From NCBI GenBank assembly GCA_964399775.1, contig CAYNSH010000006.1, positions 3,507 to 67,506 on the forward strand: a stretch of 64,000 nucleotides of DNA, read 5' to 3'. Source of the stretch: an uncultured Verrucomicrobiota bacterium (lineage in GTDB: Bacteria; Verrucomicrobiota; Kiritimatiellia; CAIQIC01; Lenti-01). The position numbers and the translations under genes are program-made. This document shows positions 1 to 64,000 of this stretch, in pieces (within the stretch, counting starts at the first letter, position 1; each line of letters opens with the position of its first letter). The notes below the pieces were generated by a model, which was not told the DNA's origin, did not search any database, and was given only the letters and a program-made list of their open reading frames with translations.

Positions 1-93
1 AAACAGCACAAATCGATCGTCGCGGGCGAGGGCTTGTCCGCCATGGACGATTTTTTCGGTGCGGACGGTGAGTTCGAGGGGAGGGCGTTTCAT
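1..93 (-). CDS. N-terminal fragment (continues off window) of a TRAM-domain RNA methyltransferase-like protein (RumA/RlmD-like)
   Basis: ATG at 93..91 on the minus strand. My translation is MKRPPLELTVRTEKIVHGGQALARDDRFVLF, which resembles the N-terminal TRAM barrel of RumA-type enzymes. Only 31 codons are visible. It is absent from the ORF track because there is no stop in the window. Confidence 0.4.
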   Translation of the reverse strand, partial: MKRPPLELTVRTEKIVHGGQALARDDRFVLF

Positions 94-114
94 GGGGAGG
101 GAGGGGGGGGAAGT

Positions 115-139
115 GAGAGGTCAGAGGTCAGGAGACAGG
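115..139. repeat. 25-nt exact repeat GAGAGGTCAGAGGTCAGGAGACAGG (contains tandem heptamer GAGGTCA x2); second copy inverted at 52734..52758
   Basis: Direct reading shows an identical 25-mer on the opposite strand at 52734..52758. Both copies are flanked by G/C homopolymer runs. Confidence 0.85.
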
Positions 140-264
140 GGGCATCCTCCTTCGCCGAGGCTTCCGACTCCGCCGAGGCTTCGTCGGACAAGTCGGAGGA
201 CAAGGAGGACAGGGAGCAGGAAATGGCGGGCATGTTGGGGGAATGGAATGGGGGAGTGGCGGGG

Positions 265-747
265 TTAACGGGATTTGGCGCTTTGGATTTCGCGGGAGGT
301 TTCTCGGTCGGCGGTTTTGCGGCGAAGGGTTTCGCGTTTATCGTGGAGGAGTTTGCCTTTGCCGAGGCCGAGCTGGATTTTGATCCGGCCGCGGGTCAGG
401 TAGAGCTTGAGGGGAACGAGGGTGAGGCCCTTGAGTTGCAGGGTGGCGGCGAGGCGGTCGAGTTCGCGTCGGTGCATGAGAACCTTGCGGGGGCGGTCGG
501 GGGGATCGGTGTTGAAGCCGGACACGGCGGGACCATAGGGCTGGATGCGCATGGCGTAGAGATAGAGTTCCAGCCGGTCGAAGGCGGCATAGGCTTCGGC
601 GAGGCTGGCGTTTCCGGCGCGGCAGCTTTTGACTTCGCCGCCGGTCAGGGCGAGGCCGGCCTCCCAGGAGTCGAGGATGGAATACTCGTGGCGCGCCTTG
701 CGGTTGGTGGCGAGCGTGCCCTTGCCGGTCTCTTCCCGGGCGGTCAT
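265..747 (-). CDS. smpB: SsrA-binding protein SmpB
   Basis: The internal Met of ORF 265..1164 begins MTAREETGKGTLATNRKARHEYSILDSWEAGLALTGGEVKS...LLHDKRETLRRK, a typical SmpB sequence. The upstream part of the ORF is Pro/Arg-rich junk. Confidence 0.9.
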   Translation of the reverse strand: MTAREETGKGTLATNRKARHEYSILDSWEAGLALTGGEVKSCRAGNASLAEAYAAFDRLELYLYAMRIQPYGPAVSGFNTDPPDRPRKVLMHRRELDRLAATLQLKGLTLVPLKLYLTRGRIKIQLGLGKGKLLHDKRETLRRKTADRETSREIQSAKSR

Positions 748-770
748 GGAAATGGCGCAGGGGGCGCCGG

Positions 771-1016
771 TCAGAGCGCGAGCAGCGAGTCGCCGATTTC
801 CGCCTTCTGGGAGGGCAGGGGGCCGAGTTCGGCGGAGAGCTTGCCTTCGGCGATTTCCTTGAGGGCCAGGTCGAGGTGGTCCATGTCCAGGGTATCGGGC
901 TTGATCAAGGGGCGCTGGCCGGAGTTGAGTTGGCGAACGCGTTTCGATACGACATTGACCAGCAACGGGATATTGGGCATCCGTTCCTTGGCTTTTTCCA
1001 GATACGTCGCGTTCAT
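771..1016 (-). CDS. rpoZ: DNA-directed RNA polymerase subunit omega
   Basis: MNATYLEKAKERMPNIPLLVNVVSKRVRQLNSGQRPLI matches the conserved RpoZ N-terminus. Start chosen at the second Met (cat at 1014..1016). Confidence 0.8.
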   Translation of the reverse strand: MNATYLEKAKERMPNIPLLVNVVSKRVRQLNSGQRPLIKPDTLDMDHLDLALKEIAEGKLSAELGPLPSQKAEIGDSLLAL

Positions 1017-1153
1017 GTTGAGTCTCCGAATGGGGGTAGGTCCGATCAAAGCGGGGGACTATAGGGTGGGCGGGAGGTGGCGTCAATGGCGAAATATGAA
1101 CAAGGCTTGTCAAGCGGCGCGCGCAGGGGTATATAGACCGGGACAGTTCTTTC

Positions 1154-1891
1154 ATGGAGTGCAAATCGGGAAGGCGAGGGATACGAGTGGCGAAGGCGAT
1201 CGAGCAATTAGTGATTTTGCAGGCATGCGATCAGGACATCCAGCGCCTCCGGAAGGAGATAGCAGACATCCCCTTGCGGCGGCAGCAGATTGAATCGCGC
1301 CTGAACGTCCACCGCGAGGGCTTGGCGCAGGCCGAGCACCGGCTGCTGGAGGCGAAGGCGCGGATCAAGCATCTGGAGGGGGAGATTGAAGCGGCGCGGG
1401 GGCACATCCGGAAGTTTCGCGACCAGCAGTTGCAGATCAAGAGCAACGACGGCTACAAGGCGCTGGAGAAAGAGATCGCCACGGCCCAGTCGGGGGTCCG
1501 CAAGATGGAGGACCAGGAGCTGGAGGCGATGGAAGCCGTCGAGTCGGCGGGCGCCGAAGTCAAAACCCGCCACGAGTCGCTGGACAAGGAGCAGGTCCGG
1601 GTTGGCGAGGAGCTCAAGGCATTCGAGGAACGCAGCCGGGGGCTGGACGGCGAGTTGGCGGCGAAGGAAGCCGAGCGCAAGGCGCTGGCGGCGGAAATTG
1701 ATCCGACCTGGCGGTCGCGCTACGAACGCATTTTCGCCAAGCGGCTCGATTCGGCGATTGCGCTGGTGGAGCATGGCACGTGCGGGAGCTGCCACATGAA
1801 GCTGGCGCCGGCGCAGGTGGTGGATTCGCGCAAGGCCGACACGCTGACGCTATGCGACTTTTGCGGCCGCATGCTGTATTTTGGTTCGTGA
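1154..1891 (+). CDS. Coiled-coil protein with C-terminal C4 zinc ribbon (COG1579/DUF164-type)
   Basis: Long heptad-rich coiled coil ending in GTCGSCHMKL...LCDFCGRMLY (CxxC...CxxC). The start could instead be the GTG near 1187. Confidence 0.75.
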   Translation: MECKSGRRGIRVAKAIEQLVILQACDQDIQRLRKEIADIPLRRQQIESRLNVHREGLAQAEHRLLEAKARIKHLEGEIEAARGHIRKFRDQQLQIKSNDGYKALEKEIATAQSGVRKMEDQELEAMEAVESAGAEVKTRHESLDKEQVRVGEELKAFEERSRGLDGELAAKEAERKALAAEIDPTWRSRYERIFAKRLDSAIALVEHGTCGSCHMKLAPAQVVDSRKADTLTLCDFCGRMLYFGS

Positions 1892-1921
1892 GACGGTCCC
1901 CCGCGGGACGATGATCTTTGA

Positions 1922-2320
1922 CAGCCGGGGTTCCGGGCGCCGGTCGCTGGCGGGGCGCGCAAGCGCGTCCGCTGGAGGAAAGTCCGGACTCCACAGGGCA
2001 GGGCGTCCGCGCCGGGAGGTGCGGAATCCCTTTGGCAAACGAAGGGAAAGGAAAGTGCCACAGAAACCAAACCGCCTGGGCGCGCCGAAAGGCCGTCCGG
2101 GTAAGGGTGAAACGGCGGTGTAAGAGACCACCGTGCGGAGGCCGAGAGGTCCCGTGCAAGGCAAACCCCGCCTGGAGCAAGGTCAAATAGGGAGCTGCAG
2201 GGGCGGCCCGTTCCGATGCGCAGCGATGCGCGGCGGCTCCGGGTTGACCGCACAGACAAATGACCGGGTCCGCTTCGGCGGATGACAGAATCCGGCTTAC
2301 ACGTCCGGGGCCCCGGCTGT
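1922..2320 (+). ncRNA. rnpB: RNase P RNA, bacterial type A
   Basis: Conserved GGAGGAAAGTCCGGACTCCACAGGGCAGGG (P4 5' strand region), GGGTAAGGGTGAAA, and 3' ACAGAATCCGGCTTAC. The terminal P1 helix pairs CAGCCGGGG..CCGG near 1922 with CCGGGGCCCCGGCTG near 2306-2320. Confidence 0.85.
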
Positions 2321-2323
2321 CAG

Positions 2324-3247
2324 ATGACATCAAGACGAAGGAAAGACATGGCGTTGACGTCCAGGCAAGGCAAGAGAATCGCGACGCTGGCGCTGCTGGC
2401 GCTGGCGGCGCTGCTGGCGTTGGGGCTGACCCTGTCGATGCTGGGGGCGCGTCCGGAACGCGCGGCGCGGCCCGCGGCGGTGGCGGAGTTCGAGACCTAT
2501 CGCGCGCCTTCGCTGGGCGGCGATCTGTGGCGGATCTTTCGTTCGGGCGATCCGGTGGCGCCGGCCCCGGCGGCGGGGGCGCTGGCGGCGCGCTATCGGC
2601 TGGCGGGCGTCTTCCTGATCCTGTCGGGACCCGAACGAAGCGGCGGCGAGAACCGCTGCGCCATTCTGGATGACCTGGAGACCAAGGCGCAGTTTCTGGC
2701 AACCGAGGACGAGCGCATCGGCGACGTTCGGGTGGTGCGGGTGGAGCGCGACCATGTGGTGCTTTCGGATGGAAGCCGCGAAGAGACCCTGGAACTGGCG
2801 GCGAGCACGCTGTCGGGACGCGCGCCGTCCGGGGCGATGGCGTCGGCGGATCCGGGGCCAACCGTGCTGGAAACCAACCGCTTCGGCCATCGAGTGGGCG
2901 AGTTGCGCTGGGAATTCAACCGGCAGGCGGTGCTGGACTACTACCAGGAGATGATGGACAACCCGGAACGCTTGGCGTCGCTGTTTCTGGCGATGAAGGC
3001 GGATCGCGACGAAGAGGGGCGGGTCGCAGGCTACCGGTTGGACATGGAAGGCGGCGAAAAGGAATTCTACGAGCAAGTGGGATTCCAGGATGGGGACGTC
3101 ATTCGCAAGGTCAATTCCATGCGCATGACCAGCCAGCGCCGAGCGGAGTATTTTATTGGGGAGTTCGTGCAGGATCGCCTGGGTGCGGTCGTGATCGACG
3201 TCGAGCGCAATGGCGAGAACAAGAAGCTGATTTATCTGGTGCAGTAG
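2324..3247 (+). CDS. Type II secretion system protein C (GspC)-like, TM anchor plus C-terminal PDZ-like domain
   Basis: N-terminal TM segment IATLALLALAALLALGLTL. The C-terminus GFQDGDVIRKVNSMRMTS...VVIDVERNGENKKLIYLV is PDZ-like, as in GspC. Start placed at the Met just after rnpB; the track start at 2282 would overlap the RNA. Confidence 0.6.
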   Translation: MTSRRRKDMALTSRQGKRIATLALLALAALLALGLTLSMLGARPERAARPAAVAEFETYRAPSLGGDLWRIFRSGDPVAPAPAAGALAARYRLAGVFLILSGPERSGGENRCAILDDLETKAQFLATEDERIGDVRVVRVERDHVVLSDGSREETLELAASTLSGRAPSGAMASADPGPTVLETNRFGHRVGELRWEFNRQAVLDYYQEMMDNPERLASLFLAMKADRDEEGRVAGYRLDMEGGEKEFYEQVGFQDGDVIRKVNSMRMTSQRRAEYFIGEFVQDRLGAVVIDVERNGENKKLIYLVQ

Positions 3248-3268
3248 ACGAAGGGCAGCGGGCAGCCG

Positions 3269-3652
3269 ATGAGGGAGATGGTCTTGCAGGCGGGTTTTTG
3301 GGGGATGGCGCTGTGCGTGGTGTTGTCGGCCTGGCCGCTCCGGTTCCGCCAGCGGTGGTGGTCATGGAACCTGTACCTGCCGGTGGCGGGCCTGGCGCTT
3401 TACGGACTGTATGAATACGCGTTGCCGGCGGAAGTGCCCTGGGGAGGGCGGATGGCCGCCGTGCTGCCCATGCTGATGTTTCTCTGGGTGAACGGCATGG
3501 CCAAGGTGATGCTGCTGACCGCGCTTCAGGAAAAGGCGGGGGGCAGCCGCCGCCGGCTCCGCCGGTTGCCGCAACGCTTCTGGCAGACGGTTGTGGCGCT
3601 GCCCATCCTGGCCGCCTGCGCCGCCTGGTACTGGCGGGCCCGGGGAGGCTGA
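3269..3652 (+). CDS. Hypothetical small integral membrane protein
   Basis: Four hydrophobic segments, Trp-rich, and codon usage consistent with its neighbours. I recognise no family. Confidence 0.45.
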   Translation: MREMVLQAGFWGMALCVVLSAWPLRFRQRWWSWNLYLPVAGLALYGLYEYALPAEVPWGGRMAAVLPMLMFLWVNGMAKVMLLTALQEKAGGSRRRLRRLPQRFWQTVVALPILAACAAWYWRARGG

Positions 3653-3670
3653 CCCAGTCTCGGTCGCCGG

Positions 3671-3749
3671 TTTTCCACGGCGTGGCCCGGCAGCCGCCGG
3701 ATTCCATGCTGTGGAAAAACCTCCGAACCTTTTTCCATGCTGTGGAAAA
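3671..3749. repeat. Array of three TTCCA-N5-TGGAA palindromes (best copy TTTTCCATGCTGTGGAAAA at 3731..3749)
   Basis: Copies are centred near 3680, 3709 and 3740, in a convergent intergenic region. The same motif array recurs at 56035..56106. Confidence 0.6.
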
Positions 3750-3830
3750 CTCGGAAGAGGCCATTCCGGATTGAGCGAATCGCACGAATGAAAAGGTCGT
3801 GCGGGTCTGGGATCCGGGATTTGCCGTCAG

Positions 3831-5255
<1,425 letters not shown>

Positions 5256-5263
5256 GCGTCCTC

Positions 5264-6586
5264 TTATAGCAAAGCGCGGGCGGGTTCTTCAATGAAAGCG
5301 CGGAGGTCGGCCAGGAAGGCGGCGGCCTGGGCGCCATCGATGACGCGGTGGTCGGAGGACAGGGTGGCGTGCAGGATGCGGCGCGGGACGACGGCGCCGT
5401 CGCGCACGACGGACTCCTCGGCCACGGCGCCGAGGGCGAGGATGGCCGAGCCGGGCGGATTGATGATCGCGGTGAACTCCTCGACGCCGTAGGCCCCGAG
5501 GTTGCTGATGGTGAAGCTGGCGCCGGTGTATTCCTCGGGGACGAGGGTGCCGGAGCGGGCCTTGGCGATCAGCGCGCCGAGTTCGGCGTCGATGGCCTCG
5601 ATGCCCTTGGTTTCGCAGGCGCGGACGACGGGGGTGATGAGTCCACCCTCGATGGCCACGGCGAGGCCGATGTCGGCGGAGGGCAGATACTGGATGGCAT
5701 CGCCCTGCCAACTGGCGTTGATGACCGGATGGCGTTCGAGGGCCGCCGCGACCAGCTTGAGGAGGAACGCATTGAGCGAGAGGGACTGCTCGCGGCCCTG
5801 GTTCATGTCCTTGCGCAGGGCGAAGAGGCGTTCCATGTCGATGGCGATGCGCACGAAGTAGTGCGGGGCCTGGGCATAGCTTTCGCTGAGGCGGGAGGCG
5901 ATGATGGCGCGCATCTTGGAGAGCGACACGCGGTCGCCGCGCAACCCCTTGACGGCGGCGCCGGCAACGGGTGGCTTGCCCTTGGCCGCAGGGGTGGCGG
6001 GCCGGGCGGCGGGAACCGGGGCGGGGGCGGCGTGGGCGTTTTCGACGTCGCGGACCGTGATGCGTCCGCCGGGGCCGGTGCCGCGGATGGCGCGGAGATC
6101 GATGCCCTTTTCCTTGGCGCGCTTGCGGGCGAGCGGCGAGGAGCGCGGGACGCCGGGCGCCAATTGGGGCGCGCTTTGCGGTGATGCCACCGGTACGGGT
6201 GCCGGGGGAGGCGGCGGAGCCGAAACCGGCGCGGCTTTTGCGGGAGCAGGCGCGGGCGAGGGTTTAGCTGTCTCGGCGGGAGCGGCGGGAGCCGGAGCCG
6301 GGGCGGTGGCGCTCTTGGCCTGGGCGGCGATGTCTTCCCAGTTGTCGCCGGGCTTGCCGATGACGGCGATGAGCTGGCCGACGGCGGCGGCGGAGCCGGC
6401 CTGAAGGATGATTTTCAGGAGCGTGCCGGAGGCGGGCGACTCGTAGGTCATGGTGGCCTTGTCGGTTTCGACCTCGCAGAGGGCGTCGCCGGACTTGAGG
6501 GCCTGGCCCTCCTGGGCGAGCCACTGGGCGATGGTCCCCTCGGTCATGGTGGGGGACAGGGCGGTCATGAGAATGGGCTCAGCCAT
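5264..6586 (-). CDS. pdhC: Dihydrolipoamide acyltransferase (E2) of a pyruvate/acetoin dehydrogenase complex
   Basis: Lipoyl domain ETDKATM, an Ala/Pro linker, a subunit-binding domain, and the catalytic C-terminus LSSDHRVIDGA. Confidence 0.95.
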   Translation of the reverse strand: MAEPILMTALSPTMTEGTIAQWLAQEGQALKSGDALCEVETDKATMTYESPASGTLLKIILQAGSAAAVGQLIAVIGKPGDNWEDIAAQAKSATAPAPAPAAPAETAKPSPAPAPAKAAPVSAPPPPPAPVPVASPQSAPQLAPGVPRSSPLARKRAKEKGIDLRAIRGTGPGGRITVRDVENAHAAPAPVPAARPATPAAKGKPPVAGAAVKGLRGDRVSLSKMRAIIASRLSESYAQAPHYFVRIAIDMERLFALRKDMNQGREQSLSLNAFLLKLVAAALERHPVINASWQGDAIQYLPSADIGLAVAIEGGLITPVVRACETKGIEAIDAELGALIAKARSGTLVPEEYTGASFTISNLGAYGVEEFTAIINPPGSAILALGAVAEESVVRDGAVVPRRILHATLSSDHRVIDGAQAAAFLADLRAFIEEPARALL

Positions 6587-7571
6587 GGGGGTTCTCCAGA
6601 TAGAGGGCTTTCTTGGCGGCGTTCACGATTTTCTGCACGCTGGGCTGGACGGCGAGTTCCAGCGCGTGGTTGTAGGGCATGGGGACGTCTTCGCTCGAGA
6701 CGAACTCGACCGGGGCATCGAGGAGGTCGAAGCATTCGGTGGCGATGCGGTGGGCGACGTAGGAACCGACGCTCGCGGCGGGCCAGGACTCGTCGACGAC
6801 GACGGCGCGGCCGGTGCGGGCGACGCTGGCCATGAGGGTGTCCTCGTCGAGCGGGCGCAGGCTGCGCAGATCGATCACTTCGGCTTCGATGCCTTCTTTG
6901 GCAAGTTCGGCGGCCGCCTGCAGCAGCAGGTGGACGGGCTTGCTAAAGGAAATGAGCGTGATGTTCTCGCCCGGCCGGAGGATGGCCGCCTTGCCGATGG
7001 GGACGAGAAACTCCTCGTCGGGCACTTCGCCCTTGAAGCCGTAGAGCATTTCCGCTTCGAGGACGACGACGGGGTCGGGATCGCGGATGGCGCTCTTGAG
7101 CAGGCCATAGGCGTCTGCGGGGAAGGCAGGGGCGACGACCTTGATGCCGGGCACGTGGACCCAGTAGCTGGCGAGCGCCTGCGAGTGCTGGCTGGAGAGG
7201 AATTCGGCGGGACCGTTGGGGCCGCGGAAGACGATGGGGACGTTGAACTGTCCGCCGGACATGTGGCGGGTCTTGGCGGCCTCGTTAACGACCTGGTCGA
7301 GGGCCAGCAGCGCGAAGTTGTGGGTCATCCATTCGACGACCGGCTTGAGGCCGACCATGGCGGCACCGACGCCGAGGCCGGTGAACCCCAGTTCGGTGAT
7401 GGGGGTGTCGAGGATTCGCTCGGGGCCGTACTTGCCGAGAAGTCCGCGGGAGACCTTGTAGGCGCCGTCGTATTCGGCGACTTCCTCGCCCATGAGGACG
7501 ACGGCATCGTCCCGGGCCAATTCTTCGTCCAGGGCCCGGTTGAGGGCGTCTCGATAACTCAGCTGCGACAT
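6579..7571 (-). CDS. pdhB: Pyruvate dehydrogenase E1 component beta subunit
   Basis: MSQLSYRDALNRALDEEL...ILDTPITELGFTGLGVGAAM is a typical E1-beta sequence. It overlaps the E2 start by 8 nt. Confidence 0.95.
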   Translation of the reverse strand: MSQLSYRDALNRALDEELARDDAVVLMGEEVAEYDGAYKVSRGLLGKYGPERILDTPITELGFTGLGVGAAMVGLKPVVEWMTHNFALLALDQVVNEAAKTRHMSGGQFNVPIVFRGPNGPAEFLSSQHSQALASYWVHVPGIKVVAPAFPADAYGLLKSAIRDPDPVVVLEAEMLYGFKGEVPDEEFLVPIGKAAILRPGENITLISFSKPVHLLLQAAAELAKEGIEAEVIDLRSLRPLDEDTLMASVARTGRAVVVDESWPAASVGSYVAHRIATECFDLLDAPVEFVSSEDVPMPYNHALELAVQPSVQKIVNAAKKALYLENPHG

Positions 7572-7586
7572 GGTGGCGACTCCTTG

Positions 7587-8588
7587 TCAAACGGGTTGTC
7601 CGGACGGGGCCATGAAGAACGGCTCCCCGGCGTAGATGTCTTCATACAGGGTGTGCAGGGCGGGTTCGGCGGAATTCTCGGCGAATTCCACGGCCTCCTT
7701 GGTGGCCTCTTCGGCGGCGCGGTCCTGGGCTTCGGCCTTGGCGTTGTCCCAGAGCTTTTCCTCCTTCATGCGGGTCTCGAGGATCAGGATGGGGTCCTGC
7801 TTCTTGTATTCGTCCACCTCGTCGCGGGTGCGGTACTTCTGGGGGTCGCTCATGGAGTGGCCCTTGTAGCGGTAGGTGCGAGCCTCGATCAGGACGGGGT
7901 GGCCTTCGCGGGCCTCGGCCAGCGCGCGCAGGGCGGCGTCGCGGACTTCGAGGACATCCATGCCGTCGACCAGTTCGCCGCGCATGCCGTAGGCGGTCGC
8001 CATGATGGAAAAGTCGTCGACGGAGGAGACGCGCTTCCAGCTTGTGCCCATGCCCCATTGGTTGTTTTCGCAGACGGAGACGAGGGGGAGCTTCCAGATC
8101 TTGGCGAGGTTCATGGCCTCGTGGAAGGCACCCTGGTGGATGGCGCCGTCGCCGAAGTAGACGACGGTGGCGCCGCCGGTCTTGCGGTACTTTTGGGCGA
8201 AGGCGACGCCGGCGGCGACGGGGATCTGGGCGCCGACGATGCCGTTGCCGCCAAGGAAATGGCGTTGAGCATCGAACATGTGCATGGAGCCGCCTTTTCC
8301 GCGCGAGCAGCCGGTGACCTTGCCATAGAGCTCGGCCATGATGGCCTTGGGCTCCATGCCGGCGGCGAGGGCATGGCCATGGTCGCGGTAGCCGGTGAGG
8401 ACATAATCCTTGGCATAATCCATGACGCTGGCGAAGCCGGCGGCGATGGCCTCCTGGCCATTGTAGAGGTGGCAGAAGCCGCCGATTTTCCGCAGGCCGT
8501 ACATCTGGCCGGCCTTTTCCTCGAAAACCCGCATCAGGACCATGTCGGCCCGGAGCTTCCAAAGCAGTTCGGCATTCCACTCGCTCAT
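7587..8588 (-). CDS. pdhA: Pyruvate dehydrogenase E1 component alpha subunit
   Basis: The internal Met gives MSEWNAELLWKLRADMVLMRVFEEKAGQMYGLRKIGGFCHLYNGQEA with the TPP motif GDGAIHQGAFHEAMNLA. The upstream part of ORF 7587..8822 is Arg/Pro junk. An SD-like GGAGGTCC precedes the Met. Confidence 0.9.
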   Translation of the reverse strand: MSEWNAELLWKLRADMVLMRVFEEKAGQMYGLRKIGGFCHLYNGQEAIAAGFASVMDYAKDYVLTGYRDHGHALAAGMEPKAIMAELYGKVTGCSRGKGGSMHMFDAQRHFLGGNGIVGAQIPVAAGVAFAQKYRKTGGATVVYFGDGAIHQGAFHEAMNLAKIWKLPLVSVCENNQWGMGTSWKRVSSVDDFSIMATAYGMRGELVDGMDVLEVRDAALRALAEAREGHPVLIEARTYRYKGHSMSDPQKYRTRDEVDEYKKQDPILILETRMKEEKLWDNAKAEAQDRAAEEATKEAVEFAENSAEPALHTLYEDIYAGEPFFMAPSGQPV

Positions 8589-9028
8589 GGCTGGACCTCC
8601 GTCTGCACGTTGAGGCGTTCCATGGGACGGAAGAGGCGGACCTTTTCGATGACCGTTTCGATGACGACAAGCTTGGCGGGGTCGGGGTTGACACGCCAGA
8701 AGTTGGTGAGGTTGGGGCCGAGCGCCTCGAGGACTTCGGCCTTGAGGCCGGGGGTGCTCAAGACGATCGCCCGCCCGCAGATGCAGACGATTTCGTCGAG
8801 GGCAAGCGATTGGAAGGTCCATTGGACCTTGTCGCAGGCCTCGATTTCGCTGACCTTGGGCGATCCGGCGGTCGAGACGCAGAACAGGCCGTTCTGGACG
8901 CGCGGCAGGGTGGCGGCGGTCATCCAGCGCGAATGCGGATAGCCGTCTGCGCTGACGGTGCTGAGGAGGCCGACGCGAACGGAGTCGAGCAGGGCGCGGA
9001 AGGCCCGCAGGGGGTCTTGGTCTTTCAT
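8585..9028 (-). CDS. Pyridoxamine 5'-phosphate oxidase-family (general stress protein 26-like) protein
   Basis: LLDSVRVGLLSTVSADGYPHSRWM... shows the split-barrel FMN-binding family pattern. It has 4-nt overlaps with both neighbours. Confidence 0.65.
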   Translation of the reverse strand: MKDQDPLRAFRALLDSVRVGLLSTVSADGYPHSRWMTAATLPRVQNGLFCVSTAGSPKVSEIEACDKVQWTFQSLALDEIVCICGRAIVLSTPGLKAEVLEALGPNLTNFWRVNPDPAKLVVIETVIEKVRLFRPMERLNVQTEVQP

Positions 9029-9843
9029 GATGTACCTCTCAGGGTCCGGGTTGGGGGCTGGCGATGGAAAATCCAGGAGTTACGGCTGTATTCGTCGGCC
9101 AGGGCGGTCACCACGTCCAGATCGGCAACATGGCCGGGCGGCCGCGGGACGCCGTCCTGGACGATGGCGGTGAACAGCGAGGTTTGAAGGGTAGTCACAT
9201 CCAGACCCGGGTGCAGGTGTGCCAGGGTGGTGAGCTGGCGGGACGGCACCGATGGGACGCCCTTGCGGGTGGCGGCGTCGTGAATGGCATAGGTCGGGGT
9301 GTGGGCGGCCAGGCTGGATTGAAGCTGATCAAGATCCGTGGAAATCAGCAAGGTGCCATGAAACAGCAGAACGCCGTTTCCGGCGGCGGCCGCCGTGCCG
9401 CCGATTTTCCGGCCGTCCACATAGAGGCCGGAACGCGGACCGGACTGGGCGTCGATGCCTAGATCCCGGAGTATGCGCAGAATGGTCGAGAGCAGGCGCT
9501 CGCGGTCGGGGAGTCCGCCGGCGACGATCCAACTCCAGTTCAGGTTGCCCTCATCGTGATACACGGCACCTCCGCCGCTGGTGCGGCGGTAGACGTTCAC
9601 GCCCGTTTGACGGGCCTGTGGACTGACTTCGGCCAGGGCATCCTGGTTACGCCCCACGATGACGGATGGCCCGTTGCGGCTGCACAGGAAAAAGTCGTGG
9701 TGGTCGGGGGCGCGCACGGATTGGCGCAGGTGTTCTTCCAGGGCGATATGGAACGGCGGGAAAAGCGAAGGCGAAAAGATGCCGATCGGGGGCGGGCGGG
9801 TATCCCCATTCGGCCGGGTTTCGGATGTTGAAACAAACGCCAT
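9025..9843 (-). CDS. lplA: Lipoate-protein ligase family protein (LplA/LipM-type catalytic domain only)
   Basis: FHIALEEHL...SVIVGRNQDALAEV...VYRRTSGGGAVYHDEGNLNWS matches the BPL/LPL catalytic motifs. Start at MAFVSTSE (cat at 9841..9843); the longer track ORF to 10599 is an artefactual extension. Confidence 0.8.
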   Translation of the reverse strand: MAFVSTSETRPNGDTRPPPIGIFSPSLFPPFHIALEEHLRQSVRAPDHHDFFLCSRNGPSVIVGRNQDALAEVSPQARQTGVNVYRRTSGGGAVYHDEGNLNWSWIVAGGLPDRERLLSTILRILRDLGIDAQSGPRSGLYVDGRKIGGTAAAAGNGVLLFHGTLLISTDLDQLQSSLAAHTPTYAIHDAATRKGVPSVPSRQLTTLAHLHPGLDVTTLQTSLFTAIVQDGVPRPPGHVADLDVVTALADEYSRNSWIFHRQPPTRTLRGTS

Positions 9844-10128
9844 GGTGGGCAACGTATAGCGCTCCGTCAAGGGTGTCAAACGGTTTACCCGGATTCCCGG
9901 CCACGCGGCGGCGACGAGCCGGTTGAACGGGCGGGGAGGGATCGGCGTGCCGCCGGCGGGCGGGCCGGCCCCGGAGTCCATCGGAGGCAGAAGACCGTCG
10001 CGCCGGAGTTCGGATTCATGGGCGCAGGATAGCGGTTGCGGGGAGGGGAGGCAAGAGGCGCTTGTCCGACGGGCGGCGGCAAGGCATACTCGCCCGAAAA
10101 GAAAACAACCACCCAGGAGATTCAGCCC

Positions 10129-10500
10129 ATGAGCAGTGAACTTCAAGAATCGGTCATTGGTGCGGATGTCGAAATCATCGGCACGGTCAAATGCAACGGG
10201 TCGATCCGACTCGACGGCAAGTTGGAAGGCGAGTTGTCGTGCGGCGGCAATGCCACCCTCGGCAAGAACGCACAGGTCAAAGGCAACGTGACGGCGACCT
10301 CGGTCACCATCGAAGGCAAGATCAACGGCAACATCCTGGCCAAGGACAAGATCGAGATGAAGTCGACGGCCACCGTCAACGGCGACATCAAGGCCAAGCG
10401 CCTGTCGGTCGAGGATGGCGTGACGTTTGTCGGCCGCTCCGAGGTCAATCCCAACGCCCAGCCCGTGCCGCCTCCGGCGTCCGGCGGGCAGCAGCGCTAA
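10129..10500 (+). CDS. Bactofilin (polymer-forming cytoskeletal protein, DUF583)
   Basis: MSSELQESVIGADVEIIGTVKCNGSIRLDGKLEGELSCGGNATLGKNAQVKGNVTATSVTIEGKINGNI shows the classic bactofilin beta-helix repeat. AGGAGA lies 8 nt upstream of the ATG. Confidence 0.85.
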   Translation: MSSELQESVIGADVEIIGTVKCNGSIRLDGKLEGELSCGGNATLGKNAQVKGNVTATSVTIEGKINGNILAKDKIEMKSTATVNGDIKAKRLSVEDGVTFVGRSEVNPNAQPVPPPASGGQQR

Positions 10501-10582
10501 GCCATCAGGATTCGGTTTGCTCCACCGGTCCGTCCCGCCCCCGATGGCGGAGCCCGGTTGAGGTGAAGCAAAGGATTGCGGC

Positions 10583-11317
10583 GTGGCCAAAAAGACCAAA
10601 GTGATGGACGGATTCTCCGTCGTGCGCGGGCTCGCGCAGGTTCAGCAGGAGGGCCTCCTGCCGAAGCCTGGCGGGGTGCGTCCGGCGGAAGACCGGTCGT
10701 CGCGTCCGCCGCCCGCAGCCAAACCCGCCGACAGCCCGCATATCGTCAAGACGATCCAGCCCACGAAGCGCACGATCCGCTGCTTTGCCTGCGGCTACGA
10801 GTTCCAGCTCTCCGGCACCACGCGCACCATCTATTGCTCCAAGTGCCGCGAGAAAATCGACATGGGCGATTACGTGATCGATGGCCCATGGTCCGAGGAG
10901 ATCAAGACGGGAGGAAGCGTCATCATCCGGCCGACTGGGCGGCTGGAGGGTGCGCGCATTCTCGCCGGCAACGTGATCCTCGAAGGCGACATGGACGATC
11001 GCTCCAGCATCGAGTGCAACCAGTGGCTGGAGCTGGGCGGTCAGGCCCAGCCGCATCCGCGCCAGCTCACGATGCGCAACCTGCGTATCGCGGCGGGCAA
11101 GGACATGCGTTTCAAGTACAAGCTGCAGGTGCACCATTTGGAACTGCTCGGCACGCTGGAGGCGGATATCGAATCGACGGGGCTGGTGTCGGTCCGCGAG
11201 GGCGGCCACCTGAAGGGCACCGTGCGCGGCGCGCACTTGCAGGTGGAGGAAGGCGGCGGGCTCTCGGCGCGGGTCTTCATCTGGCCGCAGGGCAATCCGC
11301 TCGACGCCAGGGCGTGA
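10583..11317 (+). CDS. Zinc-ribbon protein with bactofilin-like beta-helical C-terminal domain
   Basis: CFACGYEF...CSKCREKI zinc ribbon followed by repeats (GARILAGNVILEGDM..., LLGTLEADIESTGLVSVREGGHLKGTVRGAHLQVEEGG) resembling bactofilin turns. Confidence 0.65.
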   Translation: MAKKTKVMDGFSVVRGLAQVQQEGLLPKPGGVRPAEDRSSRPPPAAKPADSPHIVKTIQPTKRTIRCFACGYEFQLSGTTRTIYCSKCREKIDMGDYVIDGPWSEEIKTGGSVIIRPTGRLEGARILAGNVILEGDMDDRSSIECNQWLELGGQAQPHPRQLTMRNLRIAAGKDMRFKYKLQVHHLELLGTLEADIESTGLVSVREGGHLKGTVRGAHLQVEEGGGLSARVFIWPQGNPLDARA

Positions 11318-11325
11318 GAAACGCC

Positions 11326-12663
11326 ATGGGCGGGCATGTTCACGTCACGGGGGTGGCCGGCGTCGGCATGAGCGCCCTTGCGCAGGCGCTGCGCTGGACC
11401 CACGAGCGCGTGACGGGATCGGACCGCTTCTTCGATCAAGACCCGTCTCTTCCCATCTTTCATGTGCTGCGCGCAGCGGGCGTCGAGATCGTGCCCCAGG
11501 ATGGCCGGGCGATCGATGCCCGTGCCGAAGCCGTGGTCTACAGCACCGCGATCGAAGAGGACAATCCGGATTCCATCGCGGCGCGGAAGCAGGGCGTCCC
11601 CGTGAAGCACCGGGCGGAAATGCTGGCGGAAATGGCGCGGGATCAAACGATCCTGGCGGTGGCCGGTACGGCCGGAAAGACCACCACCGCCGGCATGCTC
11701 GGCTGGATGCTCGAGCAACTGGGGGCGGATCCGACGGTGATCAACGGCGGCGCGCTGGTCGATTGGGCCGGCGCGGCGCAGGTCGGCAACGTGCGCCTTG
11801 GCGGAGAAAACGCCCCGTGGGTGATCGAGGTGGACGAAAGCGATCGCTCGCTGCTGAATTTCCATCCGGAGTGGTCCATTTTGACCAACATCTCGCAGGA
11901 TCATTTTACGCTGGCGGAAGTGCAGGACCTGTTTCGCGCCTACGCGCGCCAGGTGAAGAGGGGCCTGGTCTGCGGCGCGGGGGTGGGGGCGGTTCTGGGT
12001 TCGATTTCGGCCGAGATTCATGAAGTCGCGGCCCGGCCGAGGCAAATGCCCCAAGGCGTGTGCGTGTCGTGGCGCGGCGTGGAATTGACTCTGCGGCAGC
12101 CGGGTCGGCACAACGCGCTCAACGCCGTCTTGGCGGCGGAACTTTGCGCGCGGATGGGCCATGCACCCGAAAAGATCGCCGATGCCCTGTCGCGATTCGG
12201 GGGCATCCAGCGCCGCCTGGAACGGGTGGACGTCGGCGGGCCGGTGCGCGTATTTGACGACTACGCCCACAATCCGGCAAAAATCGCCGCGGCCTGGACG
12301 GCGGTGGCGGAACCCTATCGCCGCGTGCTGGGCGTATGGCGTCCGCATGGCTTTGGCCCCCTGCGCGCGATGCTCGACCCCCTGGCCGAGGCGTTCGCTT
12401 CGGTGTGCCGGCCGGACGACCGGCTCTGGATTTTGCCCGTCTTCGACGCCGGCGGCACCGCCGACCGCTCGATCGGTTCGGAGGCGCTCGTGGCACGGCT
12501 GAAGGCTCTCGGCGTGGCCGCGACCCCCGCCCCCGGATTCGACGAGCTGACCGCTACCCTGTCCGCCGAGGCCCGCCCCGGCGATACCCTCCTCCTCATG
12601 GGCGCCCGCGACCCCCGCCTCCCCGCCTTCGCCCGCCAACTGGGGTCAGGCATTAAGATTTAA
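11326..12663 (+). CDS. Mur ligase family protein, MurC-like paralogue
   Basis: VTGVAGVGMSALAQAL, P-loop AVAGTAGKTTTAGMLGWML, VIEVDESDRS, TNISQDHF, GRHNALNAV and DDYAHNPAKI together show MurC-type spacing. A canonical murC also exists at 35771. The last 7 codons and the stop lie inside the 55-bp palindrome. Confidence 0.8.
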   Translation: MGGHVHVTGVAGVGMSALAQALRWTHERVTGSDRFFDQDPSLPIFHVLRAAGVEIVPQDGRAIDARAEAVVYSTAIEEDNPDSIAARKQGVPVKHRAEMLAEMARDQTILAVAGTAGKTTTAGMLGWMLEQLGADPTVINGGALVDWAGAAQVGNVRLGGENAPWVIEVDESDRSLLNFHPEWSILTNISQDHFTLAEVQDLFRAYARQVKRGLVCGAGVGAVLGSISAEIHEVAARPRQMPQGVCVSWRGVELTLRQPGRHNALNAVLAAELCARMGHAPEKIADALSRFGGIQRRLERVDVGGPVRVFDDYAHNPAKIAAAWTAVAEPYRRVLGVWRPHGFGPLRAMLDPLAEAFASVCRPDDRLWILPVFDAGGTADRSIGSEALVARLKALGVAATPAPGFDELTATLSAEARPGDTLLLMGARDPRLPAFARQLGSGIKI

Positions 12664-12696
12664 GATTTGAAATCTTAAATCTTAATGCCTGACCCC
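12642..12696. repeat. Perfect 55-bp palindrome (27-bp arms) GGGGTCAGGCATTAAGATTTAAGATTT-g-AAATCTTAAATCTTAATGCCTGACCCC; probable terminator / REP-like element
   Basis: The arms are exact reverse complements. The core is AT-rich in GC-rich DNA and contains the tandem heptamer TAAGATT x2. The outer GGGGTCAG...CTGACCCC matches the ends of the IRs flanking the RAYT at 60.1 kb. Confidence 0.85.
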
Positions 12697-12767
12697 GACC
12701 TTCATAAAACGGGCTTGACGGCCCGGGAACTATTCTGTATTGCGTAATACATGATGCGGAGTAGTTC

Positions 12768-13109
12768 ATGATCGAGGGCTGGATCACCCAGTTGCGCAAG
12801 GGGCTGCTGGAGTACTGCGTGCTGCTGGTGCTGCGCCGGGGGGAGAGCTACGGCTATGAGATCGTGCAGGCCCTGAAGCGGATCGAGGACTTGTCGGTTT
12901 CGGAGAGCACGGTCTATCCGATCCTGGGACGGTTGCGCGAGGAGGGCTGCCTGAAATCGCGCGACAAGCCGTCGGACGCGGGGCCGCCGCGCCGCTATTT
13001 TTCGCTGACGCCGCGGGGCAAGGTGCGCCTGGCGGAGATGAACGCGTATTGGCCGATGTTGACGAAGGCGCTGGATGAGTTGAAATCCGGAACGGGGAAG
13101 GAAGCATAA
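12768..13109 (+). CDS. PadR family transcriptional regulator
   Basis: LRKGLLEYCVLLVLRRGESYGYEIVQAL...SESTVYPILGRLREEGCL...RRYFSLTPRG is a canonical PadR winged helix. Confidence 0.9.
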   Translation: MIEGWITQLRKGLLEYCVLLVLRRGESYGYEIVQALKRIEDLSVSESTVYPILGRLREEGCLKSRDKPSDAGPPRRYFSLTPRGKVRLAEMNAYWPMLTKALDELKSGTGKEA

Positions 13110-13112
13110 CAC

Positions 13113-16100
13113 ATGAAGTGGAGCCGTGAGGTGGAGCAGCGGGTCGAGGCGTACCTGCGCGAGGTGGAGCAACGGTTGGCGCACAAGCCGGCGGCCGTGC
13201 GGCAGGAGGTGGTGTCCGGGCTGCGCGACCACATCGCCGAGGCGATGAACCGCGCGCGGGAAAAGGGCGAGGAGGGGTTGCATGTCGCCGAGCGCATCCT
13301 GGCGGAGATGGATCCGCCGGAAACGTTCGCGGAAGCCGCGGCGGAAGTGGCCCTGGGCGCGACCGCGGAACTGGCGCCGGATGTGGAGAAAATCACCGCG
13401 AGGCACTGGTTCGCGCTGGCCGTGGCGTTCCTGCTGGTGAACGCCTACGGCGTCTGGCGCTGGACGTCGCATTTGCCGCCGCGCCCCATCGCGACCGCCG
13501 AGGCGTCTGCCGCGGGCGGGGAGGAACAGGTGTACGATCGCGTGCTGCGCCTGCGCCGGATGGAGCAGGTGGATGTCTCGCCGGAGCGCGAACTGGTGCT
13601 GCGCCTGACGTTCAGCGACCGGCCGGACCGCGAGCAGTTGACGCGCCATCTGAAACTGTCGGCGCCGGGGCAGGGAAAGGTGGACTACCGGCTCATGGGC
13701 GCGGCCGGTCCCAACACCCTGCTGGTCCGCACGGAGTCGGTGCGGTCGGACAAACTGGAATACGCGCTTGCCGCGGGCATGCCCTCGGCGGGGGAGTCGC
13801 GGGTCACGGACAAGACCGAGACCGGTTCGCTGGCGATGCAGATGAATATCCTGCTGCGACGGGTCGAGGCGGAAAGTCCCTCGTTCGATCCGCCCTCGCT
13901 GATTGCCGACTTCAATGCCGCGGCGGACCTGTCCAAGGCGGCGGATTATATTACGATCGAGCCGGAGGTGTCGTTCACGGTGGCGCCGACGCATCGCTGG
14001 CGGTGGGATGGCGTGCGCTTGAACGGGGACTTCCAGCCGGGGGGAATCTATACCGTCACGTTCAAAGAGGGCTTGCCGGCGGCGAACGGGTCCAGCCTGC
14101 CGCAGGATGCGACCCGGACGGTTCATTTTCCGCCGCGCGGGAGGGCGGTGCGCCTGGATTCACCCGGGCGCTACCTGGCGCCCGGAGGCGCGTTGGCCGT
14201 GCCGGTGCTGACCGCGGGGCTGGAGCGTTACGAGGCGCGCCTGAGCCCGGTGATGCCCAACAATCTGGTGCATCTGGCGCTGCGCGAGTCGGGCCGCCTG
14301 AGCTACTGGGGCGGAGCCACGGCCTATCTGACCGGAACCGGCCGCGCGCAAACCAACGCGCTGAAGCGGATGCCGGATGGCTCGCCGACGCCGGCCACGG
14401 TGGCTTTGCGCTCGCTGACAGACGGCGATCCGCGCGGGGTCTATTGGCTGGAGGTGGGGGGCGAGAAGGCCTCGGGCGACAGCCGGCTGCTGGTGGTCTC
14501 GGATCTCGGACTGGCGGCGCGGGTGGATGCCGCCGGCCTGTTGGCATGGGTGAACGAATTGGGGACGGCCGAACCGGTCGCCGGCGCCGTCCTCACGGTT
14601 TTCGCAAACAACAACCAGGTGCTGGCGCGCGGCGAAACCGACGAACACGGTCTCGCCCGGCTCGCGTTGCCCAAGGGGGAGGAGCCGTTCCTTGTGTTGG
14701 CCGAGTCCGCCGGCGATTGGACCTACATTGATTTGGACCGCACGCGCGTGCACCAGGGCGAAGGACTCGAGGGCGTGCCCTATCTGGACGAGGGCCGGAT
14801 CGAGGCAGCGGTCTTCACCGAGCGCGGCGTGTACCGCCCCGGGGAGACCGTGTTTGTCCAGGCGATCGCGCGCAACGACCAGATGCAGGCGCCGCCGCCC
14901 TTCCCGGGGCTGTTGCGCGTGCGCCGCCCCGATGGCCGGATATTCCGCGACATCCCCGTGGAACTGGATGAAGCCGGCTCCGCGACGACCGAGGTCGTGC
15001 TGCCCGAATACCTGCCGACGGGTCGCTATGAATTGGAACTGGCCATGCCGGGCACCCATACGGTGCTGGGCCGGACGAGGGTCTCCATGGAAGACTTCGT
15101 GCCGCCGCAAATCCGCGCCGATGTGGATCCGCCCGAGGGCCGCTTCCGCGCGGGCGACGTCCTCCTGTTCCGGGTGCGCGGCGCGCATCTCTTCGGCGGC
15201 CCCGCCAGCGGTCTGCGGGTCAACGCGGGCGCGACGTTCACGCCCGAGCCCTTCGCCCCGGCCCGCTGGCGAGGCTGGCGTTTCGGCGATGCCGAAAAGA
15301 GCTTTGAGCCGATCGATGTCCAGGTGGGCGCCGGACGGCTGGATGCGGACGGGGCGGGGCAGTTTGACGTGGATACGCGCAAGGCCTGGCGGCCGCCGGC
15401 GGCGCTGAAGGTGCTCCTGCGCGCCACGGTGGTGGAAGCCAGTGGCCGCAGCATGTCGGCCTATGGCTCGGCGCTGATCGATCCCTATCCGTTTTACGTG
15501 GGGATGAAGCCCTCGTGGAACGGGGCGGTGCGCGTGGGCGAAACGCAGCGCGTCGCGGTGGTGCAGGTCGCGCCCGACGGCGAACCCGTCGCCACGGGGA
15601 AACCCCTGGTGTTGACCCTGTCGCGGGTGGCGTGGAATTCCGTGCTGCGCCAGAATCACCGCGGTCGCTACGAATGGGTGTCCGAGCGCGAGGTGATCGA
15701 ACTGCGCAGTGATACGCTGGCGGCCGGCGGGGAGCCGATGGATTGGGAATTCACGGTGGATGGCCCCGGCGACTACATGCTGCTGGCGGCGGACCCCGCT
15801 TCGGGCGCGGCGACGCGGCTATCGTTCCATGCGGCCTCGACCGACCCCTCCTGGGCGGCGTGGAGCCGCGAGAAACCCGGCGTGGTCGAATTGGCCTGGG
15901 ACCGCGACCGCTACCGTCCGGGCGACACGGCCCGCCTGCAGGTGCGCGCGCCCTTCGCCGGCCAGGCGTTGCTGACGATCGAAACCGACCGCGTGCGCGA
16001 GGCGCGAGTCGTCACGCTCGAAAAAAACACCGCCGAGCTCGACATTGCGGTGGAGGAATCGTACTTCCCCAACGCGTGGTGCACGCTGACGATGATCCGT

Positions 16101-18521
16101 CCGGCTCGGGCCGCGGCGGTCTGGAGCGCGCACCGAGCCATTGGCGCCATCGCCCTGCCGGTGGACCGCCCCGAAACCGTCGTGCAGGTCGCGCTGGATG
16201 CGCCCACCCGCATTCGTCCGCAGTCGCCGCTGGCCGGCACGGTCCGTGTCCGCCACGCCGACGGCTCGCCCGCCGCCGGTCGGGTCACGGTGATGGCCGT
16301 GGACGAAGGCATCTGCCTGTTGACCGGCTTCCCGACCCCGGACCCGATGCGGATCTTTGCCGCCCGCCGCGCGCTGGGCGTCAGCGCCTTCGATCTCTAT
16401 GCCGAGCTGATGCCGATTGTCGAGGAATTGCTCGAAAGCGCGCCCGCGCCCGGCGGCGATGGCGAGGGCATGATGCGCGGCCGGTTGAACCCCATCAAGG
16501 CGAACCGCTTCAAGCCGGTTGCGCTCTGGGCGGCCTCCCTGCCGCTGGATGAAAACGGGCGGGCCGCCTTCCATTTGGATGTGCCCGAGTTCAGCGGCGA
16601 ACTGCGCCTGATGGCGGTGGCCTACAACGACCGCCAGACGGGCTCGGCCTCCATGCCCGTTACGGTGAAGCGCGATCTGGTGGTGCAGCCCGCCCTGCCG
16701 CGGTTCCTGGCGATCGGCGACCAGGCCGAAGCGGCCATTCCCCTCCATAACGGCAGCGGGGAGACGCTCTCGGCAATCGTGCGTGCCACCTGCGGCGGCC
16801 CGCTGCGCGCCGAAGTCGCCGAGACACGGGTGGAGATTGCCGCCGGGCAATCCGTCCAAGTAGCCCTGCCGCTGACGGCCGGTCCTGGCCCCGGCAAGGC
16901 GTTGTGCACCATCGAAGTCGTGGCCGGCGAAGAGACCTATCGCGAAACCATCGAACTGGCGGTGCGTCCGGCGGCGGGATTGCGCGTGGAAACCGCGCTG
17001 CGCGTCCTGGCTCCCGGCGAAAGAGCCACCTTTGACGCTCCGGCCGGCTGGCTGCCCGAAGCGTTGATGGTCTCGGGCGGACTCTCCCCCATGCCCTCCG
17101 TGCAGATGGGACGCGCGCTCGACTACGTGGTTCACTATCCCTACGGCTGCCTCGAACAGACCGTATCCGGCGCGTTTCCGCTGCTCTTCGCCGGCGAGTG
17201 GGTCGGGCGGCTTTTGCCGTCGGAGCAGGCCATCGGCGAGATCTCGGCGTGGGTTCCCGCGGCGATCTCGCGCGTGTTCTCGATGCAGCAGGAAGGCGGC
17301 GGCTTTGCGCTGTGGCCGTTCTCGACGGGCACCGGCGAAGAGGTCTCGGCCTATGCGCTGCATTTCCTGGTCGAAGCCGGCGCCGCCGGATTCGATGTGC
17401 CCGCCGGGCCCCTCGATGCCGCGCTCGGCTGGGCGCGCGGACGCCTCGACCGTTCCATCTCGCCCGACACCTCCGAACAGGACTGGACCCGCGAAATGCA
17501 GCTCCGCGCCTACCTCTGCCACATTCTCGCCCTGGCGGGGCGGCCCGATGCCGGCTGGGCGGCGCGCCTGCGCGAGCAGTCCGACCGCCTGAATCCTGCT
17601 GCGCGCGTGCATGTCGCCTCCGCGCTGCTGATCGCCGGCGAACCGCGCCAGGCGGTTGACCTGCTCGAAACCCTGGCCCCGCCGCCGCCGCGCGAACGCC
17701 AGCCCAGCCAACTGCTGGACAGCGATATTCGCGATGCCGCACTGCTGCTTGCCGCCTGGCTCGACATCGAGCCGGAGAATCCCGCCGTGGTGCAATTGGC
17801 CCAGACGTTGCGAGATCGGCAGCGCGACGGGCATTGGGGCAATACGCAGGACAACGCCATGGCGCTGCTCGCCTTCGGCAAGCTGGCCAGCCGACTCCCC
17901 GACGAAGAACAGCCCGTGGCCGGCGAACTCGTCCTGCCCAACGGGCGTACGCAGTCGTTTTCCGGCACCAACGACGTGACCTGGTCGCTGGGTCCCGGCG
18001 AGGGGGGCCCGGTCACGGTTCGCAACGACGGCCCCGGAAGGCTCTATCTATGGGTCCGCCACGAAGGCGTTGCGCTCACGCCCGAAGAGCCGTCAGCCCG
18101 GGGCGTCGCCATCGAACGCGAGTTGTTGGATTTGGCCGGGAATTCCGCGGATCCCGCCCGCCTGTCGCAGGGGGAGATGTTCGTGGTGCGGTTGAGCGTG
18201 GACCCGCGCGGCGGGGCCCTCGACCACCTGGTCATCGAAGACCTCCTGCCGGCGGGGCTGGAGATCGAGAATCCGAATCTCGCCGCCTCGCAGCAGGTCA
18301 CCTGGCTGCAGCGGCGCGAGGAAAACGACCGCTATCGCGACGCGCGCGACGACCGCATGCTGATATTCACCGGCCATCTGTCCGAGAAGACCGTCTATCA
18401 CTACGCGGTGCGGGCGGTCACGCCCGGCGTCTTCGCCCTGCCGCCGGTCGTCGTCTCCGGCATGTACCAGCCCGAAATCCGCGGGGTCGGCGCCGGCGGA
18501 GAAGTGCGCGTGGTGCCGTGA
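13113..18521 (+). CDS. Bacterial alpha-2-macroglobulin family protein with an N-terminal DUF1700/HAAS-like domain and TM anchor
   Basis: 1802 aa with the thioester motif GCLEQ at 17148..17159 (HYPYGCLEQTVSG) and many MG-domain-like repeats. The N-terminal 80 aa (VEAYLREVEQRL...VVSGLRDHIAEAM...ILAEMDPPETFAEAA) look like DUF1700. TM segment HWFALAVAFLLVNAYGVWRW lies near 13395..13454. Confidence 0.9.
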   Translation: MKWSREVEQRVEAYLREVEQRLAHKPAAVRQEVVSGLRDHIAEAMNRAREKGEEGLHVAERILAEMDPPETFAEAAAEVALGATAELAPDVEKITARHWFALAVAFLLVNAYGVWRWTSHLPPRPIATAEASAAGGEEQVYDRVLRLRRMEQVDVSPERELVLRLTFSDRPDREQLTRHLKLSAPGQGKVDYRLMGAAGPNTLLVRTESVRSDKLEYALAAGMPSAGESRVTDKTETGSLAMQMNILLRRVEAESPSFDPPSLIADFNAAADLSKAADYITIEPEVSFTVAPTHRWRWDGVRLNGDFQPGGIYTVTFKEGLPAANGSSLPQDATRTVHFPPRGRAVRLDSPGRYLAPGGALAVPVLTAGLERYEARLSPVMPNNLVHLALRESGRLSYWGGATAYLTGTGRAQTNALKRMPDGSPTPATVALRSLTDGDPRGVYWLEVGGEKASGDSRLLVVSDLGLAARVDAAGLLAWVNELGTAEPVAGAVLTVFANNNQVLARGETDEHGLARLALPKGEEPFLVLAESAGDWTYIDLDRTRVHQGEGLEGVPYLDEGRIEAAVFTERGVYRPGETVFVQAIARNDQMQAPPPFPGLLRVRRPDGRIFRDIPVELDEAGSATTEVVLPEYLPTGRYELELAMPGTHTVLGRTRVSMEDFVPPQIRADVDPPEGRFRAGDVLLFRVRGAHLFGGPASGLRVNAGATFTPEPFAPARWRGWRFGDAEKSFEPIDVQVGAGRLDADGAGQFDVDTRKAWRPPAALKVLLRATVVEASGRSMSAYGSALIDPYPFYVGMKPSWNGAVRVGETQRVAVVQVAPDGEPVATGKPLVLTLSRVAWNSVLRQNHRGRYEWVSEREVIELRSDTLAAGGEPMDWEFTVDGPGDYMLLAADPASGAATRLSFHAASTDPSWAAWSREKPGVVELAWDRDRYRPGDTARLQVRAPFAGQALLTIETDRVREARVVTLEKNTAELDIAVEESYFPNAWCTLTMIRPARAAAVWSAHRAIGAIALPVDRPETVVQVALDAPTRIRPQSPLAGTVRVRHADGSPAAGRVTVMAVDEGICLLTGFPTPDPMRIFAARRALGVSAFDLYAELMPIVEELLESAPAPGGDGEGMMRGRLNPIKANRFKPVALWAASLPLDENGRAAFHLDVPEFSGELRLMAVAYNDRQTGSASMPVTVKRDLVVQPALPRFLAIGDQAEAAIPLHNGSGETLSAIVRATCGGPLRAEVAETRVEIAAGQSVQVALPLTAGPGPGKALCTIEVVAGEETYRETIELAVRPAAGLRVETALRVLAPGERATFDAPAGWLPEALMVSGGLSPMPSVQMGRALDYVVHYPYGCLEQTVSGAFPLLFAGEWVGRLLPSEQAIGEISAWVPAAISRVFSMQQEGGGFALWPFSTGTGEEVSAYALHFLVEAGAAGFDVPAGPLDAALGWARGRLDRSISPDTSEQDWTREMQLRAYLCHILALAGRPDAGWAARLREQSDRLNPAARVHVASALLIAGEPRQAVDLLETLAPPPPRERQPSQLLDSDIRDAALLLAAWLDIEPENPAVVQLAQTLRDRQRDGHWGNTQDNAMALLAFGKLASRLPDEEQPVAGELVLPNGRTQSFSGTNDVTWSLGPGEGGPVTVRNDGPGRLYLWVRHEGVALTPEEPSARGVAIERELLDLAGNSADPARLSQGEMFVVRLSVDPRGGALDHLVIEDLLPAGLEIENPNLAASQQVTWLQRREENDRYRDARDDRMLIFTGHLSEKTVYHYAVRAVTPGVFALPPVVVSGMYQPEIRGVGAGGEVRVVP

Positions 18522-20887
18522 ACGAGCCGTTGGACTGGAGCCGGGACGCCCCCGTGCCGGATGGTGATGGATTGAAAACCACCCGACGAGGGCGTCGGGT
18601 CTCCAAAACCCGATGGAAGTGGGACGCTCCGGATGGTTTCGGATGGACATTCGCCCGATGGAGCCGGGACGCCCCCGTGCCGCCGCGGCTTCGCATCCCC
18701 ATTCTGCTCTTCCTCCTGCTGGTTCTTCTCCCCGGGGCGTTCTGGGCGGCGCTGCGCTGGGTGCCATTTCCCGACGAGGCGCTGGCGCATCTGCCCGTAT
18801 CCGTGGTGCTGGCCGATCGGCATGGCGAGCCGTTACGGGTGCGTCTGGGCGCGGGGGGATTCGACTGCCGCCCCGGCTACGTGCCGGATCCCGAGGACTG
18901 GATCGTCCAGGCGCTGGTCGCCGCCGAGGACCGCCGCTTCTGGGATCACGCCGGCGTGGACCCGCTGGCCTTGCTGCGCGCCGTCGGCCAGAACCTGCTC
19001 CATGGCCGCCGCATTTCCGGGGCCTCGACCCTCTCGACCCAGGTCATCCGCATGGCCCAACCGCGCCGCCGCACCCTGTCCACGAAAGCCATCGAAGCCT
19101 TCCGCGCCTTTCAAATGGAACGCCGCTACGACAAGCGCCACATCCTGGCGCACTATCTCGATCGCGCCCCCTTTGGCGGCAACATCGTGGGCATCGAGGC
19201 GGCCGCCCAGCGCTATTTTGGCAGAAATGCCGCCGAGCTGAGCCTGGCCGAAGCCGCGCTGCTGGCCGGCCTGCCGCAGTCGCCCTCGCGCCTGCGTCCC
19301 GACCGTCATCCCGAACGCGCCAAGCGCCGCCAGGCCTACGTGCTCGACCGCATGGAAGCCTGCGGATTCATCACCGCCCGCCAGCGGCGCGACGCGCTGG
19401 CCCAGCCCCTCGATCCGCGCCCCGGGGTCTATCCCTTCCGCGCCCCGCACTTCTGCGATCTGGTCGGCGTGCCTGCACCGCCCTCCGCCGGCGGCGCGGT
19501 GCGGACCACGCTGGATTCCGGCCTCCAGAGCCTGGCCGAAGAAACCCTCCGCCGCCGGCTGGGCAGCCTCGCCGCCAACGGCGGGGCGGTCGTGGTGATC
19601 GAAGTGGCCACGGGAGCGGTGCGCGCGCTCGTTGGATCCCCCGACTACGCCGATCCGCGGGCCGGGCAGGTCAACGGCGCCATTGCCCCGCGCGCCGCCG
19701 GTTCCACCCTCAAGCCCTTCGCCTACGCCCTGGCCATGGACCGCGGCCTCGTCACGCCCGCCACCCAGTTGGCCGACGTACCCCTGCGCTTCCGCGACTT
19801 TGATCCGCGCAACTTCTCGCTCGATTTCCGCGGACTGGTCGGCACACGCGAGGCCCTGGTCCTCTCCCTGAACCTGCCCGCGATCGAGATTCACCGCCGC
19901 GTTGGACAGGAACGCCTCCTTGCCACCCTGCGCGACCTGGGGCTGACGACTCTCGACCGGACCCCCGATCATTATGGCATCGGGTTGGTGCTGGGCGGCG
20001 CGGAGGTGCGCCTGCTCGAACTCGCCAACGCCTATGCCGCGCTGGCGCGCCGGGGCGATTGGGCGCCGTTGCGCTTTGTCGAATCCGCCGCGCCGCCTTC
20101 CACCCGTCCGGTGTTCTCGCCCGAAGCCGCCTGGCTGGTCGGCGACATCCTCTCCGGCGACGAACGCGCCATGGATGCCACCGGGCATGCCGCCGACGTG
20201 CGCCTGCCCGTCATGGCCTGGAAGACCGGCACCTCCGCGGGGTTGCGCGATGCCTGGACCGTGGCCTGGAATCCCGACGTGGTGATTGGCGTTTGGGTGG
20301 GCAACGCCGACGGCACCGCCTCCGATGGGCTGGTGGGTCGGCTGGCGGCGACACCCGTCGCCTGGGATCTCGCCCGCCGGCTCTATCCCGGCAACGTCGG
20401 CCCCGCTTTCGCCCGGCCGCCGGGCATCGTGCCGCGCGAGGCCTGCCTCGCCAGCGGCTGCGTGCCCGGACCGCATTGCGCCCACCGCACGGAGGACTGG
20501 GCCATTGCGCGGGTGTCGCGCCACGATCCCTGCCCGGTGCACCGCCACGGCCCGGAACCCGTCTGGCCCACGGCTGTCGCCGCCTTCTTCAACCGCCGCG
20601 CCGCGCCGGCCGAAGAAACCCCGTCCGCCTCCCTGCGCATCCTGTCGCCTGCGCGCGGCAGCGTCTTCCGCCAGATGCCCGATGACGAAACCACCTGGCA
20701 GCGCCTGGCGCTCGACGCCGCCACCGACCGCGCCAACGAGACGTTGCATTGGTTCGTCAACGATCGCCCCGTGGGGCAGTCCCGCTCCGGCCAGCCCCTG
20801 TTCTGGCCCCTGGAACCCGGCACCCACCAGATCGTTTGCGCCACCCCCCGCGGCCTCAGCGACCGCATCCAAATCGCCGTGGAGTGA
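18518..20887 (+). CDS. pbpC: Penicillin-binding protein 1C (bifunctional transglycosylase/transpeptidase)
   Basis: GT51 motifs EDRRFWDHAGVD and GASTLSTQ, transpeptidase GSTLKPF, and a C-terminal PbpC-specific domain (HWFVNDRPVG...HQIVCATPRG). Start is uncertain: GTG 18518 (GTGA overlap with the A2M stop) or GTG 18677 (giving MPPRLRIPILLF... just before the TM helix). There is no in-frame ATG. Confidence 0.85.
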   Translation: MNEPLDWSRDAPVPDGDGLKTTRRGRRVSKTRWKWDAPDGFGWTFARWSRDAPVPPRLRIPILLFLLLVLLPGAFWAALRWVPFPDEALAHLPVSVVLADRHGEPLRVRLGAGGFDCRPGYVPDPEDWIVQALVAAEDRRFWDHAGVDPLALLRAVGQNLLHGRRISGASTLSTQVIRMAQPRRRTLSTKAIEAFRAFQMERRYDKRHILAHYLDRAPFGGNIVGIEAAAQRYFGRNAAELSLAEAALLAGLPQSPSRLRPDRHPERAKRRQAYVLDRMEACGFITARQRRDALAQPLDPRPGVYPFRAPHFCDLVGVPAPPSAGGAVRTTLDSGLQSLAEETLRRRLGSLAANGGAVVVIEVATGAVRALVGSPDYADPRAGQVNGAIAPRAAGSTLKPFAYALAMDRGLVTPATQLADVPLRFRDFDPRNFSLDFRGLVGTREALVLSLNLPAIEIHRRVGQERLLATLRDLGLTTLDRTPDHYGIGLVLGGAEVRLLELANAYAALARRGDWAPLRFVESAAPPSTRPVFSPEAAWLVGDILSGDERAMDATGHAADVRLPVMAWKTGTSAGLRDAWTVAWNPDVVIGVWVGNADGTASDGLVGRLAATPVAWDLARRLYPGNVGPAFARPPGIVPREACLASGCVPGPHCAHRTEDWAIARVSRHDPCPVHRHGPEPVWPTAVAAFFNRRAAPAEETPSASLRILSPARGSVFRQMPDDETTWQRLALDAATDRANETLHWFVNDRPVGQSRSGQPLFWPLEPGTHQIVCATPRGLSDRIQIAVE
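18536..18559. repeat. 24-nt direct repeat TGGAGCCGGGACGCCCCCGTGCCG (copy 1 of 2; copy 2 at 18659..18682)
   Basis: Exact duplicate 123 bp downstream. Each copy contains GGAG and an in-frame GTG relative to pbpC. Confidence 0.85.
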
Positions 20888-21169
20888 TGGGGAAACCCAC
20901 GGCAAAGCGGAAAGGCGGCAACGCACAAAATGGATGGCACGGATCCAAACGAAGGGTTTTGGATCGAATCCGTGGAATCGTGTTCATCGGTAGCTGGGAT
21001 CGCTTGCCTGGGGCATTGCCTTTAGGATTTCTTTTTGGGGATTGACGGGGCGGGGGGCGGGGGGTAGGGTGCGCGGGTTTTTGAATCCGGTTCTTTGTCA
21101 CGGTCGGGCGCGGCGCCTCGGAAGGATTGCCGTTGCGCGATTGCGGGATGCCACATCGACGAGCCATCA

Positions 21170-21243
21170 TGCCCGATGGTGTAATGGCAGCACACGGCCC
21201 TTTGGAGGCCAGAGTCAAGGTTCGAGTCCTTGTCGGGCAACCA
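21170..21243 (+). tRNA. tRNA-Gln (anticodon TTG), CCA encoded
   Basis: Hand-folded cloverleaf: acceptor TGCCCGA/TCGGGCA, anticodon loop CTTTGGA, T arm CAAGG-TTCGAGT-CCTTG, then ACCA. The U1:A72 pair is typical of tRNA-Gln. Confidence 0.85.
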
Positions 21244-21270
21244 GATGGCCGGCGACCAGCGGATGAGAGA

Positions 21271-22239
21271 ATGAAGGACATGCAAGATCACATCAAATTA
21301 TTTGCAGGCAATGCAAACCGGCCGCTGGCGGAAAAGATCGCGGCGCGGGTTGGCGTGGGCTTGAGCGCCGCCAGCGTGACACGGTATCCCGACGGCGAGA
21401 TTTGCGTGACGTACGAAGAGACGGTGCGGGGGCGGGATGTCTTCATCATCCAGCCGACGGGGATTTCGCCGAATGAATACCTGATGGAGTTGCTGGTCAT
21501 GACCGACGCGGCGCGCCGGGCCTCGGCCAAGCGCATCACGGCGGTGATGCCGTTTTTCGCCTATGCGCGGCAGGACCGCAAGGACCGCTCGCGGGTGCCG
21601 ATTTCCGCCAAGCTGGTGGCGAACCTGCTGGTGGCGGCCGGAGTGGACCGGGTCTTGACGATCGACTTGCACTCGCCGCAGATCCAGGGGTTTTTCGACA
21701 TTCCGGTGGATCATTTGTATGCGGCGCCCCTGCTGGTGCGCTATCTGCGCGAGAAGCTGCCGCCGGAGAACCGCGTGGTGGTGGCCCCCGATCCGGGCGG
21801 CCTGAAGATGGCCTATTCCTATTCCCAACTGCTGAATGCCGGACTGGCCCTGGCGGGCAAGCACCGGACGAGCGCGACCGAGGTGGAAGCGCTGGAACTG
21901 GTGGGCAACGTGGAAGGGAAGGACTGCATCCTGACCGACGACATCACCACGACGGCCGGAACGCTTTGCGCGGCGGCCAAGATGGCCAAGGCCCACGGGG
22001 CCAAGTCGGTGCGGGCGGCCGTGAGCCATTGCCCGATCACCGAGCTGGGAATCCGGCGGCTGCAAGAATCGCCGATCGAAGAGCTGGTGACCACGGACAG
22101 CCTGCCCCAGCAGAGCTGGGACGGGTTCCCGCTGACGGTGCTGTCGGTGGCGGATTTGCTGGGCGATGCCATCAAGCGGATCTACGGGGATGAATCGGTG
22201 TCGAAGCTATTTGAGATTCACCAAGGGAGAATGCAATGA
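21271..22239 (+). CDS. prs: Ribose-phosphate pyrophosphokinase
   Basis: IKLFAGNANRPLAEKIA...YPDGEI...FFAYARQDRK...DLHSPQIQGFF...ILTDDITTTAGTL are PRPP synthase motifs. The upstream part of the track ORF overlaps the tRNA. Confidence 0.95.
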   Translation: MKDMQDHIKLFAGNANRPLAEKIAARVGVGLSAASVTRYPDGEICVTYEETVRGRDVFIIQPTGISPNEYLMELLVMTDAARRASAKRITAVMPFFAYARQDRKDRSRVPISAKLVANLLVAAGVDRVLTIDLHSPQIQGFFDIPVDHLYAAPLLVRYLREKLPPENRVVVAPDPGGLKMAYSYSQLLNAGLALAGKHRTSATEVEALELVGNVEGKDCILTDDITTTAGTLCAAAKMAKAHGAKSVRAAVSHCPITELGIRRLQESPIEELVTTDSLPQQSWDGFPLTVLSVADLLGDAIKRIYGDESVSKLFEIHQGRMQ

Positions 22240-22907
22240 AAGAGACGAAATTAAGCGCGAAAGTGCGCACGGCAAAAGGCAGCGCGGCGTCGGGCCGGCT
22301 GCGCCGCACGGGCCAGTTCCCGGCGGTGATCTATGGCGAAGGCCGGCCGGGGTTGGACATCCAGCTCAACGAGCATGACTTCGTGATGATGCTGCGCAGC
22401 CACCGCAGCGAAAACATGATCCTGGACCTGGCGGTCGAGGGGCAGGACAAGCCCATCAAAGTGATGTTGAAGGCGTTGCAGCATCATCCGATCACCGGGC
22501 GGGTGATTCACGTGGATTTCTACGAGGTCTCGATGACCCGCGCGATCCAGATCGAGGTGCCCGTGAAGTTGATGGGGATTCCCTTCGGGGTCTCCAACCA
22601 GGGCGGCATGCTCGAGCATGTGTTGCGCACGCTGACGCTGGAGTGCCTGCCCGGCGACGCCATCGAGGAGCTGGAACTGGATGTGAGCGAACTGCACGTG
22701 GGCCAGACCCTGCGCGTGAGCGATGTCGCCGTCGACGCCTCGACGTTCAAGGTGCTCGACGAGCCGGATCAGACGGTCGTGGCGGTGGCGGCGCCGCGCC
22801 TGGAGGTGGAGCCGGTGGCCGCGACGGCCGAGGGCGAGGCCGAGCCGGAAGTCTTGAGCGCCAAGAAGGAAGAGGAAGGCGAGAAGGCCGAAGCGGAGAA
22901 GAAGTAG
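22236..22907 (+). CDS. rplY: 50S ribosomal protein L25 / general stress protein Ctc
   Basis: KVRTAKGSAASGRLRRTGQFPAVIYG... with an acidic C-terminal tail; conserved position in prs-ctc-pth. Confidence 0.9.
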   Translation: MKETKLSAKVRTAKGSAASGRLRRTGQFPAVIYGEGRPGLDIQLNEHDFVMMLRSHRSENMILDLAVEGQDKPIKVMLKALQHHPITGRVIHVDFYEVSMTRAIQIEVPVKLMGIPFGVSNQGGMLEHVLRTLTLECLPGDAIEELELDVSELHVGQTLRVSDVAVDASTFKVLDEPDQTVVAVAAPRLEVEPVAATAEGEAEPEVLSAKKEEEGEKAEAEKK

Positions 22908-22940
22908 CCGCATGAATCGGGCAGGAGGCGTGAACCGGGC

Positions 22941-23513
22941 ATGAAACTGGTGCTGGGGCTCGGCAATCCCGGTCGAACGTACGCGCAAACCCGGCACAAT
23001 GCCGGCTGGGCGGTGCTCGACGAGTTTGCCGCCCGCCGCGGGGTGCGGTTTCGACGCTCCTGGCGGCGCCCGGTCCAGAGCGCGAAAGCGGCGCTGGAAG
23101 GCGCGGGCCACCTGCTGCTGGTGAAGCCGCTGACCTACATGAACCGAAGCGGGACGGTCCTGCCCGGGTTGATGCGGCCGGCCGGCCTGGAAGCAAAAGA
23201 CTTGATTGTGGTGACCGATGACGTCAATCTGCCCCCGGGTACGTTGAGAATCCGGGCCAAAGGCGGCGCCGGGGGCCACAACGGACTGAAGTCGGTGATC
23301 GAGCATCTCGGCAGCGAGGCCTTTGTGCGGTTGCGCGTCGGAGTGGGAGAACAGAAACAGGGAACGAATTTGAAGGATCACGTGCTGGAGCGGATGGGCG
23401 CGGAGGAGCGCGAGCAGTTGACGGCGACGTCGGTGCGCGCGGCCGAGGCCCTGGAACACGTGCTGGTGCACGGCGTCGACAGCGCGATGAATCGATACAA
23501 CGCAGGAGAATGA
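22941..23513 (+). CDS. pth: Peptidyl-tRNA hydrolase
   Basis: MKLVLGLGNPGRTYAQTRHNAGW...TYMNRSG...GGHNGLKS. Confidence 0.95.
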   Translation: MKLVLGLGNPGRTYAQTRHNAGWAVLDEFAARRGVRFRRSWRRPVQSAKAALEGAGHLLLVKPLTYMNRSGTVLPGLMRPAGLEAKDLIVVTDDVNLPPGTLRIRAKGGAGGHNGLKSVIEHLGSEAFVRLRVGVGEQKQGTNLKDHVLERMGAEEREQLTATSVRAAEALEHVLVHGVDSAMNRYNAGE

Positions 23514-23514
23514 G

Positions 23515-23847
23515 GTGAACAAATACGAGGCGATGATCATCTTTCGGGAGAGCCTGAAGGAAACGGACTGGGATGCCGCGGTGGATGCGGTGCGCGTGGA
23601 GATTGAAAAACTGGGCGGAGCGGTCTCGAGCTGCACGCGTCTGGGCAAGCGCGAGTTCGCCCGGCCGATGCAGAAGCAGCAGAGCGGCCACTATGCGCTG
23701 ATGGCCTTTGCGCTGGACGGCGAAAAGGTGGCGCCGCTGCAGGCCCGCTTGAAGCTGAACACGGACGTCTTCCGCGTCCAGGTCGTCGTGGCGCCGCCGG
23801 CGCCGCCGGCCCCGCCGAAAGGAGAGCCCGATGGCCTCGCTGAATAA
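23515..23847 (+). CDS. rpsF: 30S ribosomal protein S6
   Basis: NKYEAMIIFRESL...GHYALMAF; GTG start at 23515; rpsF-ssb-rpsR-rplI synteny. Confidence 0.9.
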   Translation: MNKYEAMIIFRESLKETDWDAAVDAVRVEIEKLGGAVSSCTRLGKREFARPMQKQQSGHYALMAFALDGEKVAPLQARLKLNTDVFRVQVVVAPPAPPAPPKGEPDGLAE

Positions 23848-24283
23848 GGTCCTCCTGATCGGCAACCTGACGCACGATCCCGAGCTGCGGCGGATTCCCT
23901 CGGGGACCGCGGTGGTGACGCTGCGCATGGCGGTGAGCGAATCGTTCCAGAACAAGAGCGGCGAGCGCGTTGAGCGCACGGTGTTCCTGGACGTGGATGT
24001 GTGGGACCGCCAGGCGGAAAACTGCGCCCAGTACCTCACCAAGGGGTCGCCGATTTGCGTGGAAGGCCGCCTGCAACTGGATTCCTGGGACGACAAGGAG
24101 ACGGGCCAGAAGCGCTCGCGCCTGAAAGTGCGCGCCGACCGGGTCCAGTTCCTCAGCGGGCCGCGCCGCGATGGCGCCGTGCGCGACGCCCCGCCGTCGG
24201 CCGGCGGATCGGCCGTCGCCGACCCGGGCGGATTCGACGAACCCCTGGCCAAGTCGACCGATGACGAAGACATTCCCTTTTAA
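23831..24283 (+). CDS. ssb: Single-stranded DNA-binding protein
   Basis: LNKVLLIGNLTHDPELR OB fold, with an acidic tail ending DDEDIPF. Confidence 0.95.
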   Translation: MASLNKVLLIGNLTHDPELRRIPSGTAVVTLRMAVSESFQNKSGERVERTVFLDVDVWDRQAENCAQYLTKGSPICVEGRLQLDSWDDKETGQKRSRLKVRADRVQFLSGPRRDGAVRDAPPSAGGSAVADPGGFDEPLAKSTDDEDIPF

Positions 24284-24301
24284 CATGGAGTAGCAAGCAC
24301 T

Positions 24302-24544
24302 ATGATGAAGCCAAAACGAAAACGGACTCCCCGGAAAACGAATGCCGACGAGGTGGCGCGCAAGCGCGTCCGCATGTTGAAGGCCGACCAGGAGGTCGAC
24401 TACCGGGACTATGAATTCCTGCGCAAGTTCATGACCGAGCGGGGCAAGATCCTGCCCGGGCGGCTGACGGGAACCAACGCGAAGCAGCAGCGGCAGGTCA
24501 AGCGGGCGATCCGCCGGGCGCGGGTCATGGGATTGCTGCCCTAG
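24302..24544 (+). CDS. rpsR: 30S ribosomal protein S18
   Basis: [49 protein letters not shown]. Confidence 0.95.
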
Positions 24545-24566
24545 GCGGCGGAAAGGCAAACGAGCC

Positions 24567-25046
24567 ATGGGCAAAATGATGGAAGTAATCCTGCTGGACG
24601 ATGTCGCCGATCTGGGACGCTCCGGCGACACGTGCCGGGTGCGGGCGGGCTATGCGCGCAACTTTTTGTTCCCCCAGAAACGGGCGGTGACGATGAGTCC
24701 CGGCACCAAGCGGTTGATCGAGAAAAAGCGCGCCGAAGCCGAAGTGCGCCGCGCCGAGGAAAAGGAAACGGCCAAGGCGCTGCTGAAGAAGCTCGAAGGC
24801 CTCGTGGTGACCTGCTCGGTCAAGGCGAACGCCGAAGGGCGGCTGTTTGGTTCGGTGGGCGCGGCCGACGTGCTGGCGAAACTGGCCGAAGAAGGCATCC
24901 CGCTGCAGAAGAAGCAACTGGCGATGCACGAGCCGTTCAAGGCGCTGGGCGAGCACGAAGCCGAGCTGCACCTGCACCCCGAGGTGCGCGGCACGCTGAA
25001 GGTGAAGGTCGTGGCCGAAAAGACCGCGGCGGCGGCGGAAGCATAG
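24567..25046 (+). CDS. rplI: 50S ribosomal protein L9
   Basis: MEVILLDDVADLGRSGDTCRVRAGYARNFLFPQKRA. Confidence 0.95.
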   Translation: MGKMMEVILLDDVADLGRSGDTCRVRAGYARNFLFPQKRAVTMSPGTKRLIEKKRAEAEVRRAEEKETAKALLKKLEGLVVTCSVKANAEGRLFGSVGAADVLAKLAEEGIPLQKKQLAMHEPFKALGEHEAELHLHPEVRGTLKVKVVAEKTAAAAEA

Positions 25047-25062
25047 GAACGGGAGCGGGCGA

Positions 25063-26478
25063 ATGGCCGGGGCGGCACAGGCGGCAGCGGCTGGCCGATC
25101 GCCAGTCCGGCCCGGCGACCGGGTCCCCCCGCACAGCGAAGACGCCGAGCGGGCCGTGCTGGGCTGCGCCCTGCAAGAGGCCGGCCGAGTCCTCGACCTG
25201 TGCGTCGAGCGGCAGATTTCGCCGGAGTCCTTCTATGTGCAGGCCCACCAGGACCTCTATGCCACGATGCTGGAGCTCTACGGCAACCGCAAGCCGGTGG
25301 ACCTGGTCACGGTGGCCGACCGCCTGCGCGAAACGGGCCAACTGCAGGTCCTGGGCGGAGAAGAGGAACTGGGACGCCTGATCGAAGGCACGCCCACCAC
25401 CGCCCACGCCGACTACTACATCCAGATCGTCTACGACAACCACCTGCTGCGGCGAATCATCACCGCGGCCCGGTCGGTCACCGAAGAGTGCTACCAGGCC
25501 GAAATGGAGGCCGAGTCCGTCCTGGGCGTGGCCGAGGAATCCTTTTTTTCTCTGAGCGAGCAGCGCCTCGGCGTCGAGCGCTCGTGGGGCGACTTGGTCA
25601 GCCTGGAGATGAAGGAAGTCGAGAAGCTCATCTCCGAGAAGAAGGGCATCACGGGGCTGTCGACGGGCTTTGTCGACATCGACAAGAAACTGCTGGGGTT
25701 GCAGCGCAGCGATCTGATCGTGCTGGCGGCGCGGCCGTCGATGGGCAAGACCTCGCTGGCGCTGAACATGGCCGAACATGTTGCGCTGGGCGCGCGCGGC
25801 CAGGAGCCGGTGCCGGTGGCGGTGTTCAGCCTGGAAATGTCGGCGGAATCGCTGGTGCGGCGAATGATCTGCTGCCATGCGGGGGTGTCCAGCCAGGAAC
25901 TGTCGACCGGCCGGGTGGGCAAGGAAGAACACGGCAAGCTGATGGCGGCGGCGGACCTGTTGCGCGGCGCGCCGATCTATGTCGACGACACCGCCGGGCT
26001 GGAGGCCATGGATCTGCGCGCCCGCGCGCGGCGGCTCAAGCGCAAGTACGGGATCGAATTCATCGTGGTGGACTATTTGCAGTTGATGAACTATTCCAAA
26101 TTCGCGCAGGAGGGGCGCCAGCGCGAGACGGCCGCGATTTCACAGGCCCTGAAGGGCATGGCCAAGGAGCTGAAGGTGCCGGTGCTGGTGCTGAGCCAGT
26201 TGAGCCGGGCGCCCGAAACGCGCGACTCCAAGAGCGCGGTGCCCAAGCTGTCCGATTTGCGCGACTCGGGCGCGATCGAACAGGATGCGGATGTGGTGAT
26301 GCTGCTGCGTCGGCCGTGCCGCTACAAGAACGACAAAGACGCGGACGACCTGCGGCTGGCGATCGTGGACATTGCCAAGCACCGCAACGGGCCCGTGGGC
26401 GAAGTGCGGCTGGACTTTGAAGAGCGCTACACCCGGTTTGGCAACCGGATCGAACAGATGGATGCGGAGGCGGAATGA
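25063..26478 (+). CDS. dnaB: Replicative DNA helicase DnaB
   Basis: PPHSEDAERAVLGCAL, Walker A AARPSMGKTSLALN, and SLEMS...DYLQLM...LSQLSR...LRDSGAIEQDADVV. Confidence 0.95.
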   Translation: MAGAAQAAAAGRSPVRPGDRVPPHSEDAERAVLGCALQEAGRVLDLCVERQISPESFYVQAHQDLYATMLELYGNRKPVDLVTVADRLRETGQLQVLGGEEELGRLIEGTPTTAHADYYIQIVYDNHLLRRIITAARSVTEECYQAEMEAESVLGVAEESFFSLSEQRLGVERSWGDLVSLEMKEVEKLISEKKGITGLSTGFVDIDKKLLGLQRSDLIVLAARPSMGKTSLALNMAEHVALGARGQEPVPVAVFSLEMSAESLVRRMICCHAGVSSQELSTGRVGKEEHGKLMAAADLLRGAPIYVDDTAGLEAMDLRARARRLKRKYGIEFIVVDYLQLMNYSKFAQEGRQRETAAISQALKGMAKELKVPVLVLSQLSRAPETRDSKSAVPKLSDLRDSGAIEQDADVVMLLRRPCRYKNDKDADDLRLAIVDIAKHRNGPVGEVRLDFEERYTRFGNRIEQMDAEAE

Positions 26479-28841
26479 GCGGATGGTTGATGAAGGGGAA
26501 GCGCCTGGGCCTCTGGGCCGTGGCGGCCTGGCTGTGGGCCGCGGCCGCGACGTCGGCGACGACGATTCGCGAGATCCGCGTGGTCCCCGTGGACGATGTA
26601 CCGGTCAGCGCGGAGCAGGTCCGGGCGCAGATCCATTCCCGCGAGGGCTTGGAACTGGATCGCATGGCCTTGTCGGAAGATATCCGCGCGATCCAGCGCG
26701 CCGGCGTGTTTTCGTATGCGGAAGTGCGCGTGGAAACGGCGCCGGACGGCAGCGCCATCCTGATCTATCGGGTGGCCGGACGCCCGCGCATCCGGTCGCT
26801 GCGCATCACCGGCGCCGACCGCCTGGGCAACCGCAAGGTCCGCAACCTGCTCGAAATCGGTTCCGGCGACCTCGTGGACCAGGCGCTGCTCGGCGAACGC
26901 GCCCAAACCGTTCGCGAAACCTATCGCAAGGATTTTTATCCCGATGCCCGGCTGACCTGGACCTTGAAGCCGGTGGAAGACAGTCCGGAGTCCGTGGATG
27001 TCGACATCCAGGTCAAGGAAGGACGGCGGGCTTTCGTGCGCCGGATACATTTCGAGGGCCTGCCGCGCCCGCCGCGGCTTCCGCGGTTGCGCAAGCCGCC
27101 GATGGTCGCGCGCAAGGAGTTGCTGAAGGCCATGACCCAGCGGCAGTCCTCGTGGCTGTCGTGGATCAACAACGATGGCCTCTACGATCCCGGCAGCCTG
27201 ATGATCGACCGCGAGGCCGTGCGGAAGGTGTTCCTCGACCGGGGATTCCTGGCGGCGACCGTCGGTGAGCCGGTGTTCACCTACGTGGGCCGGCGCAAGA
27301 TCGATGTGACGTTTGCCGTGAATCCGGGCCCTCTGTACCGCCTGTCCGAGTGGCGGATCAACGGGGTCGAGGTGTTCCCGGTGGCGGACCTGGAGCGCGG
27401 GGTGGTGGCCGCGTCCGACCGGCCGGCCGCCATGGAGGGCATTCGCCGCAGCGCTCAAAACCTGCGCGACTTCTACGGGTCCCGCGGCTATATCCGTACC
27501 GGGGTGGAGCCGCGCGTGGAACTCGATATCGAGTCCGCTTCCGCATCGGTGGTCTACGAGGTTCGCGAGGGCATGCTCTCCCATATCCAGAACATCGACA
27601 TCCGCGGCAACGCGCAGACGAAAGACAAGGTGATCCGCCGGGAAATCGGCGTGGCCCCCGGCGATGTCTTCAACGAGGTGCGCATTCGCAGCAGCGAGAG
27701 CCGACTGAAAAACCTGGGCTACTTCTCCTTCGTCAATGCGTATCCCGAATCGACGGCGGTTTCGAATCGCTTCAACCTGGTTTTCGATGTGGAAGAGCAG
27801 CGCACCGGCCAGTTGTCGCTGGGGGCCGGACTTTCCAGCATCGACAACGTGATCGGCTATGTGGAGCTGATCCAGAGCAATTTCGACCTGTTTGGCTGGC
27901 CGCGGATGACCGGCGGCGGCCAGCGGCTGCGGTTGCGCGCGCAGGCCGGCTCCAAGCGAACGGATCTGGAACTGTCGCTGATCGAGCCGTGGTTCCTAAA
28001 CCGACGGCTGTCGCTGGGGCTGGACCTGTACCGGCGGGATGCCCGCTATTACAGCAGCGCCTGGGAGCAGGTCACGCTAGGCGGCAACCTGACCCTGGGC
28101 CGGCCAGTGGGCGCGTTCAATCGCGTCAATCTGATCTATGGCCTCGAGGACATCGATATCCGCAACGTGTCGACCAACGCCAGCGAACGGATCCAGCGCG
28201 AGGCCGTCGAGCGCCTCAAGAGCTTTGGCAGCCTGGAACTCATTCGCGACACCCGCAACCACCCGTTCCTGCCCACGCGCGGGTTCCGCGGATCGGCCTC
28301 GGCCACGCTGGCCGGCGGGCCCTTCGGCGGGGAGACCGACACCTATCAGTTCAGCCTGCGCGGTTCCCAGTTCTTCCCGCTGTGGTTCGACCACGTGCTC
28401 AACCTGCGCGGGTGGACCTCGATGGTCCAGGAGTATGGCGATTCCGACAGCGTACCGATCTTCGACCGCCTGTTCCTGGGCGGGCCGCGCAGCGTCCGGG
28501 CCATCAAGTACCGCAGGCTGGGGCCGAAGGACGAAAACAACGAGGCGCTGGGCGGCCGCTCAGCAGCCCATGCCACCGTGGAATACACCCTGCCATTGTT
28601 TGAAAAGGTCCGCTTTGCCGTGTTCTACGATGCCGGCATCGTCTGGCAGGACCTCTATGAGAAGGTCGCCGGCGAGGATGAGGCCGTCGGCGACGGCGTC
28701 TTCAACGACGGCTACGGCATCGGGGTCCGCTTCGATTTCCCCGGATTCCCCATCCAGTTGGACTACGCCTGGCCGATCAATACCGACGATGTGACGTCGG
28801 ATAGCGGCCGGTTCAGCTTCTTTATCGGGTATACCTACTGA
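26475..28841 (+). CDS. bamA: Outer membrane protein assembly factor BamA
   Basis: Signal peptide, POTRA-like repeats (IREIRVVPVDDV..., IRSLRITGADRLGN...) and a C-terminal Omp85 barrel ending FSFFIGYTY. ATGA overlap with dnaB. Confidence 0.9.
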   Translation: MSGWLMKGKRLGLWAVAAWLWAAAATSATTIREIRVVPVDDVPVSAEQVRAQIHSREGLELDRMALSEDIRAIQRAGVFSYAEVRVETAPDGSAILIYRVAGRPRIRSLRITGADRLGNRKVRNLLEIGSGDLVDQALLGERAQTVRETYRKDFYPDARLTWTLKPVEDSPESVDVDIQVKEGRRAFVRRIHFEGLPRPPRLPRLRKPPMVARKELLKAMTQRQSSWLSWINNDGLYDPGSLMIDREAVRKVFLDRGFLAATVGEPVFTYVGRRKIDVTFAVNPGPLYRLSEWRINGVEVFPVADLERGVVAASDRPAAMEGIRRSAQNLRDFYGSRGYIRTGVEPRVELDIESASASVVYEVREGMLSHIQNIDIRGNAQTKDKVIRREIGVAPGDVFNEVRIRSSESRLKNLGYFSFVNAYPESTAVSNRFNLVFDVEEQRTGQLSLGAGLSSIDNVIGYVELIQSNFDLFGWPRMTGGGQRLRLRAQAGSKRTDLELSLIEPWFLNRRLSLGLDLYRRDARYYSSAWEQVTLGGNLTLGRPVGAFNRVNLIYGLEDIDIRNVSTNASERIQREAVERLKSFGSLELIRDTRNHPFLPTRGFRGSASATLAGGPFGGETDTYQFSLRGSQFFPLWFDHVLNLRGWTSMVQEYGDSDSVPIFDRLFLGGPRSVRAIKYRRLGPKDENNEALGGRSAAHATVEYTLPLFEKVRFAVFYDAGIVWQDLYEKVAGEDEAVGDGVFNDGYGIGVRFDFPGFPIQLDYAWPINTDDVTSDSGRFSFFIGYTY

Positions 28842-29009
28842 TCCGGCCCGCGGAGTGCGCAGAAGGGTCCGGGTTAAACGTTTTTCTCGGCCTGTGCTTG
28901 ACAAACTGGGGGGAAACGGGGGAGACTCCCGCGAGTTTTGCCACGCCGTCACCGCGTGGCGTTGCTTTAAGAACAAAGGGTCCGGAAGGGCCATCAAACG
29001 GAGATGAAC

Positions 29010-31754
<2,745 letters not shown>

Positions 31755-31771
31755 GCCCCCCGGCGACACCA

Positions 31772-31798
31772 CCGCCCCCGGAAACGGGGGCGGTTTTT
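31772..31798 (+). terminator. Rho-independent terminator after ppdK
   Basis: CCGCCCCCG-GAAA-CGGGGGCGG followed by TTTTT. Confidence 0.8.
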
Positions 31799-31972
31799 GG
31801 TGTTTGGAGGGCCCCTTCCATAAGAAACCCAGACGACACCGAGGTCCCGCGGCGGACAGGCCGCCCTCCGCCCCGCGCGGAACGGGGCCATTCACGCGGT
31901 GATCGGGTGGGTCGGGCTTTGGCCCGACCGGGTTGGCCGTTTTGACCGGAGTCTTGCAGGCGGTTGCGCAAT

Positions 31973-31994
31973 TATACTATTTATAAATAGTATA
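31973..31994. promoter_or_regulatory. 22-bp perfect AT-rich palindrome TATACTATTTATAAATAGTATA upstream of the LysM lipoprotein operon
   Basis: Exact dyad symmetry, overlapping a TATAAT at 31993..31998. It is the only AT-rich patch in this intergenic region. Confidence 0.4.
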
Positions 31995-32103
31995 TAATGC
32001 TCCCGGGCCGTTCGATGTTGCGCGAAAAACACTCGTCGCGCCGCTCGTAATGGCCGCTCGTAATGGGTTTGATTTCGCTTGGGGATTTGCTAGGGTGCAG
32101 AAC

Positions 32104-32829
32104 ATGAACAGGGCGTTGATGAGGTGGTGGAAGGGTGCGGCGGCGATCTTGTTGTGCGCCGCGGTTTTGGCGGGGTGCGGGCGCGGGGAAAATGGGGCCC
32201 GTCAGGATGCGCGCGATGCGCGCAATCGTCAGTTGCGCCGCGCGCTGGCGGCGAAACAGGTGCAGGATATCGATGGCGCGATCGAGTGGTGTCTCAAGGC
32301 GCTGGAGCGGCGGCCGAACCTGGCGCTGGCGCATCGCGAACTGGCGCTGATGTATGACAACTACATCGAGGATTACGAACTGGCGATCTACCACTACCGC
32401 CGCTATCTCGACTTGCGGCCCGATTCGGAGCAGCGCGAAGCCGTCGAAGATTTGATTCGCCACTGCCGCGTATCCATCGCCAAGGGCATCGCGGACTCGC
32501 CCGCGGAATGGCGGCGCGATCTCGAGGCGCGCAACAACCGCATCCGCAACCTGGAAACCGAAGTGGCCGCGCTGCGCGCCGCCGCCGGTTCGCCGGCCTC
32601 CACGCCGCCCGCCTCGGCGCGCCCGGCGGCATCCCCGACAGTGACCCCCGTGGCCGCACCCGCTGCGCGCACGCATGTCGTGCAGGCCGGCGAGACGCTG
32701 GGCACGATCGCCCAGCGCTACTACGGGTCGCCGGCGCACTGGAACCGGATTTTTGAAGCCAACCGGGATGTGATTCGCAACCCGAACAATTTGCGCATCG
32801 GCACCACCTTGACGATTCCCCCGACCTAA
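32104..32829 (+). CDS. Lipoprotein with TPR-like region and C-terminal LysM domain
   Basis: Lipobox AAVLAGC, a TPR-like LALAHRELALMYDNYIEDYELAIYHYRRYLDLRP, and LysM HVVQAGETLGTIAQRYYGSPAHWNRIFEANRDVIRNPNNLRIGTTLTIP. Confidence 0.8.
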   Translation: MNRALMRWWKGAAAILLCAAVLAGCGRGENGARQDARDARNRQLRRALAAKQVQDIDGAIEWCLKALERRPNLALAHRELALMYDNYIEDYELAIYHYRRYLDLRPDSEQREAVEDLIRHCRVSIAKGIADSPAEWRRDLEARNNRIRNLETEVAALRAAAGSPASTPPASARPAASPTVTPVAAPAARTHVVQAGETLGTIAQRYYGSPAHWNRIFEANRDVIRNPNNLRIGTTLTIPPT

Positions 32830-32845
32830 ACCAGGAGCAAGCAGC

Positions 32846-33595
32846 ATGGGCACCGATTTTTTTGATGAAGACCTCGTTCGCGAACGCGAAGCGGCATTGA
32901 AGATCAAGCTGGGGGACGATGGGCGTTCCGCGCCGCGCGACGGCCATATTCCGTCCTCGCGCGATCTTCCCAACCGGCCGATCGGCGACCTGACGCTGAC
33001 GCATCTGGCGCGTCACAAGCAGGAGGTGACCGAGCAGATGGTGGACAAGTCCCAGGAACTGGACCGCCTGCGTGCGCGGCAGGAGGAACTGGAGCGCGAG
33101 CGGCGCATGCTCGAGGAAATGCGCCAGAAGCAGGAAGCCTTCGATACCGGACGGCGGGAGCTGAAGGATCGCTTGAATGAAAGCCTGGTACGCATGGAGC
33201 AGGAGCGGTTGCAGGCCGAGCGCCTGTCGCAGTTGCTGGATGAAACCCGCCGGCTGTTTCGCGAGCGCCTCGAAGAACTGGTGGCGCTGGACGAAGAGGA
33301 GTGGGAAGACGAGCATCTGATTGACGAGCTCAACAAGGCGCTGGTGTTGATCGAGAACATCCGCTCGGACTACAACAAGGGGTTGGCGAAGATCGATGCC
33401 GTCCGGCCGTCGGCGGGAGGCGCTTCGGCGGGGCCGCTGCGTTCGCTGAGCTTTGACGGCGCGCCGGCGGAATCGGGCGAGGGGGGCCGCGGATTCGGGT
33501 ACTGGCTGCGGGCGGGACTGGCCTTTACCCTGCCGTTGATGGTCCTGCTGGCGGTGTTGGCTGTGGCCTGGTTGCTGCTGGAATTCAGTTTCTAG
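32846..33595 (+). CDS. Hypothetical coiled-coil protein with C-terminal TM anchor (tail-anchored)
   Basis: A long Glu/Arg/Leu heptad region ending in WLRAGLAFTLPLMVLLAVLAVAWLLL. No family recognised. Confidence 0.55.
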   Translation: MGTDFFDEDLVREREAALKIKLGDDGRSAPRDGHIPSSRDLPNRPIGDLTLTHLARHKQEVTEQMVDKSQELDRLRARQEELERERRMLEEMRQKQEAFDTGRRELKDRLNESLVRMEQERLQAERLSQLLDETRRLFRERLEELVALDEEEWEDEHLIDELNKALVLIENIRSDYNKGLAKIDAVRPSAGGASAGPLRSLSFDGAPAESGEGGRGFGYWLRAGLAFTLPLMVLLAVLAVAWLLLEFSF

Positions 33596-33598
33596 TCC

Positions 33599-34141
33599 AT
33601 GGCCCTGGCCCGCAAACGAAGTAGCCTGGACCGGCGCTTGCGCGAGATCGAGCGTGAAAAACGCCGCGTGCGCGAACGGATGCGGGAGGTGCGGCGCTGG
33701 GCGGATCCCCTGCCGGAATCGGATGCGACCTGGCTGGAATCCAACCGGCCTTCTTCCCAACGGCAGGGGTATGGGGCAGCCTCTTCCGAAACCGTTCCGC
33801 CGCCCGTCGCGGTCGGCGTTCTGGAGATGGAGGCGCCGATGGCGCCGGACCAGGAGGTCTCGCTGGATTTCGCTCCGGGCCCCGAGGGGCTCAACGTCAA
33901 GCGCGTGGTCATGCCGCGACTGCAACGTACGGATCTGCTCCGGCCCTCCATTGGCGGCCAGCCGGTGGCGAACCGGTTGCTGGAGCCGGAACATGAACGG
34001 TTCCGCAACTACATCGGTTCCATGGGGCTCCGGCGCGTGCGCGAAGCCCGTCGCGAGCGCGGCAGCCATCGCCTGCGGGCGATGTTCATGATCGGGATGG
34101 TGCTGCTGTTGGGATATATCCTGTTCAAGATGCTGACATGA
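33599..34141 (+). CDS. Hypothetical protein with basic coiled-coil N-terminus and C-terminal TM anchor
   Basis: RKRSSLDRRLREIEREKRRVRERMREVRRW... ending in MFMIGMVLLLGYILFKML. It sits 3 nt after the previous gene and overlaps ogt by 4 nt. Confidence 0.5.
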   Translation: MALARKRSSLDRRLREIEREKRRVRERMREVRRWADPLPESDATWLESNRPSSQRQGYGAASSETVPPPVAVGVLEMEAPMAPDQEVSLDFAPGPEGLNVKRVVMPRLQRTDLLRPSIGGQPVANRLLEPEHERFRNYIGSMGLRRVREARRERGSHRLRAMFMIGMVLLLGYILFKMLT

Positions 34142-34704
34142 GCGCGCCGGCGGATGTCCGCACCGGGGTGCTGGAAACGACCTGGGGGAAGATCACGATT
34201 GCCGCGAAGCCGGAGGGGGTTCTGGCGTGCGGATTGCCGTCACGTCCGGCGCCGGGGCTGGGCCAAGGATTCCGCGTTTTGAACACGGTTCTGCCGGATC
34301 GCGCCCCGCGTTGGCTGCGGTCGGCGGTGGACCATGCGCGAGCGGCGCTGGAGGGCCGCCATCGCGGCAAGCCGCCGCCGGTGCACCCGGCGGTAGGGGA
34401 TCAGGCTTCGCGTTTTCAGCGCGCGGTGTGGCGGGAATTGCAGCACATCCCGTGGGGGCAGACCCGGACCTATGCGGAGATGGCCCGACGGATTGGGTCT
34501 CCGCGCGCCGCCCGGGCGGTAGGGGGCGCGTGCGGAGCGAATCCGGTCCCCCTGTTCATTCCATGCCATCGCGTGGTGGCCGCCTCTGGGCTCGGGGGCT
34601 TTTCCTCGGGCCTGGAGTGGAAAATACATTTGCTCGCCATGGAGACCACCCGCCGGGACCAGGTCGCCCCGTCCGGGAGCCCGGCGCGAAGGAAGTCACG
34701 ATGA
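34138..34704 (+). CDS. ogt: Methylated-DNA-protein-cysteine methyltransferase
   Basis: IPWGQTRTYAEMARRIGSPRAARAVGGACGANPVPLFIPCHRVV, containing the PCHRV active site. Confidence 0.9.
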   Translation: MSAPADVRTGVLETTWGKITIAAKPEGVLACGLPSRPAPGLGQGFRVLNTVLPDRAPRWLRSAVDHARAALEGRHRGKPPPVHPAVGDQASRFQRAVWRELQHIPWGQTRTYAEMARRIGSPRAARAVGGACGANPVPLFIPCHRVVAASGLGGFSSGLEWKIHLLAMETTRRDQVAPSGSPARRKSR

Positions 34705-35789
34705 AGGTGGCGGTGGCCTGTGGCGGAACGGGTGGACACGTCTTTCCGGGGCTGGCGACGGCGCATGCGTTGCTCGGACGCGGCCACGAGGTGACGCTCT
34801 GGCTGACGGGGCGGGACACGGAGCGCGCCGCCCTGAAGGACTGGGATGGCCCCGTGGTGGAGATTCCGGCGCGCGGATTTCCTTCGGGCATTTCATGGCG
34901 GTCGCTGCAAACCACGTGGGCCCTGCTGCGCGCCGTGGGCCGCTGTCGAGCGCAGATGCGCCGGGATCGGCCCGATGTGCTGCTGGCCATGGGGTCGTAT
35001 GCCTCGGTGGGACCGTGCAGCGCGGCGCGCCTGCTGGGCGTGCCGATGGTGTTGCACGAGGCCAATGTGATCCCGGGCCGGGCGGTGCGCCTGTTCTCGC
35101 GGTCGGCCGCGGCGGTGGCGGCCGGCTTCGAGGAAACGCGCTACCATCTGCATGTGCCGAATCTCTCCGTGGTGGGCATTCCGCTGCGCGAAGAACTGAC
35201 GGTCGCCGCCCGCGGCCTGCCGCCGCGTGACGCCAGCCCATCCGCCCCTGTGCGGTTGCTGGCGATGGGCGGCAGCATGGGGGCGCATCGCCTCAACGAA
35301 GTGGTCGTGGGCGCCCTGGTACGGTTGAAAAAGAAAAACCTGGCGCCGACGATTTGCCATCTGACCGGCCGCGCGGACGAAGCGATGGTCCGCGCCGCCT
35401 ATCAGGCGGCGGGGATCGATGCCGAAGTGATTGCGTTCACCAAATACATGGCGCCGCTGTATCACGGGGCGGATCTGGCGATCTGCCGGGCGGGGGCGTC
35501 CACGTGCGCGGAGTTGTCCTTTTTCGGGGTGCCGGCGCTTTTTGTTCCCTATCCGCATGCCGCGGGGGATCACCAAACCGCGAACGCGCAGGCCCTGGCC
35601 AAGCGTGGCACCGCGGACGTGGTGGCGGAGCCGGATCTTTCGCCCGAGTGGCTGGAGGCCTACCTGGCCCAAACCCTGCGCAAGCCTGAACGGCTGGACC
35701 GAATGCGCGAACTGGCGGGCAAGGAAGGCGTGCCCGACGGCACCCAGGCGCTGGCCTCACGGGTGGAGGCATGCGCACGCCCCGCCTGA
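34701..35789 (+). CDS. murG: UDP-N-acetylglucosamine-N-acetylmuramyl-(pentapeptide) pyrophosphoryl-undecaprenol GlcNAc transferase
   Basis: MKVAVACGGTGGHVFPGLATAHAL...MGGSMGA...CRAGASTCAELSFFGVPALFVPYPHAAGDHQTANA. ATGA overlap with ogt. Confidence 0.9.
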   Translation: MKVAVACGGTGGHVFPGLATAHALLGRGHEVTLWLTGRDTERAALKDWDGPVVEIPARGFPSGISWRSLQTTWALLRAVGRCRAQMRRDRPDVLLAMGSYASVGPCSAARLLGVPMVLHEANVIPGRAVRLFSRSAAAVAAGFEETRYHLHVPNLSVVGIPLREELTVAARGLPPRDASPSAPVRLLAMGGSMGAHRLNEVVVGALVRLKKKNLAPTICHLTGRADEAMVRAAYQAAGIDAEVIAFTKYMAPLYHGADLAICRAGASTCAELSFFGVPALFVPYPHAAGDHQTANAQALAKRGTADVVAEPDLSPEWLEAYLAQTLRKPERLDRMRELAGKEGVPDGTQALASRVEACARPA

Positions 35790-37213
35790 CGCCCGCCGAG
35801 CCGTGGCGGGGCGGCCTTCGCCGGCTGATTGCCCGGCCGGAATCCCGCGTTCACCTGATGGGGGTGGGCGGTATTGGCATGGCGGGCCTGGCCCGGCTGT
35901 TGTCGGCGCGGGGCTTGCGGGTATCGGGGTGCGATGCCGGCACCCCGCGCACCCTGGACTGGCTGCGGTCGTGTGGCCTTCCCGTGGTTACGGGACATGA
36001 CCGCGGACACTTGGCGGACACCGATTGGGCGGTCTACAGCCCGGCGCTGGCGCCGGGGCATCCGGAGCGCGAAGAAGCCGTCCGCCGGGGCATCCCGCTG
36101 TTTCGCCGCGGGCAGGCCCTGGCCGTGGTGGGCGAGCTGTGGCGAACGATTGCCGTGGCGGGCACGCATGGCAAAACCACGACATCCTCCATGGTGGCGC
36201 ACATGCTGCGTTCGTGCGGAACGATGGCGTCGTGGTGCATCGGCGGGGAGTTGGCTCCCACGGGGGCCCCGGCGGAGGTCGGCGCGGGTGAATGGCTGGT
36301 GATCGAGGCGGATGAAAGTGATGGAACGCTGGCGCACCATGCGCCGGAGATGGCGGTGATCACCAACGTGGAGTTTGACCACATGGAACACTTCGCCGCA
36401 AAGGAGGCGATGGAGGAGTGCTTCCGGACCTTTGCGCGCCAGGCCGGTTTCGTGGTGTATGGCGCCGAAGATCCGGTGGCCTCGCGGCTGGGCCGGGATG
36501 TCGGCGGCATCGGGGTGGGGTGTGGGGAGGGCGCCGACTTCCGGGCCGACGGCATCCAACCAGGTCGGGGCGGCACGCGGTTCCGGGTTCGCGCGCCGGG
36601 GGGGCGCGTGGTGCAGGTGGACTTGCCGTTGACGGGACGCCACAACGTGTTGAATGCGCTGACGGCGCTGGCCGCCTGCGATCGGGTCGGCGTGGACTGG
36701 GCGGCGGCCGCGGCGGCGCTGGCGACGTTTCGTTTGCCGCGCCGGCGCTTTGAGGTGGTCGCCGCCGCAAACGGAATCCGCATCGTGGCGGACTACGCCC
36801 ACCATCCCTCGGAAATCCGCGCATTGATCGATGCGGCGCGCCAGGCGGGGGCCGTGCGAATCCGGGCGGCTTTCCAACCGCACCGATACACGCGGACCCA
36901 GGCATTGGGGCCCCAGTTCCCGCCGGCGTTCAACGGCGTGGATGAGGTGGTGCTCCTGCCGGTCTATGCCGCCAGCGAGCCTCCGCTGGCCGGCGGGTCA
37001 TCGGCCGACCTTCAGAAGCATTTTCGGCGCCACGGGGACGCACCGGTGGAGTTGGCGGAAAGCCTGGAGGATGCCGCGGCACGCCTGTCGGCCCGGTGGC
37101 AGGCGGGGGATTGGATCTTGATCGTCGGGGCGGGGGATGTCGAGGAACTGGGCCCGATGCTGAAGTCGCGACTGATCGGGGACGAAAAGAGGGTGGATGG
37201 CATCGCACAATGA
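35771..37213 (+). CDS. murC: UDP-N-acetylmuramate-L-alanine ligase
   Basis: VHLMGVGGIGMAGLARLL, VAGTHGKTTTSSMVAHML, VIEADESDGT, TNVEFDHMEH, TGRHNVLNAL and ADYAHHPSEI. Confidence 0.9.
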   Translation: MRTPRLTPAEPWRGGLRRLIARPESRVHLMGVGGIGMAGLARLLSARGLRVSGCDAGTPRTLDWLRSCGLPVVTGHDRGHLADTDWAVYSPALAPGHPEREEAVRRGIPLFRRGQALAVVGELWRTIAVAGTHGKTTTSSMVAHMLRSCGTMASWCIGGELAPTGAPAEVGAGEWLVIEADESDGTLAHHAPEMAVITNVEFDHMEHFAAKEAMEECFRTFARQAGFVVYGAEDPVASRLGRDVGGIGVGCGEGADFRADGIQPGRGGTRFRVRAPGGRVVQVDLPLTGRHNVLNALTALAACDRVGVDWAAAAAALATFRLPRRRFEVVAAANGIRIVADYAHHPSEIRALIDAARQAGAVRIRAAFQPHRYTRTQALGPQFPPAFNGVDEVVLLPVYAASEPPLAGGSSADLQKHFRRHGDAPVELAESLEDAAARLSARWQAGDWILIVGAGDVEELGPMLKSRLIGDEKRVDGIAQ

Positions 37214-37440
37214 GGTCAGGGGCGCTGCGGAGAACCGCATATCAGCCATCGGCTAGACCTGACGCCTCGGAACCGTGGACCTCGAACCGATACTTGGTCT
37301 TCGTCGTATGCCATCCACCGCCCGTCACCCTACAACAGGATGGCCAGCCGTCAAGCCCTCCGTCTGGTTGTTCCGTGGATTCTCATTGAACAGGCGGAGG
37401 GGGGGGTGCTAGGGTTCGGGGCCTAGAAAGGCTATAGGGA

Positions 37441-38412
37441 ATGGATCGCAAGTCATGGACCGTGGTGACCGGCGGCGCCGGATTCATCGGCCGAAACGTC
37501 GTGGCGGAATTGAACCGCCGCGGCGTGGAGCGCATCCTGATGGTGGACGATTTGGGCACGGACGAGCGCTGGAAAAACCTGCGGGGGCTGGTGGTGGAGG
37601 AGATTTGGCCGATTGAGCGTTTCCGCGAGGCGGTGAGATCAAACGGCCTTCCGCCGGTCAAGACCGTCTACCACCTGGGGGCGTGCAGCCGCACCACCGA
37701 GACCGATGCCGACTATCTGCTCGACAACAACACCCGCTATACGCGGGAGTTGTGCGAGTGGTGCCTGGAGCGGGGGACGCGGTTTGTCTATGCCTCGAGC
37801 GCCGCCACCTATGGCGATGGCTCGCATGGCTATTCGGACGCGGATGAGGCCACCCCGGGCCTGATGCCCCTGAACATGTACGGCATGAGCAAGCACCTGT
37901 TCGACCTCTGGGCGCTGCGCAGCGGGATCCTGGGGCGGGTGGCCGGCCTGAAGTATTTCAACGTGTACGGGCCGGGGGAGGATCACAAGGGCGACATGCG
38001 CTCGGTGGTCCACAAGGCCTTCGGCCAGATTCGCGAAACGGGCCGGGTCCGCCTGTTCAAATCCTGCCGGCCGGACTATGCCGACGGCGAACAGGTGCGC
38101 GACTTTGTGTATGTGAAGGATGCCGTGGATGTGACGCTGTTCTGCGGCGAGAACGACAAGGCCTCCGGGCTGTTCAACTGCGGAACGGGACGGGCCCGGT
38201 CGTGGAACGATCTGGCCCAGGCGACGTTTGCGGCGATGGGCCGGGAACCCTGCATCGAGTATATCGAGATGCCGGAATCGCTGCGGGACAAGTACCAGTA
38301 TTTCACGCAGGCGGAGATGGGCAAGCTGCGGGCCGCGGGGTATGACCAGCCGTTTACCTCCCTCGAAGACGGCATCCGCGACTATGTGCAGGACCATCTG
38401 GCCCGGGATTGA
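37441..38412 (+). CDS. hldD: ADP-L-glycero-D-manno-heptose 6-epimerase
   Basis: VVTGGAGFIGRNVV...SSAATYG...YGMSKHLFD...LKYFNVYGPGEDHKGDMRSVV. Confidence 0.9.
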   Translation: MDRKSWTVVTGGAGFIGRNVVAELNRRGVERILMVDDLGTDERWKNLRGLVVEEIWPIERFREAVRSNGLPPVKTVYHLGACSRTTETDADYLLDNNTRYTRELCEWCLERGTRFVYASSAATYGDGSHGYSDADEATPGLMPLNMYGMSKHLFDLWALRSGILGRVAGLKYFNVYGPGEDHKGDMRSVVHKAFGQIRETGRVRLFKSCRPDYADGEQVRDFVYVKDAVDVTLFCGENDKASGLFNCGTGRARSWNDLAQATFAAMGREPCIEYIEMPESLRDKYQYFTQAEMGKLRAAGYDQPFTSLEDGIRDYVQDHLARD

Positions 38413-39266
38413 TGCGCATGGCGAAGAATCCATTTCCCAAGGCGCCCGTGAAGGCGGTGAAAGCGGGCCGGGTCCGCTTCGGCGGCGGCGCTCCGCTGGC
38501 GTTGATGGCCGGGCCCTGCGTGATCGAAAGCCGCGACATGGCCTTCGACTTGGCGGCGCGACTCTCCGCGCTGGCCCGAAAGGAGCGCATTCCGCTCGTC
38601 TTCAAGGCTTCCTACGACAAGGCCAACCGGACCAGCGCAAAGGCGTTTCGCGGTCCCGGCCTGGCCAAGGGGCTGGACATCCTGGCGGCGATCAAGGCCA
38701 CATTCAACGTGCCGATCCTGGTGGATGTGCATCAGGTGTCGGACGTGACGCCGGCGGCGGAAGTGGCCGATATTCTTCAATTGCCGGCCTTCCTGTGCCG
38801 CCAGACGGACCTGGTGCTGGCCCTGGGCGAAAGCGGCCGGGTGGTGAACATCAAGAAGGGCCAGTTTCTCGCCCCGTGGGACATCCGCCACGTGATTGAA
38901 AAAGTGGAACGCACGGGCAATCGGAACATTCTGCTGACGGAACGCGGCGTGAGTTTCGGATACAACAACCTGGTGGCGGATTTCCGTAGTTTGCTGATCA
39001 TGCGCCAGTTTGGCTATCCGGTGGTGTTTGATGCCACCCATAGCGTGCAGCTTCCGGGCGGGCGGGAGGAGGGCACCGGGGGCGATGGCCAGTGGGCGCC
39101 CTATCTGTCGCGGGCGGCGGTGGCCGTCGGCTGCGACGCCCTGTTCTGGGAAACGCACCGGAATCCGCCCAAAGCGAAATCGGACAAGGACAACGCGCTG
39201 CCCCTGGGGTCCCTGGCCCCGCTGTGGCGCCAGTGCCGGAGGATCGATGAACTGTTCCGCCGGTAG
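38412..39266 (+). CDS. kdsA: 3-deoxy-8-phosphooctulonate (KDO-8-P) synthase
   Basis: LMAGPCVIESRD...VFKASYDKANRTS...LQLPAFLCRQTDL...VNIKKGQF...DATHSVQLPGG. Alternative starts are TTG 38409 and ATG 38418. Confidence 0.9.
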   Translation: MRMAKNPFPKAPVKAVKAGRVRFGGGAPLALMAGPCVIESRDMAFDLAARLSALARKERIPLVFKASYDKANRTSAKAFRGPGLAKGLDILAAIKATFNVPILVDVHQVSDVTPAAEVADILQLPAFLCRQTDLVLALGESGRVVNIKKGQFLAPWDIRHVIEKVERTGNRNILLTERGVSFGYNNLVADFRSLLIMRQFGYPVVFDATHSVQLPGGREEGTGGDGQWAPYLSRAAVAVGCDALFWETHRNPPKAKSDKDNALPLGSLAPLWRQCRRIDELFRR

Positions 39267-39270
39267 CCGA

Positions 39271-39735
39271 ATGCGCCGCCTCCTGATGCTGGCCTTGGCG
39301 CTGGGGTGGGTCCCGGTGGCGCGGGCGCAGATCGAAGGCCAGACGGTGAGTGGCTTCCGCCTGCCGGAATATGATGAGGACGGCCAACTCAAGCAGCAGC
39401 TCTTTGGCGAGACCGCCACGTTCCTCCAGGATGGGATCATCAAGCTGACCGGCCTGCGGCTGGAAATCTTCAGCGACGGCGAAGTGACGGCGCGCGTGTT
39501 TTCACCCGGATGCGCCTATGATTCCAATCGTCGCCGGGCGGCCTCCCAGGAGCATATTCGCATCGTGGCCCGGGGCGCCGTGGTGACCGGCGATGGGTTT
39601 GCCTGGAACGGCGACAACGAACAGTTCCAGATTTTCCGTAACGCAAAAGTGGTGCTGGATGCGCAGATGGACCGGGGCCTGGTGGAGCCGCGGTCCTCGC
39701 CGCCGGCGGATCCGGAACCACCGGATCCGGAATAG
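39271..39735 (+). CDS. LptC-like periplasmic LPS-export protein
   Basis: Signal/anchor MRRLLMLALALGWVPVARA and an OstA-like beta-jellyroll pattern, sitting immediately upstream of lptA-lptB. The call rests mainly on position. Confidence 0.5.
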   Translation: MRRLLMLALALGWVPVARAQIEGQTVSGFRLPEYDEDGQLKQQLFGETATFLQDGIIKLTGLRLEIFSDGEVTARVFSPGCAYDSNRRRAASQEHIRIVARGAVVTGDGFAWNGDNEQFQIFRNAKVVLDAQMDRGLVEPRSSPPADPEPPDPE

Positions 39736-39744
39736 GAAATAGGC

Positions 39745-40266
39745 ATGAACAACATGGCAAAATGGCGTGGATTGGCCCTGGCCGCTCTTCTGCTGGCCGG
39801 ACGGCCGGCGCAGGCGGCGCTCGAGGATGACGGTCGCTCGCTGGAGGCGTCCGAACAGGCGACGGTGATCACGTCCGACAAGCTGACGTTCGACTACATC
39901 CAACGGTTTGCGCTGTTCGAGAACAATGTCCAGGTGAACGATCCGCGCATGCAGATGACGGCGGATCGGCTGACGATCATTTTCACGGAAGATGGCGGTG
40001 CGCAGACGATCAAGGCCGAGGGCAAGGTCCTGATGACGCAGGATGACAAGCGCGCGCGGGCGGACGAAGCCATTTATGACGTGATTTCGGGACGGATCGT
40101 TCTGGCCGGGGGACCGCCCCAGGTCATGCAGGGCCGCAACATCCTGGAGGGCGATGTGATCACCTTCTGGCGCGACCAGCAACGCGTGGTCTGCCGCCCC
40201 CGGGCCCGGCTGGTCATCTATTCCGAGGAAACCGAAGGGGCCGATTCCTTCTTCAAACCGCAGTGA
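39745..40266 (+). CDS. lptA: LPS transport periplasmic protein LptA (OstA-like)
   Basis: Signal peptide; ITSDKLTFDY...FENNVQVNDPRMQMTADRLTIIF...KAEGKVLMTQDDKRARADEAIYD...IVLAGGPP. Confidence 0.75.
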   Translation: MNNMAKWRGLALAALLLAGRPAQAALEDDGRSLEASEQATVITSDKLTFDYIQRFALFENNVQVNDPRMQMTADRLTIIFTEDGGAQTIKAEGKVLMTQDDKRARADEAIYDVISGRIVLAGGPPQVMQGRNILEGDVITFWRDQQRVVCRPRARLVIYSEETEGADSFFKPQ

Positions 40267-40402
40267 ACGTGTCGATCCGGCCGCCCAGCCCCTGTTTTCG
40301 CCATCCGGCCGGACCTCCCGGCATGACGTCGGATCGCTCGGGATTGTCGCTTGCCATGCCTGTTCGGGAGGTCTATATTGCCTTTGTGGAAAGGTACCGG
40401 CA

Positions 40403-41146
40403 GTGACCCAGCCCGCGGGAACCGACATGTTGGTCGAGACCAGAGGGCTCGTGAAGGAGTATAGTCGCCGTCGGGTCGTCAACGGCGTGGACATGAATGT
40501 CCGCCAAGGAGAGATTGTCGGCCTGCTGGGACCCAATGGCGCGGGCAAGACGACCAGTTTCTACATGATCACGGGGCTGATTGCCCCCACCCGCGGGCGG
40601 GTGTTTTTCCAGGGACGGGATATCACGCGGCTGCCCATGTTCCGCCGGGCGCGCATGGGGCTGGGCTACCTGGCCCAGGAACCCAGCATCTTTCGCAACC
40701 TGACCGTGGAAGAGAACGTCATGGCCATTCTCGAAACGCTGCCCATCGGATTGCGCGAGCGCCGCCGCCGCCTGGCCTACCTGCTGGAAGAACTCAAGAT
40801 TTCCTATCTTGCCAAGCAGAAGGCCTACACCCTGAGCGGCGGGGAGCGGCGCCGGCTGGAAATCACGCGCGCCTTGGTGACGGATCCCAGCCTGATCCTG
40901 CTGGATGAGCCGTTCAGCGGCGTGGATCCGTTGGCGGTCTATGACGTGCAGCAGATCATTCGCGATCTCAAGCAGCGCGGGCTGGGGATTCTGATCACCG
41001 ACCACAACGTGCGCGAAACGCTTTCCGTGGTCGACCGGGCCTATGTCATCTATTCCGGAGAGGTGCTCACCCAGGGCACCCGCGAGTTCCTGATCCATGA
41101 CCCCCAGGCGCGCGAAAAATACCTGGGCAAGGAATTCAGCATGTGA
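40403..41146 (+). CDS. lptB: LPS export ABC transporter ATP-binding protein LptB
   Basis: GLLGPNGAGKTTSFYMI, LSGGERRRLEITRAL and LLDEPFSGVDP. GTG start at 40403, or ATG at 40427. Confidence 0.9.
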   Translation: MTQPAGTDMLVETRGLVKEYSRRRVVNGVDMNVRQGEIVGLLGPNGAGKTTSFYMITGLIAPTRGRVFFQGRDITRLPMFRRARMGLGYLAQEPSIFRNLTVEENVMAILETLPIGLRERRRRLAYLLEELKISYLAKQKAYTLSGGERRRLEITRALVTDPSLILLDEPFSGVDPLAVYDVQQIIRDLKQRGLGILITDHNVRETLSVVDRAYVIYSGEVLTQGTREFLIHDPQAREKYLGKEFSM

Positions 41147-41198
41147 ACCGGCCAACGGGCAAACAACCACCAGCAACACCAAAACGAAAGGATCCCCC

Positions 41199-41537
41199 AT
41201 GGACATCCAAATCACGGGACGCAGTGTGACGGTGAACGAAGGATTGAAAGAGTATGTGGAGGACCGACTGGGCTCGATGTTGGTCGCCTATCCACGGGTC
41301 GAGGACTGCCACGCGATCCTCTCCCATGAGAAATACCGCTTCACGGCGGAGGTCATCGTGCATGGACGCGACAAGTTGCGCGAAGTCGCCCAGGAAACCA
41401 GCGACGACATGTATGCGGCCATCGATGCGGCCACCGAAAAGATGAACACGCAGTTGCGCAAGTTGCGCGAAAAAATGATCGAGCGCCACCACGAACGCCA
41501 GCGCCTGACGGACGTGGAACCGGTGCCGGACGTCTAG
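41199..41537 (+). CDS. hpf: Ribosome hibernation promoting factor (short HPF/RaiA type)
   Basis: MDIQITGRSVTVNEGLKEYVEDRL...AEVIVHGRDKLREVAQETSDDMYAAIDAATEKMNTQLRKLREK. Confidence 0.85.
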   Translation: MDIQITGRSVTVNEGLKEYVEDRLGSMLVAYPRVEDCHAILSHEKYRFTAEVIVHGRDKLREVAQETSDDMYAAIDAATEKMNTQLRKLREKMIERHHERQRLTDVEPVPDV

Positions 41538-41593
41538 GAAAACTCGGCGGGGCCGGTGCAATCCGGCCCCGCCCCAGGAAGTCAGGAAACCCC

Positions 41594-42544
41594 ATGTGGA
41601 GGACGGCCGAAAGCCCCCAGATCACCGTGGCCGACTTTTTCGCCGCGGGGCGCGAATCGCTCCAGATGGATTGGGAGGCCAACGAGGAGAAGGCCGTCGG
41701 GCGCGAAATCTCCGAAGTGGCCCTGAATCGCCCCGGCCTGGCCCTGGCGGGTTTTCGGCGCTATTTCGCCTATCGGCGGGTTCAGGTGCTCGGGCTGGCG
41801 GAGACCACCTACTTGGCCAGTCTGCCCGCGGCGGAACGGCTCCGCCGCTTCCGCATCTTTCGCGGCGTGCCGGCGGTGGTCTTTTCGCGCAATCGCCACA
41901 TGCCGGCCTATGCCCGGAAGGTCGCCGCCGAATTGCGCATACCGGTCATGCGCACGCAGCTCGTCACGGGCCATTTCATGAATGCCGCGACGGTGCTGCT
42001 CCAGAACCTGACCAGTCCGCGCATCCGGGTGGCCGGCACCATGGTCGAAATCAATGGGGTGGGCGTGCTGCTCGAGGGCGAGCCGGGCATCGGGAAAAGC
42101 GAAATCGCCCTCGCGCTGATCAAGCGCGGACACAGTCTCGTGGCGGACGATACCACCATCCTGACCCGCGACAGCACCGGGATCATCCATGGCTCGGCGG
42201 TCGAAATCACGCGCGAACACATGGAAATCCGCGGTTTGGGCATCATTCACGTGCCGCGGCTGTTTGGCGTGTCCTCGATGCGCGGCAGCATGCGCCTGGA
42301 CATGATCATTCGCATGAGCAAGCCGCTCCATGACGAAGACATCGATCGCACGGGACTGGACACGGCCAGCCGCAATGTGCTAGGCATGGAGGTGCCTCTC
42401 GTCACGGTGCCCGTGGCGGCAGGACGTGACTTGACCAACGTGGTGGAGGTCGCGGCCCTCAACCAGCGCCTGAAGCAAATGGGCCACGACTCCGCCCGCG
42501 AATTAGACGAGCGCCTCAAGGCCATGCTGGCGCGGAAGGATTGA
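41594..42544 (+). CDS. hprK: HPr kinase/phosphorylase
   Basis: GVGVLLEGEPGIGKSEIALALIKRGHSLVADD...MEIRGLGIIHVPRLFG. Confidence 0.9.
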   Translation: MWRTAESPQITVADFFAAGRESLQMDWEANEEKAVGREISEVALNRPGLALAGFRRYFAYRRVQVLGLAETTYLASLPAAERLRRFRIFRGVPAVVFSRNRHMPAYARKVAAELRIPVMRTQLVTGHFMNAATVLLQNLTSPRIRVAGTMVEINGVGVLLEGEPGIGKSEIALALIKRGHSLVADDTTILTRDSTGIIHGSAVEITREHMEIRGLGIIHVPRLFGVSSMRGSMRLDMIIRMSKPLHDEDIDRTGLDTASRNVLGMEVPLVTVPVAAGRDLTNVVEVAALNQRLKQMGHDSARELDERLKAMLARKD

Positions 42545-42588
42545 TGCGAGTGAGCCAGGAACATACAGCCGCCTCGGGAGATGCCGGC

Positions 42589-42855
42589 ATGCGGGCGCGG
42601 GATGTGGTGGTGCAAAACCGCTACGGCATCCATGCGCGCCCCGCCGCCTTGCTGGTGAAAACCGCGACGCGTTTTTCCAGCGAGATCCTGCTCGAAAAGA
42701 ATGGTGTCAAGGTGAATGCCAAGAGCATCATGGGCCTGCTGACCATCGAGGGAAATCACGGGGCCAGCCTGCGGATCCTGGCCAAGGGGCCCGATGCGGC
42801 CGAAGCCATCCAGGCCTTGGCGGAGCTGTTCGAACAGAAATTCTTCGAGGATTGA
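42589..42855 (+). CDS. ptsH: Phosphocarrier protein HPr
   Basis: NRYGIHARPAALLVK (His-15 site) and NAKSIMGLLTI (Ser-46 site). The Met at 42589 gives a standard 88 aa; the alternative start ATG 42544 overlaps the hprK stop. Confidence 0.85.
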   Translation: MRARDVVVQNRYGIHARPAALLVKTATRFSSEILLEKNGVKVNAKSIMGLLTIEGNHGASLRILAKGPDAAEAIQALAELFEQKFFED

Positions 42856-44636
42856 GGATGCCAGCCGAGCCGGCGCACCGGGAGAAGGAGTTCCAGGGAA
42901 TCGGCGGCGCTCCGGGGGTGGTGGCCGGGCCGGTGCTGCTCATCCAGGCCTCCGATGAGCCCTTGCCGGAATATGCCATCCCGGCCGAGGAGGTGCCCCG
43001 CGAAATGATTCGCCTGGAAGCCGCCTTGATCGAAACCCGTCGCCAGCTCGGCGAAATCCAGCAGCGCGTCAACCAGGCCATGGGCGCCGAAAGCGCGGGC
43101 ATCTTCGAGGCCCACTTGCAGGTGGTCGATGATCCATCCTTCATTGAAGAGATTTATCACGAGGTCCGCAACCGGCGCAAAAACATCGAGTCCGTCCTCT
43201 CGGGCGTTTCCGAGCGCTATGCCCAGACCCTGATGCAGATGGAGGACGACTATCTGCGCGAGCGCGCGACCGACATTCGCGACGTCACTCGCCGCATTGT
43301 GCGCAACCTGACCGGCGGCGGGCGCGACCTGCTCGCTGGCCTGGAGTCGCCGCGGGTCCTGGTGGCCCACGACATCGCCCCCTCGGACATCGCCGCCTTC
43401 GACCGCCGCAAGCTGCTGGGACTCGTCACAGAGCTGGGCAGTCCGACCTCGCACACCGTCATCATGGCCCGGGCGATGGACCTGCCGGCCGTGGTCGGGC
43501 TCTCCGGCATTTGTTCCGAACTCGCCGACGGCGACCGCGTGGTCCTCGATGGCGTGCGGGGCCGGTTGATCGTTCACCCCACCTCGCGCTGCGAGGAGGA
43601 GTTTGACCGCATTGCCCGCACCCGGGCCGTGATTCAGCGGCGCCTGGACGGGTTGATCGATGTGCCGGCCGCAACGGCCGATGGCCGCCCCATTGAGCTG
43701 TCGGCCAATATCGAATTGCCCTCGGATGTGCCGGCGGTGCGGGCGCGCGGCGCGCGGGGCATCGGCCTGTTTCGCAGCGAATACCTCTTTTTGGCCAATT
43801 CCGGCAATCCCAGCGAAGAGCAGCAATACCGGGCCTATGCGGAAGTGGCCCAGAAGATCATGCCCGACCCGGTGATCATTCGCACCCTCGATCTCGGCGG
43901 CGACAAACTGCTGGCCGGGGCCAAGGCGACGGCGGAAGCCAACCCGTTCCTGGGGTGGCGGGCGATTCGCCTGTGCCTGGGCCGCCCCTCGGTCTTCAAG
44001 GCCCAGCTCCGCGCCATCCTGCGCGCTTCGGTCCACAATCCGCGGTTGCGCATCATGTATCCCATGATCAGCAGCGTGACCGAGTTCGATCAGGCCCAGG
44101 TGGTGCTGGAAGACTGCAAGGCCGAACTGCGCGCCGAGGGGACCGACTTCAATCCGGACATCGACGTGGGCGTCATGATCGAAATCCCGTCGGCGGCGCT
44201 GACGGCCGACCGGCTCGCCCCCAAGGTCAAGTTTTTCAGCATCGGCACCAACGACCTGGTGCAATACACCCTGGCGGTCGACCGGGTGAACGAGCGGGTG
44301 GCCTATCTCTATGAACCCGCCCATCCGGCGGTGCTGGAACTGATCCGCATGACCGTCGCCGCCGGAAAGCGCCATGGGATCTGGACCGGCGTTTGCGGCG
44401 AAATGGCCGCCAATCCCCTCTTTGTTCCGCTGCTGCTCGGCCTTGGCGTGGACGAGTTCAGCGTCAGCCCCGGCGCGGTGCCGCTCGTCAAGGAGGTCAT
44501 TCGCCGCACCCCCGATGCCGAGGCCCGCCAGCTCGCCGAGGAGTCCCGCGGCCTGGCCAGCGGCGCTGAAATCCTCCAGCGTTGCCGCGACATGGTTCGC
44601 CGGGTCGCGCCGGATATGCTTGAATTGGCCGAATAA
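42852..44636 (+). CDS. ptsI: Phosphoenolpyruvate-protein phosphotransferase (PTS enzyme I)
   Basis: [21 protein letters not shown] (active His), [11 protein letters not shown] and [18 protein letters not shown]. Confidence 0.9.
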
Positions 44637-44683
44637 ACCAGTACAGTCCGCTTCTCAAATTGAATCCCCAGAAGGAGAGTTCC

Positions 44684-45877
44684 ATGTCGAAAAATACCGT
44701 GTTCACGTCCGAATCCGTCTCCGAAGGGCATCCCGACAAGGTGTGCGACGCCGTTTCGGATGCCATTGTCGACGCTTGCCTGGCCAAGGATCCCAAGAGC
44801 CGCGTCGCCTGCGAAACCCTGGCCAAGACCGGCATGCTGGTCGTCGCCGGCGAAATCACCACCAAGGCCATTGTGAATTATGCCGACGTGGCCCGGCGAG
44901 CGGTGATCGACATCGGCTACAACCATCAGGAATCCGGTTTTAACGCCAACATTTGCGCGGTCCTCGTCGCCATCGAAAGCCAGTCGCCCGACATCGCCCA
45001 GGGCGTGGATGCCCGCAAGGCCGAAGGCAAGGCCACCGCCGAACAGGGCGCCGGCGACCAGGGCATGATGTTCGGGTTTGCCTGCGATGAAACCCCCGAA
45101 CTGATGCCCCTGCCCATCGTGCTGGCCCACCGCATCATGCGCAAGCTGACCGATCTGCGCAAGGCCGGCGAGATGCCGTGGGTCCGCCCCGATTCCAAGA
45201 GCCAGGTCTCGGTCGAATACGACAAGGACGGCAAGCCCGTGCGCGTCGATACCATCGTGGTCTCCACCCAGCACGCTCCAAATGTCTCCAACAAGCAAAT
45301 CCGCAAGGAAATCATCGAGAAGGTCATCAAGACGTCCGTGCCGGCCAAACTGCTGGACCGGCGCACCGTTTATCACGTCAACCCCACCGGGCGATTCGTC
45401 ACCGGCGGACCCCAGGGCGACTGCGGCGTCACCGGGCGCAAGATCATCGTCGACACCTACGGCGGCATGGGCCGTCACGGCGGCGGCGCGTTCTCCGGCA
45501 AGGATCCCTCCAAGGTCGACCGCAGCGCCACCTACATGGCGCGCTATGTGGCCAAGAACATCGTCGCCGCCAAGCTCGCCAAGCGCTGCGAGGTTCAACT
45601 GGCCTACGCCATCGGCTATCCCGAGCCCGTTTCGGTCCATGTCGACACCTTCGGCACCGGCACCGTGGGCGACGACAAGATCGCCCAAGCCGTCCGCCAG
45701 GTCTTCGGGCTCAAGCCCGCGGAAATTATCAAGCAGCTCAACCTGCTCCGCCCCATCTACTCCATGACCAACCAGTACGGCCATTTTGGCCGCAAGCGGG
45801 GTGACAAGAACTTCAAGTATTTCACCTGGGAGCAGACCGACAAGGCCGCCGCACTGGTCAAGGCCCTGGCCAAGTAA
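44684..45877 (+). CDS. metK: S-adenosylmethionine synthase
   Basis: [16 protein letters not shown]...[12 protein letters not shown]...DTYGG...[24 protein letters not shown] lies 6 nt upstream of the ATG at 44684. Confidence 0.95.
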
Positions 45878-45898
45878 AGCCACGACCCGTTGCTTTCG

Positions 45899-45937
45899 AA
45901 ACAGGACGCCGCATCCGCGGCGTCCTGTTTCGTTTTT
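45899..45937 (+). terminator. Rho-independent terminator after metK
   Basis: 14-bp stem AAACAGGACGCCGC-ATCC-GCGGCGTCCTGTTT followed by CGTTTTT. Confidence 0.85.
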
Positions 45938-46109
45938 GCTCCCTGCCTTTGTCCACCACCGGGCGCTGCTTCGCATGGATCGCACACGGCAGGGGGGGGG
46001 GCTCGGGTAGGGCGAACCCTCCGGGTGAGCCGGGTTCGTCGAAAGCAGAGGTGGCGTTCCGTCGATGTGCCGCCTTGCTTTTCGGCGGGGCGGCCGCTAC
46101 AACTGCTGC

Positions 46110-47165
46110 ATGAAAACACTGATGTGGACCGGATGGATCGCGCTGTTGTCGGTGTGCCTGGCCGCGGGCCAGACGATATCCCGCAACCCTTATATTGGCG
46201 CTATTGTGATTGATGCCGCCGATGGCACCGTTCTTTTCGAGGACGGCGCCGACCGCCCGGGCTATCCAGCCAGCATGCTCAAGCTCATGGGGCTCTTTGT
46301 CGTATCCGACCGCATCCGGGACGGAGTGCACCGCCTGGACGAAACCGTCGCCGTCACCCGCGAGGCCGCCGAGATGGGCGGCACCCAGGTGTATTTGGAT
46401 ACGCGCGAGTCCTTCCCCCTCGAAGACATGCTCTATGCCATGATCGTCGCTTCCGCCAATGATGCCGCCATGGCCCTGGCCATCCATGTGGGCGGCAGCC
46501 GCGAAGGGTTTGTGGAGCTCATGAACCGGAAGGCGCGAGATCTGGGCCTGTCGCCCATCACCCGCTTTCAGTCGCCCCACGGCCTGCCACCCAAAGACCG
46601 CCGACCCGACATGACCACCGCGCGCGACTTCGCCATTCTCTGCAAGGCGCTGCTCGATACCCATCCGGACGTGCTGCGCTATACCTCCACCACCGATCGG
46701 GAATTCCGGCCCGAACCCAAGCTCTTCATGATGCACACCCGCAACCGCCTGCTGCGGACCCTGCCCGGTTGCGATGGCCTCAAAACCGGCTTTTTCCGCG
46801 ATGCCGGCTATTCCATTGCCTCCACGGTCCAGCGCAATGGCGCCCGCGTCATTGTCGTGATCCTCGGCAGCGAAGCTCGTCAGACCCGCGACGACAAAGT
46901 GGTGGAGTTGGTGAATCGCTATCTCCCCCAGGCCAAGCGCGCGGTTGCGGTCACGCCGCCGCCGCCCGTTCCCAGGCCGTCCCCCCCGCCGGTTCCCGCC
47001 CCCGTGGGCGTTGAAGACGATCCCGAAGACGACGAATCCATGCAGGAGGACCAGCCCAAGCCGTCCGGCAAGGGCGTCCGCATCGCGGTGTCCCTGCTCA
47101 TCGTGGGATTCGGCCTGGCCGCGGTCGTCATGGCGGTCCAGCGCCGCCTGCTCGTCCGCCGATGA
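46110..47165 (+). CDS. D-alanyl-D-alanine carboxypeptidase (peptidase S11, PBP5-like) with C-terminal TM anchor
   Basis: SxxK (ASMLKLM), SxN (ASANDAA), KTG (LKTGF), a Pro-rich linker, and the TM segment IAVSLLIVGFGLAAVVMAV. Confidence 0.85.
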   Translation: MKTLMWTGWIALLSVCLAAGQTISRNPYIGAIVIDAADGTVLFEDGADRPGYPASMLKLMGLFVVSDRIRDGVHRLDETVAVTREAAEMGGTQVYLDTRESFPLEDMLYAMIVASANDAAMALAIHVGGSREGFVELMNRKARDLGLSPITRFQSPHGLPPKDRRPDMTTARDFAILCKALLDTHPDVLRYTSTTDREFRPEPKLFMMHTRNRLLRTLPGCDGLKTGFFRDAGYSIASTVQRNGARVIVVILGSEARQTRDDKVVELVNRYLPQAKRAVAVTPPPPVPRPSPPPVPAPVGVEDDPEDDESMQEDQPKPSGKGVRIAVSLLIVGFGLAAVVMAVQRRLLVRR

Positions 47166-48214
47166 AGGCTGCGGACTTCGACTACGACCTGCCCCCCGAT
47201 CTAATCGCCCAGGCGCCGGCCGAGCCGCGCGACGGCTCGCGGATGATGGTGCTCCACCGCGCCGCCCGGACCCTGGAGCACCGGCGCTTTGTTGATCTGC
47301 CCGGGTATCTGCACCGCGGCGATCTGCTGGTGGCCAACGACACCCGCGTGATTCCCGCCCGGCTGTTTGGCCGCAAGACCAGGGCCGGCACCGGCGGCAA
47401 GGTGGAGTTTCTGCTCCTGGAAGAAACCGCCCCCGGGATATGGGAGGCGCTGATGCGTTCCCGCCGTCGCCCCGCGGTCGGCGAACAGGTCATGCTCGAC
47501 GAAGATCTGGCTGTGGTCACGATCTTGGAGGAGGGCGAAAAGGGGCGTGTGCTCATCCGCATCGAGTCCGACCGGCCCTGGCTGGAAGTCCTCGATCGCA
47601 TTGGCCAGACCCCTCTGCCGCCCTATATCCACCGCCCGAATCCGTCGGCCGACCTCCGCGCCGCCGACAAACTCCGCTATCAGACCATCTTCGCGCGCGA
47701 TCCAGGCGCCGTGGCGGCACCCACCGCCGGACTCCATTTTACCCCGGCGGTGCTGGATCGCCTGTCCTCCCAGGGGGTCGGCATGGCCACCCTGACCCTG
47801 CACGTCGGCATCGGCACCTTCCGGCCCGTCGACGTCGAAGACGTGGAGGATCACCGCATGGATTTCGAACGCTGGCGCATTCCCGAAGAGGCCGCATCCC
47901 GAATCCGCGGCACGCGCCAGGCGGGCGGGCGCGTGATCGCGGTGGGCACCACCAGCGTGCGGACCCTGGAAAGCGCCGCTGCCCGGCCCGGTGGCTTTGG
48001 CGCCGGTGATGGCCGCACCGACCTGTTCATCCATCCCCCCTATGACTTTTGCATGGTCGATGCGCTCATCACCAACTTCCACTTGCCCCGCTCCACGCTG
48101 ATCATGATGATCAGCGCCTTCGCCGGCCGCGAGTTCGTGCTGGAGGCCTATCGCGAAGCCATCCGCGAGCGCTACCGGTTCTACAGCTACGGCGATTGCA
48201 TGCTGGTTCTATGA
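47162..48214 (+). CDS. queA: S-adenosylmethionine:tRNA ribosyltransferase-isomerase
   Basis: FDYDLPPDLIAQAPAEPRDGSRMM...NDTRVIPARL...PLPPYI...YQTIFA...VAAPTAGLHFT...GTTSVRTLES. Confidence 0.95.
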   Translation: MKAADFDYDLPPDLIAQAPAEPRDGSRMMVLHRAARTLEHRRFVDLPGYLHRGDLLVANDTRVIPARLFGRKTRAGTGGKVEFLLLEETAPGIWEALMRSRRRPAVGEQVMLDEDLAVVTILEEGEKGRVLIRIESDRPWLEVLDRIGQTPLPPYIHRPNPSADLRAADKLRYQTIFARDPGAVAAPTAGLHFTPAVLDRLSSQGVGMATLTLHVGIGTFRPVDVEDVEDHRMDFERWRIPEEAASRIRGTRQAGGRVIAVGTTSVRTLESAAARPGGFGAGDGRTDLFIHPPYDFCMVDALITNFHLPRSTLIMMISAFAGREFVLEAYREAIRERYRFYSYGDCMLVL

Positions 48215-48585
48215 ACGCGGCCGAGCGCGAACAACTGGCGTGGCGGGCCGTTCGCGCACTGCAGCGCGAACTTCCCCCGGAAATTTCCGGCCCCGCCGCC
48301 GACATTCCCGTGGTCATGCTGCCCCGGCCCACCCGCGCCATGGTCCGGGATGACGGCCTCGAACCCGACCTCCTGGGACTCTTTGTCGGCCCATCCCGGA
48401 CCGACGAAGTCGAATCGGCGGACCCCCTGCCGCCCGAAATCCTTCTGTTTCTAGATAACATCTGGGAGGTCGCCGAAGGAATTCCCGATGCGTTCCGCGA
48501 AGAAGTTCGCGTCACCTATTACCACGAACTGGGCCACTACCTCGGCCTGGAAGAAGAAGACCTCGAAGACCGGGGCCTGGAGTAG
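48211..48585 (+). CDS. Small zinc metallopeptidase-family protein (HExxH)
   Basis: C-terminal YYHELGHYLGLEEEDLE; about 124 aa; ATGA overlap with queA. Confidence 0.65.
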   Translation: MNAAEREQLAWRAVRALQRELPPEISGPAADIPVVMLPRPTRAMVRDDGLEPDLLGLFVGPSRTDEVESADPLPPEILLFLDNIWEVAEGIPDAFREEVRVTYYHELGHYLGLEEEDLEDRGLE

Positions 48586-48635
48586 GCCCATCACGCCTGT
48601 TCACTTTCCCAGCCATCCTTATTACGAATCATAAA

Positions 48636-48743
48636 CATCACACTTAATTAACTCCGATGTTTTCTTGTTCAATTCAGCAACACAGCATTGATTGATTACG
48701 ATTTCACATAATTCTATAATCATCACAGTTAATTAAGTCCGAT
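48636..48743. promoter_or_regulatory. AT-rich promoter island: TTGATT(48692-97)-17 nt-TATAAT(48715-20) bracketed by two 23-nt repeats CATCACA[C/G]TTAATTAA[C/G]TCCGAT (48636-58 and 48721-43)
   Basis: Read directly. The hexamers are near-consensus sigma-70 with a 17-nt spacer. The repeats lie 85 bp apart, and the second starts immediately after the -10. Surrounding DNA is GC-rich. Confidence 0.45.
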
Positions 48744-48906
48744 AATTTCGGATTCGGCTTGGCGGCCCCCTGGGGGTGGCCAGGCGTGAGGGGAGGGGGG
48801 CGAAGGTCGGGCTGCGAGGGGAGGGGGCGGGTGGGGTGAAACGGGCGTGCGGGGCCGAAAATGGGGGATTGAATTCGATCGGGACTTGGAATAGGAAGAA
48901 TCGGCC

Positions 48907-50412
48907 ATGCACCCGGTTCAGTTTCTCTATGTAAAAAACATCGTGTCGCGGACGGTGAACGGGACCTGCCAGGAGATCTCGTTCGCGGTGCGGGTGCGCA
49001 ATCTGGGCTTCGGCAAGCGGGTGGCGGTGCACTGGTGTGGCGAAGACGGCGTCTGGCAGGCCACCCCTGCGCAGTTCGGCTGGGCGCTGGAGGAGGGCTG
49101 GGAGGCATGGACGGCGGAATGGACCGTGCCGCTGACCAAGGAATCGTCCATTCCCGGCAACATTCGCTTCGCGGCCTGCCTGGAGGTTCACGGCCAGCCC
49201 TACTGGGACAGCCGGCTGGGCCGCAACTACCAGTCGGATGCGGATTCCGGCGTGAGGGTGTTCACCCCGGCGGAGGTGTGCGTCGTGGGCTTCCGACCCG
49301 ACCTGCCAACGGAGCAGGTGTCCATTCCATTGGAAGTGGCCGTTCGCCAGGAAGCGGGGCCGGAAGCGATGATCGTCCACTGGACGGACGACGGCTGGAT
49401 CACCCGGCATGCGGCGCCGGCCTACTTTCGTCGCAACCACTGGGATCGCAGCGTGGGCAGCAATGCGCGCAACCCCAATCGCTATGGCTGGGAAGTCTGG
49501 GCGGCGCGCATACCGGTGCGGCATGCGTATCGCGTCGAATTCGCCGTGGAGTGCCGCACGCGCCGCGGAACCGTTTGGGACAATCGCGGCGGCCTGAACT
49601 ACCGTGCCCAGCGCGGGCCCCTCCGGGTGCTGACGCTCAACTTGCACACCTGGCAGGAGGAGGACCAGTTGAGCAAATTCGACCAGGTGGCCCGGGCCAT
49701 CCGCGAATTGGGCATCGATCTGGTCTGCCTGCAGGAGGTCGGGGAGAACTGGAACGACGGCGCGGGAGACTGGGCGTCGAATGCCGCACGGATCATCAAT
49801 GACGACCTGCCGCGCCCCTATCACTTGCATACGGACTGGTCGCACCTGGGGTTCGACCGCTTCCGCGAGGGGGTGGCCATCCTGAGCCGTCATCCCTTTG
49901 CCTATGTCGACGCGGGCTACGTGTCGGACAGCACCGATCCCTACGACATCCACGCCCGCAAGGTGGTGATGGCCCAGGTGCGGGTGCCGGGCATCGGGGC
50001 GGTCAATGTCTTCAGCGTGCACTTGAGTTGGCCCAGCGACGGGTTCTATCCGCAGTTCGAGCGGCTGCTGGCCTGGGTGGAGGGGCGCCAGACGCCCGAG
50101 CTGGCCGGAACCCTCGTCTGCGGAGACTTCAACATCGCGGCGGAGAGCGAAGCCTTCCGGCATATTGTGGATGCGGGCACCTTGGAGGAGCAGGTGTTGA
50201 AGATCGCCCGGCCGGAGGTCTTCCAGCGGGTGTTCCGGGACCGCCGGGGCGACTCGACGCGCTGGCTGGCCGGCGATGGGCGCATCGACTTCATCTGGCT
50301 CAACGTCGGTTCGCGCCTGCGGGCGATCCGGGCGGAAGAACTGTTCACGCCCGCGCGCTACGGGCGGGTGTCCGATCACACGGGCTATCTGGTCGAATTG
50401 GAATTACGGTAA
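48907..50412 (+). CDS. Two tandem CBM21-like (glycogen/starch-binding) modules fused to an endonuclease/exonuclease/phosphatase (EEP) domain
   Basis: Module 1: VRVRNLGFGKRVAVHW...IRFAACLEVHGQPYWDSRLGRNY. Module 2: MIVHWTDDGW...YRVEFAVECRTRRGTVWDNRGGLNY. EEP domain: LRVLTLNLHTW...DLVCLQEV...VSDHTGYLVEL. No signal peptide. Confidence 0.8.
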   Translation: MHPVQFLYVKNIVSRTVNGTCQEISFAVRVRNLGFGKRVAVHWCGEDGVWQATPAQFGWALEEGWEAWTAEWTVPLTKESSIPGNIRFAACLEVHGQPYWDSRLGRNYQSDADSGVRVFTPAEVCVVGFRPDLPTEQVSIPLEVAVRQEAGPEAMIVHWTDDGWITRHAAPAYFRRNHWDRSVGSNARNPNRYGWEVWAARIPVRHAYRVEFAVECRTRRGTVWDNRGGLNYRAQRGPLRVLTLNLHTWQEEDQLSKFDQVARAIRELGIDLVCLQEVGENWNDGAGDWASNAARIINDDLPRPYHLHTDWSHLGFDRFREGVAILSRHPFAYVDAGYVSDSTDPYDIHARKVVMAQVRVPGIGAVNVFSVHLSWPSDGFYPQFERLLAWVEGRQTPELAGTLVCGDFNIAAESEAFRHIVDAGTLEEQVLKIARPEVFQRVFRDRRGDSTRWLAGDGRIDFIWLNVGSRLRAIRAEELFTPARYGRVSDHTGYLVELELR

Positions 50413-50421
50413 GGGGGCTCC

Positions 50422-52032
50422 ATGGAATACGCCGAACAGTACGCTGCGCCGACCGACGCCTACCTGAGTGCGGCCTACCCGCGCCGCAACGAATTCAAGG
50501 AGCTGTTCTTCCTGCGCTGGGGCCGGATCCATTTCCGCGTCGATTGGGGGATCGACATGAACGTGAAGGTCATCCTGAAGGTCTTTCACGAAGACGGCAC
50601 CTTCGAGCAGTACGGGGTGCACACGGACCCATGCGACGTGGAATGGAACCGGCACCGCCGGGCCACCCGCGACATCTTCATCCATCCGCAGCCCATGCAC
50701 CAGGGGCGGGTCACCTGCGTCAAGTTCTCCTACGTCCTGCACCACCAGTTCCGGTCGATTCCGTCGCAGTACGAGTACATTTTCATGGACGGCCACGAAT
50801 TCTGGAACGAGGGCGAGGTGCGCCGGCACGTGACCGGCCAGTGGGCGACTCCGAACCCGTACCGCACGCACGAGCGGGATGCCGGTCAGCTCCAGCGCGA
50901 CGTGGATCACATGAACCATCAGTTTGGCTCGTTGAATGTGGTCCCGAAATTCACCAAGGGCCAGGCGTGGCATCCCTACCATCCCAAGCGCTACATCCAC
51001 GACCTGATCGACTCGATGATCTGGCGCCAGCAGACCGAGCCGGGCCGTCCGTGCGGCATCAAGGTCTGCGTGGACTGCATCGACGACGGCGATTTCATCC
51101 GGCACCTGATCCATGCGCACCGTTGCGGCGTTCCGGTGCAATGCATCGTGGACTGGCGCAAAATGACCCTGACCAACAGCGGCAACTACCTGGCGCTGAA
51201 GCGCTCGGGGATCGAGCTGCTGGGCGATGTCTGCACCACCCGCGATCCGATGGCGGAAGTCGCCACGGACATGCACAACAAATTCATCGTCTTCGGCGAC
51301 GAGGACGCCATCGTGGGGTCGTTCAACATCACCTTCGACCGCTGGGGCAGCAACTGGGAGTCGGGGATGACGTTTCGCTCGCGCGGGGTCTGCAACCTGC
51401 TCGACAACATCTTCCAGGCCTGCCGGGGCGGAGTGATCCAGCGCTATGGCATCGATCCCTACGCGCCGTTCAACCTGCTCTACACGTTCAACCGCAGCGC
51501 CATGCTCAACGGCCGCTACTACCGCCCGCACCACGCCATCCTGGCGGAGATCCACCGCGCGCGCCATTCCATCCACCTGTGCTTGTTCCTGATCGGGGAT
51601 CTGCGCGGCGAGCATGGCGACAGCGTGATCGACGCCCTGATCCAGGCCTGGCGGCGCGGCGTATACGTGCGCGTGATCTTGAACGGGCATCTGGCCTGGG
51701 AGGGCGACCCGGCCCGCGAGCGGTCCATGCACGACGAACTGCACCGCCCGCTGCTGCCGGCCGTGCGGCGCCTGCAAGAGGCGGGGCTGCCCATCGCGCT
51801 GGTCTATGGCGTCCACGACCGCCCCGTGCCCTATTCGCCGGTCCACTCCAAGCAGTGCGTCATCGACGAGCACATCGTGCTGGACGGCTCCTTCAACTGG
51901 TACAACACCTCGGTGCTGTCCCACGACCTGCTGGTGGTGGTGAACAACCACGAGGTGGCCCGGCTGTATCTCGAAGAAGCCCGCCAGATCCTCGAAGGCT
52001 TCCGCGTGATCTGGATCAGCCAATCGCGGTAG
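50422..52032 (+). CDS. Phospholipase D superfamily protein with two HKD motifs and an uncharacterised ~200-aa N-terminal domain
   Basis: HKD-1 DMHNKFIVFGDEDAIVGSFNIT (about 51274) and HKD-2 PVHSKQCVIDEHIVLDGSFNWY (about 51844). Sits 9 nt after the upstream gene, with AAGGGGG as SD. No signal peptide. Confidence 0.8.
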   Translation: MEYAEQYAAPTDAYLSAAYPRRNEFKELFFLRWGRIHFRVDWGIDMNVKVILKVFHEDGTFEQYGVHTDPCDVEWNRHRRATRDIFIHPQPMHQGRVTCVKFSYVLHHQFRSIPSQYEYIFMDGHEFWNEGEVRRHVTGQWATPNPYRTHERDAGQLQRDVDHMNHQFGSLNVVPKFTKGQAWHPYHPKRYIHDLIDSMIWRQQTEPGRPCGIKVCVDCIDDGDFIRHLIHAHRCGVPVQCIVDWRKMTLTNSGNYLALKRSGIELLGDVCTTRDPMAEVATDMHNKFIVFGDEDAIVGSFNITFDRWGSNWESGMTFRSRGVCNLLDNIFQACRGGVIQRYGIDPYAPFNLLYTFNRSAMLNGRYYRPHHAILAEIHRARHSIHLCLFLIGDLRGEHGDSVIDALIQAWRRGVYVRVILNGHLAWEGDPARERSMHDELHRPLLPAVRRLQEAGLPIALVYGVHDRPVPYSPVHSKQCVIDEHIVLDGSFNWYNTSVLSHDLLVVVNNHEVARLYLEEARQILEGFRVIWISQSR

Positions 52033-52034
52033 GC

Positions 52035-52421
52035 TCACGGCACGAGGGGCAGTTGGGGAAGGTGGGCGAAGTGGCGATCTCGGGTGTACAGCATCACATT
52101 ATGCTGTTGGACCAGGGCGGCGATCCACAGGTCATGGATGGGGATGGGGGTGCCTTGTGCGCGCAACTGGGCGAACAATCGGGCAAAGTGGAAAGTGGTC
52201 TGCTCGTCGGCAAAGAGGATGGCGATGCGGGGGCGGTTCAGAAAGATGTTCAGCGTACGCTCGTTTTGGATGGCGAGTTTGCCGCAGGCAAATCCGGCGC
52301 GCAACTCGGCCAACACCGGAAACGGAACCAAGATGCGGGTGGCGGATTGGAAATGGCGGACGGCCTCGGCATGCCCAGCGCAGAAATCGCGGTACCGGTT
52401 GGTATCGATGGCCAGATTCAC
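52035..52421 (-). CDS. vapC: PIN-domain toxin VapC
   Basis: VNLAIDTNRY...VLAELRAG...IPIHDLWIAALV...LYTRDRHF supplies the PIN acidic residues. The GTG start overlaps the antitoxin stop (ATGTGA). Confidence 0.8.
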   Translation of the reverse strand: MNLAIDTNRYRDFCAGHAEAVRHFQSATRILVPFPVLAELRAGFACGKLAIQNERTLNIFLNRPRIAILFADEQTTFHFARLFAQLRAQGTPIPIHDLWIAALVQQHNVMLYTRDRHFAHLPQLPLVP

Positions 52422-52669
52422 ATCCAGAGTTCCTTGTCCACGCGGTTCAGTGCTTCGACCGCCCGGTCGAATTCGGGGTCGGCGATCCACGTGCCGATCA
52501 AATCATCCAGATCATGGTGGATCTGGGTATCGTGTTCCAGATTCAGTCCGCGGGAAAGCGCATCCAGTGCGGTTTGGTTCAGGCTGCTCCCGTACTGGGC
52601 GGCGGTTTCACGCAGGCGCTGATCCATCCGCTCGGAAATGTTGCGAATGGTATATTGCGTTTTCTTCAT
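52418..52669 (-). CDS. vapB: VapB-type antitoxin (ribbon-helix-helix-like N-terminus)
   Basis: MKKTQYTIRNISERMDQRLRETAAQYGSSLNQTALDAL. 83 aa, 4-nt overlap with vapC. Start at the Met at 52669. Confidence 0.7.
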   Translation of the reverse strand: MKKTQYTIRNISERMDQRLRETAAQYGSSLNQTALDALSRGLNLEHDTQIHHDLDDLIGTWIADPEFDRAVEALNRVDKELWM

Positions 52670-52670
52670 C

Positions 52671-52701
52671 GTGCATGCACGATACGTATGCACTGCATGC
52701 A
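52671..52701. promoter_or_regulatory. Putative vapBC operator: palindromes GTGCATGCAC and TGCATGCA directly upstream of vapB
   Basis: GTGCATGCAC at 52671-80, GTATGCAC at 52687-94 and TGCATGCA at 52694-52701, adjacent to the antitoxin start codon. Confidence 0.45.
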
Positions 52702-52733
52702 AGTCAAGGATTCAATAAGGCTCTTGCAAAACT

Positions 52734-52758
52734 CCTGTCTCCTGACCTCTGACCTCTC
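52734..52758. repeat. Inverted copy of the 25-nt repeat at 115..139
   Basis: CCTGTCTCCTGACCTCTGACCTCTC is the exact reverse complement of 115..139, followed by a C-run. Confidence 0.85.
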
Positions 52759-53103
52759 CTCCCCCCATCCGTGGGCCGCCGAAGGCATTCGTGGGGTCAT
52801 TCCATGTCCCCGCCTGCCTTCAACCTTCACGCGTCGGATCGGTTGTAGGCGGGTGCCGTGAGGCCGGCGGGATGGGATCGGGAACGGGCCGACGCGCCCC
52901 CGCTGGTTCAATCGTTCTACCCGCCCAAATAATGTTTCTTTCGTCTGAACAGCACGGAATATGGGCATCAAAAAAAGCGAAAATATTCCTTGACGAAGCG
53001 GGCCTCCATTTGATCTACTCCGCGCCACGGTCGTGGTGGGTGCTGCGGCTTGAGGTTGACACTAAGGTTTAAATAAATAAAACAACACACGGAGATCATT
53101 CGT

Positions 53104-53673
53104 ATGAAAAAGTTACTTGTATTCGCGTTGGTCGCGATGTTCGCCAGCTTGGCGATGGCCCAGAGTCTGCAGTGGCTGGGCGACAGCTACATCTATCACG
53201 TCGAGGAAGACGTCTGGTATCAGGCTTCCGGCAGTGATGTCTGGGCGACCGGCGGCGCGTTTGACAGTGCCGACTTCGGCATCGTCGGCTCGCTGACCCT
53301 CGGTGCGCAGGCCCAGACCTGGGAACAGGCGAGTGGCGTGGCCGTGACCATGTTCTATGAAGTCTTCGAAGGCGCGGCTTCCGTGGGCACTGGCAACATT
53401 GGGTTGGCCTATCTGGACTCCCCCGGCAACAACGACCGCTGGGAAAACATCACGGGCGTGAACGTCGCGGCCGGCTTGGACTACTCGACCGAGTACACCG
53501 TTGCGATTTGGCTCAACGCCACGCGCGATGGCGACACGACCCAGTGGGACAGCAACGGCGGCAACAACTACGTCGCGGCCTTTGAGACCCAGGCGATCCC
53601 CGAGCCCGCGACGATGAGCCTGTTGGGCCTCGGCGCGCTGGCGATGGTCCTGCGTCGCAAGATCCGCAAGTAA
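53104..53673 (+). CDS. PEP-CTERM sorting-domain protein with a CBM-like beta-sandwich region
   Basis: Signal peptide MKKLLVFALVAMFASLAMAQ. C-terminal IPEPATMSLLGLGALAMVLRRKIRK (PEP motif + TM + basic tail). Contains WDSNGGNNY. GGAGA SD. Confidence 0.85.
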   Translation: MKKLLVFALVAMFASLAMAQSLQWLGDSYIYHVEEDVWYQASGSDVWATGGAFDSADFGIVGSLTLGAQAQTWEQASGVAVTMFYEVFEGAASVGTGNIGLAYLDSPGNNDRWENITGVNVAAGLDYSTEYTVAIWLNATRDGDTTQWDSNGGNNYVAAFETQAIPEPATMSLLGLGALAMVLRRKIRK

Positions 53674-53692
53674 TCCTGGTTTCAGGATGAAG

Positions 53693-53724
53693 AAAAAGAG
53701 CGGCCTTCGGGCCGCTCTTTTTTT
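53693..53724 (+). terminator. Rho-independent terminator after the PEP-CTERM gene
   Basis: AAAAAGAGCGGCC-TTCG-GGCCGCTCTTTTT plus additional Ts. Confidence 0.85.
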
Positions 53725-53888
53725 GTGGCTTCGTGGCGTGGACCTCCGGTCCGCGCCTCTGGATCGGGCACGCCGCAGAGCGGCATGCCACGCCTGCCGG
53801 GCATGCCAAGGCCAGGTGGCCAACTGGCCGGAAACGCGATTGACAGGCGCGCCGGAATCGGAGGAAATAGGCGGTCACAGGTGCAGAA

Positions 53889-56012
53889 GTGGCGACAAGG
53901 GTATGTACAGCCAAAGAGTGGATCTTCCGGCTGCTATTGGTGTTGTCGGCGCCGATGATGGTGGTGTTGGTCGAATGGGGACTGAGACAACAGGGGGGCG
54001 GCTCTGAACCCCTGATTCGCGTGGAGCACAAGGGCGGGACATGGTGGGCCACGAATCCGGAGTACGGACGGGTGGTTTTCCCCCGGGAAGCGGGACCGAC
54101 GCTGCCGCCGATATGGGTGCCCGCCGCCAAAACAGACAACGAACTTCGGATCGTCGTGTTGGGCGAGTCCGCCGCGGAAGGCTTCCCAATCCCGGATTTC
54201 AATCTGGCGCGGGTGCTCGAAACCTTGCTGGCCCGCCGAACCCCGGGGGTGCAGGTCCGGGTGGTGTCGCTGGCCATGACCGGCATCAATTCGCATCAGA
54301 TCCGGCGCCTTGGAATGGCGGCGGCCCGGCACCTCGAACCGGATATCGTGGTGTTGTATGCGGGAAACAACGAGGTGATCGGCCCCAATGGCCCTGCGGC
54401 GGTCTTGTCGAATTTTCACCGTTCGCTGCGCCTGATGCGGCTGCAGGATGCATTGCGGGAATGGCGATTGGCCCGCTTGGTGGATCGGGCGCTGCGGCGC
54501 TGGCACCGGCGGGTTTCGGATCCGGAGGTGTGGCGGGGCCTGGATGAGTTCGATGGGATCGAAATCGCCTTTGACGATCCACGGCTGCCCGCCATGTACC
54601 GGCATTTCGAGGACAACATGACCCGCCTGGTTCGCGGATTGACCGGCCGGGGCATCCGGGTGGTGGTTTGCACCATGGGTGTCAATCTGAACGACTGGCC
54701 TCCATTACGCTCGGAGCCGGAGGCCGGACCGGTCCTTGCGGCCGCCCCGCCGTCGCCGGAGGCGGTTCGCTCGGCCGAGGCAGCCTACCACCGGGCGGTT
54801 GACCTGGCGCAAGCGGGCGAAATCGAGGCGGCCTGGACCTGGTATCGCCGCGCGTGCGATCTGGACCTCATCCGCTTTCGGGCCGACACCCGCATCAACG
54901 ACCTCTTGCGCGGTTTGGGCGGGGCATCGCGCAAAGGCCGCGTGGTGCTGGTGGATGTGGACCGGGCGTTGCACGAGGAGGATCCCGGGGGCGGTGAGGA
55001 TCGCCGCTGGTTTTACGAGCATGTGCATCTGACGCTTGCCGGACGCATCGCCGTGGCGGGATGGATCGCCGATGCGGTGGCGGACGCCGGCTGGGTGGCG
55101 GCGTCGAGGCACGGGAAAGACGAATCCGAGACGCTGGTGGATTCGCTGGTCTTCACTCCCCGGGATGAATTTCTCGCCTTGACGGCCATTCGGGAGTTCT
55201 ACCGGTGGCCCTTGTTTGAAGGCCAATGGCGATCGGGCGAGCGGGTCGCCGGCCTGGAGGCGGAGATCCAGCGCCTGCAAGCCGACTGGGCGGCCTGGGA
55301 TTCGGAGCGGGTCCGGCATGAGTGGGACGCGTCCCGGTCGTGGCGGCCGCAGGATCCCTTGCGGGATGCCTCTGTGGGCGGGCATTTGCTGGCGCTGGGA
55401 GATGCCGCCGGGGCTCTAGAGGTCCTCGAAGCGGCCCTCGATGCCAACCCCATGTTGCGGCACGCCCGGGCCGATGCGGCGCGGGCGGGCCTGCGGCTGG
55501 GCGATCTCGACCGTGCCTTTCAGCATCTCGAAGCCGGCCTGGCGCAAAGTCCCGCCGACCCGGCCCTGCTGGCCGCCCGCGGAGAATGGGCGGTTGTTGC
55601 GCAACGCTGGGATGAGGCGGAGTCGTATTTATCGGAGGCCCACCGTCTGCGTCCGCGGGATCTGCGGGTGGTGATTCAACTGGCCCGCACGGTGGAGACG
55701 CTTGGAGATGCCTCGCGCGCGGAATCCCTGTACCGCTACGGATTGGATCTCAGTCCGGACAGTCCCCATTTTCTGAATAATCTGGCGTTGCTGTTGCTGT
55801 CGCGCCCGGAGAGTCATGATGAAGCCTTGGCTCTCGCCACCCGGGCCACGGAATCCGCGCCGACCTCCCCGGCGGTCTGGCGGACCCTGGCCCGCGTGCT
55901 GGAGCGCCGGGGGGATGCCGCTGCCGCCCGTCACGCGGCGCTTCAGGCGGACACAATCGAGCAAACACGCTCGAAGCCTCCGGCCTGCGAATCCCGCCCC
56001 TCGGGCCTTTGA
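53889..56012 (+). CDS. Membrane-anchored SGNH/GDSL-like hydrolase domain fused to TPR repeats
   Basis: N-terminal TM WIFRLLLVLSAPMMVVLV. SGNH-like blocks IVVLGESAAEG, LYAGNNEVIG and YEHVHLT. The C-terminal half is TPR-like (ALGDAAGALEVLEAALDANP..., SYLSEAHRLRPRD...). GTG start. Paralogue at 57718..60084. Confidence 0.75.
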   Translation: MATRVCTAKEWIFRLLLVLSAPMMVVLVEWGLRQQGGGSEPLIRVEHKGGTWWATNPEYGRVVFPREAGPTLPPIWVPAAKTDNELRIVVLGESAAEGFPIPDFNLARVLETLLARRTPGVQVRVVSLAMTGINSHQIRRLGMAAARHLEPDIVVLYAGNNEVIGPNGPAAVLSNFHRSLRLMRLQDALREWRLARLVDRALRRWHRRVSDPEVWRGLDEFDGIEIAFDDPRLPAMYRHFEDNMTRLVRGLTGRGIRVVVCTMGVNLNDWPPLRSEPEAGPVLAAAPPSPEAVRSAEAAYHRAVDLAQAGEIEAAWTWYRRACDLDLIRFRADTRINDLLRGLGGASRKGRVVLVDVDRALHEEDPGGGEDRRWFYEHVHLTLAGRIAVAGWIADAVADAGWVAASRHGKDESETLVDSLVFTPRDEFLALTAIREFYRWPLFEGQWRSGERVAGLEAEIQRLQADWAAWDSERVRHEWDASRSWRPQDPLRDASVGGHLLALGDAAGALEVLEAALDANPMLRHARADAARAGLRLGDLDRAFQHLEAGLAQSPADPALLAARGEWAVVAQRWDEAESYLSEAHRLRPRDLRVVIQLARTVETLGDASRAESLYRYGLDLSPDSPHFLNNLALLLLSRPESHDEALALATRATESAPTSPAVWRTLARVLERRGDAAAARHAALQADTIEQTRSKPPACESRPSGL

Positions 56013-56034
56013 GGTTTCAGGGCGAGGAGCCGGG

Positions 56035-56106
56035 GGTTCCACGCCATGGACAATTCCGGCGGGATTTTTCCACGGCATGGAAAACGGTTTTCCACAGCGT
56101 GGAAAA
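56035..56106. promoter_or_regulatory. Array of three TTCCA-N5-TGGAA palindromes (TTTTCCACGGCATGGAAAA at 56066-84; TTTTCCACAGCGTGGAAAA at 56088-106) directly upstream of the FGE-like gene
   Basis: The two perfect 7-bp-arm palindromes are 22 bp apart centre to centre. A weaker third copy sits at 56035-53. The array ends 18 nt before the ATG at 56124. Confidence 0.5.
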
Positions 56107-56123
56107 TGCGCTAGGTTGTCGTC

Positions 56124-57632
56124 ATGTCATTACGGAACGACCATTTTCGGATCCGGGTTTTGTCCTTGATCCGCGGGCTGTGGGCGGGATGCGCCCTGCT
56201 GGGGATGGTTTCGGCTGTGCGCGCGGAAGTGGAGGTGCTGGGGCTGTCTGCGCCCGGTCGCATCGAATGGCAGGCGACGGGGGTGACGGCCACCGTCTAT
56301 GAGGTGCAATTCGCGACGACGCTTTCCGCCGCGACGGACTGGCAGACGGCGGGGATGGAATGGGCCACCGGCGCGGTGGTCTCCGCCCGGCTGAATGTCA
56401 CCAACCCGGCCGCCTTTTTCCGGGTGGCGGCGGTGACGTCGGCGTTTCCGCGGACCCGCCATCCGATGGCGCTGATCCCCGCCGGCGACTTTGCGATGGG
56501 CAATCCCTTCGGCCATCTGCCGCCGCCCGGCGAGGGCTGGCCGCGCGAGCTGCCGGTGCATACCGTGCCGGTGAGCCCGTTTCTGATGGATCGCTTCGAG
56601 GTCTCCTACGAACCCTTTCTGGAGGTCTACAACTGGGCGCTCGATCAGGGTCTGGTGACGCTGGTGGACGTGGTCTGGACCAACGTGACGGGCGGCGTGA
56701 CCAATGTTCTGACCAACCTGAACCACCGCGTGATGAACACGGAGGGGACGCCCCGCCGCCTGTTCGACGTGAACTGGAACTGGGCGGATGTGGGATATGC
56801 GGGTGGATCCTTCTTCTTGCACGACATGGAACGGACGAACTTCCCGGCGCTGAACGTGACCTGGTTCGGGGCGATGGCCTACGGCAATTACCGCAGCGAC
56901 ATGGAGGGGCTGCCGCGGGCGGTGGATTTCGGACCGACGAACTGGAGCATGACCCTGACCAATTCCGGCTACCGGCTGCCGACCGAAGCCGAATGGGAGA
57001 AGGCGGCCCGCGGCGGCGTGCCCGGCACCCATTTCCCGTGGCCGGACGATTCCGTGCAGGGGACCAACGACTACATGTGGAGCATTGATCCGGTGAAGGC
57101 GAACTACATGGACTTCCGGTTTTTACAAGACGGCCTGGCGCATCACCCGGCGCACCCGTGGTTCAACAAGACCCATCTGTCCCTTCCACCCTACGGAACC
57201 ACGCCGGTGGGCTATTACAACGGCAACCAGCAGATCACCTTCTCGCCGGGCTCCACGAATTCCTGGATCTATGTGAAACGCGGAGCGGACTGGGGCGCCA
57301 CGCAGGACATGGCCAACGCCTACGGGCTCTACGACATGGCGGGCAACGTGTACGAGTGGTGTTACGACTGGGCGGGCACGAACTGGTACGGCAAGCCCGA
57401 GGCTTCCCTGCCGGATCCCATGGGCGAGCCGTTCGAAAACCGCCACGACATCTACATGCCGCCGCCGGGCGTTGCCGGCCGGATCGTGCGCGGCGGCGGC
57501 TGGCAGCCGATTCCGTTTATCTTCCTGACGGACACGGATCCGTCCTTCAAGCGTTGCGCCTTTCGCGGCATGCAGAACCCGACCCTTGCCCATCAGGCGC
57601 TGGGCTTCCGCACCGTCCGCTCGATCCGCTGA
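56124..57632 (+). CDS. Formylglycine-generating-enzyme (SUMF1/FGE) family protein with N-terminal beta-sandwich domain
   Basis: Signal peptide. N-domain ...YEVQFATTLSAATDWQ...NPAAFFRVAAV. FGE-like MALIPAGDFAMG, RLPTEAEWEKAARGG, YDMAGNVYEWCYDW, IVRGGGW and GFRTVR. Confidence 0.85.
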   Translation: MSLRNDHFRIRVLSLIRGLWAGCALLGMVSAVRAEVEVLGLSAPGRIEWQATGVTATVYEVQFATTLSAATDWQTAGMEWATGAVVSARLNVTNPAAFFRVAAVTSAFPRTRHPMALIPAGDFAMGNPFGHLPPPGEGWPRELPVHTVPVSPFLMDRFEVSYEPFLEVYNWALDQGLVTLVDVVWTNVTGGVTNVLTNLNHRVMNTEGTPRRLFDVNWNWADVGYAGGSFFLHDMERTNFPALNVTWFGAMAYGNYRSDMEGLPRAVDFGPTNWSMTLTNSGYRLPTEAEWEKAARGGVPGTHFPWPDDSVQGTNDYMWSIDPVKANYMDFRFLQDGLAHHPAHPWFNKTHLSLPPYGTTPVGYYNGNQQITFSPGSTNSWIYVKRGADWGATQDMANAYGLYDMAGNVYEWCYDWAGTNWYGKPEASLPDPMGEPFENRHDIYMPPPGVAGRIVRGGGWQPIPFIFLTDTDPSFKRCAFRGMQNPTLAHQALGFRTVRSIR

Positions 57633-57644
57633 GCTCGGGAATGG

Positions 57645-57674
57645 AATGGCTGTGGTCCGTCATACACAGCCATT
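57645..57674. terminator. Hairpin between convergent genes (AATGGCTGTG-10 nt-CACAGCCATT)
   Basis: A perfect 10-bp stem in an 85-bp convergent spacer. There is no strong T-tract, so it is a weak or bidirectional candidate. Confidence 0.4.
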
Positions 57675-57717
57675 TGCGGGATGGGCCTGATTGCGGCCAT
57701 GTCATAGGATGGGGGTC

Positions 57718-60084
57718 TTATGGCAACCGGCTTTCCCGCAGCAACCACGAACCCCTTGGAGGAAGGGAGGGAATTCGTTCGGATTCTTGCGCCCGTTGGA
57801 GAAGCGGCCGGGCGCGGTCGGGATCGCGAAGGGCTTCGTTGGGATGGAACTGAAACACCCAGGCCAGGCTGCCAACTAGTTCGAGATCGTCATGAGCCCA
57901 ATCGGCGGCGATCCGCAACTGGATGCGCGCTTCTTCGGTTTGACCCATGGCGGCCCGCAGCAGGCCGAGGTGATAGGCGTGGCGCGCCCGGTTCCAGCGT
58001 TGACCGGCGGCGGTCAGCAAGGGTTCCGAAAAATGGAATTCCCGGCGAAGGGTATGCCAGGCGCCCAGCCAGAACAGCGGTTCGGGCATGTCATTGCGAA
58101 TCTTCATTAGTTTTTGCCAGACCGGAATGGCATCGGGCAGCCGCCCCCGGTTCATCAAATCCATGGCCGTCGTCTTCTGCTCGGCCAGATAGCGCAGTTG
58201 CGCCACCGCGCGCCGCACCCGCCAGCGGTAGTCCAACCGCCGGATTCGCAACAGAACCGATTGGGCAAAGGACAGGGCTTCATCGGTCTGTCCGTTGGAA
58301 AGCAGGGTGGACACAATCTGGAAGGTGCCGCCCGCGGCGGCATAGCCATGCTTGCGGCGGCCGGCCAGCAGCACCTGGGCGGCGTCGTCCGGGTGTCCGG
58401 TGGCGGCCAAGAGTCGGGCCATCGGCAAGCGGACGCTGATCCGGTGGGGCGCGCGTTGCATGGCCCGGCGCACCACCTCTTCCGCTTCGCGGGTCCGGTT
58501 CATTTCCAACAACTGCCGTCCCCAATGCAGCGGCAGAAACGGATCGTCGGGGGAGGATGCCATGCGGAACTCATAGGCACGCCGCGTGGCGTCAAGATCC
58601 ATGCCCCATGCCGCCGCCTCCAGTTCGGCGTGCCGTTGCAGGAGACGCTGCATGCGGTTGGAATGGCCCCATTGGCTGGTGAAGGGCGGCTGGCTGTGGC
58701 GGGTCAGAATTCGCCGGGAGAAATCCATTTCAATGTATGGCGTGATGAGCAGTTGATCCTTCACCTCGTCAAAGGAGGGCGGAGGCGCCGGCAACCGGTC
58801 CTGGAACGCCGCAAGTGTCTCCAGCGAATCCGCCCAAAGGCATGCGAGATCATACGACCCCTCCAGCGTGAAGTGGACATGGTCCATGAACAGGTCGGCA
58901 TCGGATGGCGCTGAATCCCCGCGAAAGTGCGCATCGACATCCACAAAGACCAGCCGATCCGTTTGACTTGCCGCGATTTCCTTGACGATGCGGTTCAGTG
59001 CGGCATCCGCGCGGAAACGAAAGGCATCCTGCTCGCAAGCCAGGTCGTAGAGCCGGTCCGCCGCGCCGGGCTGGCCCGCCTGGTCCACGCACATGGCGGT
59101 GAGCCAAGCCAGTTCGGCGTGCGCCGGATCCAGTTCGGCCGCGCGTTCGAAATGCGTGAGGGCCCGGCCCCAATCCTCCTGCTCCACCCCGGTGCGGCCC
59201 TTCTGAAATGCCTCCTCCCAGGTTTCCAGTTCTTTGGCTGTCAGGCCCGGGTTGTTCCGAGAAAGGACGGGCGGGAAATCGCGCCGGTTGACGGCCACGG
59301 TGCAGAGGACCGCCTGCGCGCGGGCCCGGTGCACGGAACGCACGATGGCTCGCAGATTGCGGTCGAACCGGCGGTAGACGATGTTGAGCCGCGGATCATC
59401 CGCCGCGACGGGATTCTGGCTGAACATGTCCAAACCGTCAAACTCCGTCCGCATCCGGCCTTCCAGAACGACGGAGGCGGCGAAGCGGGCCAGTTGCAGA
59501 AGCCGGAACCGGCTGGCCCAAACCGACGCCCGCACCCAGGCGTCGTTGGAGAAGAACCCGGAAAAGACGGTGCCCGGCCCATAGGGACCGATGACCTCGT
59601 TGTTGCCGATATAGAGGATAACGGCATCTGGTTCGAGGCCGGACAACTCGCGGGCGATTTCGCGAATGACGTGGCTGTTGATGGCGGTGATGGCGCCGTT
59701 GATGACTTCGATGCGGCGACCGGGATAGCGGTGCCGGAGAATCGATTGCAACATACGCGGCGGGCCGAAATCGGACATGGGATCGCCCAAGGCGGCCGAC
59801 TCGCCCAAGACCACAATGCGCACGGCGTCTGCGGGCTTGGGTCGGTCCACGTGGGCGATGCACGAGACGCGCGCCATGGGCGGGGGGAAATAACGATAGG
59901 TGTAAAAGTCATTTTCACGCCAGACGGCGCGTTCTCCGATGCGATCAGGCACCCATAGGGTGGTTGGAAAGCCGCCGCCAGCGAACCGAAGCACCAACTC
60001 CGCGGCGCCCAGCAAAAGCAGTGGAATGCCCAAGGCCAATCCCAACCTGGCCAACAAGCTAAGAACACGTGCCTTCGAGAACAT
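57718..60084 (-). CDS. Membrane-anchored SGNH/GDSL-like hydrolase-TPR protein (paralogue of 53889..56012)
   Basis: TM LALGIPLLLLGAAELVL. Blocks IVVLGESAALG, LYIGNNEVIGPYGPG and MDHVHFT. TPR-like C-terminal half. The N-terminal halves align by eye with the paralogue. Confidence 0.75.
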   Translation of the reverse strand: MFSKARVLSLLARLGLALGIPLLLLGAAELVLRFAGGGFPTTLWVPDRIGERAVWRENDFYTYRYFPPPMARVSCIAHVDRPKPADAVRIVVLGESAALGDPMSDFGPPRMLQSILRHRYPGRRIEVINGAITAINSHVIREIARELSGLEPDAVILYIGNNEVIGPYGPGTVFSGFFSNDAWVRASVWASRFRLLQLARFAASVVLEGRMRTEFDGLDMFSQNPVAADDPRLNIVYRRFDRNLRAIVRSVHRARAQAVLCTVAVNRRDFPPVLSRNNPGLTAKELETWEEAFQKGRTGVEQEDWGRALTHFERAAELDPAHAELAWLTAMCVDQAGQPGAADRLYDLACEQDAFRFRADAALNRIVKEIAASQTDRLVFVDVDAHFRGDSAPSDADLFMDHVHFTLEGSYDLACLWADSLETLAAFQDRLPAPPPSFDEVKDQLLITPYIEMDFSRRILTRHSQPPFTSQWGHSNRMQRLLQRHAELEAAAWGMDLDATRRAYEFRMASSPDDPFLPLHWGRQLLEMNRTREAEEVVRRAMQRAPHRISVRLPMARLLAATGHPDDAAQVLLAGRRKHGYAAAGGTFQIVSTLLSNGQTDEALSFAQSVLLRIRRLDYRWRVRRAVAQLRYLAEQKTTAMDLMNRGRLPDAIPVWQKLMKIRNDMPEPLFWLGAWHTLRREFHFSEPLLTAAGQRWNRARHAYHLGLLRAAMGQTEEARIQLRIAADWAHDDLELVGSLAWVFQFHPNEALRDPDRARPLLQRAQESERIPSLPPRGSWLLRESRLP

Positions 60085-60127
60085 CTGTCGAAAATAAATA
60101 ATTCATCCCCGCCGGTGCAATTCATTT

Positions 60128-61211
60128 AAAGGGGTCAGTCCGCCTAATTCGCTATTTTGATTGAATGTTGCCACGATTCATGTTCGACTGCGATGCATGG
60201 CCAGAAAACCCAGGGTTGAATTCGCGGGTGCGACCTATCATGTGATGTGTCGCGGAAATCGGAAGGAATTGATCTTTTGGGACGGCATGGACTGCGAGCG
60301 GTTCCTGTTTACGCTGGGTGAGGTTGCCGAAAGAACCGGCTGGATCGTTCACGCCTATGTGCTGATGGGAAACCATTACCACCTTTTGCTGGAAACGCCG
60401 GAGCCCAATTTGGTTGATGGCATGCGCTGGTTCCAAGGAACCTACACGCAACGGTTCAATATCCGGCACAAAGTCTGCGGACATTTGTTCCAGGGGCGAT
60501 ATAAGGCCTTGCCTGTCGATCAGGGAAATTACTTCAAGACGGTTGCCGATTATGTCCACCTCAATCCGGCGCGGGCGCAGGCGTTCGACTTGGAGTCGGG
60601 AAATATTGCCGACTACGAATGGAGCAGTGCGCCCGCCTATGTGCGCCCCGAAAAGCGCCCTTCGTTTTTAAAAGTAGGGCGGGTGCTGGGCTCTTATGGC
60701 CTCTCGGACGATGAATTTGGACGTCGCCGGTATGTCAGCTATTTGAATCGGCGGGTTCTGGATATTCTACATAGCGCAAACCCAAAGAACATCGATGAAC
60801 AGTGGCGAAACATCCGCCGAGGCTGGGCCTTCGGGTCCGAGGAATTCCGCATGAAAGTGCAGAATTCGATCGGCGTGGTCATGGACGGCAAGCGGCGAGA
60901 CTCGTTCATGGGGGAGGAAATTCGGCTTCACGATGAGATCGAGGCGGAAACCATCATCCAAAGAGATCTGGCCATCTGTGGTCTCGACGAGGCCATACTG
61001 TCGGAACTGAAAAAAAGCGATGACCGAAAAAAGGCGATAGCATGGCATCTGCGCAAAAAGACGAGTGTTCGAACGGAATGGATTGCGCGCCGGCTTAAAA
61101 TGGGATCCACTTCGAACTTGGCCGATTATATCCATGCGGTGGAGCAAGCCAGGGATGGCCGTCTTTGGAGACTGAGGCGCAAAATCACTAAATAGGCGGA
61201 CTGACCCCTTT
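60128..61211 (+). mobile_element. RAYT/IS200-like HUH transposase unit bounded by perfect 19-bp inverted repeats
   Basis: IR-L AAAGGGGTCAGTCCGCCTA (60128-46) and IR-R TAGGCGGACTGACCCCTTT (61193-211) are exact reverse complements. The interior is visibly lower in G+C than the flanks (by eye, not computed). Confidence 0.75.
60197..61195 (+). CDS. REP-associated tyrosine transposase-like (Y1 HUH, IS200/IS605-type fold) with a C-terminal helix-turn-helix extension
   Basis: ARKPRVEFAGATYHVMCRGN, the HUH motif LMGNHYHLLLE, GHLFQGRYKA, and the catalytic Tyr region ADYVHLNPARA. The C-terminal RKKAIAWHLRKKTSVRTEWIARRLKMGSTSNL resembles a DnaA-C-like HTH. The stop codon lies inside IR-R. Confidence 0.8.
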   Translation: MARKPRVEFAGATYHVMCRGNRKELIFWDGMDCERFLFTLGEVAERTGWIVHAYVLMGNHYHLLLETPEPNLVDGMRWFQGTYTQRFNIRHKVCGHLFQGRYKALPVDQGNYFKTVADYVHLNPARAQAFDLESGNIADYEWSSAPAYVRPEKRPSFLKVGRVLGSYGLSDDEFGRRRYVSYLNRRVLDILHSANPKNIDEQWRNIRRGWAFGSEEFRMKVQNSIGVVMDGKRRDSFMGEEIRLHDEIEAETIIQRDLAICGLDEAILSELKKSDDRKKAIAWHLRKKTSVRTEWIARRLKMGSTSNLADYIHAVEQARDGRLWRLRRKITK

Positions 61212-61745
61212 TTAGCGGACGGCATCGCCGCAATGCGCCTTTCGGCGGCAGGTGTCGCAGGGCTCGCCGATCCAAACGGAATCGAACTGGGCGATGGCGG
61301 CGGCGATCAGCCCGGGGTCGTTGGTCCAGAGACCGGCCTCGAAGTTGCGTTTGCCGTCGCTTTTCATGCCGATGCCCGCGCCGGTGAGGTTGGCGGAGCC
61401 GATGTAGGCCTCGCGCAGGTCGAAGATCAGCAGCTTAAAATGGACGCGCGGGCAAAGCACGCGCTCGAGGCCTTCGACCAGGACGGGGTAGCGGTCGAAA
61501 TCCTTCCGGAAATTCGGCCCGGGCTCTTTGGCATGGATCAGGCGGACGCTGACGCCCCGCTGGATCAGGTCGGCCAGCTCCCCGAGGAACGGGCGGGCGG
61601 TTTTCCCGCGCATCACGAAGACATCCTTGAGGTCCGCCGTGCCGATCCAGAGCGTTTTCTCCACCTCCCGCGCGCGGAGGAGGACCTGCGAATAGTGCGC
61701 CTCGTCGCGGACGTAGCGGTGGAAGATGGGGGTCTCGGCGGGCAT
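61212..61745 (-). CDS. Single-HKD phospholipase D/Nuc-like protein with a C-terminal Cys cluster
   Basis: RVHFKLLIFDLREAYIGSANLTGAG (HxK-x4-D-x6-GSxN). C-terminus CDTCRRKAHCGDAV. 177 aa. Confidence 0.75.
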   Translation of the reverse strand: MPAETPIFHRYVRDEAHYSQVLLRAREVEKTLWIGTADLKDVFVMRGKTARPFLGELADLIQRGVSVRLIHAKEPGPNFRKDFDRYPVLVEGLERVLCPRVHFKLLIFDLREAYIGSANLTGAGIGMKSDGKRNFEAGLWTNDPGLIAAAIAQFDSVWIGEPCDTCRRKAHCGDAVR

Positions 61746-61778
61746 GGGGGAAGTGTTTCATGAAGAACCGGGGGGCTC

Positions 61779-61820
61779 AATATTCAATATTCAACAAGGA
61801 ATATTCAATTTCCAAGGGGA
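61779..61820. repeat. Heptad-periodic AT-rich repeat AATATTC AATATTC AACAAGG AATATTC AATTTCC AAGGGGA
   Basis: Six consecutive 7-mers beginning with AA, three of them identical, located in the divergent intergenic region between the PLD-like and GNAT genes. Confidence 0.7.
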
Positions 61821-61945
61821 GCGGCCTGGAGCAGGCAAGCTCACGCCAAGACGCGAAGACGCCAAGGGTACATTACAGGAACAAGCCATCCGGGTTCTTG
61901 CGCGGGGGAGTGGAAACCGGCATGATGCGGAAAAGCGAGGGCGCG

Positions 61946-62794
61946 ATGAAGATGCGAATCGACCAACTGCAGATCGAAGACTTGGACTTCTGCGCGGAGC
62001 AGGCGCGGCGGGAGGGGTGGAATCCGGGCCTCCACGACATGGCGGTGTTTTACGCGGCCGATCCGTCGGGCTGGTTCAAGGCGGTGGACGACGCGGGGCG
62101 GATCGCGGGGTGCGTGTCGGCGGTGGCGTACGACGCGCATTTCGGGTTCATCGGGTTTTTCGTGGTGGTGCCGGAGCATCGCGGCGGGCGGGTGGGAATC
62201 GATCTGGGGCGGCGGGCGCTGGAGTATCTCGACGGGCGGGTGATTGGGCAGGACGGTGTGTTCGCGAAGGTGGCCAACTATGAGACGTGGGGGTTCAAAC
62301 TGGCCTATCGGAATCTGCGCTACGAATGGCTGGGCGGGCCGTTGCCGGAAGCCAACGGGATCGCGGCGAAGCCCTTCGAGCCGGCGATGTGGCCGGCCGT
62401 GTTGGCCTTTGACGCGGGCTTGTTCCCGTGCCGGCGCGAGGCGTTCCTTGCGCGGTGGCTGGCGATGCCGGAAGCGGTCGCGCGGATGGTGTTCGTCCGC
62501 GGCGAGCTGGCGGGCTGGGGCATGCGGCGGCGGTGCGTGTCGGGCTGGAAGATCGGACCGCTGTTCGCGGACGGCGGCGACGTGGCCCGGGCGTTGGTGC
62601 GGGGTTTGCTGGTGGACGTGGAGCCGGGCGCGCCGGTCTATCTGGATGTTCCGGAAGTGAACCGGGATGGCGTGGCGCTGGTGGAATCGCTGGGGATGAA
62701 GCCATGCTTCGGCACGGCCCGCATGTACATGAACGGGACGCCGGAACTGGACGTCTCGCGCATCTACGGGGTGACCAGTTTCGAGCTGGGGTGA
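61946..62794 (+). CDS. GNAT family N-acetyltransferase (two-domain, YitH-like)
   Basis: FIGFFVVVPEHRGGRVGIDLGRRALEYL is the acetyl-CoA-binding motif A. The C-terminal second domain ends VTSFELG. The start could instead be 61922. Confidence 0.7.
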   Translation: MKMRIDQLQIEDLDFCAEQARREGWNPGLHDMAVFYAADPSGWFKAVDDAGRIAGCVSAVAYDAHFGFIGFFVVVPEHRGGRVGIDLGRRALEYLDGRVIGQDGVFAKVANYETWGFKLAYRNLRYEWLGGPLPEANGIAAKPFEPAMWPAVLAFDAGLFPCRREAFLARWLAMPEAVARMVFVRGELAGWGMRRRCVSGWKIGPLFADGGDVARALVRGLLVDVEPGAPVYLDVPEVNRDGVALVESLGMKPCFGTARMYMNGTPELDVSRIYGVTSFELG

Positions 62795-62935
62795 GCCAAA
62801 AATATTTGGCGAAATTATTTATCAATAGTTCTTGCCGGTCCCGGCGGAAGTCAGCAAACTCAAGCGTACCGGGAGAGACGAGCCCGGAATCCTGATGTGG
62901 TTCATGAGAATGGCGATTCAAGGAGGACTGGCGTC

Positions 62936-64000
62936 ATGGCAAAAACAAGATGGATCGGTTGGGTGGGGGTTCTTCTGGCGTTGGCGCTGCACGCGCCGGC
63001 CGATGAGGTCAGGCGAATCCGCCTCGAATCCGGGGGGCGCTTGACCTTCAACGAATGGCCGGAGCATTCCGGATCGGTCGAATACAAGGTGCAGGCCGTG
63101 GAGGATCTGGCCGACGAAGATTGGGCGACGCTGCCCACCGATATTTATGTGTCGGGCGAAGGGGGTTACTACACGGATATCCCGATGGATGTGGAGAAGA
63201 TGTTTTTCCGGATCAACTTATCCCTCCCCGTGCCGCCTGCGCCGGTCGGCATGGTGCTGGTGCCCGGCGGGACCAACACCGGGACGGACCCGGATTTCGG
63301 GGCCTACAGCCTCACGGTGCTGAGCTTCTTCATGGACCAGTATGCCGTGACCCGGGCCCAGTGGGAAAACACGATGCTATGGGCTCTTGACCACGGATAT
63401 CAGTTCGACAACCCCGGATATGGCCGGGAGGCGGACCACCCGGTGCATACCATTAGCTGGAATGATGCCGTCAAGTGGTGCAACGCGCGGACCGAACAGA
63501 TTGCTGGCGATCCGGTCTATTACACCGATGCGGGATTTACCCAGGTGTATAAAACCGGAACGGTTCCTGAGATATTCTTTAAAACCACTTCCCGGGGGTT
63601 CCGGCTGCCGACGGACGTGGAACGGCACTACGCGGCCCGGGGCGGGGCCGTGGGCCGCCGCTTTCCGTGGGCGGACACCGACGACATTCAGCATGCCCGG
63701 GCCAATTACTATAGCGTTATTGACCTTCCCTACGACACGAGCCCGACGCGGGACTATCATCCGGATTACGAGGTAGAGCCCTCACCCTTCACGAATCCGG
63801 GCGATGCGTTTGCGCCCAACGGGTACGGGCTGTACGACATAGCCGGCAACGTCCAGGAGTGGTGCTGGAACTGGCTGCCCGGCTCCGATTACGGGTCGCG
63901 CATCGTGCGCGGCGGAAATTGGCATTATGAAGCCTCTTGGGCCCGGGTCGGAGCTCGTTTGGGTTTTCCCCCTAACACCGCCACCAGTTTGATCGGGTTC
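62936..64000 (+). CDS. FGE/SUMF1 family protein, 5' portion (open to window end; not in ORF track)
   Basis: My translation from the ATG at 62936 (AAGGAGGA SD) is open for 355 codons to position 64000. It reads MAKTRWIGWVGVLLALALHA..., with N-domain ...EYKVQAVEDLADEDW...KMFFRINL, then MVLVPGG, HPVHTISWNDAVKWCNAR, GFRLPTDVERHYAARGG, YDIAGNVQEWCWNW, IVRGGNW and LIGF. Confidence 0.8.
   Translation, partial: MAKTRWIGWVGVLLALALHAPADEVRRIRLESGGRLTFNEWPEHSGSVEYKVQAVEDLADEDWATLPTDIYVSGEGGYYTDIPMDVEKMFFRINLSLPVPPAPVGMVLVPGGTNTGTDPDFGAYSLTVLSFFMDQYAVTRAQWENTMLWALDHGYQFDNPGYGREADHPVHTISWNDAVKWCNARTEQIAGDPVYYTDAGFTQVYKTGTVPEIFFKTTSRGFRLPTDVERHYAARGGAVGRRFPWADTDDIQHARANYYSVIDLPYDTSPTRDYHPDYEVEPSPFTNPGDAFAPNGYGLYDIAGNVQEWCWNWLPGSDYGSRIVRGGNWHYEASWARVGARLGFPPNTATSLIGF

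Follow-up and report, generated by a model that had tools for sequence, protein, structure and literature searches.

The window, the whole 64-kb stretch of DNA analyzed here, contains a cassette of three plus-strand genes encoding, in order, a PadR repressor, an alpha-2-macroglobulin (A2M) and penicillin-binding protein 1C (Table 1). The coordinates of padR and of the 1802-aa A2M gene beginning 3 nt beyond it, as proposed by an earlier reading of the open reading frames, were confirmed in the window. The padR stop codon and the A2M ATG are separated by the trinucleotide CAC, whereas cassette genes in relatives overlap by 1 to 4 nt. The three genes form a padR-a2m-pbpC operon. In the window the cassette is neighbored by a Mur ligase gene and prs-rplY-pth, and these flanks differ in every genome. 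An inverted repeat overlaps the stop codon of the upstream Mur ligase gene; it occurs once in the window and showed no conservation in the related loci compared. This repeat marks the upstream limit of the cassette and may serve as a terminator or insulator.

Table 1. Window coordinates of the padR-a2m-pbpC cassette, its encoded domains and the DNA upstream
Feature	Position	Strand	Details
Inverted repeat	12642-12696		27-nt arms, 1-nt gap, 100% complementary
Promoter-like blocks	12715-12736	+	TTGACG 12715-12720; T/A-rich TATTCT 12731-12736
Candidate PadR operator, three half-sites	12737-12764	+	consensus [CG]TAnnnCG[CT]A
Half-site GTATTGCGTA	12737-12746	+	one part of palindrome
Half-site TGCGTAATAC	12741-12750	+	other part of palindrome, with GTATTGCGTA
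Half-site TGCGGAGTAG	12755-12764	+	overlaps GGAG Shine-Dalgarno
padR	12768-13109	+	113 aa; stop TAA 13107-13109; PF03551
HAAS::TM::A2M gene	13113-18521	+	1802 aa; ATG 13113
HAAS domain, residues 13-75	13149-13337	+	PF22564; predicted cytoplasmic
Single TM helix, residues 96-119	13398-13469	+	AlphaFold2 helix; hydrophobic segment
Two Ig-like (MG0/NIE/MG1-like) periplasmic domains, residues ~145-317	13545-14063	+	pLDDT above 90
Bait-region domain, residues 926-1070	15888-16322	+	PF07703 A2M_BRD, E 6.7e-16
Thioester motif CLEQ, residues 1346-1349	17148-17159	+	intact
pbpC, penicillin-binding protein 1C	18518-20887	+	TIGR02073; start GTG 18518 or GTG 18677
In-frame 123-nt duplication	18537-18681	+	exact 22-nt direct repeats 18537-18558 and 18660-18681

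The product of padR is a member of the PadR family of winged-helix repressors (PF03551, E 7.8e-21 by Pfam profile search) and consists of this single domain, with the length of about 110 aa and the C-terminal dimerization helix typical of its single-domain subfamily. Its nearest solved structures are PadR proteins of approximately 110 aa (5h20, 4esf, 3hhh and 6abq), to which it aligned over its full length. The downstream gene scored 614 bits against the TIGR02073 PBP_1c model (cut-off 494), and its product contains the Pfam domains Transgly, Transpeptidase and BiPBP_C. The overlap of the A2M stop codon with a pbpC start, GTGA, is present in the sequence as originally described, but its use as the start of pbpC is ambiguous, with the second GTG as an alternative and the in-frame duplication lying in the 5' end of the gene. 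The unique part of this duplication carries the hairpin CCCGACG-AGGG-CGTCGGG, and homology to other PbpC proteins starts only past the duplication. The overlapping start is supported as the ancestral arrangement by the relatives, in which the end of the A2M gene shares 4 nt with the beginning of pbpC.

Domain architecture of the A2M

The sequence-only reading of this locus had described the N-terminal 80 or so residues of the A2M as a DUF1700/HAAS-like module followed by one transmembrane (TM) helix and, further on, an intact thioester. The first of these claims was borne out by a significant profile match: residues 13-75 matched PF22564 HAAS over its entire length (model positions 1-55 of 55; E 6.8e-10; 39.6 bits, with a cut-off of 27 bits), and a match to the same family is precomputed for most relatives. 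AlphaFold2 predicted helices at residues 5-21, 27-50 and 56-65 in this region with pLDDT above 90. After the last of these the modeled helix breaks off at D67-x-P69 (MDPPE) before another helix begins; HAAS domains typically have a third helix kinked at a conserved GxP, in place of which DxP is found here. Residues Y14, D67 and P69 (MDxPE motif) are invariant in the family, and R30 and L37 are at least nearly invariant. The HAAS domain is placed N-terminal to the TM helix and the periplasmic body.

The first 97 residues form a charged helical domain, unlike the lipoprotein signal peptide of A2Ms of the ECAM/YfhM type. The sole hydrophobic segment within the first 130 residues is HWFALAVAFLLVNAYGVWRW (residues 98-117). 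Neither an N-terminal hydrophobic stretch nor a lipobox cysteine is present in the window A2M; no cysteine follows the hydrophobic segment, and one occurs near that segment in just 3 of 80 relatives. Because some 97 residues, including a folded helical domain, come before the hydrophobic segment, the anchor is predicted to be an internal signal-anchor and not a cleavable signal peptide, in agreement with the single N-in anchor originally proposed. The positive-inside bias is weak, with 2.44 K/R on the N-terminal side of the helix versus 1.88 on the C-terminal side. We infer an N-in/C-out topology with the HAAS domain in the cytoplasm.

In the AlphaFold2 model, the three-helix domain is followed by a disordered linker, the TM helix, a second linker and the Ig-like domains. 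No part of the N-terminal region is better conserved than the TM helix, in which W115 is invariant and N110 at least nearly so. This helix is also kept in relatives that lack both HAAS and padR, and its conservation therefore does not point to a signaling role. Across the family alignment, the linker between HAAS and the TM helix measures 7-34 aa and that between the TM helix and the first Ig domain, which is Pro/Ala-rich, 16-78 aa; both are predicted to be disordered and show 11-17% identity.

The remainder of the protein is a bacterial A2M, with Pfam matches to bMG3, MG2, bMG5, bMG6, A2M_BRD, A2M and bMG10. Residues 307-1797 aligned end to end with Salmonella A2M (4u48) and E. coli YfhM/ECAM (4rtd, 4ziq) at E ~1e-100, and the Ig-like pair matched ECAM MG0-NIE-MG1 (4zjg) by Foldseek, among generic tandem Ig folds. 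The thioester motif CLEQ was found at the position given for it by the sequence-only reading, and it is kept in essentially all members of the HAAS-A2M family.

Conservation of the fusion and its linkage to padR

All of the evidence presented here is comparative, and every organism involved is known solely from metagenome-assembled genomes. A HAAS and TM start is common to approximately 80 protein clusters at 90% identity, which are 40-72% identical to the window protein. An exhaustive phmmer search yielded approximately 15 clusters at 50% identity, each longer than 1700 aa; one subgroup is a 2303-aa form with additional Ig domains. The fused gene was found in at least 59 species-representative genomes labeled Kiritimatiellia, Lentisphaerae or Verrucomicrobiae, the few other taxon labels being taken as mis-binned. 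Frameshifted copies of the fused open reading frame were seen at three loci (L055, L066 and L106), and in a few relatives (L036, L038) pbpC is not directly downstream.

The adjacency of padR was conserved in related genomes. It lies immediately upstream in all 33 HAAS-A2M loci that have upstream DNA, and, conversely, a HAAS gene is next after padR in 77 of 77 loci of this PadR subfamily. Fifty-nine of the latter are A2M fusions, and 15 encode small stand-alone HAAS proteins of 157-363 aa in other phyla (Planctomycetes, Chloroflexi and Armatimonadota). Because the same PadR subfamily pairs with stand-alone HAAS membrane proteins elsewhere, the HAAS-A2M fusion is derived. Sister modules have the same format, with padR followed by genes encoding HAAS-TM-LRR or HAAS-TM-beta-helix proteins. 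Two HAAS-less relatives (L042, L044) have kept the TM helix and pbpC and lack padR; thus, padR and HAAS co-occur strictly. Of the proteins in the cassette, PadR is conserved most strongly, with 60-94% identity compared with 34-68% for HAAS; across 80 genome loci, its identity was 54-94%. This high conservation would fit a double constraint from DNA binding and partner binding, although small DNA-binding proteins are often highly conserved in any case. Collectively, these comparisons indicate that the fusion is real and old, and the predicted architecture and regulatory coupling are well supported.

Candidate operator upstream of padR

Across 88 distinct regions, each comprising the 100 nt in front of padR, half-sites of the consensus listed in Table 1 were found at 21.1/kb, compared with 0.099/kb in the remaining locus DNA, an enrichment of approximately 200-fold. 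They sit within the sole conserved non-coding block of the compared loci. The palindrome composed of GTATTGCGTA and TGCGTAATAC occurs once in the window. Immediately upstream, the promoter-like blocks are conserved across loci that are otherwise unrelated in their flanks. Because TTGACG and TATTCT are just 10 nt apart, the exact -10 assignment is uncertain; a 17-nt spacing from TTGACG would place the -10 at TATTGC, within the candidate operator. A consensus scan revealed no canonical sigma-70 promoter, and the conserved hexamers do not fit sigma-70 spacing. This conserved element, a candidate operator to which PadR is predicted to bind, adds autoregulation to the picture.

Comparison with known systems

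Bacterial A2Ms are thought to protect the periplasm, together with PBP1C, from proteases that enter after outer-membrane damage. The window A2M resembles the class-1 bacterial A2Ms, E. coli YfhM/ECAM (paired with PbpC) and Salmonella Sa-A2M, in its series of MG domains, bait-region domain, CLEQ motif and MG10 and in having pbpC directly downstream, and, like ECAM, it is probably tethered at the periplasmic face of the inner membrane. However, its anchor is an internal TM helix behind a 95-residue cytoplasmic HAAS region, with no lipobox, and its operon includes a dedicated repressor gene. The window protein has low identity to ECAM, and even its closest HAAS-less A2Ms reach no more than 33%.

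We know of no experimental evidence of PadR-HAAS binding for any HAAS family, nor of a defined input signal for any HAAS-PadR system. On the basis of comparative genomics, the pair has been put forward as an alternative to two-component systems, with HAAS domains proposed to shift conformation in response to fused sensor domains; the domain first came to light in settings of membrane stress, alongside PspC, LiaF and Toastrack (PMC11237479). In Listeria, PadR repressors encoded beside DUF1700/DUF1048 genes autorepress their own operons, and these genetic data amount to a functional PadR-HAAS linkage only (PMC6624303, PMC4517056). The window cassette has the layout of the known pairs of HAAS and PadR-like wHTH proteins (PMC11237479), including LltR-Lmo0600, LstR-Lmo0421 and LftR-LftS of Listeria (PMC6624303, PMC4517056), in which a padR gene of approximately 110 codons is followed by HAAS and a membrane segment. 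The window PadR, too, is probably autorepressing, via a candidate inverted-repeat operator. LstR controls an FtsW/RodA homologue, listed as a HAAS fusion (PMC11237479), and the output of the window cassette likewise includes a peptidoglycan synthase. The HAAS partners described in the same study are multi-TM proteins (PspC, LiaF, FtsX, FtsW/RodA, VanZ) or intracellular (Toastrack, pentapeptide), in contrast with the single TM helix and 1700-residue periplasmic thioester protein found here; neither A2M nor macroglobulin is mentioned in that paper or its one text supplementary file (PMC11237479). No description of the padR-HAAS::A2M-pbpC combination was found in the literature searched. The cassette is a combination of two known systems, not a new kind of system.

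Pairs of anti-sigma and ECF sigma factors, and BlaR1/MecR1 with BlaI/MecI, likewise comprise a single-pass protein that has an outside sensor and, through its cytoplasmic part, controls a cognate transcription factor specified by an adjacent gene. The outside sensor of BlaR1 is modified covalently and irreversibly, as a thioester trap's would be. These systems have no homology to the cassette, however, and HAAS has neither a protease nor an anti-sigma fold. Pseudomonas MagD, a class-2 macroglobulin of the magABCDEF operon, is also attached to the inner membrane through protein and not through lipid, but its TM segment acts in trans, probably via MagB (PMC3735191), whereas the window A2M is anchored in cis. 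Further, MagD lacks the thioester cysteine that is intact in the window, and its six-gene operon contains neither pbpC nor padR (PMC3735191).

Proposed working of the cassette and alternatives

We propose that padR-a2m-pbpC is a PadR-repressed, self-regulating envelope-defense operon in which the HAAS tail of the A2M is the partner of PadR, and we assign this reading a probability of roughly 0.7. The PadR dimer would bind the half-site array at the promoter and 5' end and repress its own operon. The A2M would be inserted with HAAS in the cytoplasm and the MG domains, bait region and thioester in the periplasm, and would reside at the inner membrane as lipoprotein ECAM does, but anchored by a helix. 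Binding of the HAAS tail to PadR would modulate repression, so that the levels of trap and PBP1C would follow how much trap there is or what state it is in. From this arrangement we infer that HAAS binds PadR, in which direction the operon is regulated and what the signal is. A HAAS partner under the control of its own repressor is a feedback loop, the sign of which is not derivable from sequence. We prefer a replenishment loop, in which proteases enter, the A2M is consumed, cleaved or clustered, the hold of HAAS on PadR changes and repression of the operon is lifted; the signal would then be the attack of proteases on the A2M.

How the state of the trap could reach PadR admits several readings. 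The A2M may itself be the sensor, with bait cleavage and thioester reaction causing a conformational change that passes through the TM helix and leads HAAS to capture or release PadR, a reading that we hold only tentatively. In its favor, the family as a whole retains an intact bait region and CLEQ, typical extracytoplasmic binding modules (LRR and beta-helix) are found on the closest HAAS proteins that are not A2Ms, HAAS has been proposed to respond conformationally to fused sensor domains (PMC11237479), and bacterial macroglobulins change conformation after reacting with protease or methylamine (PMC3735191). However, a single helix between flexible tethers (7-34 and 16-78 aa; 11-17% identical) is a poor signal conduit, and over 1200 residues separate the thioester domain from the membrane anchor. 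Since the linkers on either side of the helix are variable and disordered, a simple or rigid conformational relay is disfavored. In the signaling circuit hypothesized by the sequence-only reading, the architecture and the regulatory coupling have held, upheld by padR adjacency and the operator, whereas these linkers speak against the conformational relay. Flexible linkers would suit a tether, as expected if HAAS-TM senses the membrane or envelope, or reports copy number, and the A2M is cargo or output. The fusion would then merely fix a 1:1 coupling of partner and effector, serving to control dosage, to provide feedback or to respond to membrane stress as the HAAS systems linked to Lia or Psp do. 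This reading, which we likewise hold only tentatively, accords with the membrane-stress contexts in which HAAS was first found (PspC, LiaF, Toastrack; PMC11237479) and with the 157-363-aa partners of the same PadR subfamily, which have little or no extracytoplasmic part. Moreover, because the LRR and beta-helix operons contain only padR and the HAAS protein, the HAAS protein is there the regulated product. The cargo reading leaves unexplained, however, why fusion and not adjacency persists in three or more classes and among A2Ms with as little as approximately 37% identity. Moreover, if PadR controlled a partner that was constitutively active, expression would run away or become locked unless gated by a signal.

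Conformational transmission through the helix would not be needed under regulated proteolysis of the kind known for anti-sigma factors, in which an invading protease or a housekeeping site-1 protease would cut the periplasmic linker or the reacted A2M, and degradation or release of the HAAS-TM stub left behind would change the availability of PadR. The long, exposed, disordered and Pro/Ala-rich periplasmic linker would lend itself to such cleavage, and analogues exist in RseA/sigma-E, in RsiV and in BlaR1/BlaI, whose winged-helix repressor is lost once the outside sensor has been covalently modified. This reading is unlikely: the cassette has no linked protease gene, whether for a site-2 protease or any other, and a repressor freed from a destroyed tether would repress more, unless PadR were degraded too. 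It is far less probable still that the fusion is an artifact of a mis-called start, frameshift or assembly error, or that a plain long signal-anchor resembles HAAS by chance and has no link to PadR. A few loci are indeed frameshifted (L055, L066, L106), and charged helical segments can produce spurious profile matches. Nevertheless, the recurrence of the same continuous open reading frame in some 80 clusters, all independent, and in no fewer than 59 genomes, a full-model HAAS match above the curated cut-off, and the joint presence or absence of HAAS and padR effectively refute this explanation.

Implications

For the preferred reading, a self-regulating operon with HAAS as the PadR partner, the fusion of HAAS into the trap and the conservation of the cassette in dozens of uncultured Verrucomicrobiota-group species imply that the trap may share in the control of its own production. 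In its strongest form the A2M could, as we tentatively suggest, be a transmembrane protease-attack receptor, a single-use trap that reports its own consumption through HAAS to PadR and induces fresh trap and a cell-wall repair synthase. If true, such a receptor would be a bacterial counterpart of danger sensing based on thioester proteins and would provide the first defined input signal of any HAAS-PadR system. Because the chemical trigger of A2M (bait cleavage or methylamine) is well understood, the stimulus of a HAAS-PadR system can here be applied deliberately. The cassette and its sister modules widen the range of known HAAS architectures to include single-pass proteins whose periplasmic part is very large (A2M, LRR and beta-helix), and anchoring of A2M by a TM helix rather than as a lipoprotein is the rule in one branch of the Verrucomicrobiota-group phyla. 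By tying A2M-PBP1C to a dedicated repressor through a domain of the A2M itself, it offers a handle on when this system turns on.

The padR-A2M-pbpC cassette

Positions 12768-20887 of the window hold three genes, all read in one direction, which encode a PadR regulator, an alpha-2-macroglobulin (A2M) and PbpC (PBP1C); padR and the A2M gene share one reading frame. Family searches matched PadR to PF03551 (E 7.8e-21) and the product of the third gene to TIGR02073 PBP_1c (614 bits, cut-off 494), and identified the domains bMG3, MG2, bMG5, bMG6, A2M_BRD, A2M and bMG10 in the A2M, with the thioester motif CLEQ intact at residues 1346-1349 (nt 17148-17159). Residues 307-1797 of the A2M aligned end to end with lipoprotein A2Ms of solved structure (E ~1e-100), from Salmonella (4u48) and E. 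coli (YfhM/ECAM; 4rtd, 4ziq). Residues 13-75 matched HAAS (PF22564), a small helical domain of the DUF1700 type proposed as a partner of PadR repressors, over all 55 model positions (E 6.8e-10, 39.6 bits, cut-off 27). Thus, the sequence-only reading had described the PadR, the HAAS-bearing A2M and pbpC accurately, and its proposal of a HAAS-type N terminus was borne out by the profile search. No second HAAS gene or second PadR gene was found within the 64-kb window. The cassette is flanked by a Mur ligase gene upstream and by prs-rplY-pth downstream.

Just past the A2M stop codon, an exact 22-nt direct repeat, GGAGCCGGGACGCCCCCGTGCC, at 18537-18558 and 18660-18681 bounds an in-frame 123-nt duplication or insertion, the unique part of which contains the hairpin CCCGACG-AGGG-CGTCGGG. 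The start of pbpC is ambiguous because of this duplication, which would either add 41 residues to the cytoplasmic tail of PbpC or place the pbpC start at the GTG at 18677.

Features of the cassette and of related single-pass HAAS fusions
Feature	Position	Strand or location	Remarks
padR	12768-13109	+	113 aa; stop TAA 13107-13109
A2M gene	13113-18521	+	ATG at 13113 after CAC; 1802 codons
pbpC	ends 20887	+	Transgly, Transpeptidase and BiPBP_C domains
Candidate operator half-sites	12737-12746, 12741-12750, 12755-12764	upstream of padR	pattern match
Single-pass HAAS fusions to large extracytoplasmic domains	L050 986-4020; L051 4672-8582		LRR_5 + Big_5; NosD-like beta-helix

Conservation of the HAAS::A2M fusion and its linkage to padR

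A search with full-length A2M recovered about 80 clusters (90% identity) of 1790-1930 aa that were 40-72% identical to the window protein, all of which start with HAAS and the transmembrane (TM) motif RWFxLxxAFLLVNxYGVWKW. The closest A2Ms outside this set, at 33% identity or less, carried ordinary N-terminal signal or anchor sequences. Exhaustive phmmer searching of 1.84 billion representatives with residues 1-125 gave 89 matches; about 15 clusters at 50% identity exceeded 1700 aa, one of them a 2303-aa form with additional Ig domains. Database names of the HAAS::A2M proteins were generic.

Among species-representative genomes, the TM pattern was matched in 38 loci, most with pbpC directly downstream, and padR lay directly upstream in every locus having both HAAS and upstream DNA (33/33), so that the adjacency expected in related genomes was indeed conserved. 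A search starting from PadR found relatives in 196 genomes, from which 80 loci were fetched; a HAAS-domain open reading frame (ORF) came next after PadR in all 77 with downstream DNA. The fusion to A2M accounted for 59 of these 77, labeled Kiritimatiellia, Lentisphaerae and Verrucomicrobiae apart from a few other labels, which we take to be mis-binned; the related genomes were all metagenome assembled, and some of their taxonomic labels were clearly unreliable. Small stand-alone HAAS proteins (157-710 aa) occupied the position in 15, mostly from Planctomycetes, Chloroflexi and Armatimonadota, and the HAAS ORFs of the other 3 were cut by contig ends. The HAAS::A2M fusion is therefore real, conserved and derived, and the presence of stand-alone HAAS beside PadR in other phyla indicates that the PadR-HAAS module is older than the fusion.

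In two of the related loci, L042 and L044, about 10 residues precede the same TM helix in the A2M; both have pbpC but neither HAAS nor padR, indicating that HAAS and padR are gained or lost together. Directly upstream of the HAAS-less A2M of L042, in the same orientation (5275-8132), lie two genes, one for a response regulator of the OmpR type and one for a HAMP/HisKA histidine kinase. The usual place of padR is thus taken by a classical two-component system in this single case, which may be coincidence.

Genes within the cassette were 3 nt apart or overlapped by 1-4 nt. Flanking genes varied between genomes, even where the PadR proteins were identical, which leaves the three-gene cassette as the conserved unit. 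In three loci (L045, L046 and L047; 9001-16945 each), an identical PadR, P0180, which the collection records in 530 blocks, was found with A2M-pbpC in three wholly different contexts, one adjoining a DDE transposase gene; the cassette may have undergone rearrangement or be mobile. The HAAS::A2M ORF was broken by frameshifts or truncation in loci L055, L066 and L106. L106, on a 1.4-Mb contig, was rejected as an unfused intermediate with separate HAAS and A2M, as its ORFs reflect a frameshift within the first Ig-like region of the fused gene; the breaks in these loci may represent pseudogenization or sequencing error.

The N terminus and membrane anchor of A2M

Residues 1-97 of A2M are helical and charged, and the sole hydrophobic segment among its N-terminal 130 residues is HWFALAVAFLLVNAYGVWRW at 98-117. 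An N-terminal signal peptide and a lipobox cysteine were both absent from the protein. Since the segment lies about 97 residues in, behind a folded domain, it is a signal-anchor and not a cleavable signal peptide, in agreement with the anchored N terminus that had been proposed. The presence of one helix, together with the homology of the body to periplasmic A2Ms, points to an N-in/C-out topology; the K/R bias around the helix (2.44 versus 1.88) was weakly positive-inside and is only weakly informative.

An AlphaFold2 model of residues 1-330, built with 45 homologues (mean pLDDT 87), predicted helices at 5-21, 27-50 and 56-65 (pLDDT above 90), a weaker helix at 71-84, disorder at 80-94, a helix at 96-119 and disorder at 120-143, followed by two Ig-like domains. 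Foldseek searches with this model returned mostly generic tandem Ig folds, with ECAM MG0-NIE-MG1 (4zjg) at rank 5, and nothing informative for the HAAS part. Residues 1-125 had no meaningful match among PDB chains in a sequence search.

The TM helix (window 13398-13469) is the best-conserved part of the N-terminal region (69% identity), with W115 invariant and N110 invariant or nearly so. These residues were rejected as evidence of signaling because L042 and L044, which have neither HAAS nor padR, share the helix. The high conservation of the helix and its persistence there without HAAS suggest that it has a membrane partner, for example another copy of itself or the anchor of PbpC.

A candidate operator upstream of padR

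The regions upstream of padR were unrelated between genomes except for one block, consisting of CTTGAC, about 10 variable bases, TATTAT, GTATTGCGTAATAC, ATGA and TGCGGAGTAG, which ends a few bases before the start codon. When distant PadR loci were added, the repeated unit proved to be a 10-nt half-site, [CG]TAnnnCG[CT]A, arranged as inverted repeats and often as two tandem palindromes. Across 88 distinct regions, each covering the 100 nt before padR, its density was 21.1 per kb, compared with 0.099 per kb in the other ~1.2 Mb of the fetched loci, an enrichment that is partly circular because the pattern was built partly from the same sequences. Enrichment was also seen in distant phyla outside the pattern-defining set, and a stricter pattern matched solely upstream of padR, in 28 loci. 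The 64-kb window contains the 16-nt palindrome a single time and no second operator copy.

A sigma-70 scan upstream of padR detected no canonical promoter. TTGACG and TATTCT lie 10 nt apart, and neither was assigned as -35 or -10; a 17-nt spacing would put the -10 within the candidate palindrome. In either case, the candidate operator would overlap the promoter or the transcript's 5' end, where an autorepressor would be expected to bind. In Listeria, PadR repressors whose genes adjoin those of DUF1700/DUF1048 proteins repress their own operons (PMC6624303; PMC4517056).

Farther upstream, an inverted repeat (12642-12696) with perfectly matched 27-nt arms separated by 1 nt overlaps the stop codon of the Mur ligase gene. 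It is AT-rich in a genome of ~65% GC, occurs once in the window and is not conserved in related loci; in two of these (L034 and L036), the corresponding place holds another repeat, of the AACTTGAAACTTG type.

Discussion

Collectively, these data favor, with a probability of about 0.7, a PadR-repressed operon in which the main product bears the PadR partner on its cytoplasmic end and sets the output of trap and PBP1C through its own amount or state. Under this model, PadR would repress the padR-a2m-pbpC operon, and A2M, the main product, would carry HAAS at its cytoplasmic end; with the PadR partner on A2M itself, production of trap and PBP1C would therefore depend on the amount or state of the trap. 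We infer the direction of regulation, PadR-HAAS binding and the topology of A2M.

What is sensed could take several forms. The sequence-only reading proposed that protease attack on A2M is relayed by conformation to PadR, an attractive model given the conserved bait region and thioester. However, the linkers on both sides of the TM helix are predicted to be disordered and are poorly conserved among relatives, that between HAAS and the helix varying from 7 to 34 aa (17% identical; rich in Ala, Gly, Pro and Ser) and that between the helix and the Ig-like domains from 16 to 78 aa (11% identical; rich in Pro and Ala), which argues against rigid conformational relay. Rigid transmission would not be needed if reacted A2M molecules signaled by clustering, if the signal were proteolytic removal of the periplasmic part of A2M, or if the HAAS tail simply titrated PadR.

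The nearest HAAS proteins other than A2Ms had the architectures HAAS-TM-LRR and HAAS-TM-beta-helix, encoded downstream of padR with a 4-nt overlap and with no further operon genes. With padR as the only other gene in their operons, they suggest a general scheme in which one large extracytoplasmic protein serves both as the product under regulation and as the partner of its regulator.

The definition of HAAS-PadR pairs, as an alternative to two-component systems, came from comparative genomics, with HAAS proposed to pass a signal from its fused domains to PadR (PMC11237479). By sequence and gene context, the cassette would belong among these pairs. The fusions listed in that 2024 paper are multi-TM (PspC, LiaF, FtsX, FtsW/RodA and VanZ) or intracellular (Toastrack and pentapeptide repeats), whereas the partner in the window is a single helix with a 1700-residue periplasmic thioester trap. 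The single-pass LRR and beta-helix architectures are likewise not listed there, and A2M is not mentioned in its text or in one supplementary file. The body of the window protein fits class-1 bacterial A2Ms, with the thioester present and linkage to pbpC, but it is missing the lipoprotein signal peptide, one of the features that define the class (PMC3735191). No description of a HAAS-A2M fusion, or of its combination with PadR, was found in the literature searched. The cassette joins two known modules in a fusion of the Rosetta-stone type, is conserved over at least three classes of one superphylum, and is of interest mainly because a HAAS-PadR system thereby gains an input domain whose chemical trigger is known.
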